From Chloroflexota bacterium (GTDB taxonomy: Bacteria; Chloroflexota; UBA11872; VXOZ01), in the NCBI GenBank assembly GCA_964291655.2, contig OZ219802.1, forward strand, positions 928,001-992,000: a stretch of DNA of 64,000 bases, read 5' to 3'. Positions 1 to 64,000 of the stretch are shown one piece after another. The position numbers and the translations under genes were made by a program. The first letter of the stretch is position 1. Each line of letters begins with the position of its first letter. The notes under the pieces are model-generated. The model ran no database searches and was not told the origin of the DNA. It saw only the letters and a list, made by a program, of their open reading frames with translations.

Positions 1-130
1 CGGTGACGACAGTCACCAAGCCACTGAGCCAGTTGCCAAATAAGTTGGCGCGCGCCCAACCGATCCAGCCAGTTTCTGTACGTGGCGGCGGCAGTGAAGG
101 CGCCGGTTGCCACGTTTCCGCAGTAGCCAT
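1..130 (-). CDS. Amino-acid ABC transporter permease, AapM/BztC-like (N-terminus only; runs off window)
   Basis: ATG at 130 just downstream of the AapQ-like stop; translates MATAETWQPAPSLPPPRTETGWIGWARANLFGNWLSGLVTVV, the usual W-x-R-x-NLF AapM N-terminus. Confidence 0.75.
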   Translation of the reverse strand, partial: MATAETWQPAPSLPPPRTETGWIGWARANLFGNWLSGLVTVVT

Positions 131-137
131 TATCCGA

Positions 138-1331
138 CTAGCCTCCCGTGAACTGGATGTGCCGGTTGTAGAGATTGCCGATCAGGGAGTACGTGAGACT
201 GTACAGCAAGTAGATGCCCATGATAATCAAGAAGATGGTGACCGCCGGCGCAGTCTGAGTCATAGTCTTGGCGACGCTGGTCAAGTCTGCGTACCCGATA
301 GCAAGCGCAAGACTGCTGTTCTTCGTTAGATTGAGATACTGGCTGATGAGGGGTGGAACGATGACACGCAACGCTTGGGGGAAGGTCACAAAGCGCAGCG
401 TCTGCATCGTGCCCAAACCCAAAGAGCGGGATGCCTCGCTCTGACCCCGCGACACGGATTGCAGACCGCCGCGGACAATCTCCGCAATGAAGGCCGCCGT
501 GTAGATGATCAGACCCAACAGCAAAGCCGTCAACTCAATGGATATGGTGTAGCCGCCCACAGGGTGACCGAAGCGGCCCTCAGGGTGCGGCACGCTCATG
601 ACATAGGGGGCATCGCCAATCGCGACCCACACCAGCCAGGCTACGCATGATCCCGCGATGAAAACGCCGCTCGCTCCCAGCCAGGGATACGACGGACGGC
701 CGGTGCGCTCCTCGCGGCGCTCCAGGAGTATTTTGGTTACGATCCCCACCACCACGGCCAATACGACACAGAGCAACCAGAGCCCCGGTTGCTGCTGCCC
801 CTCCGGCCACGGAAACGACAGCCCGGCATTATTGTTGAGGTAGAAAGCTTCGAACAAGACTAACCCGCCCTGCTGAACCGATGGCAGCCCCAGCAGCAAG
901 ATGTACCAAAAGAACAACTGCACCAGTAAGGGCACGTTGCGGAAGACTTCCACGAATACCGTGGCTACTTTGCCAATTACCCAGTTGCCGGATAGCTGCA
1001 ACGCGCCCACGATGATTCCCAGGGTCGTAGCGAGGATGACGCCCACCACAGAAACCATGAGGGTGTTGGCCGCGGCAACGAGAAAGGCGTAAGCAAAGGT
1101 ATCGCTCTCTTGATAGGGCAGCAGGTGCTCGCTAATAGGAGTGGAGTACTCCCGATTGAGGAAAGAAAAGCCAAAGGGAATGTCACGCTGCACCATCGCG
1201 GTCGTGACATTGGAAAAGAAGAATGCGACCGCCGCCACGACCAGGATGCCCGACACGATCTGCGCCGTCCAACTCAAGACGCGGGAGTGCCGCCAAATAG
1301 GAATGCCTTGGTATGTCAACGAAAGTCGCAC
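138..1331 (-). CDS. General L-amino-acid ABC transporter permease, AapQ/BztB-like
   Basis: Multiple TM segments; VEVFRNVPLLVQLFFWY; EAA-type loop AEIVRGGLQSVSRGQSEASRSLGL; QYLNLTKNSSLA. Confidence 0.92.
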   Translation of the reverse strand: MRLSLTYQGIPIWRHSRVLSWTAQIVSGILVVAAVAFFFSNVTTAMVQRDIPFGFSFLNREYSTPISEHLLPYQESDTFAYAFLVAAANTLMVSVVGVILATTLGIIVGALQLSGNWVIGKVATVFVEVFRNVPLLVQLFFWYILLLGLPSVQQGGLVLFEAFYLNNNAGLSFPWPEGQQQPGLWLLCVVLAVVVGIVTKILLERREERTGRPSYPWLGASGVFIAGSCVAWLVWVAIGDAPYVMSVPHPEGRFGHPVGGYTISIELTALLLGLIIYTAAFIAEIVRGGLQSVSRGQSEASRSLGLGTMQTLRFVTFPQALRVIVPPLISQYLNLTKNSSLALAIGYADLTSVAKTMTQTAPAVTIFLIIMGIYLLYSLTYSLIGNLYNRHIQFTGG

Positions 1332-1407
1332 CGGCTTTAGTTCCTAGCGCTTACACTATTGGCGATTCATGCTGACAGCAGTATACACCAATTCGTTCGC
1401 AGAGCCA

Positions 1408-2544
1408 TTAACGCAGCGGCTGAGAGTAAATCTGCCCGCCCTTGGGGCAATCAGCACACGGCGCATTTGACCACAGCGCGTTGCGGGAGCCTTCTCGCGG
1501 CAAGTCTATGCCAGTACCAGGCCCCAAATTGCGGTCGTATATCTCACCGTAATTGCCCACCAACTTGATTACGGTTTGACCCACGGTCTGTTCGAGGCCA
1601 AGTTCTTCCTGCCCGAATGAACCCTCTGTTCCCAGCAAACGCTTTGCTTTCACGTTGTCGCCAGCGGCGACTTCGTCCACATTAACGGAGTTGATGCCGT
1701 AAGCCTCGGCGTAGATCAGGATACCCATCACGGCCTTTACGAGGTCGAACCACTGCTCGTCGCCGTGGGGCACCATGGGTCCAAGCGGTTCTTCGGAAAT
1801 CGTCTCAGGCAGAATGATGTGTTCTTCGGGAGTTTCAAGCGAACTGCGCAGCGCCGTCAGCGCCGACCGGTCGGTAGTGAACACCTCGCAGGCCCCGCTC
1901 TTGTAGGCCTCGAAAGCCACCTGCGCCTCTTCGAATGTCTTGGGACTATACTCCATCCCGTTCTGGCGGAAGAAATCGGCCATGTTGAGCTCAGAGGTCG
2001 TACCGGTATTCACGCAGACGGCCGCACCGGCCAACTGGTACGCGCTTGTTACTCCCAGGCTCTTGGGTACCATGAAGCCTTGACCGTCATAGAACATCGT
2101 TTGCACGAAATTGCCCCAATTGGCGTCGCGGGACGTGGTCCACGTGGTGACATACACGAGTAAGTCCACCTCGCCCGATTGCATCACAGGTCCACGCTCA
2201 GCAGCCGTTATGAGACGGATTTCGACGGCATCGGGATCGCCAAGCACTGCCGCCGCGACGGCGCGGCAGAGATCGATGTCAAAACCAACATTGTTACCGG
2301 CTTCGTCCAAATAGCCAAACCTCGGCGTGTCGTTGAGGCTGGCGCAAATGAGACGACCCCGCTCTTGCACTGATTCAAGCCGCGAACTTACCGCCGGCGG
2401 AGCCACGGTAGCGGCCTCGGTATCAGCAGCCGCCTCCTCGAGTGCCGGTTCGGCAGTGGTGGCGCATGCCGCACCCAGGAGCAGTGCGAATGCCAGCGCT
2501 AATCCGGCTGCTAGCTTTCTTGCCAAACTCCCACGTCCACTCAT
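1408..2544 (-). CDS. Amino-acid ABC transporter substrate-binding lipoprotein, AapJ/BztA-like (copy 2)
   Basis: Lipobox LGAAC; GFDIDLCRAVAAAV, TWTTSRD, FYDGQGFMV, ISEEPLGP, VGNYGEIY; start placed at MSGRG. Confidence 0.92.
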   Translation of the reverse strand: MSGRGSLARKLAAGLALAFALLLGAACATTAEPALEEAAADTEAATVAPPAVSSRLESVQERGRLICASLNDTPRFGYLDEAGNNVGFDIDLCRAVAAAVLGDPDAVEIRLITAAERGPVMQSGEVDLLVYVTTWTTSRDANWGNFVQTMFYDGQGFMVPKSLGVTSAYQLAGAAVCVNTGTTSELNMADFFRQNGMEYSPKTFEEAQVAFEAYKSGACEVFTTDRSALTALRSSLETPEEHIILPETISEEPLGPMVPHGDEQWFDLVKAVMGILIYAEAYGINSVNVDEVAAGDNVKAKRLLGTEGSFGQEELGLEQTVGQTVIKLVGNYGEIYDRNLGPGTGIDLPREGSRNALWSNAPCADCPKGGQIYSQPLR

Positions 2545-2732
2545 ATTGCCTCCCCGCTGATAGCAGTATGATTGGTTGGATTCCGGTGATTCACTTGCCT
2601 GGGCATTCTGCCAGCCCCTTTGCACTCGAATGGCTTGCCCCTATTGTAGGCCAAGCGAGCCATCCTTATACCAAAAATCGCGCCGACCCGGAAGAAGTCC
2701 GGGCCGACGCGACAATAGTCAGCGACTACGAA

Positions 2733-3860
2733 TTAGCGCAATGGCTGAGAATAGATCTGGCCGCCCTTCGGGCAGTCAGTGCAAGGCGCATTCGACCACA
2801 AAGCATTGCGGGAGCCTTCACGCGGCAGTTGGACGCCATCGGGGTTGTCCAAGTTGCGCGCATAGATCTCGCCGTAGTTCCCGACCGCCTTGATGATGGT
2901 CTGACCCACGTTCTGATCAAGACCTAGCTCTTCCTGACCGAATGAACCCTCAGTACCGAGCAAGCGCTTCGCCTTGACGTTCTCGCCAACGGCCATGTCA
3001 TCAACGTTGGTGGAGTTGATGCCATACGCCTCGGCATAGATCAGGAGGCCCATCACGGTCTTCACAAGGTCGAACCACTGCTCGTCACCATGCGGCACCA
3101 CCGGTCCTAGCGGCTCCTCGGAAATCGTCTCCGGCAGAATGACATGGTCGTCCGGATTCGGCAGAGCCGTTCTCAGTGCGGCAAGCTGCGAGCGGTCATT
3201 CGTAAAGACCTCGCAGGCGCCACTCTTGTACGCTTCCAAGACCACGTCCGTATCTTCGTAGACCTTCGGGTTGTACTCCAAGTTGTTCTGGCGGAAGAAG
3301 TCAGCCATATTCAACTCGGTAGTCGTACCACTGGTCACGCAGACTGCAGCGCCGGCCAATTCCAGCGCGCTTGTGACGCCGAGGCTCTTGGGAACCATGA
3401 AGCCCTGGCCGTCGTAGAACATCGTCTGGGCGTAGTTGCCCCAGGCGGCGTCACGAGAAGTCGTCCACGTCACGGTACGCACCAGCAAGTCAACTTCGCC
3501 TGACTGAATGGTAGGCCCACGCTCAGCGGCCGTAATCAACCGGATTTCGAACGCATCCGGATCACCCAGCACGGCTGCGGCAACTGCGCGGCACAAGTCG
3601 ATGTCGAAGCCAACGTTATTGCCGTCCGCGTCTACGGAACCGTAGCCGGGCACGTCATTGCGGCTGGCGCAGATGACATGGCCCCGTTCACGCACGGTGT
3701 CCAGCCGCGAAGTCATGGCCGGCGCCTCATCCATCTTGGTCTGGGTCTCGGCATCTGCTGCCGTTGCTCCCGTACTCGCCTGGTCGTCAGCGCATGCCAC
3801 GCTGAAAAGCAGCGCGACCATCACGCTAAGAGCGATTAGGAGCTTACTAACCTGTCTCAT
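2733..3860 (-). CDS. Amino-acid ABC transporter substrate-binding lipoprotein, AapJ/BztA-like (copy 1)
   Basis: Same motifs as the adjacent paralogue; lipobox FSVAC; GGAGG ribosome-binding site upstream of ATG 3860. Confidence 0.92.
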   Translation of the reverse strand: MRQVSKLLIALSVMVALLFSVACADDQASTGATAADAETQTKMDEAPAMTSRLDTVRERGHVICASRNDVPGYGSVDADGNNVGFDIDLCRAVAAAVLGDPDAFEIRLITAAERGPTIQSGEVDLLVRTVTWTTSRDAAWGNYAQTMFYDGQGFMVPKSLGVTSALELAGAAVCVTSGTTTELNMADFFRQNNLEYNPKVYEDTDVVLEAYKSGACEVFTNDRSQLAALRTALPNPDDHVILPETISEEPLGPVVPHGDEQWFDLVKTVMGLLIYAEAYGINSTNVDDMAVGENVKAKRLLGTEGSFGQEELGLDQNVGQTIIKAVGNYGEIYARNLDNPDGVQLPREGSRNALWSNAPCTDCPKGGQIYSQPLR

Positions 3861-4089
3861 CTTCTTTCCTCCCTCATAGCACTTCTTCGTGCTTCGATAT
3901 TGCGAACCATTATATTGACCACACTGTCCTTTTGCAACTAAGATAACTGCCCCAATTGCATCGACTTGCCGCCAGCATCTAGCCTCATTGCCAAGCACAG
4001 CTTGACTTGCAGGCATAAAGAGATTTTTCTGGGCCTCCTTTCAATCGCAAATCACGTAACTGCGGTGCCGGAACAACTCGAATCTAGGG

Positions 4090-5031
4090 CTAGCCAACTA
4101 CCAAGGACTGCTGTGCAATCACGCGCTCTGCTTCGCGAACCGAGCGATCATGGTATTCCTGCCAGTTCTCAAGGCCGTATACGCTTTTCATGCGGGAGAT
4201 CGGCCAGGCGTCATCATTGGATTCCACCATAAACACGCCATCATCTCGCGTGCCGACAATCGTAACTCTATTACCAAAGTCCGTTTGCATCTGGCGAATC
4301 TGTTGGTATTGCATATCGTAATGGAACACCTCAGCCTCGAGGTCTACGGTGCTGTGGGCCACGTGCACGCCCAAGCCGCTGGCGGCGACTTCGTCACCGA
4401 GTTTATTGATGATACGGGAACGTCCACCGCTCACCGAAGACGCGATGATGTAACTGTGCAGCCAAGCATACGCGCGCAGCCGCAAGCCGCCGTCGCACAT
4501 ACTGGGGAAGACCACAAGCTCGGCCCCTGCCTCTCCAATGCGCGCCCACTCATCCGGGTAATCTACGTCGAAACAAATCAGCATACCCAGCTTGCCGAAG
4601 TCTGTCTCGAACACCGGCACGTCGGCATAGACACCAGGCACTGTGCCTGCTTCGAGTTCTCCCAACGTGGGGTGGATCTTGTCATATTGACCCACGATTT
4701 CACCCTGGCGGCCAAAGAGCACGCTGGTGTTTATGCGAGTATTGCCGCGCACCTCACACATGCCCGCCACCACGTACATGCCGTGTTGGCGCGCTTTCTC
4801 GGCGAAGAGGTCTGAAGTTGGGCCGGGAATTGGCTCCCAAATCTTGGCGCGTTCTTCCTCATCTTGCGGCAAGCCCAAAAGGGTAAACTCCTCCGGCAAG
4901 CACGCCAGATCGGCACCCAGGCCGCCCATTTGATCGAGCAGTTCGACCGCCAATTCATGATTTGCGGCAATCGTAGGGCGTCCGCCTATGTGGCCGACAC
5001 AGGCAGTGGCTACTAAGGCTTTGCGCGGCAT
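4090..5031 (-). CDS. Carbon-nitrogen hydrolase (nitrilase superfamily)
   Basis: E-K-C triad motifs LPEE, YDKIHP, ICFD; start taken at MPRKA. Confidence 0.88.
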   Translation of the reverse strand: MPRKALVATACVGHIGGRPTIAANHELAVELLDQMGGLGADLACLPEEFTLLGLPQDEEERAKIWEPIPGPTSDLFAEKARQHGMYVVAGMCEVRGNTRINTSVLFGRQGEIVGQYDKIHPTLGELEAGTVPGVYADVPVFETDFGKLGMLICFDVDYPDEWARIGEAGAELVVFPSMCDGGLRLRAYAWLHSYIIASSVSGGRSRIINKLGDEVAASGLGVHVAHSTVDLEAEVFHYDMQYQQIRQMQTDFGNRVTIVGTRDDGVFMVESNDDAWPISRMKSVYGLENWQEYHDRSVREAERVIAQQSLVVG

Positions 5032-5350
5032 AATCTGCACTCCTGTGAAAAACACTATCTGGAATGAGCGTGTTACTTGCCCTTGAGTATACTCTATTGA
5101 AGTTAGTATAGACCAGTTAACTATTTGCACGCAGAGTAAATAGCAACCGGGACAACATGATTGTGAATGATACAATTCGCCGGGCAGCCAAAGTGCCAGC
5201 CACCATATGTGCCCGGCATGCGGCTCGCCTATGTCGTGGAACGCATTGTGAAACATGCCTTCCGTCTAGTATTGTAAGAAAGAAGGGGATTGGCCGTCAG
5301 ATTCTCCAAGGATACGTGCGAACTCCGTACCGCTAGAGCTGAATGAGCAC

Positions 5351-6817
5351 GTGGGCTTCACCATTCTACATACCAACGACCTGCATGGCTTTGTGCGCTC
5401 CACGCCGCGTTTGGCGCAGAGCGTGCGGGACAAGCGCGCGCAAATCGACAATGTGCTTTTTGTAGACGTTGGCGACTACTTCCGGCTCAAGCGCCACCGG
5501 CGGCCACAAGATGACGATCGCGTCACCGCCTGGACGCTGCGGACACTTGAGTACGATGTTGTAACGCCGGGGAATGCCGAACTCTCACGCTTCGATCCCT
5601 GGCACTTGGACTTCCTGATTGCCCAAAACTGCGGCACGATGCTCTGCACCAGCGGTTTCAACGCGCGTCTCCCGGCCTCGTGCCGTCCCTATCGCGTGCT
5701 TACGCTGGATGGTATTCGAGTCTTGTTCATCGGTGTCTGCACGGAAGACAGCCACTGGGACCTATCAACGCCTGCGAACAATTTCTACCCTTCCGCACGG
5801 CGGTCGGCGGCAAAGACGGCAAGCCTGGTCAACGCTTACCGCGACCGGGTTGACATGGTCATCGTGCTCTCGCATTCCGGCATGGCGCAGGACATCCTGC
5901 TCGCTGAGTTGATACCGGAGATCGATCTCATTCTCAGCGGCCACTGCCACCACCCGACACTGCGACCGATATGCGTTGGCAAGACGAAGATTGTACAGGC
6001 CGGCCTTAACGGTATGTTTCTCGGCCAGGTGGACATCACCCCAACGGATGGCAACCCGCTCATCGAGTCCACCCTGCACACCATAGATGCGACGACCCCG
6101 GAAGACCCGGTAATGGAACGACTGCTCCGCCTACAAGGCCGGCGGAGTGATCCGGAAAAGCTGCGCATAATCGGTACTGCTGGAGAAAACGTGGGCCAGG
6201 GCTACTTATCAAGCAATGGGCTGGGTAACACCGTTACAGACATTTGGCGGGAAGCAACAGGCGCCGACATCGCCTGGACGAAAGCGACCTTCATCACTCC
6301 TCTCTTCGCCCCCGGCCATGCGCTTACGAGTTGGGATATCCAGCTCTGCGTCAGAGGATTTCCCTTATCGAAAATGCTCACCCTGACAGGCAGTCAGGTT
6401 CAGCAAGCCGTCGAACACAGCGTTGCGGATCAATCCTATGCCTTCCTGCCGCCGGATCGCCGCGATGAGCTGGTGACACAACTTGAATCTGCCTCGGCAC
6501 TGCCGGGGTGCAACTTTCTCCACCAATCGGGCATGCAGGTGCAGGTTGACTTGACGAAGCCGACCGGTGAGCGCGTGCGGGAAATCCGCGTGGACGATCA
6601 GCCGTTGCTACCTGAAGCTACGTACCGGGTAGCAATGGATGCCTTCCACGCCAGAGGCGGCTCGGCATTCACCATGCTCAAGGATGCCCGCAGCAGAGAG
6701 GACCTGAGCTTGGATAACCCTGTGGAGGCCTACGTGCGCGAGAAGGGGGTACTGGAGGGCACTCTTGACGAGCGGTACAGTATCACCGGGGCCACAGCCC
6801 TGGCTGCATCGGTTTAA
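5351..6817 (+). CDS. Bifunctional metallophosphatase / 5'-nucleotidase (cytoplasmic; no signal peptide)
   Basis: HTNDLHG, DVGD, GNAE, LSHSG, SGHCH motifs plus a 5'-nucleotidase C-terminal domain. Confidence 0.85.
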   Translation: MGFTILHTNDLHGFVRSTPRLAQSVRDKRAQIDNVLFVDVGDYFRLKRHRRPQDDDRVTAWTLRTLEYDVVTPGNAELSRFDPWHLDFLIAQNCGTMLCTSGFNARLPASCRPYRVLTLDGIRVLFIGVCTEDSHWDLSTPANNFYPSARRSAAKTASLVNAYRDRVDMVIVLSHSGMAQDILLAELIPEIDLILSGHCHHPTLRPICVGKTKIVQAGLNGMFLGQVDITPTDGNPLIESTLHTIDATTPEDPVMERLLRLQGRRSDPEKLRIIGTAGENVGQGYLSSNGLGNTVTDIWREATGADIAWTKATFITPLFAPGHALTSWDIQLCVRGFPLSKMLTLTGSQVQQAVEHSVADQSYAFLPPDRRDELVTQLESASALPGCNFLHQSGMQVQVDLTKPTGERVREIRVDDQPLLPEATYRVAMDAFHARGGSAFTMLKDARSREDLSLDNPVEAYVREKGVLEGTLDERYSITGATALAASV

Positions 6818-6841
6818 CCACAGCATGAATGCCACGCACAC

Positions 6842-7738
6842 GTGATTCGCGCGCTAGTTTCACTTTCCGCCCTCGGGATAATTGCCGTTGGCGCCTACGG
6901 CTACTTTATAGAGCCCTACCGGCTGCGCGTGCGGCGAATCCGCCTGCCGATACCATCCCTCAATTCACCGGACGCCGCTGTTCGCATTCTCCACATTACC
7001 GATCTGCACATGCGCGCCGGAGACAAACGACGCGTACGCATGCTTCAGCAGCTCGCGCGCCTGGAACCCGACCTCCTTCTACTAACCGGCGACCTCATCC
7101 ATGGAGGACGTGACCCTGACGCCGAGATTGAGACAGTTCTCGAAGCGCTCGCGCCCATCCGGGCTCGCCATGGGGCCTTTGCCGTGCTAGGAAACCACGA
7201 CCACGTACACCGCCATCGCATCAAGAGTTGGTTCGGGCAGCCACACCGCTTTCACGATACGACCAAGCTCGTCCACACGCTCGAATCCCAGCAAGTCCAC
7301 GTGCTCACGAATGCGCATGCCAACGTTACCGTAAACGGTCAGCCACTAACCCTCGTTGGCGTCGACGACCCCTTCACCTGGCTGGACGACATCCGGCGCG
7401 CGACGAACGGTGCGCCCGACGACACCACACGTCTGCTGCTCGCCCACACCCCCGACATTGTTCGCACATTGCACACCGAACGATTCGATCTCATCCTCTG
7501 CGGCCACACGCACGGCGGGCAAGTTCGCTTGGCGGAGAACATTGTCTGGCATACGAACACGCGTGTACCGTTGCCGCGCAACGCCGGTCTGATGCAGGTT
7601 GGGGGCCACCTGATCTACTGCTCTGCCGGAGTTGGCGTTTCCATGCTGCCCATCCGCCTCAACTGTCCGCCCGAGGTAGGTTGGATCGAGCTCGTGGCGG
7701 CAAAGCAGGACGATCCCCACACTTCACTCGCTGTGTAA
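6842..7738 (+). CDS. Membrane-anchored metallophosphoesterase (YkuE-like)
   Basis: N-terminal TM helix; TDLH, TGD, GNHD, AHTP, GHTHGGQ. Confidence 0.9.
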   Translation: MIRALVSLSALGIIAVGAYGYFIEPYRLRVRRIRLPIPSLNSPDAAVRILHITDLHMRAGDKRRVRMLQQLARLEPDLLLLTGDLIHGGRDPDAEIETVLEALAPIRARHGAFAVLGNHDHVHRHRIKSWFGQPHRFHDTTKLVHTLESQQVHVLTNAHANVTVNGQPLTLVGVDDPFTWLDDIRRATNGAPDDTTRLLLAHTPDIVRTLHTERFDLILCGHTHGGQVRLAENIVWHTNTRVPLPRNAGLMQVGGHLIYCSAGVGVSMLPIRLNCPPEVGWIELVAAKQDDPHTSLAV

Positions 7739-7745
7739 AGGACTC

Positions 7746-8405
7746 ATGCTCGGCCCTCTCCTGCCTCTCCTTTTCTCCTTTGTTCTACTGCTTCTGCTCG
7801 TCGTCTTGCTTCAAGTCCAAGCAGTCTCACTCGCTTTCGCGAACCTGGGTCTGTCGCCCACGCTGGTCGTCATAATCTTCTACCTCTCTCTCATCGGCAG
7901 TTTCGTCAACATCCCGGTTTCACGGAGAAAGGTACGAATTGAGGGTAAATCCTTGCTGCCCCTGCCCTTCCCGTTTCCGCTCTTCCGCTACCCGCCGCGC
8001 GTGAAAGAACAGGTCCTCGCCATAAACGTAGGTGGCGCGGTGATCCCCGTATTGCTGGCTCTCTATGTCTTGCCCAACGCGCCGTTGGCCAAAGTACTTG
8101 TGGCGACCGCGACGGTGAGTGTCGTGTGTTTCGCGCTCGCGCGTCCGCGAGAGGGCGTTGGCATAACAATTCCCGCGTTGATCCCGCCAATCATTGCCGC
8201 ACTGTTGGCGTACCTTCTCGTATCCGATCCGGCGGGACGCACCGCCGTCGCGTACATCTCCGGCGCAATGGGCACGCTCATCGGTGCAGACATCCTCAAT
8301 CTACCGCGCATCCACCGTCTCGGTGCCCACGTGGTCAGCATTGGCGGGGCGGGGGTCTTTGATGGTATCTTCCTGGTGGGTATTCTGGCAGCAATTCTGA
8401 CGTGA
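7746..8405 (+). CDS. DUF1614 family membrane protein
   Basis: AINVGGAVIP, GTLIGADILNL and SIGGAGVFDGIFL signature motifs. Confidence 0.88.
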   Translation: MLGPLLPLLFSFVLLLLLVVLLQVQAVSLAFANLGLSPTLVVIIFYLSLIGSFVNIPVSRRKVRIEGKSLLPLPFPFPLFRYPPRVKEQVLAINVGGAVIPVLLALYVLPNAPLAKVLVATATVSVVCFALARPREGVGITIPALIPPIIAALLAYLLVSDPAGRTAVAYISGAMGTLIGADILNLPRIHRLGAHVVSIGGAGVFDGIFLVGILAAILT

Positions 8406-8412
8406 GGAAGCA

Positions 8413-9630
8413 ATGAGCACAGCAGAGGTTCAAACACGTGTCCGCGAACTGGAACCGGAACTCGTGGCAATTCGGCGAGAGATCCACCGACACCCTGAAG
8501 TTGCCTTCGAACTGGATAACACGCCACGCATTGTCGCCGAGAAACTCGCAGCCGCCGGCTGGGAGGTGGAAACTGACGTTGGCGGGCAAGGGGTGGTCGG
8601 CATTCTGCACGGCAGCCGTCCCGGCAAGGTGCTGGCTATTCGACCGGATATGGACGCCCTGCCGTTCCCCGATTGGAAGCAGGTTCCCTACGCGTCACAG
8701 ACTCCCGACGTGATGCACGCGTGCGGCCATGACGCCCACACGGCCATCGGCATCGGCATTGCCGCGATCCTCGCGAACATGCGCGATCAGTTTGCAGGGA
8801 CGGTCAAGCTGCTCTTCGATCCGGCAGAAGAGACGGGCGGCGCGTCCGAAGCCTTGGGCGGCCCGCCGTGCGGACCCAAAGCCCTGCGGGCGGCCGGTGT
8901 GCTGGATAACCCGAAGGTGGACGCCTTGATGGGATTCCACAACCTGCCTGAAATCCCGGTAGGCCAGGTGTGGTTGCGCCCCGGCGTGATCTTTACGGGA
9001 TACGACATGTTTTCACTGGAGATCACCGGAAAAGAGACCCACGCCGCGCGCAGACACCAAGGGAAAGACGCCATTCTGGCAGCGAGCCACGTCATCCAAA
9101 CTCTCTTCGGCGCCGGCTCCCGCGTGGCGCCAAACAATCAGGTGTACTCCCTGAACGTCGGCCTTATCGAGGGCGGCAAGGACTATAACCTGATTCCATC
9201 GACAGTCAAAATGAAGGGGTCCGTACGCTGCGGCGATCTTGTCACGCGCGCAGGACTGGGCGAGCGCCTGGCAGCCCTGGTAGAGTCCGCCGCTGAAAGT
9301 GCGGATTGTACTGCGGAATTCTCACTTACGCGGGGCAACCCGCCAGTGGTGAATAATCCCGCCCTGGCGTCACTCGTGCACGCTACCGCGGCCGGAGTTC
9401 TCGGCACTGACAACGCCGTAATGATGGACGCCCCGCTGCTCATCGGCGATACGTTCTGCTTCCTGGCCGAGGGTGTCCCCAGCGTCTACTGGCTGTTCGG
9501 CTCGGGCAATGCCGACCGCGGCATCACCTACCCCCTGCACCACAGCCTGTACGATCTCGACGAAGCCTCAATCGGGCATGCACTGCAAGTGGCGGTGGAA
9601 GCGACGCTTTCGTATCTCAACACCGCGTAA
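8413..9630 (+). CDS. M20D family amidohydrolase
   Basis: RREIHRHPE, DMDALP, MHACGHDAH, PAEE, LHHS. Confidence 0.92.
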   Translation: MSTAEVQTRVRELEPELVAIRREIHRHPEVAFELDNTPRIVAEKLAAAGWEVETDVGGQGVVGILHGSRPGKVLAIRPDMDALPFPDWKQVPYASQTPDVMHACGHDAHTAIGIGIAAILANMRDQFAGTVKLLFDPAEETGGASEALGGPPCGPKALRAAGVLDNPKVDALMGFHNLPEIPVGQVWLRPGVIFTGYDMFSLEITGKETHAARRHQGKDAILAASHVIQTLFGAGSRVAPNNQVYSLNVGLIEGGKDYNLIPSTVKMKGSVRCGDLVTRAGLGERLAALVESAAESADCTAEFSLTRGNPPVVNNPALASLVHATAAGVLGTDNAVMMDAPLLIGDTFCFLAEGVPSVYWLFGSGNADRGITYPLHHSLYDLDEASIGHALQVAVEATLSYLNTA

Positions 9631-9641
9631 GCCAACTATAC

Positions 9642-9669
9642 TCTGGCGACAACCCTTAGAGTTGCCGGA
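9642..9669 (+). terminator. Hairpin downstream of the amidohydrolase operon
   Basis: TCTGGCGAC-N10-GTTGCCGGA stem including G-U pairs; weak U-tract. Confidence 0.35.
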
Positions 9670-10007
9670 AATTTGTAGAGTAGAATAATGCGAGAGTTCA
9701 GATTAACTGCGGTCAAGGTGTAAGCCTCGCGTAGGGAAGTCCGCCTTCACCTTAAAACGTGTCCCAGAGGACTGATGTGTAGCCGGACCATGCAATCTGG
9801 TAATCTAATTGAGAATGGCTGCATTGAGTAGAGTCCGCACATTCTCTGAAACTGCGGGCATATTGGTAATGTTCGTAGAAGACTGCTAGTCCCTCTTGCC
9901 CTGATTTTGTCCCCAGATTAGCATAATCCTGCAACTAGATTCTGCAGCACTTGTTCCTGCACCCCGCTTTCAGCCCGCCATGCTATGAGATACGAAAGGG
10001 CGCCTTT

Positions 10008-11600
10008 GTGAAGCGGATCGTCTTATTGCTTTCATTGGGGCTCTGTATTGCCGCTTGCGGCAGAGCCGAAACAGAACCATCGCCGCCGCATACGCCGACG
10101 GCGAATCCAACGACTGCACCGCAGCAAACTCCAAAACCCAAGCCGCCAGCTCGTCCGAGCCCAACGCGCGAGTTGATAGCGACGCCCGCGCCGCAACGCG
10201 AATACGTTGTGAAAGCGGGGGACACCCTGTATTCCATTGCTCGGCAGTTCGGTCTGAGTGTGCAGGCGCTCTCCAACTTCAACCGGCTTTCCAATCCAGA
10301 AATGATCACAGTGGGTCAAGTATTGCGCATTCCATCTGCGGCGATCATAGCGAAAACTCCAAAGGCAAGTCCCACGCCGCCGCAAGGTCCGGCAGCAGCC
10401 GATTGCTCGTTTCGGCTAGGCTTTAGGGCACTCTATGAATTCTTGCCAGCAATAGTCGGGCAGTGCCTCGAAAACGAGCAATACAATGCCAGTGGCGAAA
10501 GCCTACAAAGAACAACCAACGGTCTCTTGGTTTGGAGTAAGGCTGACAATCGTACGAGTTTCACCGACGGCGACTGGACCTGGATTCACGGAAGGGATGG
10601 TATCCAGAAGCTGCGCAACAGTGACCGCATTAGCTGGGATCCACCAGGTCCAGAGCTTGCGCAGGCGCTAGAAGCACTGCGCGCCACACGTACCGGCGAG
10701 AGAGTATTCACCATGTTAATGCAGTTGGGCGCCACTGCTAAATTCGGGAGAATTGAGGGTATTTCTCGCTTTAGCCCATTCCGCAACCTCATTACAGTTA
10801 ACGAAGAGTACCGGGGCGAGAGTTCCGACGCCCTTGCACACATTCTCATCTGGCCAACGATAGCTTCCCATAATGCGGCTGAGCATTGGCAATCTTGGAG
10901 CGACTGCATGGATAGTATATCTGAACGGGAGGTCTTTCAAGCCCAATGGTGGCAAGAGCGGTATGGCGAAACCGGCAAGAAAGATCCCACAGAATTGGAG
11001 CTTTGGGCAAACTATGAAATGACTCTCCTCATTAACGAAAGCCTAGACCTGTGGTTACTGCTTAGCCCACACTATCGGCAGCAGTGCGAGAATTTCGGAA
11101 CTCCGCTGCAGCACATCGATCCGACAATCGCTAAAGGATACCAAACGGCACTGATGGGTGGCGAGTCCGCATTGGGTAAAGCAGTGGCAGAGACTATAAC
11201 CAATTCCCATACAGATGTTGTGTTTGGCCATTTGGACGCTTCCCTTGGTCGCTATTCCCCATCCCGCAACCGCATCACGTTGAACGAAAAACTTCGCGAC
11301 GCGAGCACGGACGTCTTAGCAGCCGTGCTAGTTCACGAGACGACTCACGTAGCGCAATATGGTCACAACAAGAAGAAGCGTTCACCAGCCGAGTGCATTA
11401 CAGAGGAAATAGAGGCGTTCAAAGCGGAAGCCCAATGGTGGGCAGAGCGACACGGCCGCCATGGCAAAGACCAGCCCAATCCAATTGAACAACGGATGAA
11501 CAACCTGATTCAAGCTTGGCTCGACGAACGGTTGGAAGAGTTCGTTCTGCTTAGCGACGGCTATCAAGAACAATGCTTGGGCGGCGTTGTGGATTCATAA
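10008..11600 (+). CDS. LysM-domain lipoprotein with duplicated zincin-like C-terminal domains
   Basis: Lipobox CIAAC; Pro/Thr linker; LysM (YVVKAGDTLYSIARQFG...ITVGQVLRIP); HETTH...EE in the second of two repeats; GTG start after AAAGGG. Confidence 0.75.
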   Translation: MKRIVLLLSLGLCIAACGRAETEPSPPHTPTANPTTAPQQTPKPKPPARPSPTRELIATPAPQREYVVKAGDTLYSIARQFGLSVQALSNFNRLSNPEMITVGQVLRIPSAAIIAKTPKASPTPPQGPAAADCSFRLGFRALYEFLPAIVGQCLENEQYNASGESLQRTTNGLLVWSKADNRTSFTDGDWTWIHGRDGIQKLRNSDRISWDPPGPELAQALEALRATRTGERVFTMLMQLGATAKFGRIEGISRFSPFRNLITVNEEYRGESSDALAHILIWPTIASHNAAEHWQSWSDCMDSISEREVFQAQWWQERYGETGKKDPTELELWANYEMTLLINESLDLWLLLSPHYRQQCENFGTPLQHIDPTIAKGYQTALMGGESALGKAVAETITNSHTDVVFGHLDASLGRYSPSRNRITLNEKLRDASTDVLAAVLVHETTHVAQYGHNKKKRSPAECITEEIEAFKAEAQWWAERHGRHGKDQPNPIEQRMNNLIQAWLDERLEEFVLLSDGYQEQCLGGVVDS

Positions 11601-11788
11601 CTTAGGGAATCTGGCTGCAGGCTTGAATGACGCGTCGCGCAGACTTGTACCTCACTTGGCATGGTTTACCACGCGCCTGCCAGAAGACTAAGCGGCGCGG
11701 CCGGTGTTTGGCGGGGTAGGGTTTCCATTGCGCGGGTAGACGCTAGACACCAACCTCTTGTGCCTCTTCAGCCCTAACTTCGCAGAAT

Positions 11789-12232
11789 TCACAGACCGGG
11801 ATCGAGTGGCAAATTTGCAAGCAGTTCCGGCTCTATCTCTTCAAGCGGCAGCGCCTCATGTAAGACTGTAACGTCGGGCGACGGATTAGTGGGGAGCCAA
11901 ACCGCCCGCCCAACCACCAGGTTGTCGGCAACGAAGAAGACCAGTACTTGCGCGCGCGGGTAGCGGCCACGCAAGAACTCCGCAAAGGGCATGATGCGCC
12001 CGACTCGACCGGCATCGTCGAGTGCATGCCAATAGGCGATCGACGGCTCGTCTAACGGCATGACGATGACGTTGGCGACGCTCACCGCGCGGCGGTACGC
12101 GGCATCATCTCCTTCCAAGTCCATGTCCTCAGGCGCCAGCGAGAGATACGCGTCACAATTCCACTGCTCACGCTTCTCCTGGCGGGAGATGAGATCGGCG
12201 GCTGCCCGCGCCTCTCGGTTATTGCCTGCCAT
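11789..12232 (-). CDS. Hypothetical protein (147 aa)
   Basis: Natural-looking composition; co-oriented downstream of mutL; no family recognised. Confidence 0.6.
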   Translation of the reverse strand: MAGNNREARAAADLISRQEKREQWNCDAYLSLAPEDMDLEGDDAAYRRAVSVANVIVMPLDEPSIAYWHALDDAGRVGRIMPFAEFLRGRYPRAQVLVFFVADNLVVGRAVWLPTNPSPDVTVLHEALPLEEIEPELLANLPLDPGL

Positions 12233-12277
12233 GCTTCTCGTCTGCCCTTGTTAGGTAAACCGGTCATTCGTGAACAG

Positions 12278-12302
12278 AGCAGGGGACAAGCCCCCGCGCT
12301 AC
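12278..12302 (-). repeat. GTAG-type REP palindrome (GTAGCGCGGGGGCTTGTCCCCYGCT family)
   Basis: Near-identical copies at 40463, 44648 and 44777. Confidence 0.8.
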
Positions 12303-12376
12303 GACTTAACGGCTGTCCGCGCAGTCTTGCTGCGACACTGCAACTGAACCCTACCACACAATGGGATTGGCCCCGC

Positions 12377-14086
12377 TTACGTGCGCCCAAATTCCCGCGC
12401 CAGTTGCGCATGGGAGAGCCGCACCATCGTCGGACGGCCGTGGGGACACGTGCGCGCCAGATCGCACCTTTCCAACGCGCTAAGCAGCGCTGTTATCTGC
12501 TCGTGGGAGAGCGTGTCCCCCGCCTTTACCGCGCCGTGGCACGCAATTATCCACCGGAGCCGCTCAAGCGGATCGCCGCGATAGTCCGGGTTATCCTTCT
12601 GCTCGATCACCGTCGCCACAAATTGCCCCCAGTCATGACCCTTCTCCGCCAGAAACGTGGGAACCGCCCGCAAGAGCCATGCGCCGCTGCCAAACGGTTC
12701 CACTTCAAAACCCATGCGCTGCAGGTCCTCTGCGTACCCCTCCAGCCATTGCAGGTGCGGCGGCGCCAGCGACAGTGGTTGTGGTTGGAGCAACTGCTGT
12801 CGCTGCGCTTCGGGCAGCCGCTTGAGGACGGCTTCGTAGAGTACGCGCTCGTGCGCCGAGTGTTGATCGATGAGATACATGCCATCTCTGCCTTCGGCAA
12901 TGAGGTACATTGCATTGATCTGCCCAAGTACCCGCAACTCCGACGGTGCGGTGGGCGCGGCTTGCAGCGCGCCGTTGTCCGGCGCAGGCCCTTCCGCGCC
13001 CACCGGACGAAAGAGGTCGACCGCTCGAGCGCTCTGGCCCGGACTTGCCTGCGCCTCGGGGTTGCGCCACGTGTCCGCCGATTGGAAGCGCTGGCGCATG
13101 GGCTGCACGGCCACGTGCTGCGAAAGTACCGAGCGCAGTACATGACGCATCTGCCGTACGACGCGGGCCGAGTCTTTCAGTCGAATGTCCGACTTTTGCG
13201 GATGCACATTTACGTCAACCTCTTCCCAAGGGAGCGAGACGTTGAGGGCCGCCAGCGGGTATCGTCCGTCAGGCATGAGTTCCGCATACACGTCCGTGAG
13301 CGCATAGAGAAGCGCCCGCTGCTGTACCCAACGGTTATTTACGAAGAGGGAGACGCCGGTGCGGTTGCCGCGGTTCACCGTGGGCTGCACGAGCACGCCC
13401 TGCACCAACGGATCGTCCACCGGAATCAACTGTTCGGCAAGCTCGTGGCCGTGCATGGCGATGAAAACGTCCTCGATGCTCCCACTGCCGGCGGACGCAA
13501 AGACTTCACGCCCGCTTACCGTGAGGGTAAAACGCACGGCGGGGCGACTCAGGGCCAGGTGCTGCACGCATTGCGTGACGCGTTGTGTTTCCGCCTGCGG
13601 GCTCTTGCAGAAAGCCAGCCGCGCCGGCACGTTGAAAAAGAGCTGCCGCACGTCCACGGCAGTGCCAACCGGCCCGGCGGTTGCCGTCACCTTCGGATCA
13701 TCGCCACCGGCGGTCTTAAGCTGCTGCGCGGCGCGGTCTTGGGCTGTGCGGGAACGGATGTCCAGATGCGATACCGCCGCGATGGAAGCCAGCGCCTCGC
13801 CACGAAATCCCAGCGTGCGAATGGCCGCGAGGTCGTCCACGCTGCCAATCTTGCTGGTGGCATAGCGGCGCACCGTGAGCGGAAGATCGTTCGCGGCAAT
13901 TCCCACTCCGTCGTCTTCGACGCGTAGACGGCGCAGCCCACCCTGCTCGATGACTACTGCGATGGAGGTCGCTTGCGCGTCAAGCGCGTTTTCACACAAC
14001 TCCTTGACCACCGAAGCGGGACGTTCCACCACCTCTCCCGCCGCAATCTTTGCCGCGAGCGCGGCAGGCAACACTTGAACGGCCAT
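12377..14086 (-). CDS. mutL: DNA mismatch repair endonuclease MutL
   Basis: IAAGEVVERPASVVKELCENALDA, TLGFRGEALASI, DVNVHP, DQHSAHERVLYE, ACH, CPHGRP. Confidence 0.97.
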   Translation of the reverse strand: MAVQVLPAALAAKIAAGEVVERPASVVKELCENALDAQATSIAVVIEQGGLRRLRVEDDGVGIAANDLPLTVRRYATSKIGSVDDLAAIRTLGFRGEALASIAAVSHLDIRSRTAQDRAAQQLKTAGGDDPKVTATAGPVGTAVDVRQLFFNVPARLAFCKSPQAETQRVTQCVQHLALSRPAVRFTLTVSGREVFASAGSGSIEDVFIAMHGHELAEQLIPVDDPLVQGVLVQPTVNRGNRTGVSLFVNNRWVQQRALLYALTDVYAELMPDGRYPLAALNVSLPWEEVDVNVHPQKSDIRLKDSARVVRQMRHVLRSVLSQHVAVQPMRQRFQSADTWRNPEAQASPGQSARAVDLFRPVGAEGPAPDNGALQAAPTAPSELRVLGQINAMYLIAEGRDGMYLIDQHSAHERVLYEAVLKRLPEAQRQQLLQPQPLSLAPPHLQWLEGYAEDLQRMGFEVEPFGSGAWLLRAVPTFLAEKGHDWGQFVATVIEQKDNPDYRGDPLERLRWIIACHGAVKAGDTLSHEQITALLSALERCDLARTCPHGRPTMVRLSHAQLAREFGRT

Positions 14087-14263
14087 GTTTTGTTCCTCTC
14101 CACGCTCAACCCGGTAGCAGGATAGCAATCGCCGCAGCCTCGGGTCAAAAGCGCTACAAACCGAGACCCGCTCGCTTTGCCTTAAATCACATCTTCACTC
14201 CGCCAGTGTAAGAGAATATTCGTAATTACAATCAATAAAGTTAAATACTCTTACTAAAGATAC

Positions 14264-14292
14264 TTGACAAAGAGCGACGCATATTTTAGAAT
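14264..14292 (+). promoter_or_regulatory. Sigma70-type promoter of hsp20
   Basis: TTGACA-N17-TAGAAT with AT-rich upstream DNA. Confidence 0.75.
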
Positions 14293-14341
14293 ACTAGCAG
14301 AGGCTTGGTTCATCAACAGTAAAGTAAGAGGAGGAATTACA

Positions 14342-14794
14342 ATGGCTGAACTCAAGCGCTACGAGCCCCACACCTACGCGACGGTGCAGGATGTCTTCGA
14401 CCGGCTCTTCGACCGGTCGCTCTTTGGCCCTGGTCTGTTTAGCAACGGCGCCACAACCCCGGTAAACCGAGGCTTCCCTGCCAACCTTTGGGAGACCGAT
14501 GAAGCCTATGTGCTGGAGTTGGCAATCCCGGGCGCAAGTCCCGATGACGTCGAGATGACCCTGAGCAAGGGCAGCCTGATCATCAAAGGCCGCTACGAGC
14601 GTCCCGAGACCGAGACGGGTACCAGCATCTGGCGCAACTTGCCTGAAGGCGAGTTCGAGATTGCCTACACGCTTCCGAGCGCCGTCTACGCCGACGAGGC
14701 CGCGGTTTCCTGGTCGAACGGCATCTTCAAGGTGCACTTGCCCAAGGAGGAGAAGGCGAAGTCGAAGCGGCTCAAGATCCGCGTAGGGGAATAG
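14342..14794 (+). CDS. Small heat-shock protein (Hsp20/alpha-crystallin)
   Basis: GAGGAGG RBS; alpha-crystallin core ETDEAYVLELAIPG...NGIFKVHLPK; C-terminal IxV-like motif. Confidence 0.9.
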   Translation: MAELKRYEPHTYATVQDVFDRLFDRSLFGPGLFSNGATTPVNRGFPANLWETDEAYVLELAIPGASPDDVEMTLSKGSLIIKGRYERPETETGTSIWRNLPEGEFEIAYTLPSAVYADEAAVSWSNGIFKVHLPKEEKAKSKRLKIRVGE

Positions 14795-14826
14795 GCACAA
14801 TTTCGCCTGCGCCACAGACAGCAACT

Positions 14827-14860
14827 GACGCCCACAGGAATTTGCTCCTGTGGGCGTCTT
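14827..14860 (+). terminator. Intrinsic terminator after hsp20
   Basis: 13-bp stem GACGCCCACAGGA / TCCTGTGGGCGTC. Confidence 0.65.
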
Positions 14861-15011
14861 GCGTTACATGACCGGAATGCAGCTGGAAATCCGTGATTCC
14901 TGCAGGTGTTGAGTAATTCGTTGGCTGAAGCCTCTTCCCATTTGAGACCCTTGCGAAACTCATCTGCAGGCGAGGAAACTTCCCTCTTCCCTTGGAGAGC
15001 TTTACGTAACT

Positions 15012-16634
15012 CTAACGAGCACATGGAATTGGGCTGGAACGATGAAGATTCGCCCTCACCCCGGCCCTCTCCCCCGGAGGCTGTCTCAATATTTTGGTGC
15101 GGGGCACGGTGAATGGGGTGAGAAGGACAGACAGATGGCGGGTGGTATGAACAAGACGGTGCCAGTGAGAGACTCGTCCCCGGGGCGACGCTGGACTACA
15201 CCCAGACCGCCACAGGGCGTGGAGGCTCTTGAGATTGAACGCGGTGGCCAGCAGGTGCCATTCGGACGTCACGTGGCTGCGGCCTCTGAGCAGGAAGCGC
15301 CTGGCACTGTGCCACTCCTTGAGCAGGCCAAAGACCGGCTCGACGATGGTACTCCGGCGGCGGTACACCTGCTTGGCAGGCGCGGTGGCCATCAACTGCC
15401 TGTGCCGTTGCAGTATTGGCTCGTAGGCGCTGATCTTTATGGAGCGGCCCCTCTGGGAGGAGGTGCAGACGCCGAAGGCCGGACAGGTTCTGCAGTCCCG
15501 GCCGTTGGCTTGGTACCGCTTGACCCGGTAGCCGTTGCTGTGGGTCAAGCGGTGCGTGTAGGTGAGCACCTTTTGCTGGGGACACAGGTAGGTGTCGGTC
15601 TCTGGACGGTAGGTGAAGTGGTCTTTATGGTAGGGGTTGCGGCGTCTGCGCTCGTGGGTCGTGGGCATCAATACCGTGTGGCCGCCGGCGTGGCACGTGG
15701 CGAGGTTGGCCCCCGAATGGTAGCCGGCGTCCGCAACGGTCACCACGTCCCGCGCGGCGTCGATGTTCTCCTGCGCCGCCTCGATCAGCGGCGCCAGGTG
15801 GGGATGGTCGTCGGCACTGGCGCTCACGTCCACGGCTGTGATCAACCTCCCCCCTGCGCCCTCGTCCGGGGACGCAAGAGGGGAGACCAGCGCCTGGGCG
15901 TTGTAGCCGGTGATGAAGCCACCCATGCCAGTCTTGAGCAGGGCCGCGTCCGCATCAGTCAGGTTCGTGTAGCGCGGCCCGTCCTCAGCCGCGACGCGGG
16001 CGAGCGCGTCGTCCACCCGCCGCCGCAGGGCCTGGGCATCGGCAAGTTCCTGCGGCAAAGTCGCTGGCGGCGCGTCGCCCCCCGTGGCGTTCTGCGCCTC
16101 CAGGTCCGCGATCGCTTGCTCGGTGCGGGACAACAGCCGCTGCAGCCCCTGCGCGTCGTGGGTATGCCGCGTCCCGGCGTTGGCCGCGATCCTGGTGCCG
16201 TCCACCGCCTGGATTGCCAACTCCACCAGGCCGGCTCGCACCGCCGTGCGCACCGTGCGCTTGAGCAGCATCCGCATCCGGTCGCGGTGCGCCTTGTAGA
16301 AGCGCCACAGCGTGTTGTGGTCCGGCTGCTGCATCCCCACCAGCCACAGGTACGGTACCTGATCCCGGCAGGCTGCCTCCAGCTTGCGGCTCGAGCGCAC
16401 GCCGGTCATGAAGCCGTAGACCCATACGCCCAGCAGCGCGCGCGGATGGTAGGCCCCGGCGCCACGCGGATCGCCTTGCAGGTCAATCTCCATCGCCTCC
16501 CAGGCCGCAGCATCGAGGCTGTCCACGAACGCTGCCGCAAACCTGACAGGATGGTCGTCCGGGATCAGTTCGTCCAGCGTCGGCGGCAACAGCCAGGCCT
16601 GTTCACGACTAAACGGTCTCAACGGCATCGTCAC
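15012..16634 (-). CDS. IS1182-family DDE transposase
   Basis: LLPPTLDELIPDDHPVRF, YHPRALL, SSRKLE, PDHNTLWRF, VDGTRI, ADAGY, CP..C..CP...C, VEPVFG; the ORF reads past the TIR before its stop. Confidence 0.92.
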   Translation of the reverse strand: MTMPLRPFSREQAWLLPPTLDELIPDDHPVRFAAAFVDSLDAAAWEAMEIDLQGDPRGAGAYHPRALLGVWVYGFMTGVRSSRKLEAACRDQVPYLWLVGMQQPDHNTLWRFYKAHRDRMRMLLKRTVRTAVRAGLVELAIQAVDGTRIAANAGTRHTHDAQGLQRLLSRTEQAIADLEAQNATGGDAPPATLPQELADAQALRRRVDDALARVAAEDGPRYTNLTDADAALLKTGMGGFITGYNAQALVSPLASPDEGAGGRLITAVDVSASADDHPHLAPLIEAAQENIDAARDVVTVADAGYHSGANLATCHAGGHTVLMPTTHERRRRNPYHKDHFTYRPETDTYLCPQQKVLTYTHRLTHSNGYRVKRYQANGRDCRTCPAFGVCTSSQRGRSIKISAYEPILQRHRQLMATAPAKQVYRRRSTIVEPVFGLLKEWHSARRFLLRGRSHVTSEWHLLATAFNLKSLHALWRSGCSPASPRGRVSHWHRLVHTTRHLSVLLTPFTVPRTKILRQPPGERAGVRANLHRSSPIPCAR

Positions 16635-16720
16635 TACCTCTCTACAAACTATCCCACCACCTCACCTTGCTTCTCTTCACACCAGTATATATCCAGTAGA
16701 TCTATTTTTGAGACACCCTC
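15077..16720 (-). mobile_element. IS1182-family insertion sequence
   Basis: TIRs GAGGCTGTCTCAA (15077) and TTGAGACACCCTC (16708-20); inserted in the loop of a CCCTCTCCCC-N4-GGGGAGAGGG palindrome. Confidence 0.88.
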
Positions 16721-17160
16721 TTGGGGAGAGGGTGCAGAGTACGGATCCGAGTGAACTTGGAGCGGCTCCGGTTCCCTCTCCTGAGGGAGAGGGTTAGGGT
16801 GAGGGGTCTTTTTGCTGCAATGGCCGCTAGCGTGGCGCAGTTTCAAGATGCATCGGTGCTAAGTCGGTAGGCACTTAGAGTGATTCTACGAGATTCATCC
16901 TCACCCCCGTATCACGTACGGGCCAGGCTCTAGCCCTCTCCCGTTGAGGGAGGGGAGCTCTCCCGTTTCCGCTAGGGTTATGCAAGAGTCTCCCATTTGG
17001 CAGTGCTTACCGTTCACGTCATCTTCAGCGGAGCGTCGAACAGGACTCGATGACTTCGTCACAGATACAGAACCTAAGGCCCATGCCGCAAGTCGCCAGA
17101 AATGCTCAACATCTCTTATTCTTCGCTCCGAGCGACTCTTCGCTGTGCTACGTTCGGAAT

Positions 17161-17405
17161 TGTAAGTGTTGAGTAATTCGTTGACAGATTATGCAGAAGA
17201 ATCCTTGTAGCGAAACTCTGCGCTCGCCTGAATGCGTGACATTCCGAACGGAGTGAAGAATCTAGAGTGCTACAGCCGTCAAAGTGCGTTGAGCAGGGAC
17301 CCTGGATTCCGCAAACAGGGTTTGACGCGACGCTCGGAATCACAAGGCCTTGCAGCGCTCTCTACGGGAAAGCGGATTCTGTCAACGAATTACTCAACAC
17401 TTACA
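17161..17405. mobile_element. 245-bp MITE with perfect 28-bp TIRs
   Basis: TGTAAGTGTTGAGTAATTCGTTGACAGA at 17161-88 and its exact reverse complement at 17378-405. Confidence 0.8.
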
Positions 17406-17782
17406 GTCATCGGGAGCAGATTGATGCGCAGCTAGATGCTCTGAACTCAGAACCTCTCACAGAAAGAGGCACTCTGCTAACCCAGGCGCAACCCGGCTCC
17501 CTTTGCCTGTCATTCTGGGGGAGTTCTTCGACAAGCCTGTCTTGAGCCTGCCGAAAGGCTCAGAATAAACTTTGCGCCGAAGAATCTCGTGTCACAGGGT
17601 TCCAGATTCCTCGCTGCGCTCGGAATGACAGGATCTGTCAACACTGACAATTGGGGAGAGGACTCTGTCAGCGCAATACTCAACACTTACAGGAATGACA
17701 CGCAATACTGCTCAACAATAGGGATCAAGTCCAAGTCTAGGTATTCTGGAGAGATCGCACGTTTCCAGCGTCACGATATCCC

Positions 17783-19543
17783 TCATCGTTGCATGAGGGA
17801 GCCCTCCCGTTCCAGTTTCCAGCGCTGTGCGCGGGTGAGGAGCTCACGAATGCCGCGCTCTGCCGCCGCTCCTACGGCGCCACTCATTGCTACCAGCTCA
17901 TCCACCTGCCGGTCCGCTTCAAGCCTATTGACGTGGGTAAGCGTGCGGCTGCTTTCTGCGGCCTTATGGATGAAATAGTGGTGATCGGCATACGCAGCCA
18001 CCTGCGGGAGGTGCGTAACGCAAATCACCTGATGATTCTCTACAAGGCTCCACATCTTTTCGCCCAACACGGCCCCACTGCGACCACCGACACCGATCTC
18101 GATTTCATCGAACACGAGCACCGGCGTTTCGTCGGCGTGGGCCAACGCAGACTTGAGAGCAAGCAAGAGGCGGGACGCTTCGCCGCCGGAAGCAATGGTT
18201 GCCAGGAGCTTCAGTGGTTCGCCCTGATTTGGGCTGATGAGAAACTCGACGGTATCGATGCCTGTTGGTCCACACTGCAGCGCCCGGGGGCCTTCTTCGG
18301 TCTCAATGAGGAGTCCTTGCGGCACTTCCTCTTGTGTCACAGCCACGTCGAACACCATGTTCGGCATACCCAACAGCGCTAGTTCACTATGCACGGCCCC
18401 CACCAGCTCACTCACGGCGGACTTCCGTTTCCCCGAGAGTTCGGCGGCGCAACCGGCAAGCTCTTCGGCGAGTTGCCGCTCCTGCTGCGCGAGGTCCGCT
18501 ACGCGGTCTTCACTTGACTGAATGCGCGCCAACTCTGCCGCTGCCTCATCCGCATACCCCAGGACATCTGCGATGGTATCGCCATACTTGCGTTTCAGGC
18601 TTTCAATTATGTCTAGTCGCGCCTCCACCTCCAGCATGCGTCCCGGCTCCTGTTCCAGGCCGGTGGTATAGCGCCGGACGTCTGCGACCAGTTCCTCCAA
18701 TTGGGCCGAGACTTCCTGTCCGGCTTTGAGAAACTGCTCCGCGTCGGGATCGAGTTCGGTCAGGCGCTCGAGGTCATTGACGGCATCACCCAGCCAATCG
18801 CTGGCGGGCCGCGCCGGTTCAGCGGCATCGCTCAACGCACCGAGCACGGCGCCCGTCAAGTCTACTATCTCCGCACTATGTCGCAGTCGCCGGTACTCGG
18901 TGCGCAGCGCTTCCTCTTCACCAGAGGCAAGACCCGCCTCGGATATCTCCTGAACTTGAAAGGCAAGCAAGTCGGCGCGTTGCGCTAACTCTCGTTTGTC
19001 CTGCCGGAGATGCCGCACCTCGGACTGCACCGCTCGCAACATGCGGAAGGATTGTGCCACACGCTGCCGCAGCTCGCCCAAACCGGCGAAGCGGTCCAGG
19101 AAGTCGAGCTGTAGCTTGGAGCGAAGCAGCGAAAGGTTCTCACCCTGACCGTGAATGTCAACAAGCTGGCCTGCCACCTGCTGCAAGACGCCCACAGGTG
19201 TCGCGCGGCCCTGAATGCGGGCGGTTGTACGACCGGAAGCTGCGATTTCCCGCGAGAGGCGCAAACGATTCTTTTCGTCCAGGCTAATGTCGAACTCTTG
19301 CAACACTTCTGCGAGGTCAGGGGGGAGGTTAGGCAGGGCAAAGGCGCCCTCGATCCGGGCGGTACGGGCGCCGCTGCGCACCTCGGCCGCGCCCACTCGG
19401 TTGCCGAGCAGTGCGCCGATGGCATCGATGATGATCGACTTGCCGGCGCCGGTCTCGCCAGTAAGGACATTGAACCCAGCGCCAAACTCGACCCGGACTT
19501 CGTCTATGAGGGCGAAGTTTTGGATTTCCAAGCGCTCCAGCAT
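17783..19543 (-). CDS. recN: DNA repair protein RecN
   Basis: TGETGAGKS Walker A; DIHGQ; ASGGEASR signature; LVFDEIEIGVGG; VTHLPQVAA. Confidence 0.97.
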   Translation of the reverse strand: MLERLEIQNFALIDEVRVEFGAGFNVLTGETGAGKSIIIDAIGALLGNRVGAAEVRSGARTARIEGAFALPNLPPDLAEVLQEFDISLDEKNRLRLSREIAASGRTTARIQGRATPVGVLQQVAGQLVDIHGQGENLSLLRSKLQLDFLDRFAGLGELRQRVAQSFRMLRAVQSEVRHLRQDKRELAQRADLLAFQVQEISEAGLASGEEEALRTEYRRLRHSAEIVDLTGAVLGALSDAAEPARPASDWLGDAVNDLERLTELDPDAEQFLKAGQEVSAQLEELVADVRRYTTGLEQEPGRMLEVEARLDIIESLKRKYGDTIADVLGYADEAAAELARIQSSEDRVADLAQQERQLAEELAGCAAELSGKRKSAVSELVGAVHSELALLGMPNMVFDVAVTQEEVPQGLLIETEEGPRALQCGPTGIDTVEFLISPNQGEPLKLLATIASGGEASRLLLALKSALAHADETPVLVFDEIEIGVGGRSGAVLGEKMWSLVENHQVICVTHLPQVAAYADHHYFIHKAAESSRTLTHVNRLEADRQVDELVAMSGAVGAAAERGIRELLTRAQRWKLEREGSLMQR

Positions 19544-19551
19544 GGCGGGCC

Positions 19552-20379
19552 CTAGGAACTTTCGAGGGGAATCCGGAGTTTTTGCACGAGCGTCTCGTAG
19601 AAGTATGTGCGCTCCTGTACGCGGGCGAATTTGCAGGATTGCGATGCGGTGGTCAGGTGCATCATCCCTTCATTGGCCAAGTCGCCGACCGGCAGCCCGT
19701 CAATAGTGACCACTGCTTCGTGTTGGTGGAAGACCTGCAACCGCAAGCGCGCGGACTGGCGCAAGACAAAAGCCGTCGTCGGTCCTCGCAGCACGAACAT
19801 GGGCGTGATGAGCATGTTCCGCACCTCGGGATGCAGTATCGGTCCTCCCGCCACCATAGAATAGGCCGTTGACCCGGTCGCCGTGGAGATCATCAGTCCA
19901 TCCGCAACGTAGTCGGCGAGAAAAGCATCATCAATCCAAACTTTAATATCCAGTACGCCCCGCACGTGCCCTTGGCTGATCACAGCTTCATTGAGCGCTA
20001 CGGTTTTCTGTGCCTCACCCTCGATTTGGCAGTCTAGCATCGAACGCTCTTCTATCCAGTATTCCTCATTCAAGAAGCGCGGCAACATCTGGATTGCCTC
20101 TTTCGGCAGCAACTCCGACAAAAAGCCGAGCCTGCCAAACTTCACGCCAACAATGGGAACATCATTCTGCGCGCAGAGCGGCGCCGCCCGCAAGATGCTC
20201 CCGTCGCCTCCCAATGTAAAGAGAAGATCGGTGGCGGGTACCAATTCATGCCACTCAGATTCCGCTTCCACCGGCACGTGCCACGCCTTATGTCCTTCCT
20301 TCTGAATGACGGTGTGCAGAACGGTAGCAAGCGCATGCGCCTGCTGGCGTCCAGGATGGTAAAGCAATCCAATGTTCAC
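19552..20379 (-). CDS. nadK: NAD(+) kinase
   Basis: LGGDGSIL, GRLGFL, ALNE, ADGLMISTATGSTAY, GGP; conserved nadK-recN synteny; GTG start assumed. Confidence 0.93.
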   Translation of the reverse strand: MNIGLLYHPGRQQAHALATVLHTVIQKEGHKAWHVPVEAESEWHELVPATDLLFTLGGDGSILRAAPLCAQNDVPIVGVKFGRLGFLSELLPKEAIQMLPRFLNEEYWIEERSMLDCQIEGEAQKTVALNEAVISQGHVRGVLDIKVWIDDAFLADYVADGLMISTATGSTAYSMVAGGPILHPEVRNMLITPMFVLRGPTTAFVLRQSARLRLQVFHQHEAVVTIDGLPVGDLANEGMMHLTTASQSCKFARVQERTYFYETLVQKLRIPLESS

Positions 20380-20754
20380 GGCCGTATGCCTATCTCTGAT
20401 GTTTCTCGAGGAGGATTGAACCACTCCGGGTGTCGGCCACTGTGACAGACGCGCCAAAGTGAAACTCAATACTGCCAAGGCTTCAGGACATTACCTGGAG
20501 GTACTCCATCGATTCTGACGCTATATGAAACCCATTGCGGTTCGATTATACCGCAGCCAGCCGCGCGAAGAGTTCGGTGCAACGACCTTGCCCTCAAGCA
20601 AGTCCCGGTCGCAATGACAATAAGAGTGCGGCGGAGAACGCCACACTGGGTACCGCCCACACCGTGCCAAATTCACCCGCTGGCCTCAGGCATGGCTGGC
20701 GGGAGCTAAGAGGGGGAGACGCCGCCACTAGTCATCTGGATACGCGGCAAGGCG

Positions 20755-21912
20755 CTAGGATTGGGACGCCTGTCGCTGTGCGCTGTACATCAAGCCGTGG
20801 GTCAACTGGCGATACATGAGCACAGTCTTTGCGGCGATGCGCTCCTGGGTAAACTCACGTAGTACCCGCTTTCGTCCCTGTACGCCGAATTCGTGCCGCA
20901 GGGCGGGTTCTTGATATAAGGCGGTCAGAGACTTGGTAAGCGCTTCCACGTCGCCCTCCGGGAACGTCACGCCGGATCGCTCGCCAGCGTCGTTGCCGAT
21001 GATTTCAGGGATTTCACCGGACTCCGAGCCGACCACAGGCACACCACATGACATGGCTTCGATGAGTACGCGCCCAAATTGCTCCTTCCAGTTCGGCATA
21101 GTGAGGGAAGGCAATACGCAGACGTGCATTGCTCGGTAGTGGACAGGCATTGCGCTGCTGGAAACGGGGCCGAGGAAGTCTACACGATCTTGAATGCCGA
21201 GAGACTCAGCCTGCGCACGGAGCGCTCGTTCGGCTGAACCGGTGCCAACGAGCTGCACACGGTAAGGAAAACTGAGCCGCGAAGCAGCGCTGAGCAGCAC
21301 GTGAATTCCTTTTTCCGGCACGAGCCGACCTACAAAGCCAATCCTAAAGAACTCATCACGGTTTCCGGGTTGCGGGGCCGGGGTAAAGAGCTCTGCATCC
21401 ACCCCAAACTGCGGGAAAACCGCCGAGGGGAATGAATAGCGCTTGCGCCGCAGCACTTCCTGAGCCTGGCGGGTGCCTGCCTGCGCTGCGTGTGACTTAA
21501 GCAGGGAAAAGAGCTCGAAAAAGTAGAATGGCGGGGGGTAAACGCGGTAGATGTTCTGCCACGCAAAAAAGATCGCTTTGGCGCCGACTCGCCGCGCGTG
21601 CCAGATGGCGTGCGCAGTAGCAAAATTATACGGTTCCTCATCCACGTGCACCACGTCGGGTCGCCAATCGAGAAGATGACGCCGGAGGTTTGGATAGTAG
21701 TGCGCGTGATAGTGTCCGTTGAAGCGCATATGCTCCGCTACCAACTCGTACCCGGACGTGTAGCGGCGTTCCAATACCTGGCGATGTTCACCTTCGCGCC
21801 AAAAGGGGGGCACGATTGCCCGCAACTCAACATCCGGGAACTTGGCGATCTCTTCCATCTTGCGCTGGTACGTGCCCACCACGAGGGCTTTAGAAATGTA
21901 GAGAACTCGCAT
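20755..21912 (-). CDS. GT4 family glycosyltransferase
   Basis: FVGRLVPEKG; WKEQFGRVLIEAMSCG. Confidence 0.92.
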   Translation of the reverse strand: MRVLYISKALVVGTYQRKMEEIAKFPDVELRAIVPPFWREGEHRQVLERRYTSGYELVAEHMRFNGHYHAHYYPNLRRHLLDWRPDVVHVDEEPYNFATAHAIWHARRVGAKAIFFAWQNIYRVYPPPFYFFELFSLLKSHAAQAGTRQAQEVLRRKRYSFPSAVFPQFGVDAELFTPAPQPGNRDEFFRIGFVGRLVPEKGIHVLLSAASRLSFPYRVQLVGTGSAERALRAQAESLGIQDRVDFLGPVSSSAMPVHYRAMHVCVLPSLTMPNWKEQFGRVLIEAMSCGVPVVGSESGEIPEIIGNDAGERSGVTFPEGDVEALTKSLTALYQEPALRHEFGVQGRKRVLREFTQERIAAKTVLMYRQLTHGLMYSAQRQASQS

Positions 21913-23042
21913 CAGCTCACCTGCTCATACACCGCAATCGTCTGTGCGGCGGTGCGTTCCCACGAGAACGACCGCGCCCGCGTCAAGGCCCGCTCTGCAT
22001 AGTGCGCCCGCTCCTGAGCGGATTCCCAGAGCAGTCCAATCGCCGCCGCCCAGGCGTCTGCGTCATCAGGTGCGACGAGAATGCCACCGTCTGCCACAAC
22101 CTCAGGGAGCGACGTGGTATCGCTGCACACGACCGGCGTGCCGCAGGCCATGGCTTCCAAGGGATCCAAGCCAAAGCCTTCGTACCGTGAAGGAAAAGTG
22201 AAAACTGTCGCGGCACGGTACAAGAGTGGTTTGTCCGCTTCGGGAACGCCGCCCAGGAAGCGCACGCGATGCCCAACATCGGATTCAGTCGCTTGGCGCA
22301 CCCAATCGGGAAACAGGGCCGCCTTGCCGTGTCGGGTACGACCCGCAACCACAAGCGAGACGTCTTCCGGCAGCTTGGTCAGCGCCGCGAAGAGTGTTCC
22401 AATGTTCTTGCGCACGTCCACCCCGCCGAGGTAGAAGAGAAAGCGCTCCGGCAGATCGTAGCGTCGCCGGACGGCCTGGACATCCTCGACCGGTATGTCT
22501 GGCGAGAAACGTGAGTCCGCGGCCAGATGGACAACATGCACGTCGTCTTCGCTCACATTGAGGTGCTCGACCATTTCGCGCTTCGCAGCTTCAGAGTCCG
22601 CAATTATGGCATCTGCCTTGTGCGCCGCTGCCATGACGAGACTCGTATAGAGCCTCACGAGGAAGTTACCTCGATACTCCGGCAAGACAACTGGAATCAG
22701 ATCGTGAATAGTAACCACCAGCGGAAAGCTGTGGTAGTGCGGCGGCGCGAAATACGGCACGTGGCCCACCACACCATCACCCAGTTTTGCCGTCTGTCGC
22801 GGCCACGTTACCTGCTCCCACCAGAGCTTTGCCAGGTTCCCGCTGCGTAGGAGACCAGCCAGTGGCGCATGTGCACGAATGCCGCCTACCGGACGCATCG
22901 TATCACGCGAGAAGTAGGGCACTTGCACCGTCAAGCGATGGTTGCCGTTGCGCTTCTGTAGAGCCCGCAGCAGATGGTATGCATACTGACCGCTGCCGGT
23001 ATGGTGCACATTGAGGAAAAACCCATTTACGGCGACTTCCAT
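21912..23042 (-). CDS. GT4 (MtfB-like) glycosyltransferase
   Basis: VTIHDLIP; RKN; FPSRYEGFGLDPLEAMACG. Confidence 0.92.
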   Translation of the reverse strand: MEVAVNGFFLNVHHTGSGQYAYHLLRALQKRNGNHRLTVQVPYFSRDTMRPVGGIRAHAPLAGLLRSGNLAKLWWEQVTWPRQTAKLGDGVVGHVPYFAPPHYHSFPLVVTIHDLIPVVLPEYRGNFLVRLYTSLVMAAAHKADAIIADSEAAKREMVEHLNVSEDDVHVVHLAADSRFSPDIPVEDVQAVRRRYDLPERFLFYLGGVDVRKNIGTLFAALTKLPEDVSLVVAGRTRHGKAALFPDWVRQATESDVGHRVRFLGGVPEADKPLLYRAATVFTFPSRYEGFGLDPLEAMACGTPVVCSDTTSLPEVVADGGILVAPDDADAWAAAIGLLWESAQERAHYAERALTRARSFSWERTAAQTIAVYEQVS

Positions 23043-23053
23043 AGGTGCAATGG

Positions 23054-24841
23054 CTATTTCTCTAGTGCACGCAGCGCCAGGTACGCTGGGCGCGGTTGTA
23101 GGTTCTTATCCAAGATGGAGAATGAATACGCACTGTCTCTCGGCACGACGTGATTGGCAAAGTTCAGGTTAGAGACCACCAATCCCTCTACGTACCAAAA
23201 CCGTTCCTTGATAAGCTGATACGCCTCAACGAGAAACCGTGCTTGATCCTGTTCAGACACATCGGCTCCAAAGCCAAAGTCGGGGTGTAAGTTGTGCGTG
23301 GTCCATCCCATCTCCGTCATCCAAATCCGCTTGCTCGAGTCATCATACCTCTGCAGCACGTCCCAGTGTTGTTCAAAGCGGCGGAAGAAGAATGACCAGT
23401 GGTCCTTGTACGTGGTGCTCGAGGTCGTGTAATTGTCCGGAGTATCGTTAGGGGCATTATTATAGCCATAGGAGTGCACGCCAAGTACATCGAAGTAATC
23501 GCGAATCATCCCATCGCGATACTGGTACATGGCTTCGAGGTAGCGCACGTCATCCATAGCGACTCCCTCGAGGTTCACGCCGGTGGGCGCCAGGCCGCCG
23601 GCAATTACCGTGGCACTTGGATTTCCACGCTTTACACCGCGATAGCCCACAGCGATTAGCTCCACAAACTCTCCCGGTGACACACTGGCATCCCAGTTAG
23701 AGGCCAGGTTCGGTTCATTCCACAGTTCATAGGCTTGCACTTTGTCACCGTAGCGACTGGCTATCAGCTCCATGAATTGCCCGTAGTCTGCGAAGTTCGC
23801 TGGCGGACCCTCGTGGAAATCCTTGAAGCGGTCCCACCACTCTTGAAGTGACTCTGTGCGGTCGGACTCCGGCACATCAACCCGGCTGCCGCGGGCTTGC
23901 ACCCGGCGCAACCACGCCGGCGCCGCGTACACGCTTAGCAATACGTCCAACCCGTGCCGATTTGCCGCCTCGACGATGCGGTCCACCTGGTCCCAGGTGT
24001 ACCCCCCGGGAGCGATCTCAATTGCATTCCATCGTACCTGCTGCTTAATGCCGGTAAACCCGGCAGCCTTTGCTAATGCGAGTACGCGATTGATGTTCGG
24101 GTCATAGAAGAGCCCCACCTGTGCAAATAGCTTTGGCCCATCGGATCGGCCGGCTTGGTCGCTTTGAATGGGCGTTTGCCGAGATGGATCGCGTAGGGCG
24201 AGAAACTCGCGTCCAAGCGGGGCAAGCTTAACTTCCTCGGGAGTACCGGCTTTCGCGGGATCGTAACGAAAGACCGCCCGCTCAAAGTATTGAACCGGAT
24301 GACGCCAGTCGTCGTCTGCAGGCAACAAACCGGAGATTGGCAGTCCAAACGTCTTGACTCCGCCGTACGCTTGGAAGAACTGAAGAAACGCAAAGCGCAC
24401 CGTGTGCCCGGTCTCCGGAAAGTGACGCTGCGCCGACGTCTGCTCTACCGCTTCCTCTCTGGCAAAGAATCGCCAGTGCGGATAGAGCAAACGGCCGATG
24501 GGACTGAGACGCACCTGGTCGCGCCCGGACCACCACTCCAACCGCGCGTTTTCGAAATACTGAACGACAAGGCCGTCTTCTTGCTGCTCATTCGTCAGCG
24601 GGGCCCCGAGCACGGCTTGGCCCCCCATTTGCTCAAAGTAGCGGAGCATAGCGCCATGCACGACAGGGTCATTGGCAGCGGTGCGACTCGCCTCCGTACT
24701 CGCGATGAGTGGTGCGGGAAAGAGCGTGAGACACCAAATAACGAGCAGCAATCGAACCTGCCACCGTCGTAGTTCACCGCTACCCATTGTGCTCAATCTC
24801 TTCCCTCTAGATGCACTAATTGGTAGTTTTGTCTCTTGCAC
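23054..24841 (-). CDS. Secreted clan GH-A glycoside hydrolase (GH5/GH39-like) with N-terminal Chloroflexi-type FPETGH modules
   Basis: Signal-like TM segment; VQYFENARLE, HFPETGHTV, FGLPIS modules; WNEPN acid/base and WMTEMGW nucleophile motifs; start uncertain. Confidence 0.8.
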   Translation of the reverse strand: MQETKLPISASRGKRLSTMGSGELRRWQVRLLLVIWCLTLFPAPLIASTEASRTAANDPVVHGAMLRYFEQMGGQAVLGAPLTNEQQEDGLVVQYFENARLEWWSGRDQVRLSPIGRLLYPHWRFFAREEAVEQTSAQRHFPETGHTVRFAFLQFFQAYGGVKTFGLPISGLLPADDDWRHPVQYFERAVFRYDPAKAGTPEEVKLAPLGREFLALRDPSRQTPIQSDQAGRSDGPKLFAQVGLFYDPNINRVLALAKAAGFTGIKQQVRWNAIEIAPGGYTWDQVDRIVEAANRHGLDVLLSVYAAPAWLRRVQARGSRVDVPESDRTESLQEWWDRFKDFHEGPPANFADYGQFMELIASRYGDKVQAYELWNEPNLASNWDASVSPGEFVELIAVGYRGVKRGNPSATVIAGGLAPTGVNLEGVAMDDVRYLEAMYQYRDGMIRDYFDVLGVHSYGYNNAPNDTPDNYTTSSTTYKDHWSFFFRRFEQHWDVLQRYDDSSKRIWMTEMGWTTHNLHPDFGFGADVSEQDQARFLVEAYQLIKERFWYVEGLVVSNLNFANHVVPRDSAYSFSILDKNLQPRPAYLALRALEK

Positions 24842-25079
24842 AAGCGCTATTCAGGCTGGATCTTTCGCCGCGATGGGATTCTGCGAATGCAGACGAGGTA
24901 ATCACAGGAAAATCACGCGGGCTGAACATGGGGAGATCGCGAAATAGCATTCACACTGCCACATTATAGCAGATTCGCGTACTCCTCTTTACCTTCCACC
25001 TCAAGTTTCACTGTATTATCCTCTTCACTTTACATTGACCACGATTAGGCTCAAGAGTCTTCCGGTTTCTTGCCAAGGG

Positions 25080-26213
25080 CTAGCTCTTGGCAACACTCGC
25101 CAAATGTGTGCGCAGCTCTTGCGCCGCTCGCTCCCAAGTGAAGCGAGCGGCGCGCTTCTTTCCTCCAGCAATAAGCTGTTCGCGTGTGCTCTCGCATGAA
25201 GCGAGGCGCACCAGCGCCTCGCCAATTGCATTCACGTCCGATGGTTCTACGAGGATTGCCGCATCGCCTGCAACCTCCGGCAGGGATGAAATGTTACCGG
25301 TTATCACCGGCGTCCCGCAGGCCATGGCCTCGAGCACCGGTATGCCAAATCCCTCGTAGAGGCTTGGAAAGACGAACGCACCCGCCCCGCAATACAGTGT
25401 CGCGAGGTCTTCGTCAGAATCTACTCCGGTCAGGAAGTGTACGCGGTCGGAGACGCGGTGTTCACGCGGCGCATTGAAGATATCCTCATGGAGCCACCCC
25501 GGACGTCCCACGTGCACCAGATGATGCGGAAGACCGGACTCGACGACTCCTTGCATAGCCGCTATCGTGCGCGCAATGTTCTTGCGTGGTTGAATCGTCC
25601 CCACCGAAAGGAAGTACGGATGCTCAATGCCGTAGCGTTGGCGTACGGCCTGACGCGCAGCCTGCGAATCTTGAGGACGAAAGACCGGGTCGACGCCACA
25701 ATAAAGCACGCTGACTTTCGCCGGATCAACCTGATATGCCGCGACCAGGTCCTGCTGCGTCGCCGCTGAATCAACTAAGACCAGTTCTGCCCTGGCTACG
25801 CTGTGCGGCACAACGGTTTCCAAGTATGTGCGCAGGGAATCCGGATATGAATCTGGAAAAAGGCGGTACGAAAGATCGTGTACGGTGATGACGCCCGGAG
25901 CGCGCCACAGGGGTGGCAGGGTAAAGTCCGGCGCGTAAAAGACATCCGCCCCACCAACGAGGAGATCGGCGAACAACGGTAGCCGCAACCTATGCCAGAT
26001 ACGTGCCAATATACGCTCTGATACGGGAAGTTCTCTGCGCGTTACGTTAGGAAAGCGGAGGAGCTCTTGCAGCGTTTGTGGGGGTTGACGCGGTGTCAAG
26101 AGCGTGAATTGATCGGAGGGGAACTGAGCGCCGAGCGCCCCGACAAGCGAGCGCGTATACCGACCAATGCCGGCCGGTTGCGCCGCTGACGTAAAGTCGA
26201 TGCCTACTTTCAT
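25080..26213 (-). CDS. GT4 (MtfB-like) glycosyltransferase
   Basis: GIGRY; TVHDL; VGTIQPRKN; FPSLYEGFGIPVLEAMACG. Confidence 0.93.
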   Translation of the reverse strand: MKVGIDFTSAAQPAGIGRYTRSLVGALGAQFPSDQFTLLTPRQPPQTLQELLRFPNVTRRELPVSERILARIWHRLRLPLFADLLVGGADVFYAPDFTLPPLWRAPGVITVHDLSYRLFPDSYPDSLRTYLETVVPHSVARAELVLVDSAATQQDLVAAYQVDPAKVSVLYCGVDPVFRPQDSQAARQAVRQRYGIEHPYFLSVGTIQPRKNIARTIAAMQGVVESGLPHHLVHVGRPGWLHEDIFNAPREHRVSDRVHFLTGVDSDEDLATLYCGAGAFVFPSLYEGFGIPVLEAMACGTPVITGNISSLPEVAGDAAILVEPSDVNAIGEALVRLASCESTREQLIAGGKKRAARFTWERAAQELRTHLASVAKS

Positions 26214-26368
26214 TGCGACCAGAGAGCCACGCTACTAATTTCCACCCAATTTCAGATTCCTAGACACTTAAGCACGTCCAAGCGTCATGTCATGCGTAAT
26301 CACTGTGCTCTTGCCCGCGCCTCAATCCGGCTGTGCATATCTGGAATGCGCACTCATTGCAACCGGGG

Positions 26369-27298
26369 CTAGAGTCTCAGACGGGCGTGGGTAAAATAGT
26401 AGCCTGCACCCGGTATGAGCACCAGCCAGTAACTGATGAGCCGATCGAGGAATGCCACCGCCGCCGCCAGGTCAACCGGTACGTCGAGCAGCAGCATGAC
26501 TCCCACCATTCCCCCTTCTACCACGCCGAGACCGCCGGGTGTGGGAGCCGCAAGCAACAACGCACCGGCCGCAAAGACAAAGAGCAATTGCGGCAATGTC
26601 AGGGACACACCCAATGCGTTTGCCACCAGCAGGAAGCGCCCTGCTTCCGCAGCCCACGCCAATCCTGTCAACAGGGCGACGAGCCACAATGGCTGGACAG
26701 ACTTAAAAACACCGCGCTGAAGCCGCTCAAATCGTTGTCCCAAACTGAGAGGGAAACGCTCCAACATCGTACTGTCCAAGCGCCAAAAGACAAACAAGCC
26801 GCCCGCCATAATCACAATCAAGATGCTTGCAGCCAGCAGCACTCCCCGCATCTCGGTGAGCAATTCGCCACGTACAAAGACGAGTGCGGTGCCAATTGCG
26901 ATCACAAGAAGCGCAAGAATGTCAACGACACGCTCCGCAATCACACTGCCGGTGGCGAGAGAAAAGGAGATCTTCTCCCTGCGGCGCAAGACAAGCCCGC
27001 GATACAAGTCCCCCATCTTAGCGGGAATGAGGTGGTTGATAAACCAGGAGAGGAAGATTACTTCACCCAGCAAGCGCAGTGGAAACCGATGGCCGAGATT
27101 GTGCAGCATGCGCCGCCAGCGCAGCGCCCGGGGCACGAGCGTGGTGTAATACACCAGCAGCGCGAGCACATAGAGCCGCACGTCAACTTGCCGTATTTCC
27201 GACCAGACCCCACGCCAATCCAGGCCAACCACTCGCCATAGCGCGAACAAGAGCGCCACGGCAATGAAAAAGGAGAAAAGAGTCCGTGGACTCAACAA
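26369..27298 (-). CDS. Lysylphosphatidylglycerol synthase TM / UPF0104 flippase-like membrane protein
   Basis: RALRWR, NHLIPAKMGDLYR, ERVVD, PTPGGLGVVE, DRLISYW; start uncertain. Confidence 0.88.
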   Translation of the reverse strand: MLSPRTLFSFFIAVALLFALWRVVGLDWRGVWSEIRQVDVRLYVLALLVYYTTLVPRALRWRRMLHNLGHRFPLRLLGEVIFLSWFINHLIPAKMGDLYRGLVLRRREKISFSLATGSVIAERVVDILALLVIAIGTALVFVRGELLTEMRGVLLAASILIVIMAGGLFVFWRLDSTMLERFPLSLGQRFERLQRGVFKSVQPLWLVALLTGLAWAAEAGRFLLVANALGVSLTLPQLLFVFAAGALLLAAPTPGGLGVVEGGMVGVMLLLDVPVDLAAAVAFLDRLISYWLVLIPGAGYYFTHARLRL

Positions 27299-27701
27299 CC
27301 GCCGCCAGAAAGTGGTAGCTGTGCCTGCTGCTACGTCGTTCGGTTCAGCCGGGGAGGCATTTGCGGGGTCGATGATGATGTCTCTCGTCTCGTGCGATGT
27401 TCTACCTCACTATCATACCGAATAGGTCTCACGCTCCGCGAACCGCGCTGTTGCCTGCGGAATTGACTAACCTTGGAACTCACGACCACACTGGGCGATC
27501 GCTCGCGCGGCTGCGAAACTCACGCTTCACCCTGCATTCGGTTCATGGTGAAACCGTTCGCGCGGAGCAGATTTCGCATGACCGTGCTGCTGACGACAGC
27601 CTAGGATGCCTGGCAGTTGTCCGAGAACACGGTTACACTACAGAATGAAATCGACTGTCATCTGATTCATCCCAAGACTTCATTGCAAGGAGCGCAACAC
27701 G

Positions 27702-28739
27702 ATGGAGCTTTTGCAGCGGCTATGCGAGACACCGGGCATTCCCAGCCGAGAAGAGCCAATTCGCAGTGTCATCCGCGCTGAACTGGAACCGCTGGCGACC
27801 ACAGTCAAAGTTGACGCCTTGGGCAATTTGATCGCCTATCGCCAGGGACAGGGCGGCCCCAAAGTCATGATCGCCGCACATATGGACCAGATCGGGTTCA
27901 TGGCGCGGCATGTAGACGACAACGGCTTCATTCGGCTGCAGCCCGTAGGCGGCTTTGACCCCCGTACCCTGGTAGCCCAACGGGTACGCGTGCACGGCAA
28001 GGAAGACTTGCCCGGCGTGCTTATGCCCGCGACCAAGCCTACGCATCTCCTGGACGAATCCGAACGGGGCAAGGCGCTGCAGCTCGACGACCTGTTCGTT
28101 GACGTTGGCCTATCGGGCGAGCGAGCGAAAGAGCTTGTCCCTCTCGGCGCGCCCATCACATTCGACCGCACGTGCAATGATCTTGGCGACGTGATGGTGT
28201 CCCCTGCGATGGACGACAGGGTCAGCGTCTACGTCATGATCGAGGCTATCCGCGGTTTGGGCGAGCATGCGGCTGAGGTATACGCCGTCGCATCTTCGCA
28301 AGAAGAGGTCGGATTACGCGGTGCGACGGTCGCGGCCTTTGGCGTGGAACCCGATATCGGACTAGCGCTCGACTCGACGTTGGCAGTGGACATTCCCGGA
28401 AGCACCGAAACGGATCGCATATCGAAACTTGGCGACGGCACCGCCATCAAAATCATGGACTCGTCGCTAATTTGCGATCCGCGCTTGGTGGAACACTGCC
28501 GCAAGATCTGCAGTGAAGAGGACATTCCCCACCAGATGGAGATTCTGCCGCGCGGCGGGACGGATGGCGGCGCCATTCAACGGACACGCGACGGCGTGCC
28601 CGCGATCACGATCTCTACGCCTACCCGCTACGTCCACACGGTCAATGAGATGGTGAACAAACAAGACGTAGCCGCCACAGTAGATCTGGTGCGGCGCTTC
28701 ATCGAGACCGCTCACGAAATCGACCTCAACTGGGAGTGA
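27702..28739 (+). CDS. M42 family metallo-aminopeptidase
   Basis: AHMDQIG, DDRV, QEEVGLRGA, GGTDG, RYVH. Confidence 0.93.
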   Translation: MELLQRLCETPGIPSREEPIRSVIRAELEPLATTVKVDALGNLIAYRQGQGGPKVMIAAHMDQIGFMARHVDDNGFIRLQPVGGFDPRTLVAQRVRVHGKEDLPGVLMPATKPTHLLDESERGKALQLDDLFVDVGLSGERAKELVPLGAPITFDRTCNDLGDVMVSPAMDDRVSVYVMIEAIRGLGEHAAEVYAVASSQEEVGLRGATVAAFGVEPDIGLALDSTLAVDIPGSTETDRISKLGDGTAIKIMDSSLICDPRLVEHCRKICSEEDIPHQMEILPRGGTDGGAIQRTRDGVPAITISTPTRYVHTVNEMVNKQDVAATVDLVRRFIETAHEIDLNWE

Positions 28740-29042
28740 ACGTACTGGGCGAAGCGACCGGCCGGCTGCTTCCAACGGCCAAGGATTGACCGGATGTGCC
28801 CCCGGCCGGACCTCACCTAACACCAAAGAGCTCAGCTTCCAGTGGGCTGTGCCGCTCGGCAGGCCTTGGCTTTTGCCAATATCTGTCGCTAGTGGTTCGA
28901 CACGACTGAATTGCTGGGTAGCGTAGTCCCTTCGACAGAGCCGAAACGCTCAGGACTCGCTTGCAACCCCGTATCACGCACGGAGCAGGCCCTGCGCGAT
29001 CTTGCCGTATCGCAGGGTGAGCACACCAAACCGAGGGGCAGG

Positions 29043-29066
29043 GCACAGGTTACAAACCTGTGCTAC
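29043..29066 (-). repeat. GTAG-type REP palindrome GTAGCACAGGTTTGTAACCTGTGC
   Basis: 9-bp stem with ACA loop and terminal CTAC. Confidence 0.7.
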
Positions 29067-29142
29067 CGGAACACCTTCCCTTCTATGGAAATTCCTACCC
29101 ATCTACCGGAGTTCTTACCCTTCTACCGGCGCGCCTACCCAT
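29063..29142. repeat. Degenerate 4 x 20-bp tandem array adjoining the REP
   Basis: ctaccggaacaccttccctt / ctatggaaattcctacccat / ctaccggagttcttaccctt / ctaccggcgcgcctacccat. Confidence 0.7.
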
Positions 29143-29240
29143 CACCGCAAAGTTGCCCAACCACTCGGTTTTTTCGACTGAATGCGAAAGCGGTGTGCGC
29201 CGGGGCGTGCCGATCTTAGAAGGTGTTTGCGATGCCGGCA

Positions 29241-29297
29241 AGAACCGTTCGTACTTCGACAAGTCCTTGTGGAAGCCTCCTCAGCACGAACGGTTCT
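29241..29297. repeat. Palindromic repeat of the CTTCGACAAG...ACGAACGG type
   Basis: AGAACCGTTCGT...ACGAACGGTTCT stem; related sequence near 43083-43116. Confidence 0.55.
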
Positions 29298-29371
29298 GGA
29301 TCAAGGGTTTTTTCTGGACTGCTGCTGGTACGCGAGGTGACTCTGCCTTGCGACAGCTTTCAACTCCCCAG

Positions 29372-29606
29372 GAGACCTTTGCGCAACTCAAGCGGTAGCG
29401 AAATAGTTCCCTCTCCCTCGACGGGAGAGGGCTAGGGTGAGGGTGGATCTCCTGAAATCTCTCCATATGCACACCAAATCTGCCCTGATACGTCTTGACA
29501 CTGCCCAAGATAAAGGGCCATAGTAGCAAAAAGACCCCCTCACCCCAACCCTCTCCCCCAGGAGAGGGAGTTCCCCTGCTTGAAAGTGGGGTTATGCAAA
29601 GGTCTC
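29372..29606. mobile_element. 235-bp MITE (GAGACCTTTGC TIRs)
   Basis: TIRs GAGACCTTTGC / GCAAAGGTCTC; 5-bp TSD CCCAG; internal CCCTCTCCC..GGGAGAGGG palindromes. Confidence 0.85.
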
Positions 29607-29722
29607 CCCAGGATCCCGCACCTGCCTCTGCTTCCTCTGTAAACTCGCTCGCCGTGGACTTTCGCAAAGGATTGCTTGTTTCCCCTCACGTCAATCGCAG
29701 GCGCAATTGTCAGCCTCAATTG

Positions 29723-29958
29723 GAGACCTTTGCGAAACCCAAGTGGAAGCGACAGTGTTCCCTCTCCCTCGACGGGAGAGGGCTAGGGTGAGGGTGAATT
29801 TCTTGAAATCTCTCCAATTGCACACTGAATTTGCCCTGCTACGTCTTGACACTGCCCAGCGTAAAGGGCCTTTTTAGCATAGAGACCCCTTCACCCCCAA
29901 CCATCTCCCCCAGGAGAGTGAGTGCCCCTGCTTGAATGTGGGGTTATGCAAAGGTCTC
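29723..29958. mobile_element. 236-bp MITE, diverged sister of the 29372 copy
   Basis: Same TIRs; 5-bp TSD AATTG; colinear with the first copy. Confidence 0.85.
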
Positions 29959-30038
29959 AATTGGAAGTGCACGCCGGGGAGATTATACTCATAGACGGCA
30001 GACCTCTCTCGACATGCGTAACGAGGTAAGCGCGTCCT

Positions 30039-31388
30039 GTGAATAACAAGGAAGAATTCACTCTACCCGTCTTCAGTTTGCGCCGCAGATTCAATCAGCT
30101 GATTCTGCTTGTATTCCTGTTACTTCTGCTGGCCGTTTGGGGCAGCATTGCCATCTATTTTGCCTTCGCGAGTATCCGGGAGTTGCTACAAGCTGATCCT
30201 GCCGCGCTCGCCCGTGCGGAAGGGGCCGCCGCTCCCGCGATTGCCGTGCCGATCGAGACTTTGCAGCAGCTATCCACGGGGTTACTGCAGGCGCTGGCCG
30301 TAGGCATCATAGTCGCGCTCGTCTTGGCGTTTATCATGTTCACGTTTGTCACTGCCGGCGTGCGCACCGTAGCTTTGGAGGTCTGGATTCGCCGCATGGG
30401 AGCAGGCGACTTGGAGTACAAAGTTGAGATAGAAGGCAACGACGAACTCGCTGAATCGGCGCGGGCCCTCGAGGAGCTCAGGCAACGTTCCATCAAAGCC
30501 ATGCAACTCGATCTTGTAAGAGAGCTCTCGGAAGACCTGGAACGCAAAAACCAGGAACTGGAACGCGTCGTGACTGAGCTTCAGCAGACGCAGGAGCAAA
30601 TAATCCTTCGCGAAAAGCTCGCTGAGCTTGGCGAGCTAACTGCCGGAGTCGCGCACGAGATCAGGAATCCGCTCAACTTCATGAAGAACTTCTCAGAAGC
30701 ATCGGATGAGCTGCTTGCCGAGCTAAAAGTGACGCTCGATCATAACGCCGCAGAGCTGGATCAAGCAAACCGGCAGCTCATCGATGACATTTGTCAGAAC
30801 TTAGCCGAAAACTTGGAACGCATTCGTTCCCACGGCGATCGCGCGAACCGCATTGTGCGCGACATGCTGATGCTCGGCCGCGGCGGCGGCGCGATGCAGC
30901 TCGTGGACATTAATGACTTGCTCAAAGAACATACAATGCTTGCCTTCCATAGTGCTTGCGCCCTGGAGCCGGATTTCCGCTTAGACATCGAAGAAGAGCT
31001 CGACCAAGATGCAGGTCGAGTGCCCGTGATCTCAGAAGACCTGGGGCGCGTTTTCCTGAATATGGTCGGAAACGCGTGTTATGCAACGGACGAGAAGCGA
31101 CGACTGCGCGAAGCCCAGGGTGAGCCTTACACGCCGACTCTTTGGATTCGGACAAAGAAAGTAGCAGACGCAGTCGAAATCCGCATTCGAGACAACGGCA
31201 CCGGCATTCCGGCGGACGTCATGGAAAAGGTGTTCAACCCGTTCTTCACGACCAAGCCGGCCGACAAGGGCACCGGCCTAGGCCTCAGCCTCTCAAATGA
31301 CATCGTGCGACAGCACGGCGGCTCCATTGCGCCCACGTCCGAACCCGGTGAATTCACGGAGATGACAATCTCCATCCCGGTTTCCTAG
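30039..31388 (+). CDS. Membrane HAMP-domain sensor histidine kinase (NtrB-like), orphan
   Basis: Two TM helices; HAMP; AGVAHEIRNPL H-box; N-box NMVGNA; DNGTG; FNPFFTTK; GTGLGL. Confidence 0.92.
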   Translation: MNNKEEFTLPVFSLRRRFNQLILLVFLLLLLAVWGSIAIYFAFASIRELLQADPAALARAEGAAAPAIAVPIETLQQLSTGLLQALAVGIIVALVLAFIMFTFVTAGVRTVALEVWIRRMGAGDLEYKVEIEGNDELAESARALEELRQRSIKAMQLDLVRELSEDLERKNQELERVVTELQQTQEQIILREKLAELGELTAGVAHEIRNPLNFMKNFSEASDELLAELKVTLDHNAAELDQANRQLIDDICQNLAENLERIRSHGDRANRIVRDMLMLGRGGGAMQLVDINDLLKEHTMLAFHSACALEPDFRLDIEEELDQDAGRVPVISEDLGRVFLNMVGNACYATDEKRRLREAQGEPYTPTLWIRTKKVADAVEIRIRDNGTGIPADVMEKVFNPFFTTKPADKGTGLGLSLSNDIVRQHGGSIAPTSEPGEFTEMTISIPVS

Positions 31389-31592
31389 GACTTGGTGACA
31401 GACTCCAAGTGGAGCAGTCCTCGGCTAGCTCGAACGAAGGGGGCAGGGGTTTCATCTACTGCGGCATTAGACCCAGTCGAGATCGGCAATTCCGCCTGCT
31501 CTGCGGGGCATCAGCCAGAGCACACCGGTTGGAGACCCAGCCCTCTAGCGCGGGATCCCCCTGGCGAACCTCAACGCCCTGAGGATCAGGGG

Positions 31593-33695
31593 CTAGCCAC
31601 CGGCAACTTCCGCAGGTTCCTTGACGGCCTTGTCCTCTGCAGCACCAGTTTGAGGGGTAGGAGGACGCGAACTTGCAAAGTCGCAGTCTGGATACCTGGA
31701 ACAGCTATAGAAGACGCTGCGCCGCTTGTTGAGTTTGCGCACCACGTCCCCTTCACCGCACTTCGGGCAATCCACGCCAATGGTATCCATGTAGGGTTTC
31801 GTGTTCTTGCACTGCGGAAAGCCGCTGCAACCAATGAACTTACCGAACCGCCCATTGCGAAGGAGAAGAGGTTTGCCGCACTCTTCACAATCCTCGCCGG
31901 TTTCTTCCACGGGGGGTCTGACGCGCTCCGCCTCCTGGTCGGCCTTCTCTAACGCGGCATCGAAGCCACCGTAGAACTCCTTGAGGACCGGTGTCCATTG
32001 CTTCTCGCCACGGGAAATGGCATCCAGGTCTTCTTCCATCCCCGCCGTAAACTCAGGTTTGATGATGTCGGGGAAGTGCTTGACCAACATGTCTCGCACC
32101 ACTATCCCTAATTCTGTAGGCTTGAGGCTGCGTCGCTCGCGCTCAACGTAGGTGCGCTCCTGAATTACCGATAGGATAGGCGCGTACGTGCTCGGCCTGC
32201 CGATGCCCTCCTCTTCCAGTGACCGAATGAGGCTTGCCTCGGTAAAGCGTGCGGGCGGCTGGGTGAAGTGCTGGTCCGGCCAAACCTTGCGCAGGTCTAC
32301 TTCTTCGCCTTCTCCCAATGTGGGCAGCGACTTCTTCTCGTCATCTGCCTCCTCGTCTGCTCGGTAGATCCGATAGAAGCCGGGAAACTTCACTTTAGTA
32401 GCAGACGCGCGGAAGCGATACGCCAGGCTTGTGCCATCCCGCTGCGGCACGATGTCTACCGATGTAGTCTGCAACAAGGCCGGGCGCATCTGGCTGGCAA
32501 CGAACCGCTGCCAAATGAGCGTATAGAGCTTAAGCTGGTTTGCATCCAGAAACTCTCGCATTTGGTCCGGCGTCCGCATCGCGCTGGTGGGGCGGATTGC
32601 TTCGTGGGCTTCCTGGGCATTCTTCACACGCGATGTATAGCGATTTGGTTCTTCGGGTACTTCATCCGCGCCGTATGTCTGATCGATGAACTGCCGCACC
32701 TGTGCAATTGCCTCGCCGCTCACCTGCACGGAGTCCGTACGCATGTAGGTGATAAGGCCCACTTGGCCTTCCCCGCCAATCTCAATGCCCTCATACAGTT
32801 GCTGGGCGAGACGCATAGTGCGCGCGGCGCCATAGCCCAGGCGGCCGGAGGCATCTTGCTGCAAGGTGCTCGTTGTGTACGGAGCGCTCGGCCGCCGCCG
32901 CCGCTCACGTACCGAGATCTTCTGCACGGTCCAATCAGCGCTGTCCAATTCCGCGAGGATGCCCTGTGCCGTATCCGCATCGCTAATGTCGGGCTTCTTG
33001 CCGTGTACTTGCACGAGCTCGGCGTCGAACTCATCCTGCGTCTTTGAAGAAGTCAGCGCGCGCTTGTCGGGTCTTTTCGCGAGTGTGGCGTGTATCGACC
33101 AGTACTCTTGGGGATCGAACGCCTCGATCTCCCGTTCGCGGTCCACAATAAGGCGGAGCGCAACCGATTGCACCCTCCCCGCCGATAGACCCCGTTGGAC
33201 TTTGCGCCAGAGAAACGGGCTCATCTTGTAACCGACCAAGCGATCCAGCACCCGCCGCGCTTGCTGTGCATCCACAAGGTCCGCGTTGATTTCGCGCGGT
33301 TCCTCCAAAGCGTGCTGCACGGCATTCTTGGTAATCTCGTGGAAAACCACGCGCTTGGCGCTTAGGTCCTGGTTCTTCGTCTTGCGCTTGAGCGCCTCGA
33401 GCAGATGCCACGCTATCGCTTCACCTTCCCGGTCCGGGTCGGTGGCGAGCAAGATTTCACTTGCTTTCTTTGCCTGCTCCGTAAGCTTCTTGACCGTAGC
33501 GCTCTTGTCACGGGGCACCACGTAGGAGGGCGCAAAGTCGTTGTCGACTTCTACGCCAAGTTTGCTCTTGGGAAGGTCCCGGACGTGTCCCATTGACGAC
33601 TCGACCGCATAGTTGCGGCCGAGGAACTTCTTGATTGTGCGCGCCTTAGTCGGCGACTCCACGACGATGAGTTTCCGTTTTGCCAATGTTTTCAC
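31593..33695 (-). CDS. topA: DNA topoisomerase I
   Basis: IVVESPTKA, ATDPDREGEAIAWH, SAGRVQS, LITYMRTDS, GIGRPSTY, C-terminal zinc ribbons. Confidence 0.98.
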   Translation of the reverse strand: MKTLAKRKLIVVESPTKARTIKKFLGRNYAVESSMGHVRDLPKSKLGVEVDNDFAPSYVVPRDKSATVKKLTEQAKKASEILLATDPDREGEAIAWHLLEALKRKTKNQDLSAKRVVFHEITKNAVQHALEEPREINADLVDAQQARRVLDRLVGYKMSPFLWRKVQRGLSAGRVQSVALRLIVDREREIEAFDPQEYWSIHATLAKRPDKRALTSSKTQDEFDAELVQVHGKKPDISDADTAQGILAELDSADWTVQKISVRERRRRPSAPYTTSTLQQDASGRLGYGAARTMRLAQQLYEGIEIGGEGQVGLITYMRTDSVQVSGEAIAQVRQFIDQTYGADEVPEEPNRYTSRVKNAQEAHEAIRPTSAMRTPDQMREFLDANQLKLYTLIWQRFVASQMRPALLQTTSVDIVPQRDGTSLAYRFRASATKVKFPGFYRIYRADEEADDEKKSLPTLGEGEEVDLRKVWPDQHFTQPPARFTEASLIRSLEEEGIGRPSTYAPILSVIQERTYVERERRSLKPTELGIVVRDMLVKHFPDIIKPEFTAGMEEDLDAISRGEKQWTPVLKEFYGGFDAALEKADQEAERVRPPVEETGEDCEECGKPLLLRNGRFGKFIGCSGFPQCKNTKPYMDTIGVDCPKCGEGDVVRKLNKRRSVFYSCSRYPDCDFASSRPPTPQTGAAEDKAVKEPAEVAGG

Positions 33696-33844
33696 CTATA
33701 TGATTTGCTGCGAGCACGCCTATATTACACTATGCGCTACGGCAAGAGAAAAGGAACTTTCCACACGAGGACCGGGAAACCGACCGCCGCCCATCCTGCC
33801 TCTCCACCCAAGTCGTACACTCTACAACAAGACCCTACGCGCTG

Positions 33845-35137
33845 TCACGCGGGGGAACTGCTGCCGTACGTACGCTCCCAAGCGTGCAGTTCAGCGACAT
33901 TCTGCCGAATCTTGCGCACGGCGTCAAGGATTTCATCCATCCGTCGCCGCGAACCCAAGAAGAGCGTGTGCGAGAAAGCGAGCGCTTCAGTTTCAGCAAT
34001 GCGCTCCGTTTCCGGACACATGACGCCGGCATAGTCCATCTCTCGCCCATACACCTGCTCATTGAATGGGAAATTTGTTCGTCCGCAGTTCATTTCGGTA
34101 AGCGCCGGGTTCTTGTAGAGCGGCGCAGTCTGGCCCGTGCTCGTTGGAACGCCTTCAGCCTTCAGCGCGGCCAGAATGGTGTCGCGTTGAATATCCTCGA
34201 ATTCCGCGCCCAAGAAACGCCAATGCCAGATATAGAAGCTCCATCGCGTCACTCGAGGATCCCAAACCAAACTATCCACGCCAGGAATCTCTGCCAATCC
34301 CCGTATCAGATAGCGGACGTTTTCTTCTCGCGTCGCTATCTGCTTTGGCAGACGCTCCAGGCCGACAAGCCCCAGCGCTCCGATCCATTCCGACATGCGC
34401 AAATTGGTGGCTGGCAAAGATTGCGCCGGTTTCGGGCGTCCCACAATGCCGTTCACGTGGTGAAAACCGTACAGCCGCGCGCGGAGATCGTCCCGGTCGG
34501 TAAGCACCATGCCGCCTTCACCTAAAGGCAACACCTTACTACCCTGAAAGCTGAAAGCCCCAGCGTCCTCGATCGCGCCCACGCCGCGGCCTCGCCACTG
34601 GCTGCCATGGGCATGGGCACAGTCGCCAACGAGCGCAATGCCATGTTTGTCTGCCAGTGAGCGCAACGCGTCCAAATCGGCCGGCATGCCCCCATTGTGG
34701 ACACACATGACCGCCCGTGTCTTGGGCGTAACGGCGGCGTCGCACTTGCCGGCATCGATGTTGTACGTGCCGGGTTCAATGTCCACGAAAACAGGCACCC
34801 CGCCAACAGCAATTACCGCCGTGGGCACAGTTATCCACGTGGCGGCCGGGATGATGACCTCATCGCCGGGCTCTACGCCTACCGCCTGCAACGCCAGTTC
34901 CATACCTATCGACCCCGTAGCGACCGCTACGCCGTGCCGCGCGTCTTGAAACGCAGCAAAGGCGTCTTCAAATCGCCACACCCACGATTCCGCGCCCTGC
35001 GACTTGGAGCGCGTCCATGCCCCGCTCTGCAAGACTTCCATCAGCGCCCGCTCGTCGCGGTCATCGTGTACCGGCCAGGCACTATCAAGCGGCACGTCAA
35101 CGATTGGCGTTCCACCGGTCAATGCAAGTTTTCCCAT
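33845..35137 (-). CDS. DegT/DnrJ/EryC1/StrS PLP-dependent aminotransferase
   Basis: GDEVI, PVFVDI, DCAHAHG, FSFQGSK (PLP lysine), GEGG. Confidence 0.92.
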   Translation of the reverse strand: MGKLALTGGTPIVDVPLDSAWPVHDDRDERALMEVLQSGAWTRSKSQGAESWVWRFEDAFAAFQDARHGVAVATGSIGMELALQAVGVEPGDEVIIPAATWITVPTAVIAVGGVPVFVDIEPGTYNIDAGKCDAAVTPKTRAVMCVHNGGMPADLDALRSLADKHGIALVGDCAHAHGSQWRGRGVGAIEDAGAFSFQGSKVLPLGEGGMVLTDRDDLRARLYGFHHVNGIVGRPKPAQSLPATNLRMSEWIGALGLVGLERLPKQIATREENVRYLIRGLAEIPGVDSLVWDPRVTRWSFYIWHWRFLGAEFEDIQRDTILAALKAEGVPTSTGQTAPLYKNPALTEMNCGRTNFPFNEQVYGREMDYAGVMCPETERIAETEALAFSHTLFLGSRRRMDEILDAVRKIRQNVAELHAWERTYGSSSPA

Positions 35138-35297
35138 GTATGGGTCATCCTCTTGTGTTAATCAGGGCTGATGGTAGTTACGCACCTGGCAGGCTGGCCG
35201 TTCACCACACACATTCCGGTTGCGTCAGCATACCACTCGACGTAATGTGCGAACTCCTTGATTCTGACGAAGGACTCAATCCAAAAGCAAGTTTCGG

Positions 35298-36443
35298 CTA
35301 GTGTTCCGCAATATTCTCCTGCACCAAAACCCGAAATCCACCCAAACCATCGGGCCAGATGAGGTCGGTGATGGCGCGCTTGGCGCGCTGCGTCTCTGCC
35401 GTGGCGGGCCGGGCCGCCAGCGCCGTCAATTCCTCGCCAATGCCAAGTCTCATGAGGTACTCCGCTTGAGACTGCAAACTGACCGTACCCAGGCCGAATG
35501 CCTCACCATACTCCACAAGCGCGGAAAAGTTTACGTGGGCGGTGATGTCCTGGGAGCCGATGCGGTCATAGGGGTTCTTGCCAACACGATGGCGGTGGTA
35601 GCAGGCGAGTGTGCCGTCGACCCAGCGTGCGCTGCACAGTTCCTGCCACGTAGCGCCGTAGTCTATGGTGAGCACCGTGCCTTGGTTCAATACCTGTGCA
35701 ATGGTTTTCCACCGCGCCAAGGCCGCCAGGCAAATCTCGCCTTGCCAGCCTTCCGGCGGCCGGCCCAGTCGCTCCACGAAAGCTCCGAGTTCCGGGCAGG
35801 ACGGTGCGTCATACAATTCGCAGAGCCGACCTTCACGCACCGTCACGTAAAGTTCCTGCAGCGCACCGCCCTTAACTCGTACCCGGTGTACTGGCAGCGC
35901 GTCCAGGAACTCGTTGGATAGCACGATGCCGTATACTGGCGCCGAAGGGGCATGGCTTATGTCAATGGGTTGCGCGGCAACCGCGGCGAGCGCCTCTCGC
36001 TGTGCGATGTTCGGACCTGGACCACGGTCAACCAACTGGTAGCGTGTACTCTTCCAACACCGCGGAATCTCATTACGCAGCCCATTGAGAATATCCCACG
36101 CCAGGATACCCCGTCCCGCCCCCATCTCCACCACGTCAAAGTGCTGGGGTTCGCCAAGTTCTTGCCAGACCCGCGCCACGTGACGGGCAAGATATGCGCC
36201 AAAGACCGCGTGAAGCTGCGGGGACGTGTAGTAGTCATGCGGCGGGCCGGCGTGAAGCTCAGGCACAGGACTCCCATCGGAGCGTGAATGTCTGTCAGCG
36301 GGCTCTTCGCTCGCATCACAGTGACCTGGGGATGCAGTGTAGTAACCCACTCCCGGCGCATAGAGCGCGGTCTCCATATACTCCGCAAATGTTATCCTGC
36401 CCTTTTCCGCGATCGCCGCGCGCACCAGGTACTCTGCCGTCAT
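35298..36443 (-). CDS. SAM-dependent methyltransferase, MidA/NDUFAF7 family
   Basis: FAEYMETALY..GYY, DYYTSP, EMGAGRG, SNEFLDALP, IDYG, QDITAHVNF. Confidence 0.92.
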   Translation of the reverse strand: MTAEYLVRAAIAEKGRITFAEYMETALYAPGVGYYTASPGHCDASEEPADRHSRSDGSPVPELHAGPPHDYYTSPQLHAVFGAYLARHVARVWQELGEPQHFDVVEMGAGRGILAWDILNGLRNEIPRCWKSTRYQLVDRGPGPNIAQREALAAVAAQPIDISHAPSAPVYGIVLSNEFLDALPVHRVRVKGGALQELYVTVREGRLCELYDAPSCPELGAFVERLGRPPEGWQGEICLAALARWKTIAQVLNQGTVLTIDYGATWQELCSARWVDGTLACYHRHRVGKNPYDRIGSQDITAHVNFSALVEYGEAFGLGTVSLQSQAEYLMRLGIGEELTALAARPATAETQRAKRAITDLIWPDGLGGFRVLVQENIAEH

Positions 36444-36760
36444 AGTGCCGTACTTTCATCGGGGGAACTGCCTGTTGCTTGGCAGTGCTCTATACGAGTG
36501 TTGTCATTTCGCTGTGCAAGGGAAGCAAAGCGTCAGCAAGCTGTCTGCACGGTAAAGCGCTGATAAAGAAGGAAGTGAAACGAACAGCCGCCAGCAGACT
36601 TGGCTGCCAGGCCGCTCGTCTCTGTGCCGTACGCCTTAGCCTGCATCTCAATCCCGCCCATTGTCAACTCATGATGAAGGTGCACCTTGCCTCCTTTCTG
36701 TACAATAGAGAGCAATACGGCAGCGGACAACACGACGTGAGATCGAGGGAGGTTTGGGGA

Positions 36761-38521
36761 ATGGCGCTGCGAAGCCAAAAGCTACGAGACCTCAACCGCC
36801 AAGGCGATGCCCTGCGCATGGGCATGGACTGGACAGTTGACGATTTGGGCAAGCCGCAGGTGCTGGTGGAGAGTGTGACCGGCTGTTCCCACCCGTCCAG
36901 CGTGCATCTCGGCGACTTGGTCGAGCAAGCCAAGTTCGGCGTCTACACGCGCGGCGGCAAGCCCGCCGAGTTTTACTGCACCGACATCTGCGATGGCGTG
37001 GCCCAAGCCCACGCCGGCATGAGCTATAGCCTGCCTTCCCGGGACATCATCAGCTACATGACGGAGATCCACGCCCTGGCGCATCCCCATGACGCCATGG
37101 TGTGCATTTCCACTGCCGACAAGGCTGTGCCCGGCCACCTGATGGCCATGGCGCGCGTGAACCTCCCGGCTATCCACATTCCCGGCGGCACCCAGACTAA
37201 CGGCCCTTGCAATATGTCGTCTGAGCTCATGTACCCGCTCGGCATCATGCGCGACAAAGGGCAGATCACCGAGGAAGAGCTGATCGCCAAGCAGAAGCAC
37301 GCCTGTCCCACGCCCGGCGCGTGCCAGTTCATGGGCACTGCCAGCAGCAATCAAGTAATCGCTGAGGCGCTAGGCCTCGCATTGCCGGGCAGCGCGCTCA
37401 TACCGGCCGCGCTCCGCGAGCTCACCCGCATGGCCCGCGACGCCGGCGAGCAGGTGATGACATTGCTGGAAAAAAATATCCGGCCCCGCGACATTCTGAC
37501 GCCGGAGGCGTTCCATAACGCCCTCGTGCTCCACGCCGCCGTCGGAGGCTCAACCAACCTTCTCATCCACCTGCCTGCCATCGCCGCGGAGGTCGGTATC
37601 GAGATCCGTCCGCAGCAGTTTGACGAGATTGGCAGAAAAGTGCCGGTGCTGACCGACGTGAAGACCTACGGCACCCATCCGGTGGAATACATCTGGTACT
37701 GCGGCGGTGTGCCGGCTCTGATGAACGAGGTAAAGGAATTCCTGCACCTGGACTGCCTTACGGTGACTGGTAAGACCATCGGCGAGAACTTGGACGACCT
37801 GGCAGAGTCCGGCTGGTTCGAGGAGATCGCGGGATATCTGGACAACCACGGCGTCCGCAAGGAAGAAGTGCTCTATCCGATTGAGAAGCCCTACAAATCG
37901 GGCGGCACGATTGCCGTGCTTACCGGCAACCTGGCGCCGGAGGGAGCGGTGATGAAGCACGTCGCCGCCGACCCGCGCACGCACCAGATGACGGGACGCG
38001 CCGTGCCCTACGACCGCGAAGAGGATGCGATTGAAGGCGTCACAAACGACGAGATCAAACCCGGCGACGTGATGGTCATCCGGTACGAGGGGCTGCGTGC
38101 CTCCGGCATGCCGGAAATGTACTTCTGTACTACCGTCATCTCAGCGCGGCCCGATCTGGAAGCAAGCACCGCCATCATCACCGACGGCCGCTATTCCGGC
38201 GCCGCCAAAGGCCCGGCCATCGGCCACGTGATGCCGGAAGCCGCTCTGGGCGGCCCGCTTGCTCTCGTGGAAAAGGACGACCTTATCCAAATCGACGTGC
38301 CCGCGCGCTCGTTGGCAATTGTGGGCGTAAACGGTGAGCGGCGGTCGCCGGAGGAAATTGAGCAGATCCTTTCGGAGCGGCGCAGCCGCTGGCAGGCGCC
38401 CGCGCTTGCGCACGAGTCCGGCGTGCTTTCGCTCTATAGGCGCGAGCCCGTTACCTCCACAAACGGTTTGCCGGCAAGTGTCACCGCACGCCCACAGGCA
38501 GAATCAACCCCACGACCATGA
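36761..38521 (+). CDS. IlvD/Edd family dehydratase (dihydroxy-acid or sugar-acid dehydratase)
   Basis: [53 protein letters not shown]; GGAGG RBS before ATG 36761. Confidence 0.92.
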
Positions 38522-39786
38522 GCGCGCGGTCGCCCTATCCACTGTATGCCGTTCTGACGTTGGCATTGCATGCCCAAGGTCTTGGGAGGTCGCTGGGCGC
38601 GATCTCACGACCCGGCACCGAGGATGTCTACGCGGCGATTGAGCGCGTGGGCTGGGTGCAGATCGACACGCTCCAGGTCGTCAACCGCGCGCACTACGTC
38701 ACACTTTGGAGCAGGCTGGGCAGCTACGACACCTCGCTTCTGGATAGACTCCTCTTCGACGACGGCAACACGTCTCCCGACAACAACCGCCGTCTGTTCG
38801 AGTACTGGGCGCACGCGGCCTGCATAATCCCCTTGACCCTCTACCCGTATTTGCTGCCGCGCATGCGCAGCTACCGGGAGGGCGATAACAAGCCGTACCG
38901 GAATTGGCTGGCCAATGCTGAGAAACAGCAATTTGTGAAGGATGTCTACGCAGCGGTGCGGGAACACGGGGGCTCCCGCGCGGCAGACTTTCGCACCGAC
39001 AAGCGCGCGCCGGGAACCTGGTGGAACTGGGACGATGCAAAGGTCTCACTGGAACATCTTTACAACATTGGCGAACTCGCAATCGCCAACCGCGTAAACT
39101 TCCAACGAATTTACGACGTTCGTGATCGTGTGCTGCCGTCCTGGGTCAATAGAGAAGAGCCAACCGAGGAAAAGGCGCTAAAGCACTTGCTGGAGATTTC
39201 CATGCGGGCATTTGGGGTCTGCACGCCGGAGCAAGTCGGAAACTACTTCAAGCTCAAGGCCAGCGAGGCTCGGCCCCTGGTGAGAGGGCTGATGGAAGAT
39301 GGCACGTTCGCCACTGTTCAGGCCCAGCTCGCAGATGGTGGAACGCACGATCTCCTCGTGCATCGCGAAAACCTGCCGCTGCTGGATGCCGCGGCAGATG
39401 GCTCCCTTCGCGTCCGCCGGACGACGTTTCTCAATCCCTTCGACAGTCTCTTCTGGGCCAGAGGCCGTGACCGCGCCATGTGGAATTTCCGTCAGAAGTT
39501 GGAGTGCTACGTGCCTGCGCCCGAGCGAAAGTGGGGATACTTTTGTCTGCCAATCTTGAACAAGAGACGCCTGGTCGGCCGCTTTGATCCAAAGCTGGAA
39601 CGAAAGACCGGACTGCTCCGGCTGAAGGCGCTTCACCTTGAATCCGGCGTGAAGCCGAGCGACCGCCTGGCAGCCTCCGTCGCCCGCGCCATGCGCGACT
39701 TCATGCGCTTTCACGACGCGACAGACCTTGTAATTGAAAACAGCGACCCCACGGAGTTTGGCACAAAACTCATGGCTGCCTTATAG
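38518..39786 (+). CDS. YcaQ-like (HTH_42) crosslink-repair DNA glycosylase
   Basis: VQIDTLQVVNRAH (QxD), FEYWAH, NFQRIYD, PFDSL, ECYVP..RKWGYF. Confidence 0.9.
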   Translation: MSARSPYPLYAVLTLALHAQGLGRSLGAISRPGTEDVYAAIERVGWVQIDTLQVVNRAHYVTLWSRLGSYDTSLLDRLLFDDGNTSPDNNRRLFEYWAHAACIIPLTLYPYLLPRMRSYREGDNKPYRNWLANAEKQQFVKDVYAAVREHGGSRAADFRTDKRAPGTWWNWDDAKVSLEHLYNIGELAIANRVNFQRIYDVRDRVLPSWVNREEPTEEKALKHLLEISMRAFGVCTPEQVGNYFKLKASEARPLVRGLMEDGTFATVQAQLADGGTHDLLVHRENLPLLDAAADGSLRVRRTTFLNPFDSLFWARGRDRAMWNFRQKLECYVPAPERKWGYFCLPILNKRRLVGRFDPKLERKTGLLRLKALHLESGVKPSDRLAASVARAMRDFMRFHDATDLVIENSDPTEFGTKLMAAL

Positions 39787-39860
39787 ACTACCGCTAGACT
39801 CTTAATTAGCCGGTGAGTTTTGTCCTGTGAGAAGCTCCAACCACCACGGGAGGCATTGCC

Positions 39861-40292
39861 ATGCAAACGGTCACGGTAAAGAGCCACGAACGGCTTCAGC
39901 ACGTCGTGGTCACCGATTCACACGCACTTGTCGCGGACGAGCCGCCGCCGGAGGGCGAGAATCTCGGTCCCAATCCCTATGAATTGCTGCTGGCCTCGCT
40001 CGGCACCTGAACGGCCATGACGCTGCGGCTGTATGCCGACAGGAAAGCGTGGGACTTGGATTCAGTGCGGGTGGAACTCAGCCACGAGCGAGTCCACGCC
40101 CGCGACTGCGCGGAGTGCGAGCAAGAAGGCAGTTCCAAAATCGACCTCATCCGGCGCTACATCGTCGTCTCCGGCGCAATTGACGAAGTCCAGGCCAAGC
40201 GGCTCCTGCAAATCTCCGAGCGCTGCCCGGTGCACCGCACGCTTGAGGGCGGCCCGACAATTCTCACTGAGCTCGATGTAGTGCCGGGCTAA
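39861..40292 (+). CDS. OsmC-like peroxiredoxin, predicted selenoprotein (Sec at codon 50)
   Basis: GGGAGG RBS and ATG 39861; ADEP..GPNPYELLLASLGT-TGA(40008-10)-TAMTLRLYA continues in frame to ERCPVHRTL; SECIS-like hairpin 40023-40042. Confidence 0.88.
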
Positions 40293-40394
40293 AAGTACTC
40301 TCATTGCGTAGGTCATCTAAGCCGGAGGAGAAGCCGAGAGTCGCAAGGTGGGAGACCGGCACTCGGCGGCAAGTGCGACTGGAGAGGATCGGAT

Positions 40395-40487
40395 GGATTC
40401 CCGCTTTCGCGGGAATGACGAGTTTTTGCGGGATCGACATACAAGATGCTGTCCCACTCTGTGTAGCGCGGGGGCTTGTCCCCCGCT
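40395..40487. repeat. Mosaic palindromic repeats (GGATTCCCGCTTTCGCGGGAATGAC plus GTAG-REP)
   Basis: The same two palindromes occur in the same order at 44600-44672. Confidence 0.8.
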
Positions 40488-40713
40488 CCGCTTACTGGAA
40501 AGAGAGCGTAGCGCGAGGACTTCCCTGCTCCGCACAGGATGCGCGTCGCCTGGAGAAAACTGATCCTGCGACCCACGCGGGGACAAGCTTTCGCGGAATT
40601 GACGGACAAGTTGCAGCCCTATTTCGTGGCAAGAAACCGCTTGGTTTATGGCGGGACGCCACAGCCAGAGAGTACAAGACTCCAGTGAGTCTCCTTTGAT
40701 GCGAAAAACGCAA

Positions 40714-42078
40714 TCAGTGAAGGCTATGCAATAGATCTAAAGCAGTCTCTTGCACACTCTCGCCTGCGACAGCGGTAAAGCGGCTCCAGCGGCCCATGTT
40801 CACCTCATAGCCGCCCTCCTCATAGGCTATCGGTGTGGGGAAATAGCCCTGGTAGCAGTTGGCGTACCCCACCACGAATGTGCGGCCAAAGGGCGACTGT
40901 TCTTTTATGTCTAGTCCAATTTGACAGAACAACTCGCCCGGCACGCCCACCCACGCGCTGTCCCCAATCGTCATTACTTGAATCTCGCCCACTTCTTGGC
41001 GCGCATCGTTGCGGGTGAGCATGTACTTCTCTCGCGCAAGGCGGTGCTTATTTGCCTCAGCACGTACTTCGGCAGCCGTCGCGCCGCTGCGCTGAAGGCG
41101 CTCCACCTGTTCGCTTGCGGCGGCGTATGCGCGTTCAGCCTCGCTGTTCGTGGGCAAGTCGGTGCGGTAGGACCAATGCACGTACGTTGAGGAAATCTGA
41201 ACACCACGTTCAACGGGCGGAACTTCCTCCGGCAACAATGAAGCCGCCACGCGCAGCACCTCGCCGGCAAGTTGCAGTCCAATCTCACGCGCGTCGCGCA
41301 CGTTGCGCCGCACCACCGGCGGATTGACGTCGCCGCACGCGCCTTGCGTGAACAGCGCGGTGACACTTGGCCCCAGGGCCGCCTCTACCGCGGCCATGGC
41401 AAAGCCGGGATAGTCCGCCGAAACGAGCGGCTGGCTCATGGCGCAGATGGGGTGTGCCGTGAAGTTGCAGAGCACCGCCAGCGGCGATCCGTCGGGACGC
41501 TGGGCGAGCAACACGCCCACCTCCGGGTCAATCGGGCCGCGGCGCACCAACTCGCCGGGCGCAGTTTGGTCCCAATTGCGGTACACGTTACCGTCGCTCC
41601 GTACCACGCGGCGGTTTTCTGATATCCCGTATATCTCACCGGAATGTACCTTTATGGCCGCCGGTTGGCGCTGCTGCCACGCGGCGATCGCTGCCCCCGC
41701 CAGATCATGTCCGAGCTTCTGCACCCACGGCCAACTCAAATCAAGGGTGGAGAGATCAATGGAAGCATGGCTGCTATGGGTATGGCTGGCGCTGAGCATC
41801 ACATTCTCACCCGAGATAGACGTATGTGTCGCCACCTGCTCCCGTACCCCGGCGGCAAACGCCGCCGGCGGAAATCCGATCATGTCGCAAGCAATAAGCG
41901 CAACCGTTCGCTCGCCATCGTCAATCACAAGCGCCTTGGCCCAGAGGTTGTCATTGACTCCCAAGAACGGGTCGTGGCGGTCCCAGTCGTAGCCAAGGTA
42001 CGGCACACCCACGTCGGGCGTTATGCAAACACGCGCAGTCCCCACCTGGAAGTATCCCTCGCGGTTATTCATCGGCAT
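40714..42078 (-). CDS. Neutral/alkaline ceramidase-like metallohydrolase
   Basis: AKALVIDDG, SASHTHS, NFTAHP, SADYPG, QGACGDVNP, VPGELF, GGYE. Confidence 0.85.
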   Translation of the reverse strand: MPMNNREGYFQVGTARVCITPDVGVPYLGYDWDRHDPFLGVNDNLWAKALVIDDGERTVALIACDMIGFPPAAFAAGVREQVATHTSISGENVMLSASHTHSSHASIDLSTLDLSWPWVQKLGHDLAGAAIAAWQQRQPAAIKVHSGEIYGISENRRVVRSDGNVYRNWDQTAPGELVRRGPIDPEVGVLLAQRPDGSPLAVLCNFTAHPICAMSQPLVSADYPGFAMAAVEAALGPSVTALFTQGACGDVNPPVVRRNVRDAREIGLQLAGEVLRVAASLLPEEVPPVERGVQISSTYVHWSYRTDLPTNSEAERAYAAASEQVERLQRSGATAAEVRAEANKHRLAREKYMLTRNDARQEVGEIQVMTIGDSAWVGVPGELFCQIGLDIKEQSPFGRTFVVGYANCYQGYFPTPIAYEEGGYEVNMGRWSRFTAVAGESVQETALDLLHSLH

Positions 42079-42290
42079 GCTCACTTCACTTGTGTACTTT
42101 GCTCGGTCGTTTCGGAGAACTCTCATTGTGCAGGATACACACGACCCGCGGGGACTGTCGAAGGGCCCGCAGCGTGCTCACTACTCACACCACGCCTCGC
42201 CCCAAGAAAGCATATGCTCCCGCCACTCTCTTGTATAATCAGGAGAAACATGCGCCACGCAAGAAATTGAGCAGTCGGATGGAGGCACCC

Positions 42291-43064
42291 ATGCGAGATA
42301 TTCCGCACCTCTTTGACGCCAACGTGTTTCTCGGGCCGATATTTCTTCGGCACGACGAAACACCGGACGATGTCCCTCGGTTGCTGGCCGTGATGGATGA
42401 GAACAGCATCAGCCGTGCGCTCGTCACCCACGGCCTCGCCAAGTGGCAGCATCCCGCCGTAGGCAACCGGCTCGTCATCGAAGAGACCAAGGGGGTGGAC
42501 CGGCTCGTGCCGTGTTGGGTCGTCATGCCGTCCGTGGCCGGGGAGATGCCACCGGAGCGCGAGCAAATTGCACAATTGCTGGATTCCGGCGCGCGAGCAG
42601 CGCGACTCTGCACGGGCATAAATCGACTTACCCTGGAGCCATTTGAACTGGACTCGCTGCTCGAAGCCTTGGCCGAACGAAGGGTTTCGCTGTTCCTGGA
42701 TTCTAACATCCGTCATTGGAGTGAACCGCGTCCGTGGGCATTCATCGAATGGGCCGTTCGCACGTATCCCACGCTGCCGCTCGTTCTCTTGCGCGAGCCG
42801 CCGTCGAACTTTCGCACACTGTTTACACTTATGGATCGCTACGCCAACCTGTATATCGAGACGTCGTACATGCAGGGCCACGATGCCATCGCCCTCATAG
42901 CGAATCGCTGGGGTGCGGACAGGCTCGTCTTCGGCACCGGCATCCCCGTGTGGGACCCGGGCATGGCCATCACCGGGCTCACCTACGCCAGCTTTTCAGT
43001 TGAGGAACGCAATGCCGTAGCCGGCGGCAGCCTGCAGCGCTTGATCGATAATTGTGTCGTCTGA
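42291..43064 (+). CDS. Amidohydrolase_2-fold protein with degenerate metal ligands
   Basis: TIM-barrel amidohydrolase pattern (NLYIETS, RLVFGT); DANVFLG stands in place of DxHxH. Confidence 0.75.
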   Translation: MRDIPHLFDANVFLGPIFLRHDETPDDVPRLLAVMDENSISRALVTHGLAKWQHPAVGNRLVIEETKGVDRLVPCWVVMPSVAGEMPPEREQIAQLLDSGARAARLCTGINRLTLEPFELDSLLEALAERRVSLFLDSNIRHWSEPRPWAFIEWAVRTYPTLPLVLLREPPSNFRTLFTLMDRYANLYIETSYMQGHDAIALIANRWGADRLVFGTGIPVWDPGMAITGLTYASFSVEERNAVAGGSLQRLIDNCVV

Positions 43065-43203
43065 CCGTCATGCGCTTGGCTTCCGTCCATCCTTCGACAA
43101 GCTCGGGACGAACGGAGGCGCGAGTCACGGCTGAAACAAGGCCCTGGATTTGTACCACGAAACCATTGGTTTCCCAATTCAACAGCGAGAAGGACGTAGA
43201 GTA

Positions 43204-44028
43204 ATGGCACAGGCAACTTCAGCGGCGGAAAGCGCAGCAATGAGCATACGGGAGGCCGCCCTGCGCGGCGAACCGCTTACGGATACGTTCATCGTAAACA
43301 ACCACAGCCACCTCGGCTTGTACTATGGATTCGCCCAGCCCAATCCGGATGCCGATTCCCTTGTGCGGACGATGGACCGGGTGGGCATCGACCAGTCGTG
43401 CGTTTTTTCCAGCCTGGCGATTACGGCCGACATGCGCACGGGCAACGACCAAAACCTGGCGGCGGCTCGTCTACACCCTGACCGTATACTGGCGTACGCC
43501 GTGCCGGACCCAAATCTCGCCGGCCAGGTCCGCGAAGAAATGCAACGCTGCATCGACGCCGGAGCGCGCGGCATCAAGTTCCACACCGGGCTGCATGAGT
43601 ATCCCTTTGCCGGACCCGGCTACGTTCCCGCCTTTGAATTGGCGGACAGGCATCGGCTGCCATTGATCAGCCACGGCGTGGACTCACCCGACGTGCTGCA
43701 GCGCACCGCCCGGGCATATCCCAACGCCCACTTAATTGTGGCCCACGCCGGCGCGGGGCGTAAGCACCCGGCATTTGACCCAATCTATGATGTTGCGCTT
43801 GAGGAGCCAAATGTCTACCTGGATACTGCCGGTTCTGTTGCACCGTATGGGATTTTCGCGCAACTGGTAGCGCACGTAGGCGCCGGCAAGATACTCTACG
43901 GCGACGACTTTCCGTGGATGTGCCCCACGCACCAGATAGGCCGCATTCTCCTGGCGCCCATCACCGACGACGAGAAGAAGCAGATTCTCGGTGGCACGAT
44001 GCAGCGGCTGTTGGGCACGCGGCAGTGA
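43204..44028 (+). CDS. Amidohydrolase_2 family metal-dependent hydrolase
   Basis: NHSH, GIKFH, SH, VAHAG, NVYLDT, ILYGDDFP. Confidence 0.88.
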   Translation: MAQATSAAESAAMSIREAALRGEPLTDTFIVNNHSHLGLYYGFAQPNPDADSLVRTMDRVGIDQSCVFSSLAITADMRTGNDQNLAAARLHPDRILAYAVPDPNLAGQVREEMQRCIDAGARGIKFHTGLHEYPFAGPGYVPAFELADRHRLPLISHGVDSPDVLQRTARAYPNAHLIVAHAGAGRKHPAFDPIYDVALEEPNVYLDTAGSVAPYGIFAQLVAHVGAGKILYGDDFPWMCPTHQIGRILLAPITDDEKKQILGGTMQRLLGTRQ

Positions 44029-44132
44029 CCGGACTGGCGGTTAGGATGCTCCATCGTGTCGTGGCCTTCTCCACAGCCCAAAGTAGAATCTCGGGTTCCT
44101 TGAAGTGCCCGTGCTCTTCCGATTCTTCAAAA

Positions 44133-44438
44133 CTGCCGGCGCTCTACTGTCATTGAGTAGGTGCTCTTCCGTCACGGTGCAGGCGCCCTTCTGCCATTGT
44201 GCAAGCGTTCTTCTGCCATTGTGCAGGCGCTCTCTTGTCACTGTGCGGGCGCTCCATTGTCACTGTGCAGACGCTCCTTTGTCACTGTGCAGACGCTCCT
44301 TTGTAGCTGTGCAGGCGCTCCTTTGTCATTGTGCAGGCGCTCTTCTGTCATTGTGCAGGCGCTCCTTTGTCATTGTGCAGGCGCTCCTTTGTCATTGTGC
44401 AGGCGCTCCTTTGTCACTTCGAGCGCCCTTCTGTCATT
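44133..44438. repeat. Tandem array of 13 x 22 bp (consensus GTGCAGGCGCTCCTTTGTCATT) plus a 20-bp bridging unit
   Basis: Units begin at 44133, 44155 ... 44397; the array merges into TGTCATTTCGAGCGCAGCGAGAAATCT. Confidence 0.92.
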
Positions 44439-44599
44439 TCGAGCGCAGCGAGAAATCTAGAATGGCTGCACAATGGAATATTGATTGGCGACAGCACTGC
44501 CGACACTTCGCCCTGCCCATGATCGAAATCAGGTTGCAAGACAGATACGCAGGGCACCCTTCCCCACATCGAATTGGGTCCCTGCGGTGCAATGAAGAT

Positions 44600-44858
44600 G
44601 GATTCCCGCTTTCGCGGGAATGACGGATCGAGATGCTCCCTCTCCTTGTAGCGCGGGGGCTTGTCCCCCGCTCTTCACGGCTCATGATTGGCTGTTGCGT
44701 AGCTGGATTCCGGCGTTCGCCGGAATGACTGGTTGGACGCACTCTCGCCACCCAACAGTGCACACAGACCGCTTCAGTAGCGCGGGGGCTTGTCCCCCGC
44801 TCTTCACAGCTGGTGAGTGGCTGTTGCGTAGCCGGTTTCCGGCGTTCGCCGGGATGAC
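44600..44858. repeat. BIME-like mosaic of alternating palindromes
   Basis: ATTCC..GGAATGAC-type palindromes at 44600, 44705 and 44834 alternate with GTAG-REPs at 44648 and 44777; about 82-bp direct repeat with 129-bp period. Confidence 0.85.
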
Positions 44859-44950
44859 GACGCGTGTGCCGTTCGTTAGACTGGCATACATGCCGACCAC
44901 AGTCCGTGTGAGTCCACTTGCGAATAGACGCGCCTGCTGAGGAACCATCC

Positions 44951-45799
44951 ATGAAATACTTAATGCTCTCGAAGCCCCTAGAAAACCTCTCCTACCCCGA
45001 GCTTGCCGACACTGTGGCCGAACTTGGCATGGACGGCATAGACCTCACGGTGCGCTCACCCGGCCACGTCTTGCCGGAACAGGTGAAGACCGACCTGCCC
45101 AAGGCGGCGCAGGCCGTCCGCGAGCGGGGATTAGAGCTTGGCTGGCTAACTACGGCGATCGACAGCGCCCAGTCGCCCTATGCGGAAGACATAATTGCCG
45201 CGGCTGCCGACCTCGGCATCAACCAGTTCAAGCTGGGCTATCACCGCTACGCCGGTTTTGGCTCAATGGGCCGCCAGATCGCTGAGGTCCGGGAGCAGTT
45301 GCGCGGCATCGAGCGGCTCTGCCGGCAGTATGGTGTACAGGCCGGCATTCACGCGCACTATGGGCCCACGCTCTCTGCCACCACTCACGTAGTCTCGCTC
45401 CTGCTCGAAGGCTTCGACCCCGCCGCCATTTGCTACTATCCCGATCTCGGGCACATGGGAGTAGAAGGCAGTTTCGGCGGCTGGATTCACGGACTGGACC
45501 TGCTCGCAGACCGCATTGACATGCTGGCTCTGGAAAATGTGGCTCAGTTTCGCGCAGTAGACCCGGATACGGGTGCGGCGTCCTGGAGTACGAAGGTTGT
45601 GCCGTTCGACCAAGGCTTCATTCCCTTCCCCGAAGCCTTCCGGTACTTGAAGCACATCGGCTATACCGGCTACGCTTCGTTTCAGTCCGAGTATCGGGGC
45701 GCGAACAGCTTTAGAGACTTGAACCAAACCGAACTGCTCGCTCAAGTGAGCCAGGACCTGCGCTACACGAAACAGCTTGCTGACGCAGTGGGCCTATAG
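44951..45799 (+). CDS. Sugar-phosphate isomerase/epimerase (xylose-isomerase-like TIM barrel)
   Basis: GMDGIDLTVRSPGHV, YPDLGH, GYTG.....SEY. Confidence 0.85.
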   Translation: MKYLMLSKPLENLSYPELADTVAELGMDGIDLTVRSPGHVLPEQVKTDLPKAAQAVRERGLELGWLTTAIDSAQSPYAEDIIAAAADLGINQFKLGYHRYAGFGSMGRQIAEVREQLRGIERLCRQYGVQAGIHAHYGPTLSATTHVVSLLLEGFDPAAICYYPDLGHMGVEGSFGGWIHGLDLLADRIDMLALENVAQFRAVDPDTGAASWSTKVVPFDQGFIPFPEAFRYLKHIGYTGYASFQSEYRGANSFRDLNQTELLAQVSQDLRYTKQLADAVGL

Positions 45800-45978
45800 G
45801 CGAGACGGCGTCTCGGTAGAGACCGACCGCACATTTCGCGCTTTCTCTGCGTAGCCGCAATGCTACAATGTGCGGACAGGTGTTCTCTTGTGTAGACGTA
45901 GTCCTTTGAGCGCCGATTTGGTCGCATTGAGATTTTGATTTCGCAACTACGAGTGAGAGAAGCAGGGAGCAGGAACGC

Positions 45979-47388
45979 ATGGATCGCCCAAACATCATCC
46001 TGATCACGACTGACGAGCAGCGGTGGGATACGCTCGGCTGTTACGGCAACCAGAAGGTCAAGACGCCGACCCTGGATGCCCTGGCAGCAAAGGGAACGCT
46101 CTTTGCCAAAGCGTACAACCAGAACCCCGTGTGTATTCCGGCCCGCGCCTGCTTGCAGACCGGGCGCTACACCCGCCAGCACGGAGTTTCCTACATGGAG
46201 GCGGCCGTCGACAGCACGCCCGGCCTGCCGCCCTGGGAACGCACCTTCATGGAGGAGCTGCAGGACGCCGGGTACGTTACTGCCGCCTTTGGCAAGATAC
46301 ACATGATGCCGCCGAAAGGCTATAACGAAACGCAACTTACCGGCGGCAAGGGATCGCGTTGGACACAGTCGTACGGCTCGCCGCTGGGTCCCGGACCTTT
46401 GGGCCCCGTATACGCGCGGTGGCTCGACTCCGTGCATCCGGGCGGCTATGAACTCATCTATGAGCAACGCCGCGAACCCGAATATCGCAAATACATGACC
46501 GCCATCACCAATGTCCTGCCGCTGGAAGAGTATATCGACACGTGGATCACCGAGAACACCCGCGAGTTTGTCTCCCGCGACCACGATCAACCCTTTTTCG
46601 CTTGGTGCGGCATTTGCGGCCCGCACGGCCCGTTCGATCCGCCGCGACCGTATGACAGCATGTACCCATCCGATTTCGTGGACGTCTCACCCACGTACCT
46701 GGCGGATGATAGCGATAAGCCCAAGCATCTACAGAACGGGGGCGGCCGCTTTGCCAAAGAGCCGGATGACAGCCTGATCCGGCGCGTGACGGCCTTCTAC
46801 TGGGGGCTCTGCACGTACATTGACGACATGATGGAACGCCTGTTTCAGACGCTTGAAGAGTGCGGCAAGGCCGACAACACCCTCATCATCTTCACCAGCG
46901 ACCACGGCGACCACATGGGCGATTGGTCGCGCGGCGGCAAGGGGACGTTTTGGGAAGGCTCCGCGCGCGTGCCGTTTATCGTCGTGCCGCCAGCCGACAA
47001 GCCCCGCGTGCCCAACGTGGATGGCGTCATCGGCACCTTTCAGGTCGCGCCGACCATTCTCGACTATGCCGGCGTGGATATCCCGCGAGAGATGCAGGCC
47101 ACCAGCCTCAAGCCCGTGGTGGAAGGCGCTGAAGACTCGCCGGGCTTCGCGCTCTGCGAGTATGAGGACAACAACCAAGTCGTGCGCGGCAAGTCCATCA
47201 CCACGAACCGCTACAAGTACGCATTTTGGAATACCGAAGACGGGCAAGAGCTTTACGACATGGAGAACGACCCTCTGGAGTTGCACAATCTCGCCCGCGA
47301 TCCAGGATCGCAAGACCTCGTGCGCCAGCATAAGGAAATGCTTCTCCAGCACCTGCTCGATAGCGAGAAGCCGATACGCCGCTGGTAA
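45979..47388 (+). CDS. Formylglycine-dependent sulfatase
   Basis: PNIILITTDEQR, CIPARACLQTG (CxPxR), GKIH, PHGP, TSDHGD, ELYD..NDP.E. Confidence 0.93.
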   Translation: MDRPNIILITTDEQRWDTLGCYGNQKVKTPTLDALAAKGTLFAKAYNQNPVCIPARACLQTGRYTRQHGVSYMEAAVDSTPGLPPWERTFMEELQDAGYVTAAFGKIHMMPPKGYNETQLTGGKGSRWTQSYGSPLGPGPLGPVYARWLDSVHPGGYELIYEQRREPEYRKYMTAITNVLPLEEYIDTWITENTREFVSRDHDQPFFAWCGICGPHGPFDPPRPYDSMYPSDFVDVSPTYLADDSDKPKHLQNGGGRFAKEPDDSLIRRVTAFYWGLCTYIDDMMERLFQTLEECGKADNTLIIFTSDHGDHMGDWSRGGKGTFWEGSARVPFIVVPPADKPRVPNVDGVIGTFQVAPTILDYAGVDIPREMQATSLKPVVEGAEDSPGFALCEYEDNNQVVRGKSITTNRYKYAFWNTEDGQELYDMENDPLELHNLARDPGSQDLVRQHKEMLLQHLLDSEKPIRRW

Positions 47389-47482
47389 GCGAGGGGTGCG
47401 CCAAGAATGAGGCGCCACTGCAAACGAAGTATCCAACCAGCCGCAATCGATGCCGCAGCGATCAAACTGAATACAGAATCTA

Positions 47483-47510
47483 AGAGGGGCGCACGATTGT
47501 GCGCCCCTCT
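47483..47510. terminator. Hairpin between convergent genes (terminator or REP-derived)
   Basis: AGAGGGGCGCAC-GATT-GTGCGCCCCTCT, 12-bp stem. Confidence 0.55.
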
Positions 47511-47596
47511 CGCATTGCGGCTAGTGCCGAATGCTAGCTTCCACCCAGAAGAAAATCATCTCTCCCTGCGGAAAATGCTTCTGCCTTCTTAGGCAA

Positions 47597-48631
47597 TTAC
47601 TCCGCTGCCAGGGCAGCCTCGATCTTCTCAGCGGCGTCGGCGCTCACCCACTCGCGCCAAGAGTCACTATTCTGCAGCCACCACACGGCGACTTCAGCGT
47701 AGTCGGCGCCAGTCTCCGAGAAGTACGTCTCGGCTTGACGCTGGTTGCCAAAGTTCCAGTCCCACTTGCCGAGAAGTTCGATCACGTCCGGAGCGGATTC
47801 TTTGAGATCCGTGTTGACGGCAATCACAACCTCAGCCACGGGGTATGCGCAAGCATTACCGTCGGCCCAGCACTCTTCGTTAAAGGTCGGCTCTTCGAGA
47901 ACATAATAGCCGCCGAGTTCGGTCTCCATTTCAAAGGAGAACGTCGTCGGACCCCAGTAGTAGAACAGCACCGGCTCTTTCTTTAGGAAAGCCGCGCGGA
48001 TCTCGCTCTGCAGAGCGGCATCCGAGCCAGGATTGACCAGTTCAACCGCGTCGCTCAAACCATAGGCCACGACCTGATTGGCATTCACTTGCTCGCACGC
48101 CCAACCGGGAATGCACGAAAGCAAGCGTGCTTTGCCGTTCGAGTCCGGCGTCACGAAGATTTCCATGTGGTCCGCGAGGTCTTCCACTTTGCGCAAGTTG
48201 GGATTCTCATCCGCAACATACTGCGGAATGATGAACGCGGACTGCCAGTTGTCCTCCAGGCTCTTGCCCACAACTTCAACTGAGCCTTCCTCCAAAGCCA
48301 GTAGGAAGGGCTCTTCCTGGTTTGGCAGCCAAATTTCCATGGTGACGTTCACGTCACCGGCACGGAGCGCCACCAGCATGGGAACGGTATCGCCAAAGAC
48401 CGCGTCGGTCTCATAGCCATAGCCGTTCTCGATGATATAGCGTGCTACCGCGTTCTGGATCTGGGCGCTATCCCAGCTAAGGTCGGAAAAGACGATGGTG
48501 GGCTTTGCCATCATCTCCGCTTCCTCTTCTGCCGGCGTCACCACGGCGGTGCCGCAGGCAGCGAGCGTAAGCATAAAGGCGAGCATAAGCGCTAGCATGC
48601 CGCCGAGTGATTTCCAAGTTCGAGTTTTCAT
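47597..48631 (-). CDS. Glycine betaine/proline ABC transporter substrate-binding lipoprotein (ProX-like)
   Basis: Lipobox LAAC; WDS, MEIW, CIPGWAC, FYYWGPT. Confidence 0.9.
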   Translation of the reverse strand: MKTRTWKSLGGMLALMLAFMLTLAACGTAVVTPAEEEAEMMAKPTIVFSDLSWDSAQIQNAVARYIIENGYGYETDAVFGDTVPMLVALRAGDVNVTMEIWLPNQEEPFLLALEEGSVEVVGKSLEDNWQSAFIIPQYVADENPNLRKVEDLADHMEIFVTPDSNGKARLLSCIPGWACEQVNANQVVAYGLSDAVELVNPGSDAALQSEIRAAFLKKEPVLFYYWGPTTFSFEMETELGGYYVLEEPTFNEECWADGNACAYPVAEVVIAVNTDLKESAPDVIELLGKWDWNFGNQRQAETYFSETGADYAEVAVWWLQNSDSWREWVSADAAEKIEAALAAE

Positions 48632-48728
48632 TACGTTGGGATCCTCCCCCTGTTTCTGTTAATCTCCATGGCATTACGATGCCAAAAGTCTCCAACCGCT
48701 ATCAATCGATAACCACCTCCGAAACGTC

Positions 48729-49730
48729 TTAAGTCCGTAATGCTTCTTGTCTACTCTTAGCCCACGCCTGGGTGATGCGGTCGATGATGATCGCCAAGAA
48801 GACGATACCCAGTCCGCCCAGCAGTGCCTGCCCCGGTTGCGCGCGCGAAAGCGCCCGCTGCACGTCTTCGCCCAGGCCGCCGGCGCCGACCAGCGAGGCA
48901 ATCACCATCATTGCCAGCGCCATCATCGTGGTCTGATTGATGCCAGCCATGATCGTCGGCAACGCCATTGGCAACTGCACCTTGAACAGCAGTTGCCGGT
49001 GGGTGGTGCCGAACGAGCGCGCGGCCTCGACCACCTGCGGGCTGACTTCCCGGATACCGAGACTAGTGAATCGGATCGTCGGCGGCGCCGCGTAGATAAT
49101 GGTGGCAAAGACAGCGGGCACGTTGCCAATTCCAAAAAACATAACAACCGGCACGAGATATACGAACGACGGCATAGTCTGCATGCCGTCGAGCAGCGGC
49201 TTCAAGACCGCGTCAAACGTGTTGCTGCGCGCGGCCAGCACTCCGAACGGAATACCCACAACGATAGAGAGAAAAACTGACACGACGATGAGCGCCATGG
49301 TCTCCATGGCACTGGCCCAAAGTCCGAACACGCCGGTCGTGAGCAAAGCAACCACCGCAAAGGCGGAAAACTTCCAGCCGACGGTGACCCAGGCAATCAG
49401 GGCCGCGCCAACCACAATCACCGGCCACGGCGTCCACAGAAATGCGGTCTCTATCCACAGCAAGAACCGCAGCACGGCATCCGCAACTAAATCGAACACC
49501 GGCCCCCAGGCAACGGTAATGTCATCCACCCAGTCATTGATCCGGTTACTGATGCCGCGGCTCCAGTCGAGCGGAAACTCGGTTCTGGGGCCCCACGCCA
49601 AGACCATCACGACAAAGAAGGCGAGAAAGCCGCCAACAATAAGCGCGGCCCGGGAGGGCCCCGCCGCGCCGTTCCGCGTCGCCTCACGAATCTCGACGGT
49701 CGTTTCTTTCAAACGCGTCATTACTGCCAT
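48729..49730 (-). CDS. Glycine betaine ABC transporter permease (ProW/OpuAB-like)
   Basis: LDGMQTMPSFVYL, EAARSFG, AGINQTTMMALAM, IIIDRI. Confidence 0.93.
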   Translation of the reverse strand: MAVMTRLKETTVEIREATRNGAAGPSRAALIVGGFLAFFVVMVLAWGPRTEFPLDWSRGISNRINDWVDDITVAWGPVFDLVADAVLRFLLWIETAFLWTPWPVIVVGAALIAWVTVGWKFSAFAVVALLTTGVFGLWASAMETMALIVVSVFLSIVVGIPFGVLAARSNTFDAVLKPLLDGMQTMPSFVYLVPVVMFFGIGNVPAVFATIIYAAPPTIRFTSLGIREVSPQVVEAARSFGTTHRQLLFKVQLPMALPTIMAGINQTTMMALAMMVIASLVGAGGLGEDVQRALSRAQPGQALLGGLGIVFLAIIIDRITQAWAKSRQEALRT

Positions 49731-49742
49731 ATCACACTCCGG

Positions 49743-50993
49743 CTACGCGCCGGCCTCCTGACGTTCTTCAGAAAAGACCGCCTCGGCGAGCACATCCCGC
49801 TCAATCATGCCAACCAGCCGCTCTTCGTCGTCTACTACTGGGATCTTCCCTTCCTGAGGCCACGCTACCGAGAGCGCATCCTCAATACACTGCCCTGCCA
49901 GCACCGGTTCGCAGCGACGGGAGACAGCATATTCGATGGTAGCGCTGCCGTTCCCGGCGGCATCGCGCGCTTCTTTCCGGCAGATTTCTCCCCGATAGCG
50001 GCCATCCTCTGCAATGACGAACGCGGCCTCGACACCGCCAGACTCCAACTGAGCAAGGGCGTCCCGTGCCGTCGTCGTGGGTTTCAAGAGGACTCCACAC
50101 CGTTCCATGACGTAACCGACGGTAACAATCGAAGACGTACGCACGTCGCGCGTGAAGTCGGCCACGTAGTCGTCAATCGGATTCGCCATGATCTCTTCAG
50201 GCGTGCCAATCTGAACGATGGCCCCGTCGCGCATAATGGCGATGCGGCTGCCCAGCTTGGTAGCCTCCGCCAGATCGTGGGTAATAAAGACGATGGTCTT
50301 GTGCAACTGCTCTTGCAGGCGGATAAGCTCATCCTGCATATCCCGCCGGATGAGAGGGTCCAGCGCACTGAAGGGCTCATCCATGAGCAGAATTTCGGGA
50401 TCGCAGGCCAGGGCCCGCGCAAGACCCACGCGCTGTTGCATGCCGCCGCTGAGAGCTGCAGCGTGGTACTCTTCCCAGCCATCCAGACCGACCACTCGCA
50501 GCAGTTCGGCCGCTCGCGCTCGCCGGTCTTCCCGCGGCACCCCTTGCACTTCCAAGCCCCAGGCGACGTTATCGATTACCGTGCGGTGGGGCAACAGGCC
50601 GAAGTACTGGAAAACCATGCCGGTCTTCTGCCGGCGCGCCTGCGTGAGTTCTTCATCGGTATAGCTGAGAATGTCCTCACCGTCGATGATGACTTCACCG
50701 ACGGTCGGCTCTATGAGACGTATGAGACAACGCACCAGCGTGGACTTGCCACTGCCGGAGAGTCCCATTACGACAAAGGTCTCGCCCTGATGGACGTCGA
50801 AGCTCACGTCGTGCAACGCCAGCACCGAGTCCAACTCGTCCTGGACTTCGTCCTTCGTCTTACCCTCGAGGGTCTCCCCCACGTCAGGTCCGTCGGCCGG
50901 TCCAAACACCTTCCACAGGCCACGCACGCTCACGCGCACTTCGCCGTTGGCCGAAGTCGGTAAATCCGGCAATTCTTCCGTTGCTTGGTTCAT
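49743..50993 (-). CDS. Glycine betaine ABC transporter ATP-binding protein with CBS domains (ProV/OpuAA-like)
   Basis: GLSGSGKS, LSGGMQQRVGLARAL, LLMDEPFSALDPLIR, C-terminal CBS pair. Confidence 0.95.
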   Translation of the reverse strand: MNQATEELPDLPTSANGEVRVSVRGLWKVFGPADGPDVGETLEGKTKDEVQDELDSVLALHDVSFDVHQGETFVVMGLSGSGKSTLVRCLIRLIEPTVGEVIIDGEDILSYTDEELTQARRQKTGMVFQYFGLLPHRTVIDNVAWGLEVQGVPREDRRARAAELLRVVGLDGWEEYHAAALSGGMQQRVGLARALACDPEILLMDEPFSALDPLIRRDMQDELIRLQEQLHKTIVFITHDLAEATKLGSRIAIMRDGAIVQIGTPEEIMANPIDDYVADFTRDVRTSSIVTVGYVMERCGVLLKPTTTARDALAQLESGGVEAAFVIAEDGRYRGEICRKEARDAAGNGSATIEYAVSRRCEPVLAGQCIEDALSVAWPQEGKIPVVDDEERLVGMIERDVLAEAVFSEERQEAGA

Positions 50994-51265
50994 GACTACT
51001 CTTCGACCTCCCTGAAGTTACCGGCAGCTCGTTGCCGCAGATCGAAGCACTGTAGCTTCAGGATCGCAACACCAACCCCGCAGTAGCCATAGTCAGGGTA
51101 CCAAGCTGGTATGCCCCTTGCAAGCGTTTTGCACTATTTCTAAGCCAGAAGCCTGTCTGGTCAATGCAATAGGACAACCCCTCTCATTGACCCGCGCGCA
51201 CGCAAAGAGTCATACTGAGGGAGACGGATCGGCACACGCAATAACGCACCAAGAGGAGTACATCC

Positions 51266-51502
51266 ATGGCCGAGAAGCAACGTCTCAGCATCGAATACTG
51301 CACCTCGTGAGGCTACCTCCCAAAAGCCGTCAGTTTGACGGAACAAGTGCTGGATAAGCACGAACAGAACATCGAGAGCCTGGAGCTCATCCCCTCCGGC
51401 GGCGGCGCCTTCGAAGTCACCCTGGACAACAACGTCATCTTCTCCAAACACCAGGAAGGCCGCTTCCCCGAGCACGACGAGGTGCTGAAACACCTAGGGT
51501 AG
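51266..51502 (+). CDS. SelW/SelT/SelH (Rdx) family selenoprotein with CxxU motif, 78 aa
   Basis: GAGGAG RBS; IEYCTS-TGA(51308-10)-GYLPKAV...LIPSGGGAFEVTLDNNVIFSKHQEGRFP; SECIS-like hairpin CCGTCA-GTT-TGACGG at 51327-41; absent from the ORF track. Confidence 0.92.
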
Positions 51503-51723
51503 GTGTCTAGCAACATTGTCACTTTCCCGTCCGATATAAGTAATCCTGTTCACGTGCTTCAGCGTTAACGCAGACAATGCCGGCTTCGTGTAAGCGAGGA
51601 CCGGCGTTGGGGGGTTAATGTCCGTGTCAAAAAGGACTTGCACCTCTTTGGCTTACTCTTCTTTGCTCGAGGGATTAACCCAACCGGGACAGTCAAGTCC
51701 CTTACCTGCGCTACAATGCATCA

Positions 51724-51860
51724 TCGGCGGCTGTTACTTTGATAAACTGGCAATTGGTGGTTGCAATCACTAACCCACGTTGTTTCGTGCGAGCACCCAA
51801 CTCTTAAAATAAAACCGTTGCAGAATTGCCCTGACTTAGTAATTCGCTTCCGCCGTACTT
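51724..51860 (+). ncRNA. Putative structured RNA or leader upstream of the DRT4-like RT
   Basis: TACAAT -10-like box at 51712-17; three concentric stems CGGCGG/CCGCCG, TTACT/AGTAA, GGCAATT/AATTGCC with internal hairpins. Confidence 0.4.
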
Positions 51861-51913
51861 AGTTTCGGAGGGACGCAATTGTGGTAAGCAAAATTACATG
51901 AGGTGTTGCAACG

Positions 51914-53434
51914 ATGAGTGTTGACAAGGATTTCTTGCTAAATGCCTTATTGAAGCACAATTTCCTGCCAACTCAAAAGCGAGAGAAAGAGGAGATTCCA
52001 CAAATAATCACCTCAGGTGCATTCACAGAGTGTGTAGCAAGAAGACTTGCAGACTGCAAGGAGGCTCGAGCGGACCACCCTGGTTACGACACGGTCGAGT
52101 ACAGATTGACGCGATTCAACGGCGTGGCGCGGGTTTGCTCGATACCCCACCCTAAGGCCTATGCGACCCTTGCGTTGAGCATTGCCGAGAATTGGGAGCA
52201 ACTCAAGTACATATCAGAGAACACTGTCAGCAAGATTGTCCCAAGGAAACATGAAGATGGCAGGATCATCGTGATGGAGTACGAGAACCTGCCGAAAGCC
52301 CATCAAGCCTTAGAATACTCGTTTGGGCGCCACTTCATGGTGCGCACGGATATATCGAACTTCTTTCCCAGCATTTATTCGCACTCAATTCCTTGGGCGA
52401 CTGTAGGTAATGCCAAGGCAAAGAAAGCCATAGGAAAGAATTCCAAATGGTACAACAGTCTCGACCGCGCAATCCGAATGACTAAGAGAAGTGAAACAGG
52501 CGGTATTGCAATTGGCCCAGCTACTTCTAACATAATTGCCGAATCAATTCTCGCTCGCGTGGACTGTAAACTGGGAGATGAGTACACCTATACAAGATAC
52601 ATAGACGACTATACGGCATATTGCGAGAGCCACGAGAGAGCACAGGGCTTTGTACTATCACTTGCGGAAGAACTGAGCAAGTACAAACTAGCACTAAATA
52701 TTGGCAAGACGGAATTCATTCCGCTCCCACAAGCCACTGGTGAAAACTGGATTGTTGACCTAAAGAATGCTTTGCTAGATAGAGGCGATTTGTCCCCCGA
52801 AGGTGCGATCAACTACCTGGACTTCGCACTCCGTCTTTCGAGACAAACACCCGATGGTAGCGTATTGAAGTACAGTCTAAAGGCACTGCTTAGTACGGTT
52901 TTGGATTCAAGATTTGACGTAGATGGTGAAGTAGTGGACATTGTACTTCATTATGCTCTGAATCTATCGTTTCATCAGCCTGTCCTACTCCCACTGCTTG
53001 AAAGGCTTTTCGACGAAGCATTGTCGGTGGGGGGAGATTTTCGGCACAAAGATGAGCTCCAGGCCCTATTGTGTGAACATGTACGCCTACGCCACTCTGA
53101 TGCAATCTCTTGGATATTGTACTTTTCCGTCAAGTACGGAGTGCCAATACGAGATTGCTGTGCCTGTCGAATTGTGGAGCTTCAAGACTGCATACCAATG
53201 CTACTCCTAAGTCAATCTGGAGATGAGAGCCATGAGAATAGAGTTATCGAGTTCGCCAGGGGGTTAGAGAAGAGTAACCTATATGGGCTTGACCAACAGT
53301 GGCTGCTCCTGTATGAGTTGGTATTCGATGAAAGAATGGAAAACCCCTATCGGAAGAAAGATTCATGCGAAACAACCTTCGATATCATGAAGTCAGAGGG
53401 TGTGAGATTCATCAGGCCTCCGACCGTAACATAA
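51914..53434 (+). CDS. Defence-associated reverse transcriptase, DRT4-like (UG/Abi class) with helical C-terminal domain
   Basis: HNFLPTQK..EEIP, GYDTVEYRLTRFN, SIPHPKAY, DGRIIVM, DISNFFPSIYSHSIPWA, GIAIGPATS, catalytic YIDD, LNIGKT; visibly AT-richer than its neighbours; DRT4 assignment rests on recalled family motifs. Confidence 0.85.
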   Translation: MSVDKDFLLNALLKHNFLPTQKREKEEIPQIITSGAFTECVARRLADCKEARADHPGYDTVEYRLTRFNGVARVCSIPHPKAYATLALSIAENWEQLKYISENTVSKIVPRKHEDGRIIVMEYENLPKAHQALEYSFGRHFMVRTDISNFFPSIYSHSIPWATVGNAKAKKAIGKNSKWYNSLDRAIRMTKRSETGGIAIGPATSNIIAESILARVDCKLGDEYTYTRYIDDYTAYCESHERAQGFVLSLAEELSKYKLALNIGKTEFIPLPQATGENWIVDLKNALLDRGDLSPEGAINYLDFALRLSRQTPDGSVLKYSLKALLSTVLDSRFDVDGEVVDIVLHYALNLSFHQPVLLPLLERLFDEALSVGGDFRHKDELQALLCEHVRLRHSDAISWILYFSVKYGVPIRDCCACRIVELQDCIPMLLLSQSGDESHENRVIEFARGLEKSNLYGLDQQWLLLYELVFDERMENPYRKKDSCETTFDIMKSEGVRFIRPPTVT

Positions 53435-53527
53435 CTACCATCACAGGATCCAAACCTAAACGCGTAGTATTGCGGTGTTCGGTGGATCTAGTCCGGAAGT
53501 CTTGTTCATATCGAGTGTGAGAAAGCA

Positions 53528-54091
53528 TTGAGTCTTTCCAACCCGCCTACAAAGACCCGGCGTCGCCGGTCGATTCGCCTGAAGGACTACGACTACGCGC
53601 AGGCAGGCGCGTACTTCGTCACCATCGTCGTCCAAAGGCGGACTTGCCTGTTCGGTGAGGTTGTGGATGCCAGCATGCGCCTGAACTAGACAGGCCAATT
53701 GGTGTCCGATGCCTGGCAGTGTCTTGGGACCCAATACCCTTACGTGGTATTGGACGAATATATTGTCATGCCGAACCATCTCCACGGCCTCATCATGATC
53801 ACTGACGAAACGCGTAGGGGCGGTTCGCGAACCGCCCCTACTTCGCCTGCGGTTAAACGCAAACCCTTGGGACGCCTCATTGGCGCGTTCAAGACCGTCA
53901 GCACGAAACGGGTCAATCTCGCGCATGGTCTTTCCGCCAGTCCCTTGTGGCAGCGGAATTACTTCGAACACGTGGTGCGCAGCGAAGATTCCATGACTAA
54001 GATCCGCCAGTACATCCACGATAACCCGGCGCGCTGGGAACTCGACCGGGAGAATCCTTTGGTAGCAGGCATGCAACCAAGACGTAGTTGA
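53528..54091 (+). pseudogene. REP-associated tyrosine transposase (RAYT, IS200/IS605-type Y1 HUH) with an in-frame TAG
   Basis: RRSIRLKDYDY..AGAYFVTI, TAG at 53687-89, VMPNHLHG (HUH), LWQRNYFEHVVR, YIHDNP. Confidence 0.85.
53814..53841. repeat. REP palindrome GTAGGGGCGGTTCGCGAACCGCCCCTAC inside the RAYT
   Basis: Perfect 28-bp palindrome; identical copy at 54117-54144. Confidence 0.9.
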
Positions 54092-54116
54092 CCGCATTGG
54101 GTGCGGCTGTATCCCG

Positions 54117-54375
54117 GTAGGGGCGGTTCGCGAACCGCCCCTACCTTTGCCAGCAAGCAAACGCATGCCTCTGGGTCGCCTCATTGGCGCATTCAAGACG
54201 GTAAGTAGGAAACGGGTGAATTGTGCCTAGGGGCTCTCCGGCAGTCCCCTTTGGCAGCGCAACTTCTTTGAGCACATCGTGCGCAGCGAAGATTCACTGA
54301 TGAAAATTCGTCAATAAAAAAACGATAACCCGGCGCGCTGGAGATTCGATCGGGAGTACCCATTGGCAGCGCCAT
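54117..54375 (+). pseudogene. Degenerate duplicate of the RAYT 3' half, starting at the REP
   Basis: REP followed by PLGRLIGAFKTVS..SPLWQRNFFEHIVRSEDS..DNPARWE with stops and a frameshift. Confidence 0.8.
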
Positions 54376-54497
54376 AGGAACCAGGGGTTGTGACCGCCTC
54401 TGCGGAAGCCAACGCCTAACGGCGCGCCTGCTTGCCTGACTGTCCGGTGGCAGAGGTAACCTGTGTCGTCAGTCTACGTCTTGTACTTTTTCCTCTA

Positions 54498-54518
54498 ACT
54501 AGTCTAGTATAGACTAGT
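54498..54518. promoter_or_regulatory. Putative TA autoregulatory operator
   Basis: ACTAGTCTA-GTA-TAGACTAGT palindrome just upstream of the antitoxin. Confidence 0.6.
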
Positions 54519-54561
54519 ACACAATTGGTGAGTGGCCTCTCAGTTCCAAAGGAGTCTGCAT

Positions 54562-54840
54562 GTGAAAGAACCGGCTACCCAGCGTGTTTGGACCGTGGCG
54601 GAGGCCAAGGCGCGGCTTTCTGAAATCCTGCGGCTCGCGGAATCCGAAGGGCCGCAGCGTATCGGCGCCAGGAAAGCCTTCATCATAGTGCCGGCCCGGG
54701 TCTGGGCCGAGAAGGAATCGCAGCGCAAACCGCTCGGTCGCTGGCTGATCGAGAATACGCCGCGTGGGGCTGAGCTTGCAATTCCCAGCCGCCGCGAGCG
54801 TGGACGCACAATCCCGTTTGTCAACGAAGCAGACGAATGA
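54562..54840 (+). CDS. Type II antitoxin, Phd/YefM family
   Basis: WTVAEAKARLSEILRLA..EGPQRI; AAGGAG RBS; ATGA overlap with the toxin gene. Confidence 0.88.
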   Translation: MKEPATQRVWTVAEAKARLSEILRLAESEGPQRIGARKAFIIVPARVWAEKESQRKPLGRWLIENTPRGAELAIPSRRERGRTIPFVNEADE

Positions 54841-55256
54841 GCGGCTACCTCCTGGACACAAACGTGGTCTCGGAGTTAGCAAGGCGGATTCCACACCCGG
54901 CCGTTATTCGTTTCCTGGACACGCAGGATGACCTTTGGCTATCGGCTATCGTCCTGGGAGAGCTTTCGTTGGGCGTTCACCTTCTCCCACATGGCCGCCG
55001 TCGCGATAGCTTGAGCGACTGGTTGTCACAATTTATAGCGGACTTCGACCAGCGTGTATTGCCCATCGACCGGTGGGAAGCCGAGCGAGCCGCTGCGTTC
55101 CAGGCACACGCGCGCCGAGAAGGTAGAGTGTTGCAACTGGCCGACGCGCTCATCGCGGGAACGGCAGTGACGAACGATCTGACGATAGCAACGCGGAACG
55201 TCAGGGATTTCGATGGCCTGGACGTTGCCGTTATCAATCCCTGGGATGTCCCATGA
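54837..55256 (+). CDS. vapC: Type II toxin, VapC PIN-domain RNase
   Basis: YLLDTNVVSE, LGEL, ADALIAGTA, ATRNVRDF, INPW. Confidence 0.93.
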   Translation: MSGYLLDTNVVSELARRIPHPAVIRFLDTQDDLWLSAIVLGELSLGVHLLPHGRRRDSLSDWLSQFIADFDQRVLPIDRWEAERAAAFQAHARREGRVLQLADALIAGTAVTNDLTIATRNVRDFDGLDVAVINPWDVP

Positions 55257-55486
55257 CTGCTTTCACCACAGCCGCTTTAAGACTGGCGTTGGCCTCCCCC
55301 TATTCCTGACTTCTGCTGGGTCGAGTGAGACCGTCGATCCTCTTCCCCTTCCGTTCAGGACACGCCACACCGTCACGCCGGTACGTGTGGGAATCTTCCC
55401 ATAGCCCTATAGTTGCGCACGTCAACCCGCTATGAATGATTAAATGCAGAAAGGCAAGAAAACCCGATAAACACCCCAAAATTCCC

Positions 55487-55540
55487 TTGACACCCCTATA
55501 TGTTGTTTCCTATAATTTCCTCTACACCAAGATATACCTT
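55487..55540 (+). promoter_or_regulatory. nrdJ promoter with tandem NrdR boxes
   Basis: TTGACA(55487)-N18-TATAAT(55511); NrdR-like boxes CCCCTATATGTTGTTT (55493) and CACCAAGATATACCTT (55525), 32 bp apart. Confidence 0.75.
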
Positions 55541-55651
55541 CGTCGTGCCATTCAAATGGCACCGCTGCAACCACAAGGTTTCCTTGGATCCCTTAAAAAA
55601 CCTCCACTGCGCGAACCACGCGCTGCCGCATCCAGCGAGGAGAATCCAGCC

Positions 55652-58078
55652 ATGGCAGTCATTCACACCAACGGCAGAAGCACCAACGGTCAACCAATGG
55701 CCGAGCCCGAATCCGGCACCATGCTGGAAGGCATCCGGCAGAAGGTCTTTGCCGACAGATATACCTTAAAGGATGAGACCGGCGCTGCCTTGGAGCACTA
55801 TCCGGAGCAGATGTGGCAGCGGGTAGCACGCGGCATTGCCGCCGTGGAAGAAGAGCAGAACCGCGCTGCGTGGGAAGAGAAATTCTACCGGGCGTTGCAG
55901 GACTTCAAATTCGTTCCCGGCGGCCGCATCCTGGCCGGCGCAGGCACGGGCCACGAGGTCACTTTCTACAATTGCTATGTGATCCCCTCGCCGCAGGACA
56001 GCCGCGGCGGCATTCTGGAAAACCTGAGCGTGATGACGGAGATCATGGCGCGCGGCGGCGGCGTGGGCATAAATCTTTCCAGCCTGAGACCACGTGGTTC
56101 TTACATTCGCTCTGTGAACGGCACCGCCAGCGGGCCGTGCTCGTGGGGCGAACTCTACTCGGTGGCCACCGGCGACGTCATCCAGCAGGGCGGTTCGCGC
56201 CGCGGCGCGCTCATGCTCATGTTGGACGACTGGCATCCGGACATCGAGGAGTTCATCACGGTCAAGACCGACCTCTCCCGCATCAACCACGCCAACCTCT
56301 CCATCTGCGCTTCCGACTCCTTTATGGAAGCGGTCAAAGCGGACGGCAACTGGGACCTGGTCTTCCCGGACACGACCGATCCGGAATACGACGAAATCTG
56401 GAACGGCGACCTGGCCGCTTGGCGCGCCCTGGGAAAGGGCGTCACTGTGCACCGCACCGTGAAGGCGCGCGAGGTCTGGGCCAAGATCTGCGAAGCCGCG
56501 TGGCGCTCGGCAGAGCCCGGCCTGGTCTTCATGGAGCGTTACCAGAAGCGCTCCAACACCTGGTACTTCGAGCAGATTCGCTGCGTGAACCCTTGCGGCG
56601 AACAGGGCTTGCCCGAATGGGGCGTGTGCAATCTCGGGGCGATAAACCTCTCCGCGTTTGTGCAAGACGGCGTGATGGACTACGAATTGCTGGCCGAGAC
56701 GTCAAAGATCGCCATCCGCTTTCTCGATAACGTGATCGACGCCACGCCGTACTTCATAGAGGACAATAAACGCCAACAACGCGACGGCACGCGGCGGACG
56801 GGCCTGGGCACTATGGGGCTCGCCGACGCGCTCATCAAGATGAAGGTGCGCTACGGCAGCGAAGAGTCTATGCCCGTTGTCGAACGCATCTACCGCACCA
56901 TCCGCGACGCTTCCTACAGCGCGTCAGTCGATATTGCCAAGGAGAAGGGACCGTTCCCGGATTTCGAGTCCGATAGATATTTGCAGGGCTCATTCATTCA
57001 GCAACTACCCGCTGCCCTGCAGAATGAGATAGCAGCGCACGGTGTCCGCAACGGCGTGTTGCTTACGCAGGCGCCCACCGGCACGACGTCCCTGCTCTCG
57101 GGCGTGTCAAGCGGCATTGAGCCTGTGTTTGACTTTGCCATGAAACGCGTCGACCGCACCGGCGAGCACATTCTCTACCACCCGCTCTTCAAAGAGTGGA
57201 AAGACGCCCACGACGGCGAGCCCGTGCCGGATTACTTCGCCTCCAGCAACGACCTGCGTCCGGAGGAACACGTGCGTGTGCAGGCGGTCATCCAGGAATA
57301 TACCGACTCTAGCATTTCGAAAACCGTCAACGCGCCGAATTCCTATGAAGTAGCCGACGTCGAAGAGCTCTATACCCTGGCCTACGATCTGGGCTGCAAG
57401 GGTATAACCTTCTTCCGCGACGGCTCGCGCACTCCCGTACTCTCCCGCGTGGAGGAGAAGAAGGAAGAGGACGTTAAGGATGCCAACAAAGCTGCTGACA
57501 GCAATCAGGCAAGCAGCGCGGCGGTACCGATAGAGATGCACCCGCGCAAACGCCCGGCAGTGGTCGAAGGCGTGACCGTGAAGAAACTCACGGCCCGCGG
57601 CGAACTCTACGTGACCATAAACGCCGTCGGCGAAGGCGAGGACCGCCGTCCTATCGAGATATTCCTTACTCTCGGCAAAGCCGGCACGGCCGATCAAGCG
57701 TACCTGGAAGCGCTGGCGCGCTCGATCACGCTCGGTCTGCGGAGCGGCGTGCCGATCAAGGAGCACTACAAGCACCTGCGCGGCATTGGCTCATTGGACG
57801 TGATGGGAATCGGCCCCAACCGCGTGCTCTCGGTACCCGATGCCATCGCACAGGTGATCGCCGAGATCTACGAGATTCCTACCGGTACCAACGGCATGAA
57901 CGGCGCGGCGGCCACTGAAGAAGAATCCGTCGTGCAACTCGGCTTGGCCGGCGCCCAGGCTGCAAACCCGACTCGCGAAGCGCGGCATGGCGAGATTTGC
58001 CCTGACTGCGGCGCGGCCGGTGTGGTCTACGAAGAAGGCTGCGAGAAATGCCTCGTCTGCGGGTACTCACGCTGCTAG
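55652..58078 (+). CDS. nrdJ: Adenosylcobalamin-dependent (class II) ribonucleotide reductase with TSCPD domain and zinc ribbon
   Basis: PGGRIL, NCYV, QGGSRRGALM, NPCGEQ, CNLG, APTGT, DSSISKTVN; C-terminal CPDC..CEKCLVCGYSRC; GAGGAG RBS. Confidence 0.93.
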   Translation: MAVIHTNGRSTNGQPMAEPESGTMLEGIRQKVFADRYTLKDETGAALEHYPEQMWQRVARGIAAVEEEQNRAAWEEKFYRALQDFKFVPGGRILAGAGTGHEVTFYNCYVIPSPQDSRGGILENLSVMTEIMARGGGVGINLSSLRPRGSYIRSVNGTASGPCSWGELYSVATGDVIQQGGSRRGALMLMLDDWHPDIEEFITVKTDLSRINHANLSICASDSFMEAVKADGNWDLVFPDTTDPEYDEIWNGDLAAWRALGKGVTVHRTVKAREVWAKICEAAWRSAEPGLVFMERYQKRSNTWYFEQIRCVNPCGEQGLPEWGVCNLGAINLSAFVQDGVMDYELLAETSKIAIRFLDNVIDATPYFIEDNKRQQRDGTRRTGLGTMGLADALIKMKVRYGSEESMPVVERIYRTIRDASYSASVDIAKEKGPFPDFESDRYLQGSFIQQLPAALQNEIAAHGVRNGVLLTQAPTGTTSLLSGVSSGIEPVFDFAMKRVDRTGEHILYHPLFKEWKDAHDGEPVPDYFASSNDLRPEEHVRVQAVIQEYTDSSISKTVNAPNSYEVADVEELYTLAYDLGCKGITFFRDGSRTPVLSRVEEKKEEDVKDANKAADSNQASSAAVPIEMHPRKRPAVVEGVTVKKLTARGELYVTINAVGEGEDRRPIEIFLTLGKAGTADQAYLEALARSITLGLRSGVPIKEHYKHLRGIGSLDVMGIGPNRVLSVPDAIAQVIAEIYEIPTGTNGMNGAAATEEESVVQLGLAGAQAANPTREARHGEICPDCGAAGVVYEEGCEKCLVCGYSRC

Positions 58079-58617
58079 CAACGCAATCTCCAATTCTTTC
58101 CTCCAGCACCGGAACCACAATGAATTTCGGATCCGCAAGTGCAGAGTGAACAGGCTTCCAGGAATAGAGGAGGTGGTTACAAGCAAATTAGATCGAGGCG
58201 CTCGCACATGTAGGCGCAACATTGAGCGGTCAAACTGACGGCCTGGCGAATGAGCAAACGCGAGAGATCGGCTCTAGGCGTGCTAACCTGACTCACACAA
58301 GCCACCTGTCAGTCTAAGACTTTCGCACGTGTTCTCCCTTGAGAGCTCGACCTACCACACGTCTCCCTCACACCTCACTTCGACTACCTTCCCACAACCT
58401 TTCAAGTGCTGCGAAACGGCGCGCCACATCCCAACGGGCAGGACTCAAACAAGAGCGTACCCGTCGGTAGAGCGCCAAGTCGAGCCCGAAACACGCAGAG
58501 GACTGCTGCGCATCACTCACCCATGAGCATCGGTAGTGTGCGCCTCGAAGTGCTTCCTGCCAGGTGCGTCTGCCCATAGTTTCCTAGGTTCTCACGACGA
58601 TGGAAGGAGTAGCCTTG

Positions 58618-59043
58618 ATGGGCGCTATACGAAAGCTGTTTGCGATTTTCTTGATCGGCATCGCGCTCATCGTGGCAGTGCATTTTATCTTCAATTCCTT
58701 CTATCGAGAGGCTCTCGATACGGTCGATGTGTGGGGCATCTTGGACTGGCCGATTGCCGTCGCAATCGTGGTTGCGTTGGTCGTACACATGCAACGGAAA
58801 CTCGCTCTGGACCGGGAGTCGGCGCAGGCCGTAGATCGCAAATACGTGGAAGTCAACGTGGCGACGTACGCAACATTCTTCCTGGCCCTTTGGTTCTTCT
58901 CAAATTGGTTCAACTTTCTAAATTTCGGAACGGAAGGCGAGTCGACCGCAAATCTGGTTGTTTGGGCGATCGTTGACGCATTGGTCGTCTTGGTCTTGGG
59001 CGCAACCGGTCTCAGTCTCTGGCGCGAAGGCGATGCCAGCTAG
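58618..59043 (+). CDS. Hypothetical four-TM membrane protein
   Basis: AAGGAG RBS; four hydrophobic helices. Confidence 0.75.
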   Translation: MGAIRKLFAIFLIGIALIVAVHFIFNSFYREALDTVDVWGILDWPIAVAIVVALVVHMQRKLALDRESAQAVDRKYVEVNVATYATFFLALWFFSNWFNFLNFGTEGESTANLVVWAIVDALVVLVLGATGLSLWREGDAS

Positions 59044-59322
59044 GCCGCAAGAGAGCGAGCGGGGCTCACGCCGCCTTCCGGCAACTGTCCGCAAGTGCCA
59101 ATGCATTCCAGTGTACGTCTGGAGAGAAGCAAGAAAGCATATCACCTAAACTGTTCCCTTCTCACGTTAGCAGCGCGTCTCAGCCCCTGCTTTCAAGCCT
59201 TCGGCAGCGGTAGAGGCGCGTTGCGCTTTAAGCCGCGCCTTCCACCCGGAAGTAAGATTGGGAAGCCGCGGCCATCGAGGGGAAAAGAGTGATACCAACT
59301 TTGACAAGCGCTCGATGCGGGG

Positions 59323-60093
59323 TTACGAGGAAATGGCTAATTCCGCCAACGCTGCCGAAAGCGCGATATAGATTGAAAAGCCGGTATAGCCGAGCGTCGC
59401 AGTATACGTAGATTCAGTGCGTACACGTACCGCTGTCAAGAAAATGCCCATAGCCAATAAGGCCACCGCCGGCTGCCAATAGACGCCCTGCGCTGCGAGC
59501 TGCGGCAGGGCAAAGAAGACCGCGCAGAGCAGCCCACCTACCCACATGCCCAAACGGTCCACCAGAATCGGATAGCAGAACCCAAAGACGAACAGTCCGA
59601 CCAAGAGTGCAGTCAACGGCACGCTCACCGCATAGAGGAGAAGATCAAGACGAGAGAGAAAACCGGCAGTTGGTTCGAGCAACGGCAGTGGATAACCGGT
59701 CCTGCCAAGTGCGGCCCGCAACAGAAACGCCAGCAAGACGCCGAGAAGCACGACTACCGCAAGCACCCACACTGGATTCAATCGGGTAAACGCAAGTGCC
59801 TGCAACGGCGCCCCCTGGTAGCGGCTCGTTACCATACGGAACGCAAGACCGGCAGCGATTAGAATTGGAATAAGCAACGCCGCGGCCACAAGCGCGCCGG
59901 GGGCAAACAATGTGGCACGCACATTCTGCAAGCTCGCCGCGCCAATAAAGCGCAGCGGCGATAGTGCCGTGTAAAAGTCAAGCAGCACGCGGCTCAAGTG
60001 CGCCAAGACGAACCAAATCAACCAAACTGTTACCACTGAGCGCAAACCCCAGGGTAGCTTCTCAGTGTCGAATTGCTGCACTCCTGCCTTCAC
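59323..60093 (-). CDS. CPBP/Abi (CAAX-protease-like) membrane protein with degenerate catalytic motifs
   Basis: TM topology and C-terminal pattern (LCAVFFALPQ..GIFLTAVRVRTES) resemble CPBP, but the EExxxR and His motifs are absent. Confidence 0.6.
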   Translation of the reverse strand: MKAGVQQFDTEKLPWGLRSVVTVWLIWFVLAHLSRVLLDFYTALSPLRFIGAASLQNVRATLFAPGALVAAALLIPILIAAGLAFRMVTSRYQGAPLQALAFTRLNPVWVLAVVVLLGVLLAFLLRAALGRTGYPLPLLEPTAGFLSRLDLLLYAVSVPLTALLVGLFVFGFCYPILVDRLGMWVGGLLCAVFFALPQLAAQGVYWQPAVALLAMGIFLTAVRVRTESTYTATLGYTGFSIYIALSAALAELAISS

Positions 60094-60261
60094 TACGTGC
60101 TCCTTTTCACTTTGTGCCCGTTTTCCAAGGTCTTGCCCGCACCAGCGACGTTCGCCCCCGATCCGTGTCGATACGCCGTACCGGGAACGGGGCAGGCTCG
60201 GCACGAACAGAAGGGCCGGCACTCGGCACGAACGGTCTTCACGGCCACTGCCAACACCCTC

Positions 60262-62265
60262 TTACACACCGCGAATACGGCGCTCGATCGTCGTCTGAAT
60301 CATACGCGGCAGCCGCGCCACGTCAGGCACTACCACCGTCTGCAAACAGCGTAGAAAACGGTCGTCCGCCTGAATCACATAGGACTCGTTCAGCGCATTG
60401 CCGGGAACCCCGATGCCGAATACGATTATACCCAACGCGTCCCCCGAACCAACCATACCGTTGCGCCGCTCTACCTGGAACAAGACGTCCCGCAACTTGC
60501 GCCGATTGGATGAGATTCCATCGGTCAAGACCAGTATGGTCTTGAATCCTTTCTGCTGCTGCATGTCCTGCACTGCTTGGCGCAGTGCTCCGGCGTCATC
60601 CGTCTTCTTGTGGGGCTGCTCATACATTGTGCGAAAGACGTTGCTCAGGTCCTTTGGCGTATAGGTGCGCTCGTTGGCGACTACTTGCGTCGCGTAAACG
60701 CATTCGTCAAAGGTGCGCAAACGCCAGACCTCCTCGGAAAACGCCATCATCTGGAATGGAATTCGTAACCGCTCATGGATTTCGGCAAATATAACAGCGG
60801 CATCTACGGTGTGGTCAAACTTGCGGGTAGAGTAGCCCTTGGCAACCATGCTGCCGCTAACGTCAATGAGGATAGTGGCGGCAAAGTCCTTTTGGTGGTC
60901 GGCGCGAGGGGCGCGCACGCCCTTGAGAAAGGCCTGCTCCGGGGCAACGACCAGGCGTTCGATGTGGTCGGAATCGATATCACCGCTATCCCCGCCGCGA
61001 CGGCGGCGGGGGCGCCGCCCCGGTTCCAGGGAGCCAAAACGGCGGCGCATCATGATTTCCCGGAGTCCCTTCCGCCCGGCCTCGCCGTTGAGTGAGCGCA
61101 AGATTGCCGCCTCTAGACGCCTTACCGCCGCACGGTAGTCAAAGTTCTCGTAGTCCGTCTTTGGCGCGGCCGGCCGCTCGCCCAGGCCTTGCACAAGCGT
61201 ACGTGGCAACGGATTGAGTCCGCCAGGGCGCGCTTTGAACATGCTGGGGTCGATCAATCGCGGAGGTCCCTGCGGTTGCTGCCGCTGCCGCGCAGATGTG
61301 TCGCCGTCTTGGCGGAGTTCAGCCTGCTCGTTTGGGCTGCTCTCTATTTTCGCGGGGCCGCCGTCCTCACCGGACACCGCAACCGGTTCTGAGTCAGACG
61401 GGGTACGTGATCGATCCTGAAGTTCGCTCTCATCGGGCTGTCTTTCCGTAGACTCCCCATCGTCGCTACTCGCCTCGATGTTCAATTCTCCAAGACCCTC
61501 GGCGCCATCTTCCTCGACGCCGGCCTCTTCCTCCGGGAAAGGTCGTTCCTGTTCCGGCCGATCCTGCGAGAGTCGCGCGTCCTCTTCCACCAAGTCATGC
61601 AGAATTGGGAGCATCCGCCGCGCCAGGACGTCCAGCATCTGCGGGAGAGAGTCCCTGCGCAGCGCATCCCGTACACCGGGCCACAGCACGTCGACGTACC
61701 GGTTCGCCGTACTTCCTATGCCCATGGGGCGCACGCCCTCCGGCCACTCCTCCTGGAGCCAGCGCTCCAGCAGGCCTTGCTGCACCTGTTCCCTGAGGGG
61801 TGTACTGCGTCGCCTGGCGGAAGACCAGTGTGGATTGTCGGCATAGAGCGCCCGCAAGAAGCGTGCCGAGCCGGGATGCCGTTCCAGATGCATGCGATTG
61901 ACCCGCAACTCGTTCACAAAGCGCGCGAACGGCATCACGGCAGTAAATGCCAGCGGCGCGATGCGCGCGAAGCTCTGCAGCGCCCGCTCGCCCATCACGC
62001 CGGTGTGTTGCGCTTCACCCATCTGTTGGCAAATTGCGCCGACAATGCTCGTCCCGGCCCACGTATTCAGCACACGAGTCGGAAACGTCAGGGTATGCCC
62101 CCGCGCAATGTACGCCCAATCGCTGCCGGCAACGACATTCAGGCGCGAATCACGGAGAATGAGACGCGCCAGCGCCACGACCTCACCCTGCGTATAGCGC
62201 GTTTCGCGTATACGCGCCTCAGCCAGTGCCGCAGAGGTTGCTGTGCCTGTGGACGCCGTACTCAT
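60262..62265 (-). CDS. vWA (MIDAS) domain protein with acidic linker, CobT/CbbO-like architecture
   Basis: ILIDVSGSM, T, VLTDG MIDAS residues; D/E-rich low-complexity middle region. Confidence 0.82.
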   Translation of the reverse strand: MSTASTGTATSAALAEARIRETRYTQGEVVALARLILRDSRLNVVAGSDWAYIARGHTLTFPTRVLNTWAGTSIVGAICQQMGEAQHTGVMGERALQSFARIAPLAFTAVMPFARFVNELRVNRMHLERHPGSARFLRALYADNPHWSSARRRSTPLREQVQQGLLERWLQEEWPEGVRPMGIGSTANRYVDVLWPGVRDALRRDSLPQMLDVLARRMLPILHDLVEEDARLSQDRPEQERPFPEEEAGVEEDGAEGLGELNIEASSDDGESTERQPDESELQDRSRTPSDSEPVAVSGEDGGPAKIESSPNEQAELRQDGDTSARQRQQPQGPPRLIDPSMFKARPGGLNPLPRTLVQGLGERPAAPKTDYENFDYRAAVRRLEAAILRSLNGEAGRKGLREIMMRRRFGSLEPGRRPRRRRGGDSGDIDSDHIERLVVAPEQAFLKGVRAPRADHQKDFAATILIDVSGSMVAKGYSTRKFDHTVDAAVIFAEIHERLRIPFQMMAFSEEVWRLRTFDECVYATQVVANERTYTPKDLSNVFRTMYEQPHKKTDDAGALRQAVQDMQQQKGFKTILVLTDGISSNRRKLRDVLFQVERRNGMVGSGDALGIIVFGIGVPGNALNESYVIQADDRFLRCLQTVVVPDVARLPRMIQTTIERRIRGV

Positions 62266-64000
62266 TCAATCGTCACACTAAACTGCAGGAGAAGGGCTTC
62301 AAGAACACGCCGGGCCGCGGGGGTAGCTGCTGAGAGCACGCCCTCCTGAAATCGCTCCACCAGGACACTGGCATCGTCTGCGTTCCGCACCACTGCCACG
62401 AGTTCCGCCGTGCTCCAATTGCCCGCCGCGGCGACGGCGGCAATCAACTCTGGCGAAACGGCATCCTGCCAGATTGCTTCCTGTTCCAGGTCCGCGGGCA
62501 CCGCGCCTGCCGCCCAGCGCCGGCATTGACCGACAAAGTCAACGACTGCACGGAGAGTTGGATCCGGCAAACCGCGTCCAACACTGCGGAGAACGGCAAG
62601 CTCTTCGCCGGGAGAGGGATACGACAGTTCCAATATTGCCCCAAAGCGGTTCTCCACCCCTTCATTGAGCGGCTTCACCCCCGGTCCTTCAGGTTGTCCG
62701 GTCGCTACCAGCCGAAAGCCCGGGTGCGCCGTCACTGTGCGGCCGTCCGGCAACGTGAGGCGCCGGCCCTTGTCGAAGAGACTATTCAGCAGGGAATGTA
62801 CGTCCGAATACGCGAGATTGTAGTCATTCACCAACACGAGATAGCCCTTGATCACCGCTTCGAGAAAGGCTTGCACCGTCCATTGCGTCTCTCCCGTGCG
62901 CAAGCGGCGACTGACGAGAAGATCGTGCTTCGAAGTCTCCCCCGTAAACGTGAGCTCTACAAGCGGCAACTGGCGCTGCCGTGCCAACGTGCGGACCAAT
63001 GCCGACTTTCCGCTGCCCGGCGGACCCTTGATGTAAACCGGACGGTCCAGCACGAGCGCTGCCTCGAGCAGGCGCAGCGCGGACCAGCTTGACCGTGTGA
63101 CACACGGGAGCACCACGTCACCGGCAGGAATGTTGCCGATTGGTCTGGGCACCGTGATGCCGTACTGAGCTCTCAATGCCGTCTCGAGCTCCTCCAAACG
63201 CGCCACATCCGTAATCTCTAACCCACTCGCGTCCCACGCCCGCAAGCGTAATCCCAGTGCCATCGGACTCCCCGCCCAGGTGTAGAGCGGTTCCTGCAGT
63301 TGCAGTTGGGTACCGTCCGGCAGCGTGCACTGATAGCGGACGAGCGCCGGTTGCCTTCCTGATGAGTCGGTCTCCAGCGGCTGGTAGACCTCGTTCTCCA
63401 GCCCACCGGTCCGGCTCACGGTCTCCTCTCCCAGAGCCAAAGGCAGGTGCGCCTGTGCAACACTCCCCAGCGCCACCACACTTTGCTCCGGCACCGTGAT
63501 CTCAGGCAGCAGCACGCCGCTCACCCGGCGATGCGTCCTCGCCGGCCACGTGACCGCGCGTAGCACCTTCGCCACAATCTCACCGGCCTCGACTCGCGCC
63601 TCCGGCGGCGCCAGAGTCAGGATGGCGTCCATGGCAACAGCAGCCAGAGAAAACCCCGTGAGGCTACACACGCTGAGCCAGTGTACCAACGATCGGGTAG
63701 ACACCCGATCGCGCATAATGCCGCCGATTTCCGGATGGCTGCGCAACTCTGCCGCCACTGCTGCCACAGCCGTACATGCCTCCATGGGCGGCATAGCCTC
63801 GACCCGCTCAAGCACCGGTACGCGCCGCAACTCGTGAAAGACCGCCTCTGCTTCTTCTTCCGGGGGCAGGAAGTCCATTGCCACGTTGCCTGTGCCGTGG
63901 CCGAAGCGCCGCTCCCAGGTGACGCCAATCTCCAGCGTGCCGGTATAGTTTGGATTTGCGGTGGCAATGACGCCGAATTGCGGGTGTACCGGCACGGTTA
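62262..64000 (-). CDS. MoxR/CbbQ-like AAA+ ATPase with at least two AAA modules (5' end outside window)
   Basis: End of a first module (HPQFGVIATANPNYTGT..RRF); second module GPPGSGKS, AHPGFRLVATG, ENRF; 4-bp overlap with the vWA gene. Confidence 0.82.
   Translation of the reverse strand, partial: TVPVHPQFGVIATANPNYTGTLEIGVTWERRFGHGTGNVAMDFLPPEEEAEAVFHELRRVPVLERVEAMPPMEACTAVAAVAAELRSHPEIGGIMRDRVSTRSLVHWLSVCSLTGFSLAAVAMDAILTLAPPEARVEAGEIVAKVLRAVTWPARTHRRVSGVLLPEITVPEQSVVALGSVAQAHLPLALGEETVSRTGGLENEVYQPLETDSSGRQPALVRYQCTLPDGTQLQLQEPLYTWAGSPMALGLRLRAWDASGLEITDVARLEELETALRAQYGITVPRPIGNIPAGDVVLPCVTRSSWSALRLLEAALVLDRPVYIKGPPGSGKSALVRTLARQRQLPLVELTFTGETSKHDLLVSRRLRTGETQWTVQAFLEAVIKGYLVLVNDYNLAYSDVHSLLNSLFDKGRRLTLPDGRTVTAHPGFRLVATGQPEGPGVKPLNEGVENRFGAILELSYPSPGEELAVLRSVGRGLPDPTLRAVVDFVGQCRRWAAGAVPADLEQEAIWQDAVSPELIAAVAAAGNWSTAELVAVVRNADDASVLVERFQEGVLSAATPAARRVLEALLLQFSVTIE

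Follow-up and report, generated by a model that had tools for sequence, protein, structure and literature searches.

Among defence reverse transcriptases (RTs), DRT4, also designated UG15, is described as an enzyme which acts alone. The available text of PMC12783706 presents it as protein-primed and as working without a non-coding RNA (ncRNA) and without a template, and names the mutants Y125F and D240A/D241A. DRT4 has been reported to possess a dNTP-dependent RNase activity, according to the accessible part of bioRxiv 10.64898/2026.10.27.754916. In the portion of bioRxiv 10.1101/2021.12.02.470933 that is available, UG15 defence survived recoding of its sequence, and immunity required the C-terminal alpha-helical repeat domain. 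An earlier, sequence-only reading of the window (the whole stretch of 64,000 nucleotides analysed) proposed that a DRT4-type RT gene within it is preceded by an undescribed cognate RNA or a structured cis-regulatory leader. Had the RT–ncRNA idea been true, DRT4 could no longer have been regarded as an untemplated enzyme that stands alone. The locus is likely to be an intact, single-gene DRT4 carried on a low-GC insert of ~1.9 kb at a variable defence site, its leader being ordinary acquired upstream DNA that holds no RNA gene.

The reverse transcriptase

51914-53434, + strand: intact DRT4 (UG15) reverse transcriptase gene encoding 506 aa; matched by PADLOC Drt4, Pfam RVT_1 and PDB 21ou_A

The 506-aa RT with a YIDD motif that had been read from the letters is borne out by the open reading frame at 51914-53434 (+), whose catalytic motif is RYIDDYT, of the YxDD type. 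Past an in-frame stop, the earliest start codon is the ATG at 51914, which matches residue 1 of homologues. The DRT4-type assignment is likewise upheld, by full-length matches to both the Drt4 model and the solved UG15 structure. The PADLOC model Drt4 PDLC02180 matches at E 6.8e-169, with RT residues 3-503 aligned to profile positions 4-498 of 532, and PDB 21ou_A ('UG15') at E 3.5e-105, with RT residues 4-500 aligned to residues 6-503 of the chain; Pfam RVT_1 is matched at E 1.4e-11. The runner-up PADLOC family is Drt6 (E 1.2e-85), and AbiK scores E 1.6e-38. Class 2 and retron PADLOC models are weak, their best E values lying between 1e-11 and 1e-12 (Drt3a, 6.8e-12), and a retron chain in the PDB reaches E 4.4e-5 only.

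The residues expected of an active DRT4 are aligned as well. D231 and D232 align with D240 and D241 of the solved UG15 chain, Y123 aligns with Y125, the priming tyrosine of E. coli DRT4, and all three are invariant in a 35-sequence alignment of homologues. The C-terminal region aligns with the solved chain to residue 500 and, judged from the alignment alone, would form the alpha-helical repeat domain. P0002, the closest homologue, is 71% identical, P0112 also falls at 71-72%, and the nearest relatives come from Chloroflexota/Dehalococcoidia MAGs. Judged by its homology to the characterised enzyme of E. coli, the RT would be expected to work alone. It would produce protein-primed, untemplated single-stranded DNA from Tyr123, and the sensing of phage signals would switch on its abortive-infection RNase activity.

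A low-GC insert at a variable site

51266-51502, + strand: Rdx/SelW-like selenoprotein gene (Pfam Rdx) with an in-frame TGA at CxxU; left edge of the site
51503-51606, + strand: ancestral 3' region of the Rdx gene with a conserved hairpin at 51579-51605, from the congener alignment
53435-53519, + strand: 3' tail of the insert, holding the right junction; congener homology resumes at 53519 (G011), 53539 (G003) and 53550 (G004)
53528-54091, + strand: IS200-like (RAYT-type) Y1 transposase gene with an in-frame TAG at 53687-53689; right edge of the site

The RT had been placed in AT-richer DNA, and this is so: GC content is 0.46-0.50 across 51500-53499 as against 0.56-0.62 in the flanks. As annotated, its nearest neighbours comprise an ABC transporter, the Rdx gene, the RAYT-type gene, a PIN gene and a ribonucleotide reductase. 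Neither the leader nor the RT is present in any of the 16 congeners. In one of these (G004) the left flank matches at 98% as far as window position 51495, the right flank matches again from 53550, and only 204 nt separate the two; the site is empty in this genome and in three others (G013, G011 and G003). An insert running from about 51607 to about 53519 would thus lie between the Rdx selenoprotein gene and the RAYT-type transposase gene.

Other congeners carry other genes at the same place: a Schlafen AlbA_2/HATPase_c_4 protein in G012, a SIR2 protein (PDC-S65, E 8e-206) together with a TPR protein in G009, a methylase–HNH fusion in G006 and a DUF2806 protein in G014. The site beside the Rdx gene is therefore one at which cargo is swapped within the genus, with DRT4 here, other cargo in four congeners and nothing in four. 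The left-hand gene matches Pfam Rdx at E 1.1e-22 when its TGA is read as selenocysteine (U); all 11 of the copies inspected in congeners retain this codon, and selB scores above its cut-off in the same genome. On the right, the second part of the transposase gene matches Pfam Y1_Tnp at E 2.4e-5; its stop is seen in the translation, and the G004 orthologue is an intact ORF of 186 aa.

The ends of the insert carry short repeats only and have no sequence in common with the cargo of other congeners, and the whole insert has no match in plasmid and phage collections searched in distant mode. A 17-nt inverted pair of 76% identity (51599-51615 and 53555-53571) was considered as an element end and set aside, since both of its arms fall within ancestral DNA. 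Contigs of runs X1 and X2 cover the whole stretch without differences and may be the source of this DNA. In contigs of run X5, from another study, three identical pieces of 151 nt occur at low depth.

The leader and its proposed fold

51607-51913, + strand: 307-nt non-coding leader of foreign origin, presumed to hold the promoter and 5' UTR; empty sites show no homology to it
51725-51855, + strand: proposed multibranch fold; stems present, unsupported as an RNA element
51900-51905, + strand: Shine-Dalgarno-like GAGGTG, 8 nt 5' of the ATG, read from the sequence

Some 410 nt before the RT had been described as holding no credible ORF, and this is sustained. The ORFs of at least 40 aa in 51503-51913 are three: 51618-51773 (+, 51 aa), 51494-51643 (-, 49 aa) and 51565-51696 (-, 43 aa). 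Judged by the congener alignment, the first 104 nt of this stretch is the neighbour's ancestral DNA and was not brought in with the RT. Positions 51569-51609 are 78% identical over 41 nt to the empty-site congener G004, and the hairpin at 51579-51605 has a counterpart at the corresponding alignment position of G004, G013 and G003. Within the foreign part the TACAAT box is present where it had been placed, at 51712-17, as read from the sequence; a consensus promoter scan of the leader called no -35/-10 pair. Searched against Rfam at E up to 1, the interval 50500-54500 gave nothing in the leader, and the leader has no second copy in its own genome. The sole Rfam match in that interval is a weak, unrelated sRNA at 53815-53920 on the minus strand.

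It might be supposed that the leader encodes a small partner protein of the RT, the 51-aa ORF at 51618-51773, which starts with ATG and has a G-run before it. The spacing from G-run to ATG is only 3 nt, a search of 5.8 billion proteins found no homologue, and no comparable ORF is kept in relatives. The idea is close to refuted and is scarcely credible.

The sequence-only reading had drawn three stems closing one upon another around two small hairpins. All 28 of the 28 pairs are canonical at the positions given for them, and the three outer stems reappear in the minimum free energy (MFE) structures of the 141-, 213- and 411-nt stretches. That much of the fold stands. Both inner hairpins are missing from the 141-nt MFE structure, and the exact structure as drawn scores -25.0 kcal/mol. 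The 141-nt MFE is -34.7 kcal/mol, compared with -29.2 +/- 3.7 for shuffled sequences (z -1.51; 18 of 200 shuffles as good). Longer stretches are no better than their controls: z is +0.73 for the 213 nt of 51718-51930, where 156 of 200 shuffles do as well, and +0.55 for the 307-nt foreign part, 51607-51913, where 69 of 100 do as well and the MFE structure does not contain the proposed fold. The minus strand of the fold gives z +0.31. The whole 411 nt does beat all 100 shuffles (z -2.88), and this stretch includes the ancestral GC-rich hairpin at 51579-51605. The nested stems are most likely chance complementarity. The case shows that nested stems in a short, AT-richer spacer may convince without being significant.

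Upstream regions of related loci

Conservation of the leader was assessed across 163 loci encoding related RTs, the closest of them 45-59% identical to the RT here, as compared with 71% for P0002. Neither the sequence nor the fold is conserved upstream of these homologous RTs: the best blastn match to the leader has E 0.29, nhmmer returns nothing at E up to 10, and a covariance model (R1) of the proposed fold finds only itself and two matches at E about 10, one within an RT gene and the other downstream of one. Of 43 free-standing loci the first 30 were folded, 29 relatives and the window: the 180 nt preceding the RT give z < -2 in 5 of the 29 relatives (L101, L108, L092, L099 and L072), and for the closest free-standing relative tested (L004) z is -1.98 with none of 40 shuffles as good. 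Thus some free-standing relatives may have structured DNA upstream of the RT. Repeats of ~102 nt upstream of the RT in Poribacteria loci were also considered; they are not RNA repeats but TPR-coding sequence, and five upstream ORFs there match TPR families.

The closest RTs with DNA at hand (L107, L082, L112, L083, L034 and others) are 45-59% identical to the one in the window. Where RT identity is at least 45%, 16 of 28 loci have an HsdS C-terminal motif immediately ahead of the RT, and in most cases the two reading frames overlap at an ATGA. The proportion is 10/26 at 40-45% identity, 4/28 at 35-40% and 1/67 below 35%. The median distance to the upstream ORF of at least 100 aa is 89 nt over 140 rows, the window itself being included at 420 nt. 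This DRT4 subclade thus usually sits directly behind hsdS in type I restriction–modification (R-M) operons. The linkage of UG15 to type I R-M may already have been described and no novelty is claimed for it.

These observations bear on the proposal that the leader is a cognate ncRNA, serving DRT4 as a template, scaffold or inhibitor in the manner of DRT2, DRT9 and DRT3. In its favour are adjacency and paired stems only, together with the fact that Mestre et al. raise ncRNAs in further UG/Abi groups (available text of bioRxiv 10.1101/2021.12.02.470933). Against it, DRT4 needs neither ncRNA nor template, as far as the available text of PMC12783706 goes, and the RT here aligns end to end with the solved UG15 enzyme, keeps the priming tyrosine and scores E 6.8e-12 with Drt3a against 6.8e-169 with Drt4. 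Furthermore, the fold lies within chance at 141, 213 and 307 nt, no RNA is conserved in the 163 loci, and 16 of the 28 close relatives have no room for one. A cognate ncRNA is highly improbable.

The same evidence weighs upon the other form of the proposal, a lineage-specific cis-regulatory 5' UTR tuning the translation or stability of the mRNA of a potentially toxic abortive-infection enzyme. At 307 nt the untranslated stretch is a long one, several MFE folds share the outer stems, and a 3' hairpin of the 213-nt fold extends into the Shine-Dalgarno region. The fold energies of the 307- and 213-nt stretches nevertheless resemble those of shuffles, the leader has no counterpart in the 163 loci and no Rfam match, and in most close relatives the RT is coupled in translation to hsdS and lacks any UTR. 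Such a regulatory role is quite unlikely. In neither form is the structured-leader proposal sustained: its fold is no better than shuffles, it is unconserved in 163 loci, and in most close homologues the RT abuts hsdS, which leaves no leader at all. It is very unlikely, too, that the 307 nt yields an RNA private to this lineage which controls or binds DRT4, either as a 5' UTR acting in cis to silence a toxic abortive-infection enzyme until infection or as a partner gained after the loss of hsdS.

The hsdS linkage of the clade raises a further reading, that the leader represents what is left, in decayed form, of the gene that stood ahead of the RT in the donor, most likely the 3' end of hsdS. 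Two relatives (L007 and L084) keep HsdS C-terminal stubs of 56 and 52 aa before the RT, and in the window a weak tblastn match (E 0.12) places the HsdS C-terminus of L112 at 51808-51909, the expected position. Neither protein nor DNA profiles bear this match out. With HMMs built on the C-terminal 70 and 130 aa of HsdS, a search of the six frames gave best E values of 0.63 and 0.15, both elsewhere, and a DNA profile of the final 330 nt was blank in the leader, although it found the L007 and L084 stubs, left out as positive controls, at E 1.7e-25 and 1.6e-14. Such a remnant is accordingly unlikely.

Under the preferred reading, of a single-gene DRT4 with ordinary acquired upstream DNA, the 307 nt of foreign sequence would supply a presumed promoter, 5' UTR and Shine-Dalgarno site. 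Such a role would be needed because this copy appears to have lost the hsdS gene which directly precedes the RT in most relatives.

Comparison with known systems

The RT–ncRNA systems, namely DRT2/UG2, DRT9/UG28, DRT3, DRT10 and the retrons, resemble this locus in pairing a defence RT with a sizeable 5' non-coding stretch. In those systems, on the available text of bioRxiv 10.1101/2021.12.02.470933, the ncRNA is conserved across homologues and the RTs belong to other classes, whereas the leader here has neither conservation nor fold signal and the RT is of class 1. DRT6 (UG12) and AbiK are likewise class 1 enzymes, protein-primed and template-independent, and on both models the RT scores far below its score with Drt4. 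Closer still is the hsdS-linked DRT4 subclade, in which the start of the RT overlaps the stop of the type I R-M specificity gene (ATGA); the RT in the window differs in being free-standing, with no hsdS before it. The E. coli DRT4/UG15 enzyme (PDB 21ou, 9vdo and 9ltm; PMC12783706) is longer than this divergent RT, at 540 aa compared with 506. The two are alike in their end-to-end alignment, the YIDD motif, the priming tyrosine, the C-terminal region and their organisation as a single gene.

Identity of the reverse transcriptase

The reverse transcriptase (RT) gene lies among the following features.

51266–51502, forward strand: Rdx/SelW-like selenoprotein gene, with an in-frame TGA within a CTS-U-G motif
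51503–51913: leader upstream of the RT
51579–51605: hairpin
8 nt before the RT ATG: Shine–Dalgarno-like GAGGTG, read from the sequence
51914–53434, forward strand: RT ORF of 506 aa, containing RYIDDYT
53528–54091, forward strand: RAYT-type (IS200-like) Y1 transposase gene, adjoining the insert, with one in-frame TAG (53687–53689)
54837–55256, forward strand: PIN-domain (VapC-like) gene, downstream of the RAYT-type gene
55436–58078, forward strand: ribonucleotide reductase gene with TSCPD domain, downstream of the RAYT-type gene

The sequence-only reading described a DRT4-like enzyme of 506 residues with a YIDD motif in AT-richer DNA, and in these respects it stands: length and motif are as described, and the ORF region has 46–50% GC against 56–62% in the flanks. 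The match to the PADLOC family Drt4 spans the entire protein (E 6.8e-169); Drt6 (1.2e-85) comes next, and then UG30, UG14 and AbiK. In Pfam the protein matches RVT_1 only. Among solved structures it aligns best with 21ou_A, a chain labelled UG15 (E 3.5e-105, residues 4–500 against 6–503), with Y123 aligned to Y125 and D231/D232 to D240/D241. DRT4 mutants Y125F and D240A/D241A are named in PMC12783706, and Y123, D231 and D232 are invariant in an alignment of 35 homologues. The assignment is correct, and the enzyme is an intact DRT4.

An insertion at a variable site

Neither leader nor RT occurs in any of the 16 congeners, where the flanks of the insert are found, and the leader has no second copy in its own genome. 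In the congener G004 the left flank can be followed at 98% identity up to window position 51495 and the right flank again from 53550, with 204 nt between; in G013, G011 and G003 the distance from the Rdx gene to the transposase gene is 120–310 nt. A 41-nt block within the G004 spacer matches window 51569–51609, and the hairpin at 51579–51605 recurs at this position downstream of Rdx in G004, G013 and G003, which makes the leader's initial 104 nt ancestral. Foreign DNA, as delimited by these alignments, extends from about 51607 to a point within 53435–53519, comprising the last 307 nt of the leader, the whole RT gene and a brief stretch after it.

The spacer between the Rdx and RAYT-type genes was compared using window 51503–53550 and eight congener loci (L165, L169, L176, L177, L183–L186). 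It is empty in G004, G013, G011 and G003, holds DRT4 in the window genome and carries other cargo in four further congeners. Cargo ends of congeners and the window insert have no sequence in common, and no repeats or shared ends marking insertion were found at the spacer. The spacer is a cargo-swapping hotspot in the genus, with several cargoes of defence type.

Cargo of the Rdx/RAYT-type spacer in congener genomes
G012: Schlafen AlbA_2 / HATPase_c_4 protein
G014: DUF2806 protein
G009: SIR2 protein (PADLOC PDC-S65, E 8e-206) and TPR protein
G006: methylase–HNH fusion and unknown 504-aa protein

The genes bordering the site have features of their own. The Rdx product matches Pfam Rdx at E 1.1e-22 with TGA read as U, all 11 congener copies examined retain the in-frame TGA, and selB in the window genome scores above cut-off; some 20 nt beyond the Rdx TGA, a short hairpin (CCGTCA...TGACGG) could be the SECIS element. 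The RAYT-type gene has an intact orthologue of 186 aa in G004. It is flanked and overlapped by two 30-nt stretches, at about 53812–53841 and 54114–54145, present in many copies at 97–100% identity in all 17 genus genomes. Since they match on both strands they are palindromic, and they are REP-like elements.

The leader and its proposed fold

The 411-nt stretch that separates the upstream gene, with its stop at 51502, from the RT ATG has only three ORFs of 40–51 aa. It is extremely improbable that the leader encodes a small protein. The leader had been proposed to hold an RT-associated ncRNA with a multibranch fold (about 51725–51855) downstream of a TACAAT box. The box is found at 51712–51717, the stems are located as described and 28 of the 28 proposed pairs are canonical. 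Minimum free energies (MFE) were compared with those of 100 or 200 shuffled sequences per stretch, and no signal was obtained at 141, 213 or 307 nt (z −1.51, +0.73 and +0.55).

Folding energy of leader stretches against shuffled sequences
51720–51860 (+), 141 nt: z −1.51; shuffles as good 18/200
51720–51860 (−), 141 nt: z +0.31; shuffles as good 122/200
51718–51930, 213 nt: z +0.73; shuffles as good 156/200
51607–51913 (foreign part), 307 nt: z +0.55; shuffles as good 69/100
51503–51913 (whole leader), 411 nt: z −2.88; shuffles as good 0/100

The MFE of the 141-nt stretch is −34.7 kcal/mol (shuffles −29.2 ± 3.7), and the exact structure proposed reaches only −25.0 kcal/mol; neither of its inner hairpins occurs in the MFE structure. 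The proposed fold is also missing from the MFE structure of the 307-nt foreign part. The sole stretch standing out from its shuffles is the whole 411 nt, which contains the GC-rich hairpin of the neighbouring gene. Rfam gave no match in the leader at E up to 1, and a promoter scan of the leader returned no −35/−10 pair.

Upstream DNA of related reverse transcriptases

Loci encoding related RTs were collected, 80 from genome contigs, 80 from metagenome contigs and three from the same class (163 in all), the closest relatives with DNA available being 54–59% identical. Neither the leader nor the fold is conserved in them: blastn gave a best E of 0.29, with 16–21-nt matches elsewhere in the loci, and nhmmer, run to E 10, nothing. 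The covariance model made from the proposed structure scores the window at 188 bits; of its two other matches, both with E about 10, the first falls within an RT gene, antisense to it, and the second downstream of an RT gene. When the upstream 450 nt were compared all against all, the window grouped with itself alone. The nearest upstream ORF of at least 100 aa lies a median of 89 nt from the RT (140 rows), against 420 nt by the same measure in the window; the long leader is therefore not a family trait. That it is a private cis-regulatory UTR is quite unlikely.

Structured upstream DNA in relatives leans the other way. Of 43 loci with 200 nt or more of free upstream DNA, the first 30 (29 relatives and the window) were folded: over the 180 nt preceding the RT, z is below −2 in 5 of the 29 relatives (L101, L108, L092, L099, L072); the closest relative, L004, has z −1.98 (shuffles as good 0/40), and the window's own stretch z +1.11. 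These structured stretches have nothing in common with the window leader by sequence or covariance model; terminators or repeats belonging to adjacent genes could account for them, and L099 has a simple repeat there. A true RNA partner of the RT is very improbable, given a fold without signal over shuffles and nothing conserved in 163 loci; the RT–ncRNA proposal failed every test run, of fold energy and of sequence and fold conservation alike.

In six Poribacteria loci (L024, L027, L029, L039, L043, L047) repeats of about 102 nt precede related RTs. They encode 34-aa TPR repeats of the upstream protein, and TPR families match five upstream ORFs; a TPR protein also partners the SIR2 cargo in G009.

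Many relatives do have conserved DNA in front of the RT, but it is protein-coding: most of the close ones have an ATGA in which the RT start overlaps the stop of hsdS, a type I restriction–modification (R–M) specificity gene ending in a conserved helix (...LRDTLLPKLLSGEL...). Of 158 loci, 9 had too little sequence; the motif was counted in the other 149, each with 200 nt or more upstream.

Loci in which the hsdS motif immediately precedes the RT, by RT identity to the window
45% or more: 16/28
40–45%: 10/26
35–40%: 4/28
Below 35%: 1/67

Pfam Methylase_S matches 31 of 100 scanned upstream ORFs. Linked loci include L107, L082, L112, L083, L034, L086, L111, L085, L113, L008 and L011; in L107 the upstream ORF has an HsdM_N domain fused to an hsdS-type C-terminus, and L007 and L084 keep stubs of 56 and 52 aa, comprising the conserved C-terminus only. 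This suggests that the RT of this DRT4 subclade travels together with hsdS or recombines at its conserved 3′ end. Operon linkage with type I R–M is described as a defence signature for UG/Abi RTs (bioRxiv 10.1101/2021.12.02.470933).

Because of the stubs, the leader was checked for being one itself. Profiles built on the 3′ end of hsdS, at protein and DNA level, recover the left-out stubs of L007 and L084 at E 1.7e-25 and 1.6e-14 but find nothing in the leader. An unrecognisable donor-gene remnant is an unlikely explanation of the leader.

Comparison with known systems

Most probably, then, the locus is an ordinary DRT4 that acts alone, on a 1.9-kb insert gained by horizontal transfer, in which the foreign 307 nt upstream of the RT would supply the promoter and 5′ UTR. 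The groups with conserved ncRNA named in the available text of bioRxiv 10.1101/2021.12.02.470933 are UG2, UG3+UG8, UG28 and UG27; UG15 is not listed there, and was tested in recoded form. DRT4 is reported to form a hexamer whose dNTP-dependent RNase activity is set off by an SSB-like protein and phage NrdAB (bioRxiv 10.64898/2026.10.27.754916). By homology, the window enzyme would share the mechanism described with cryo-EM structures in PMC12783706, that of template-independent, protein-primed synthesis of random ssDNA by a single-gene system.
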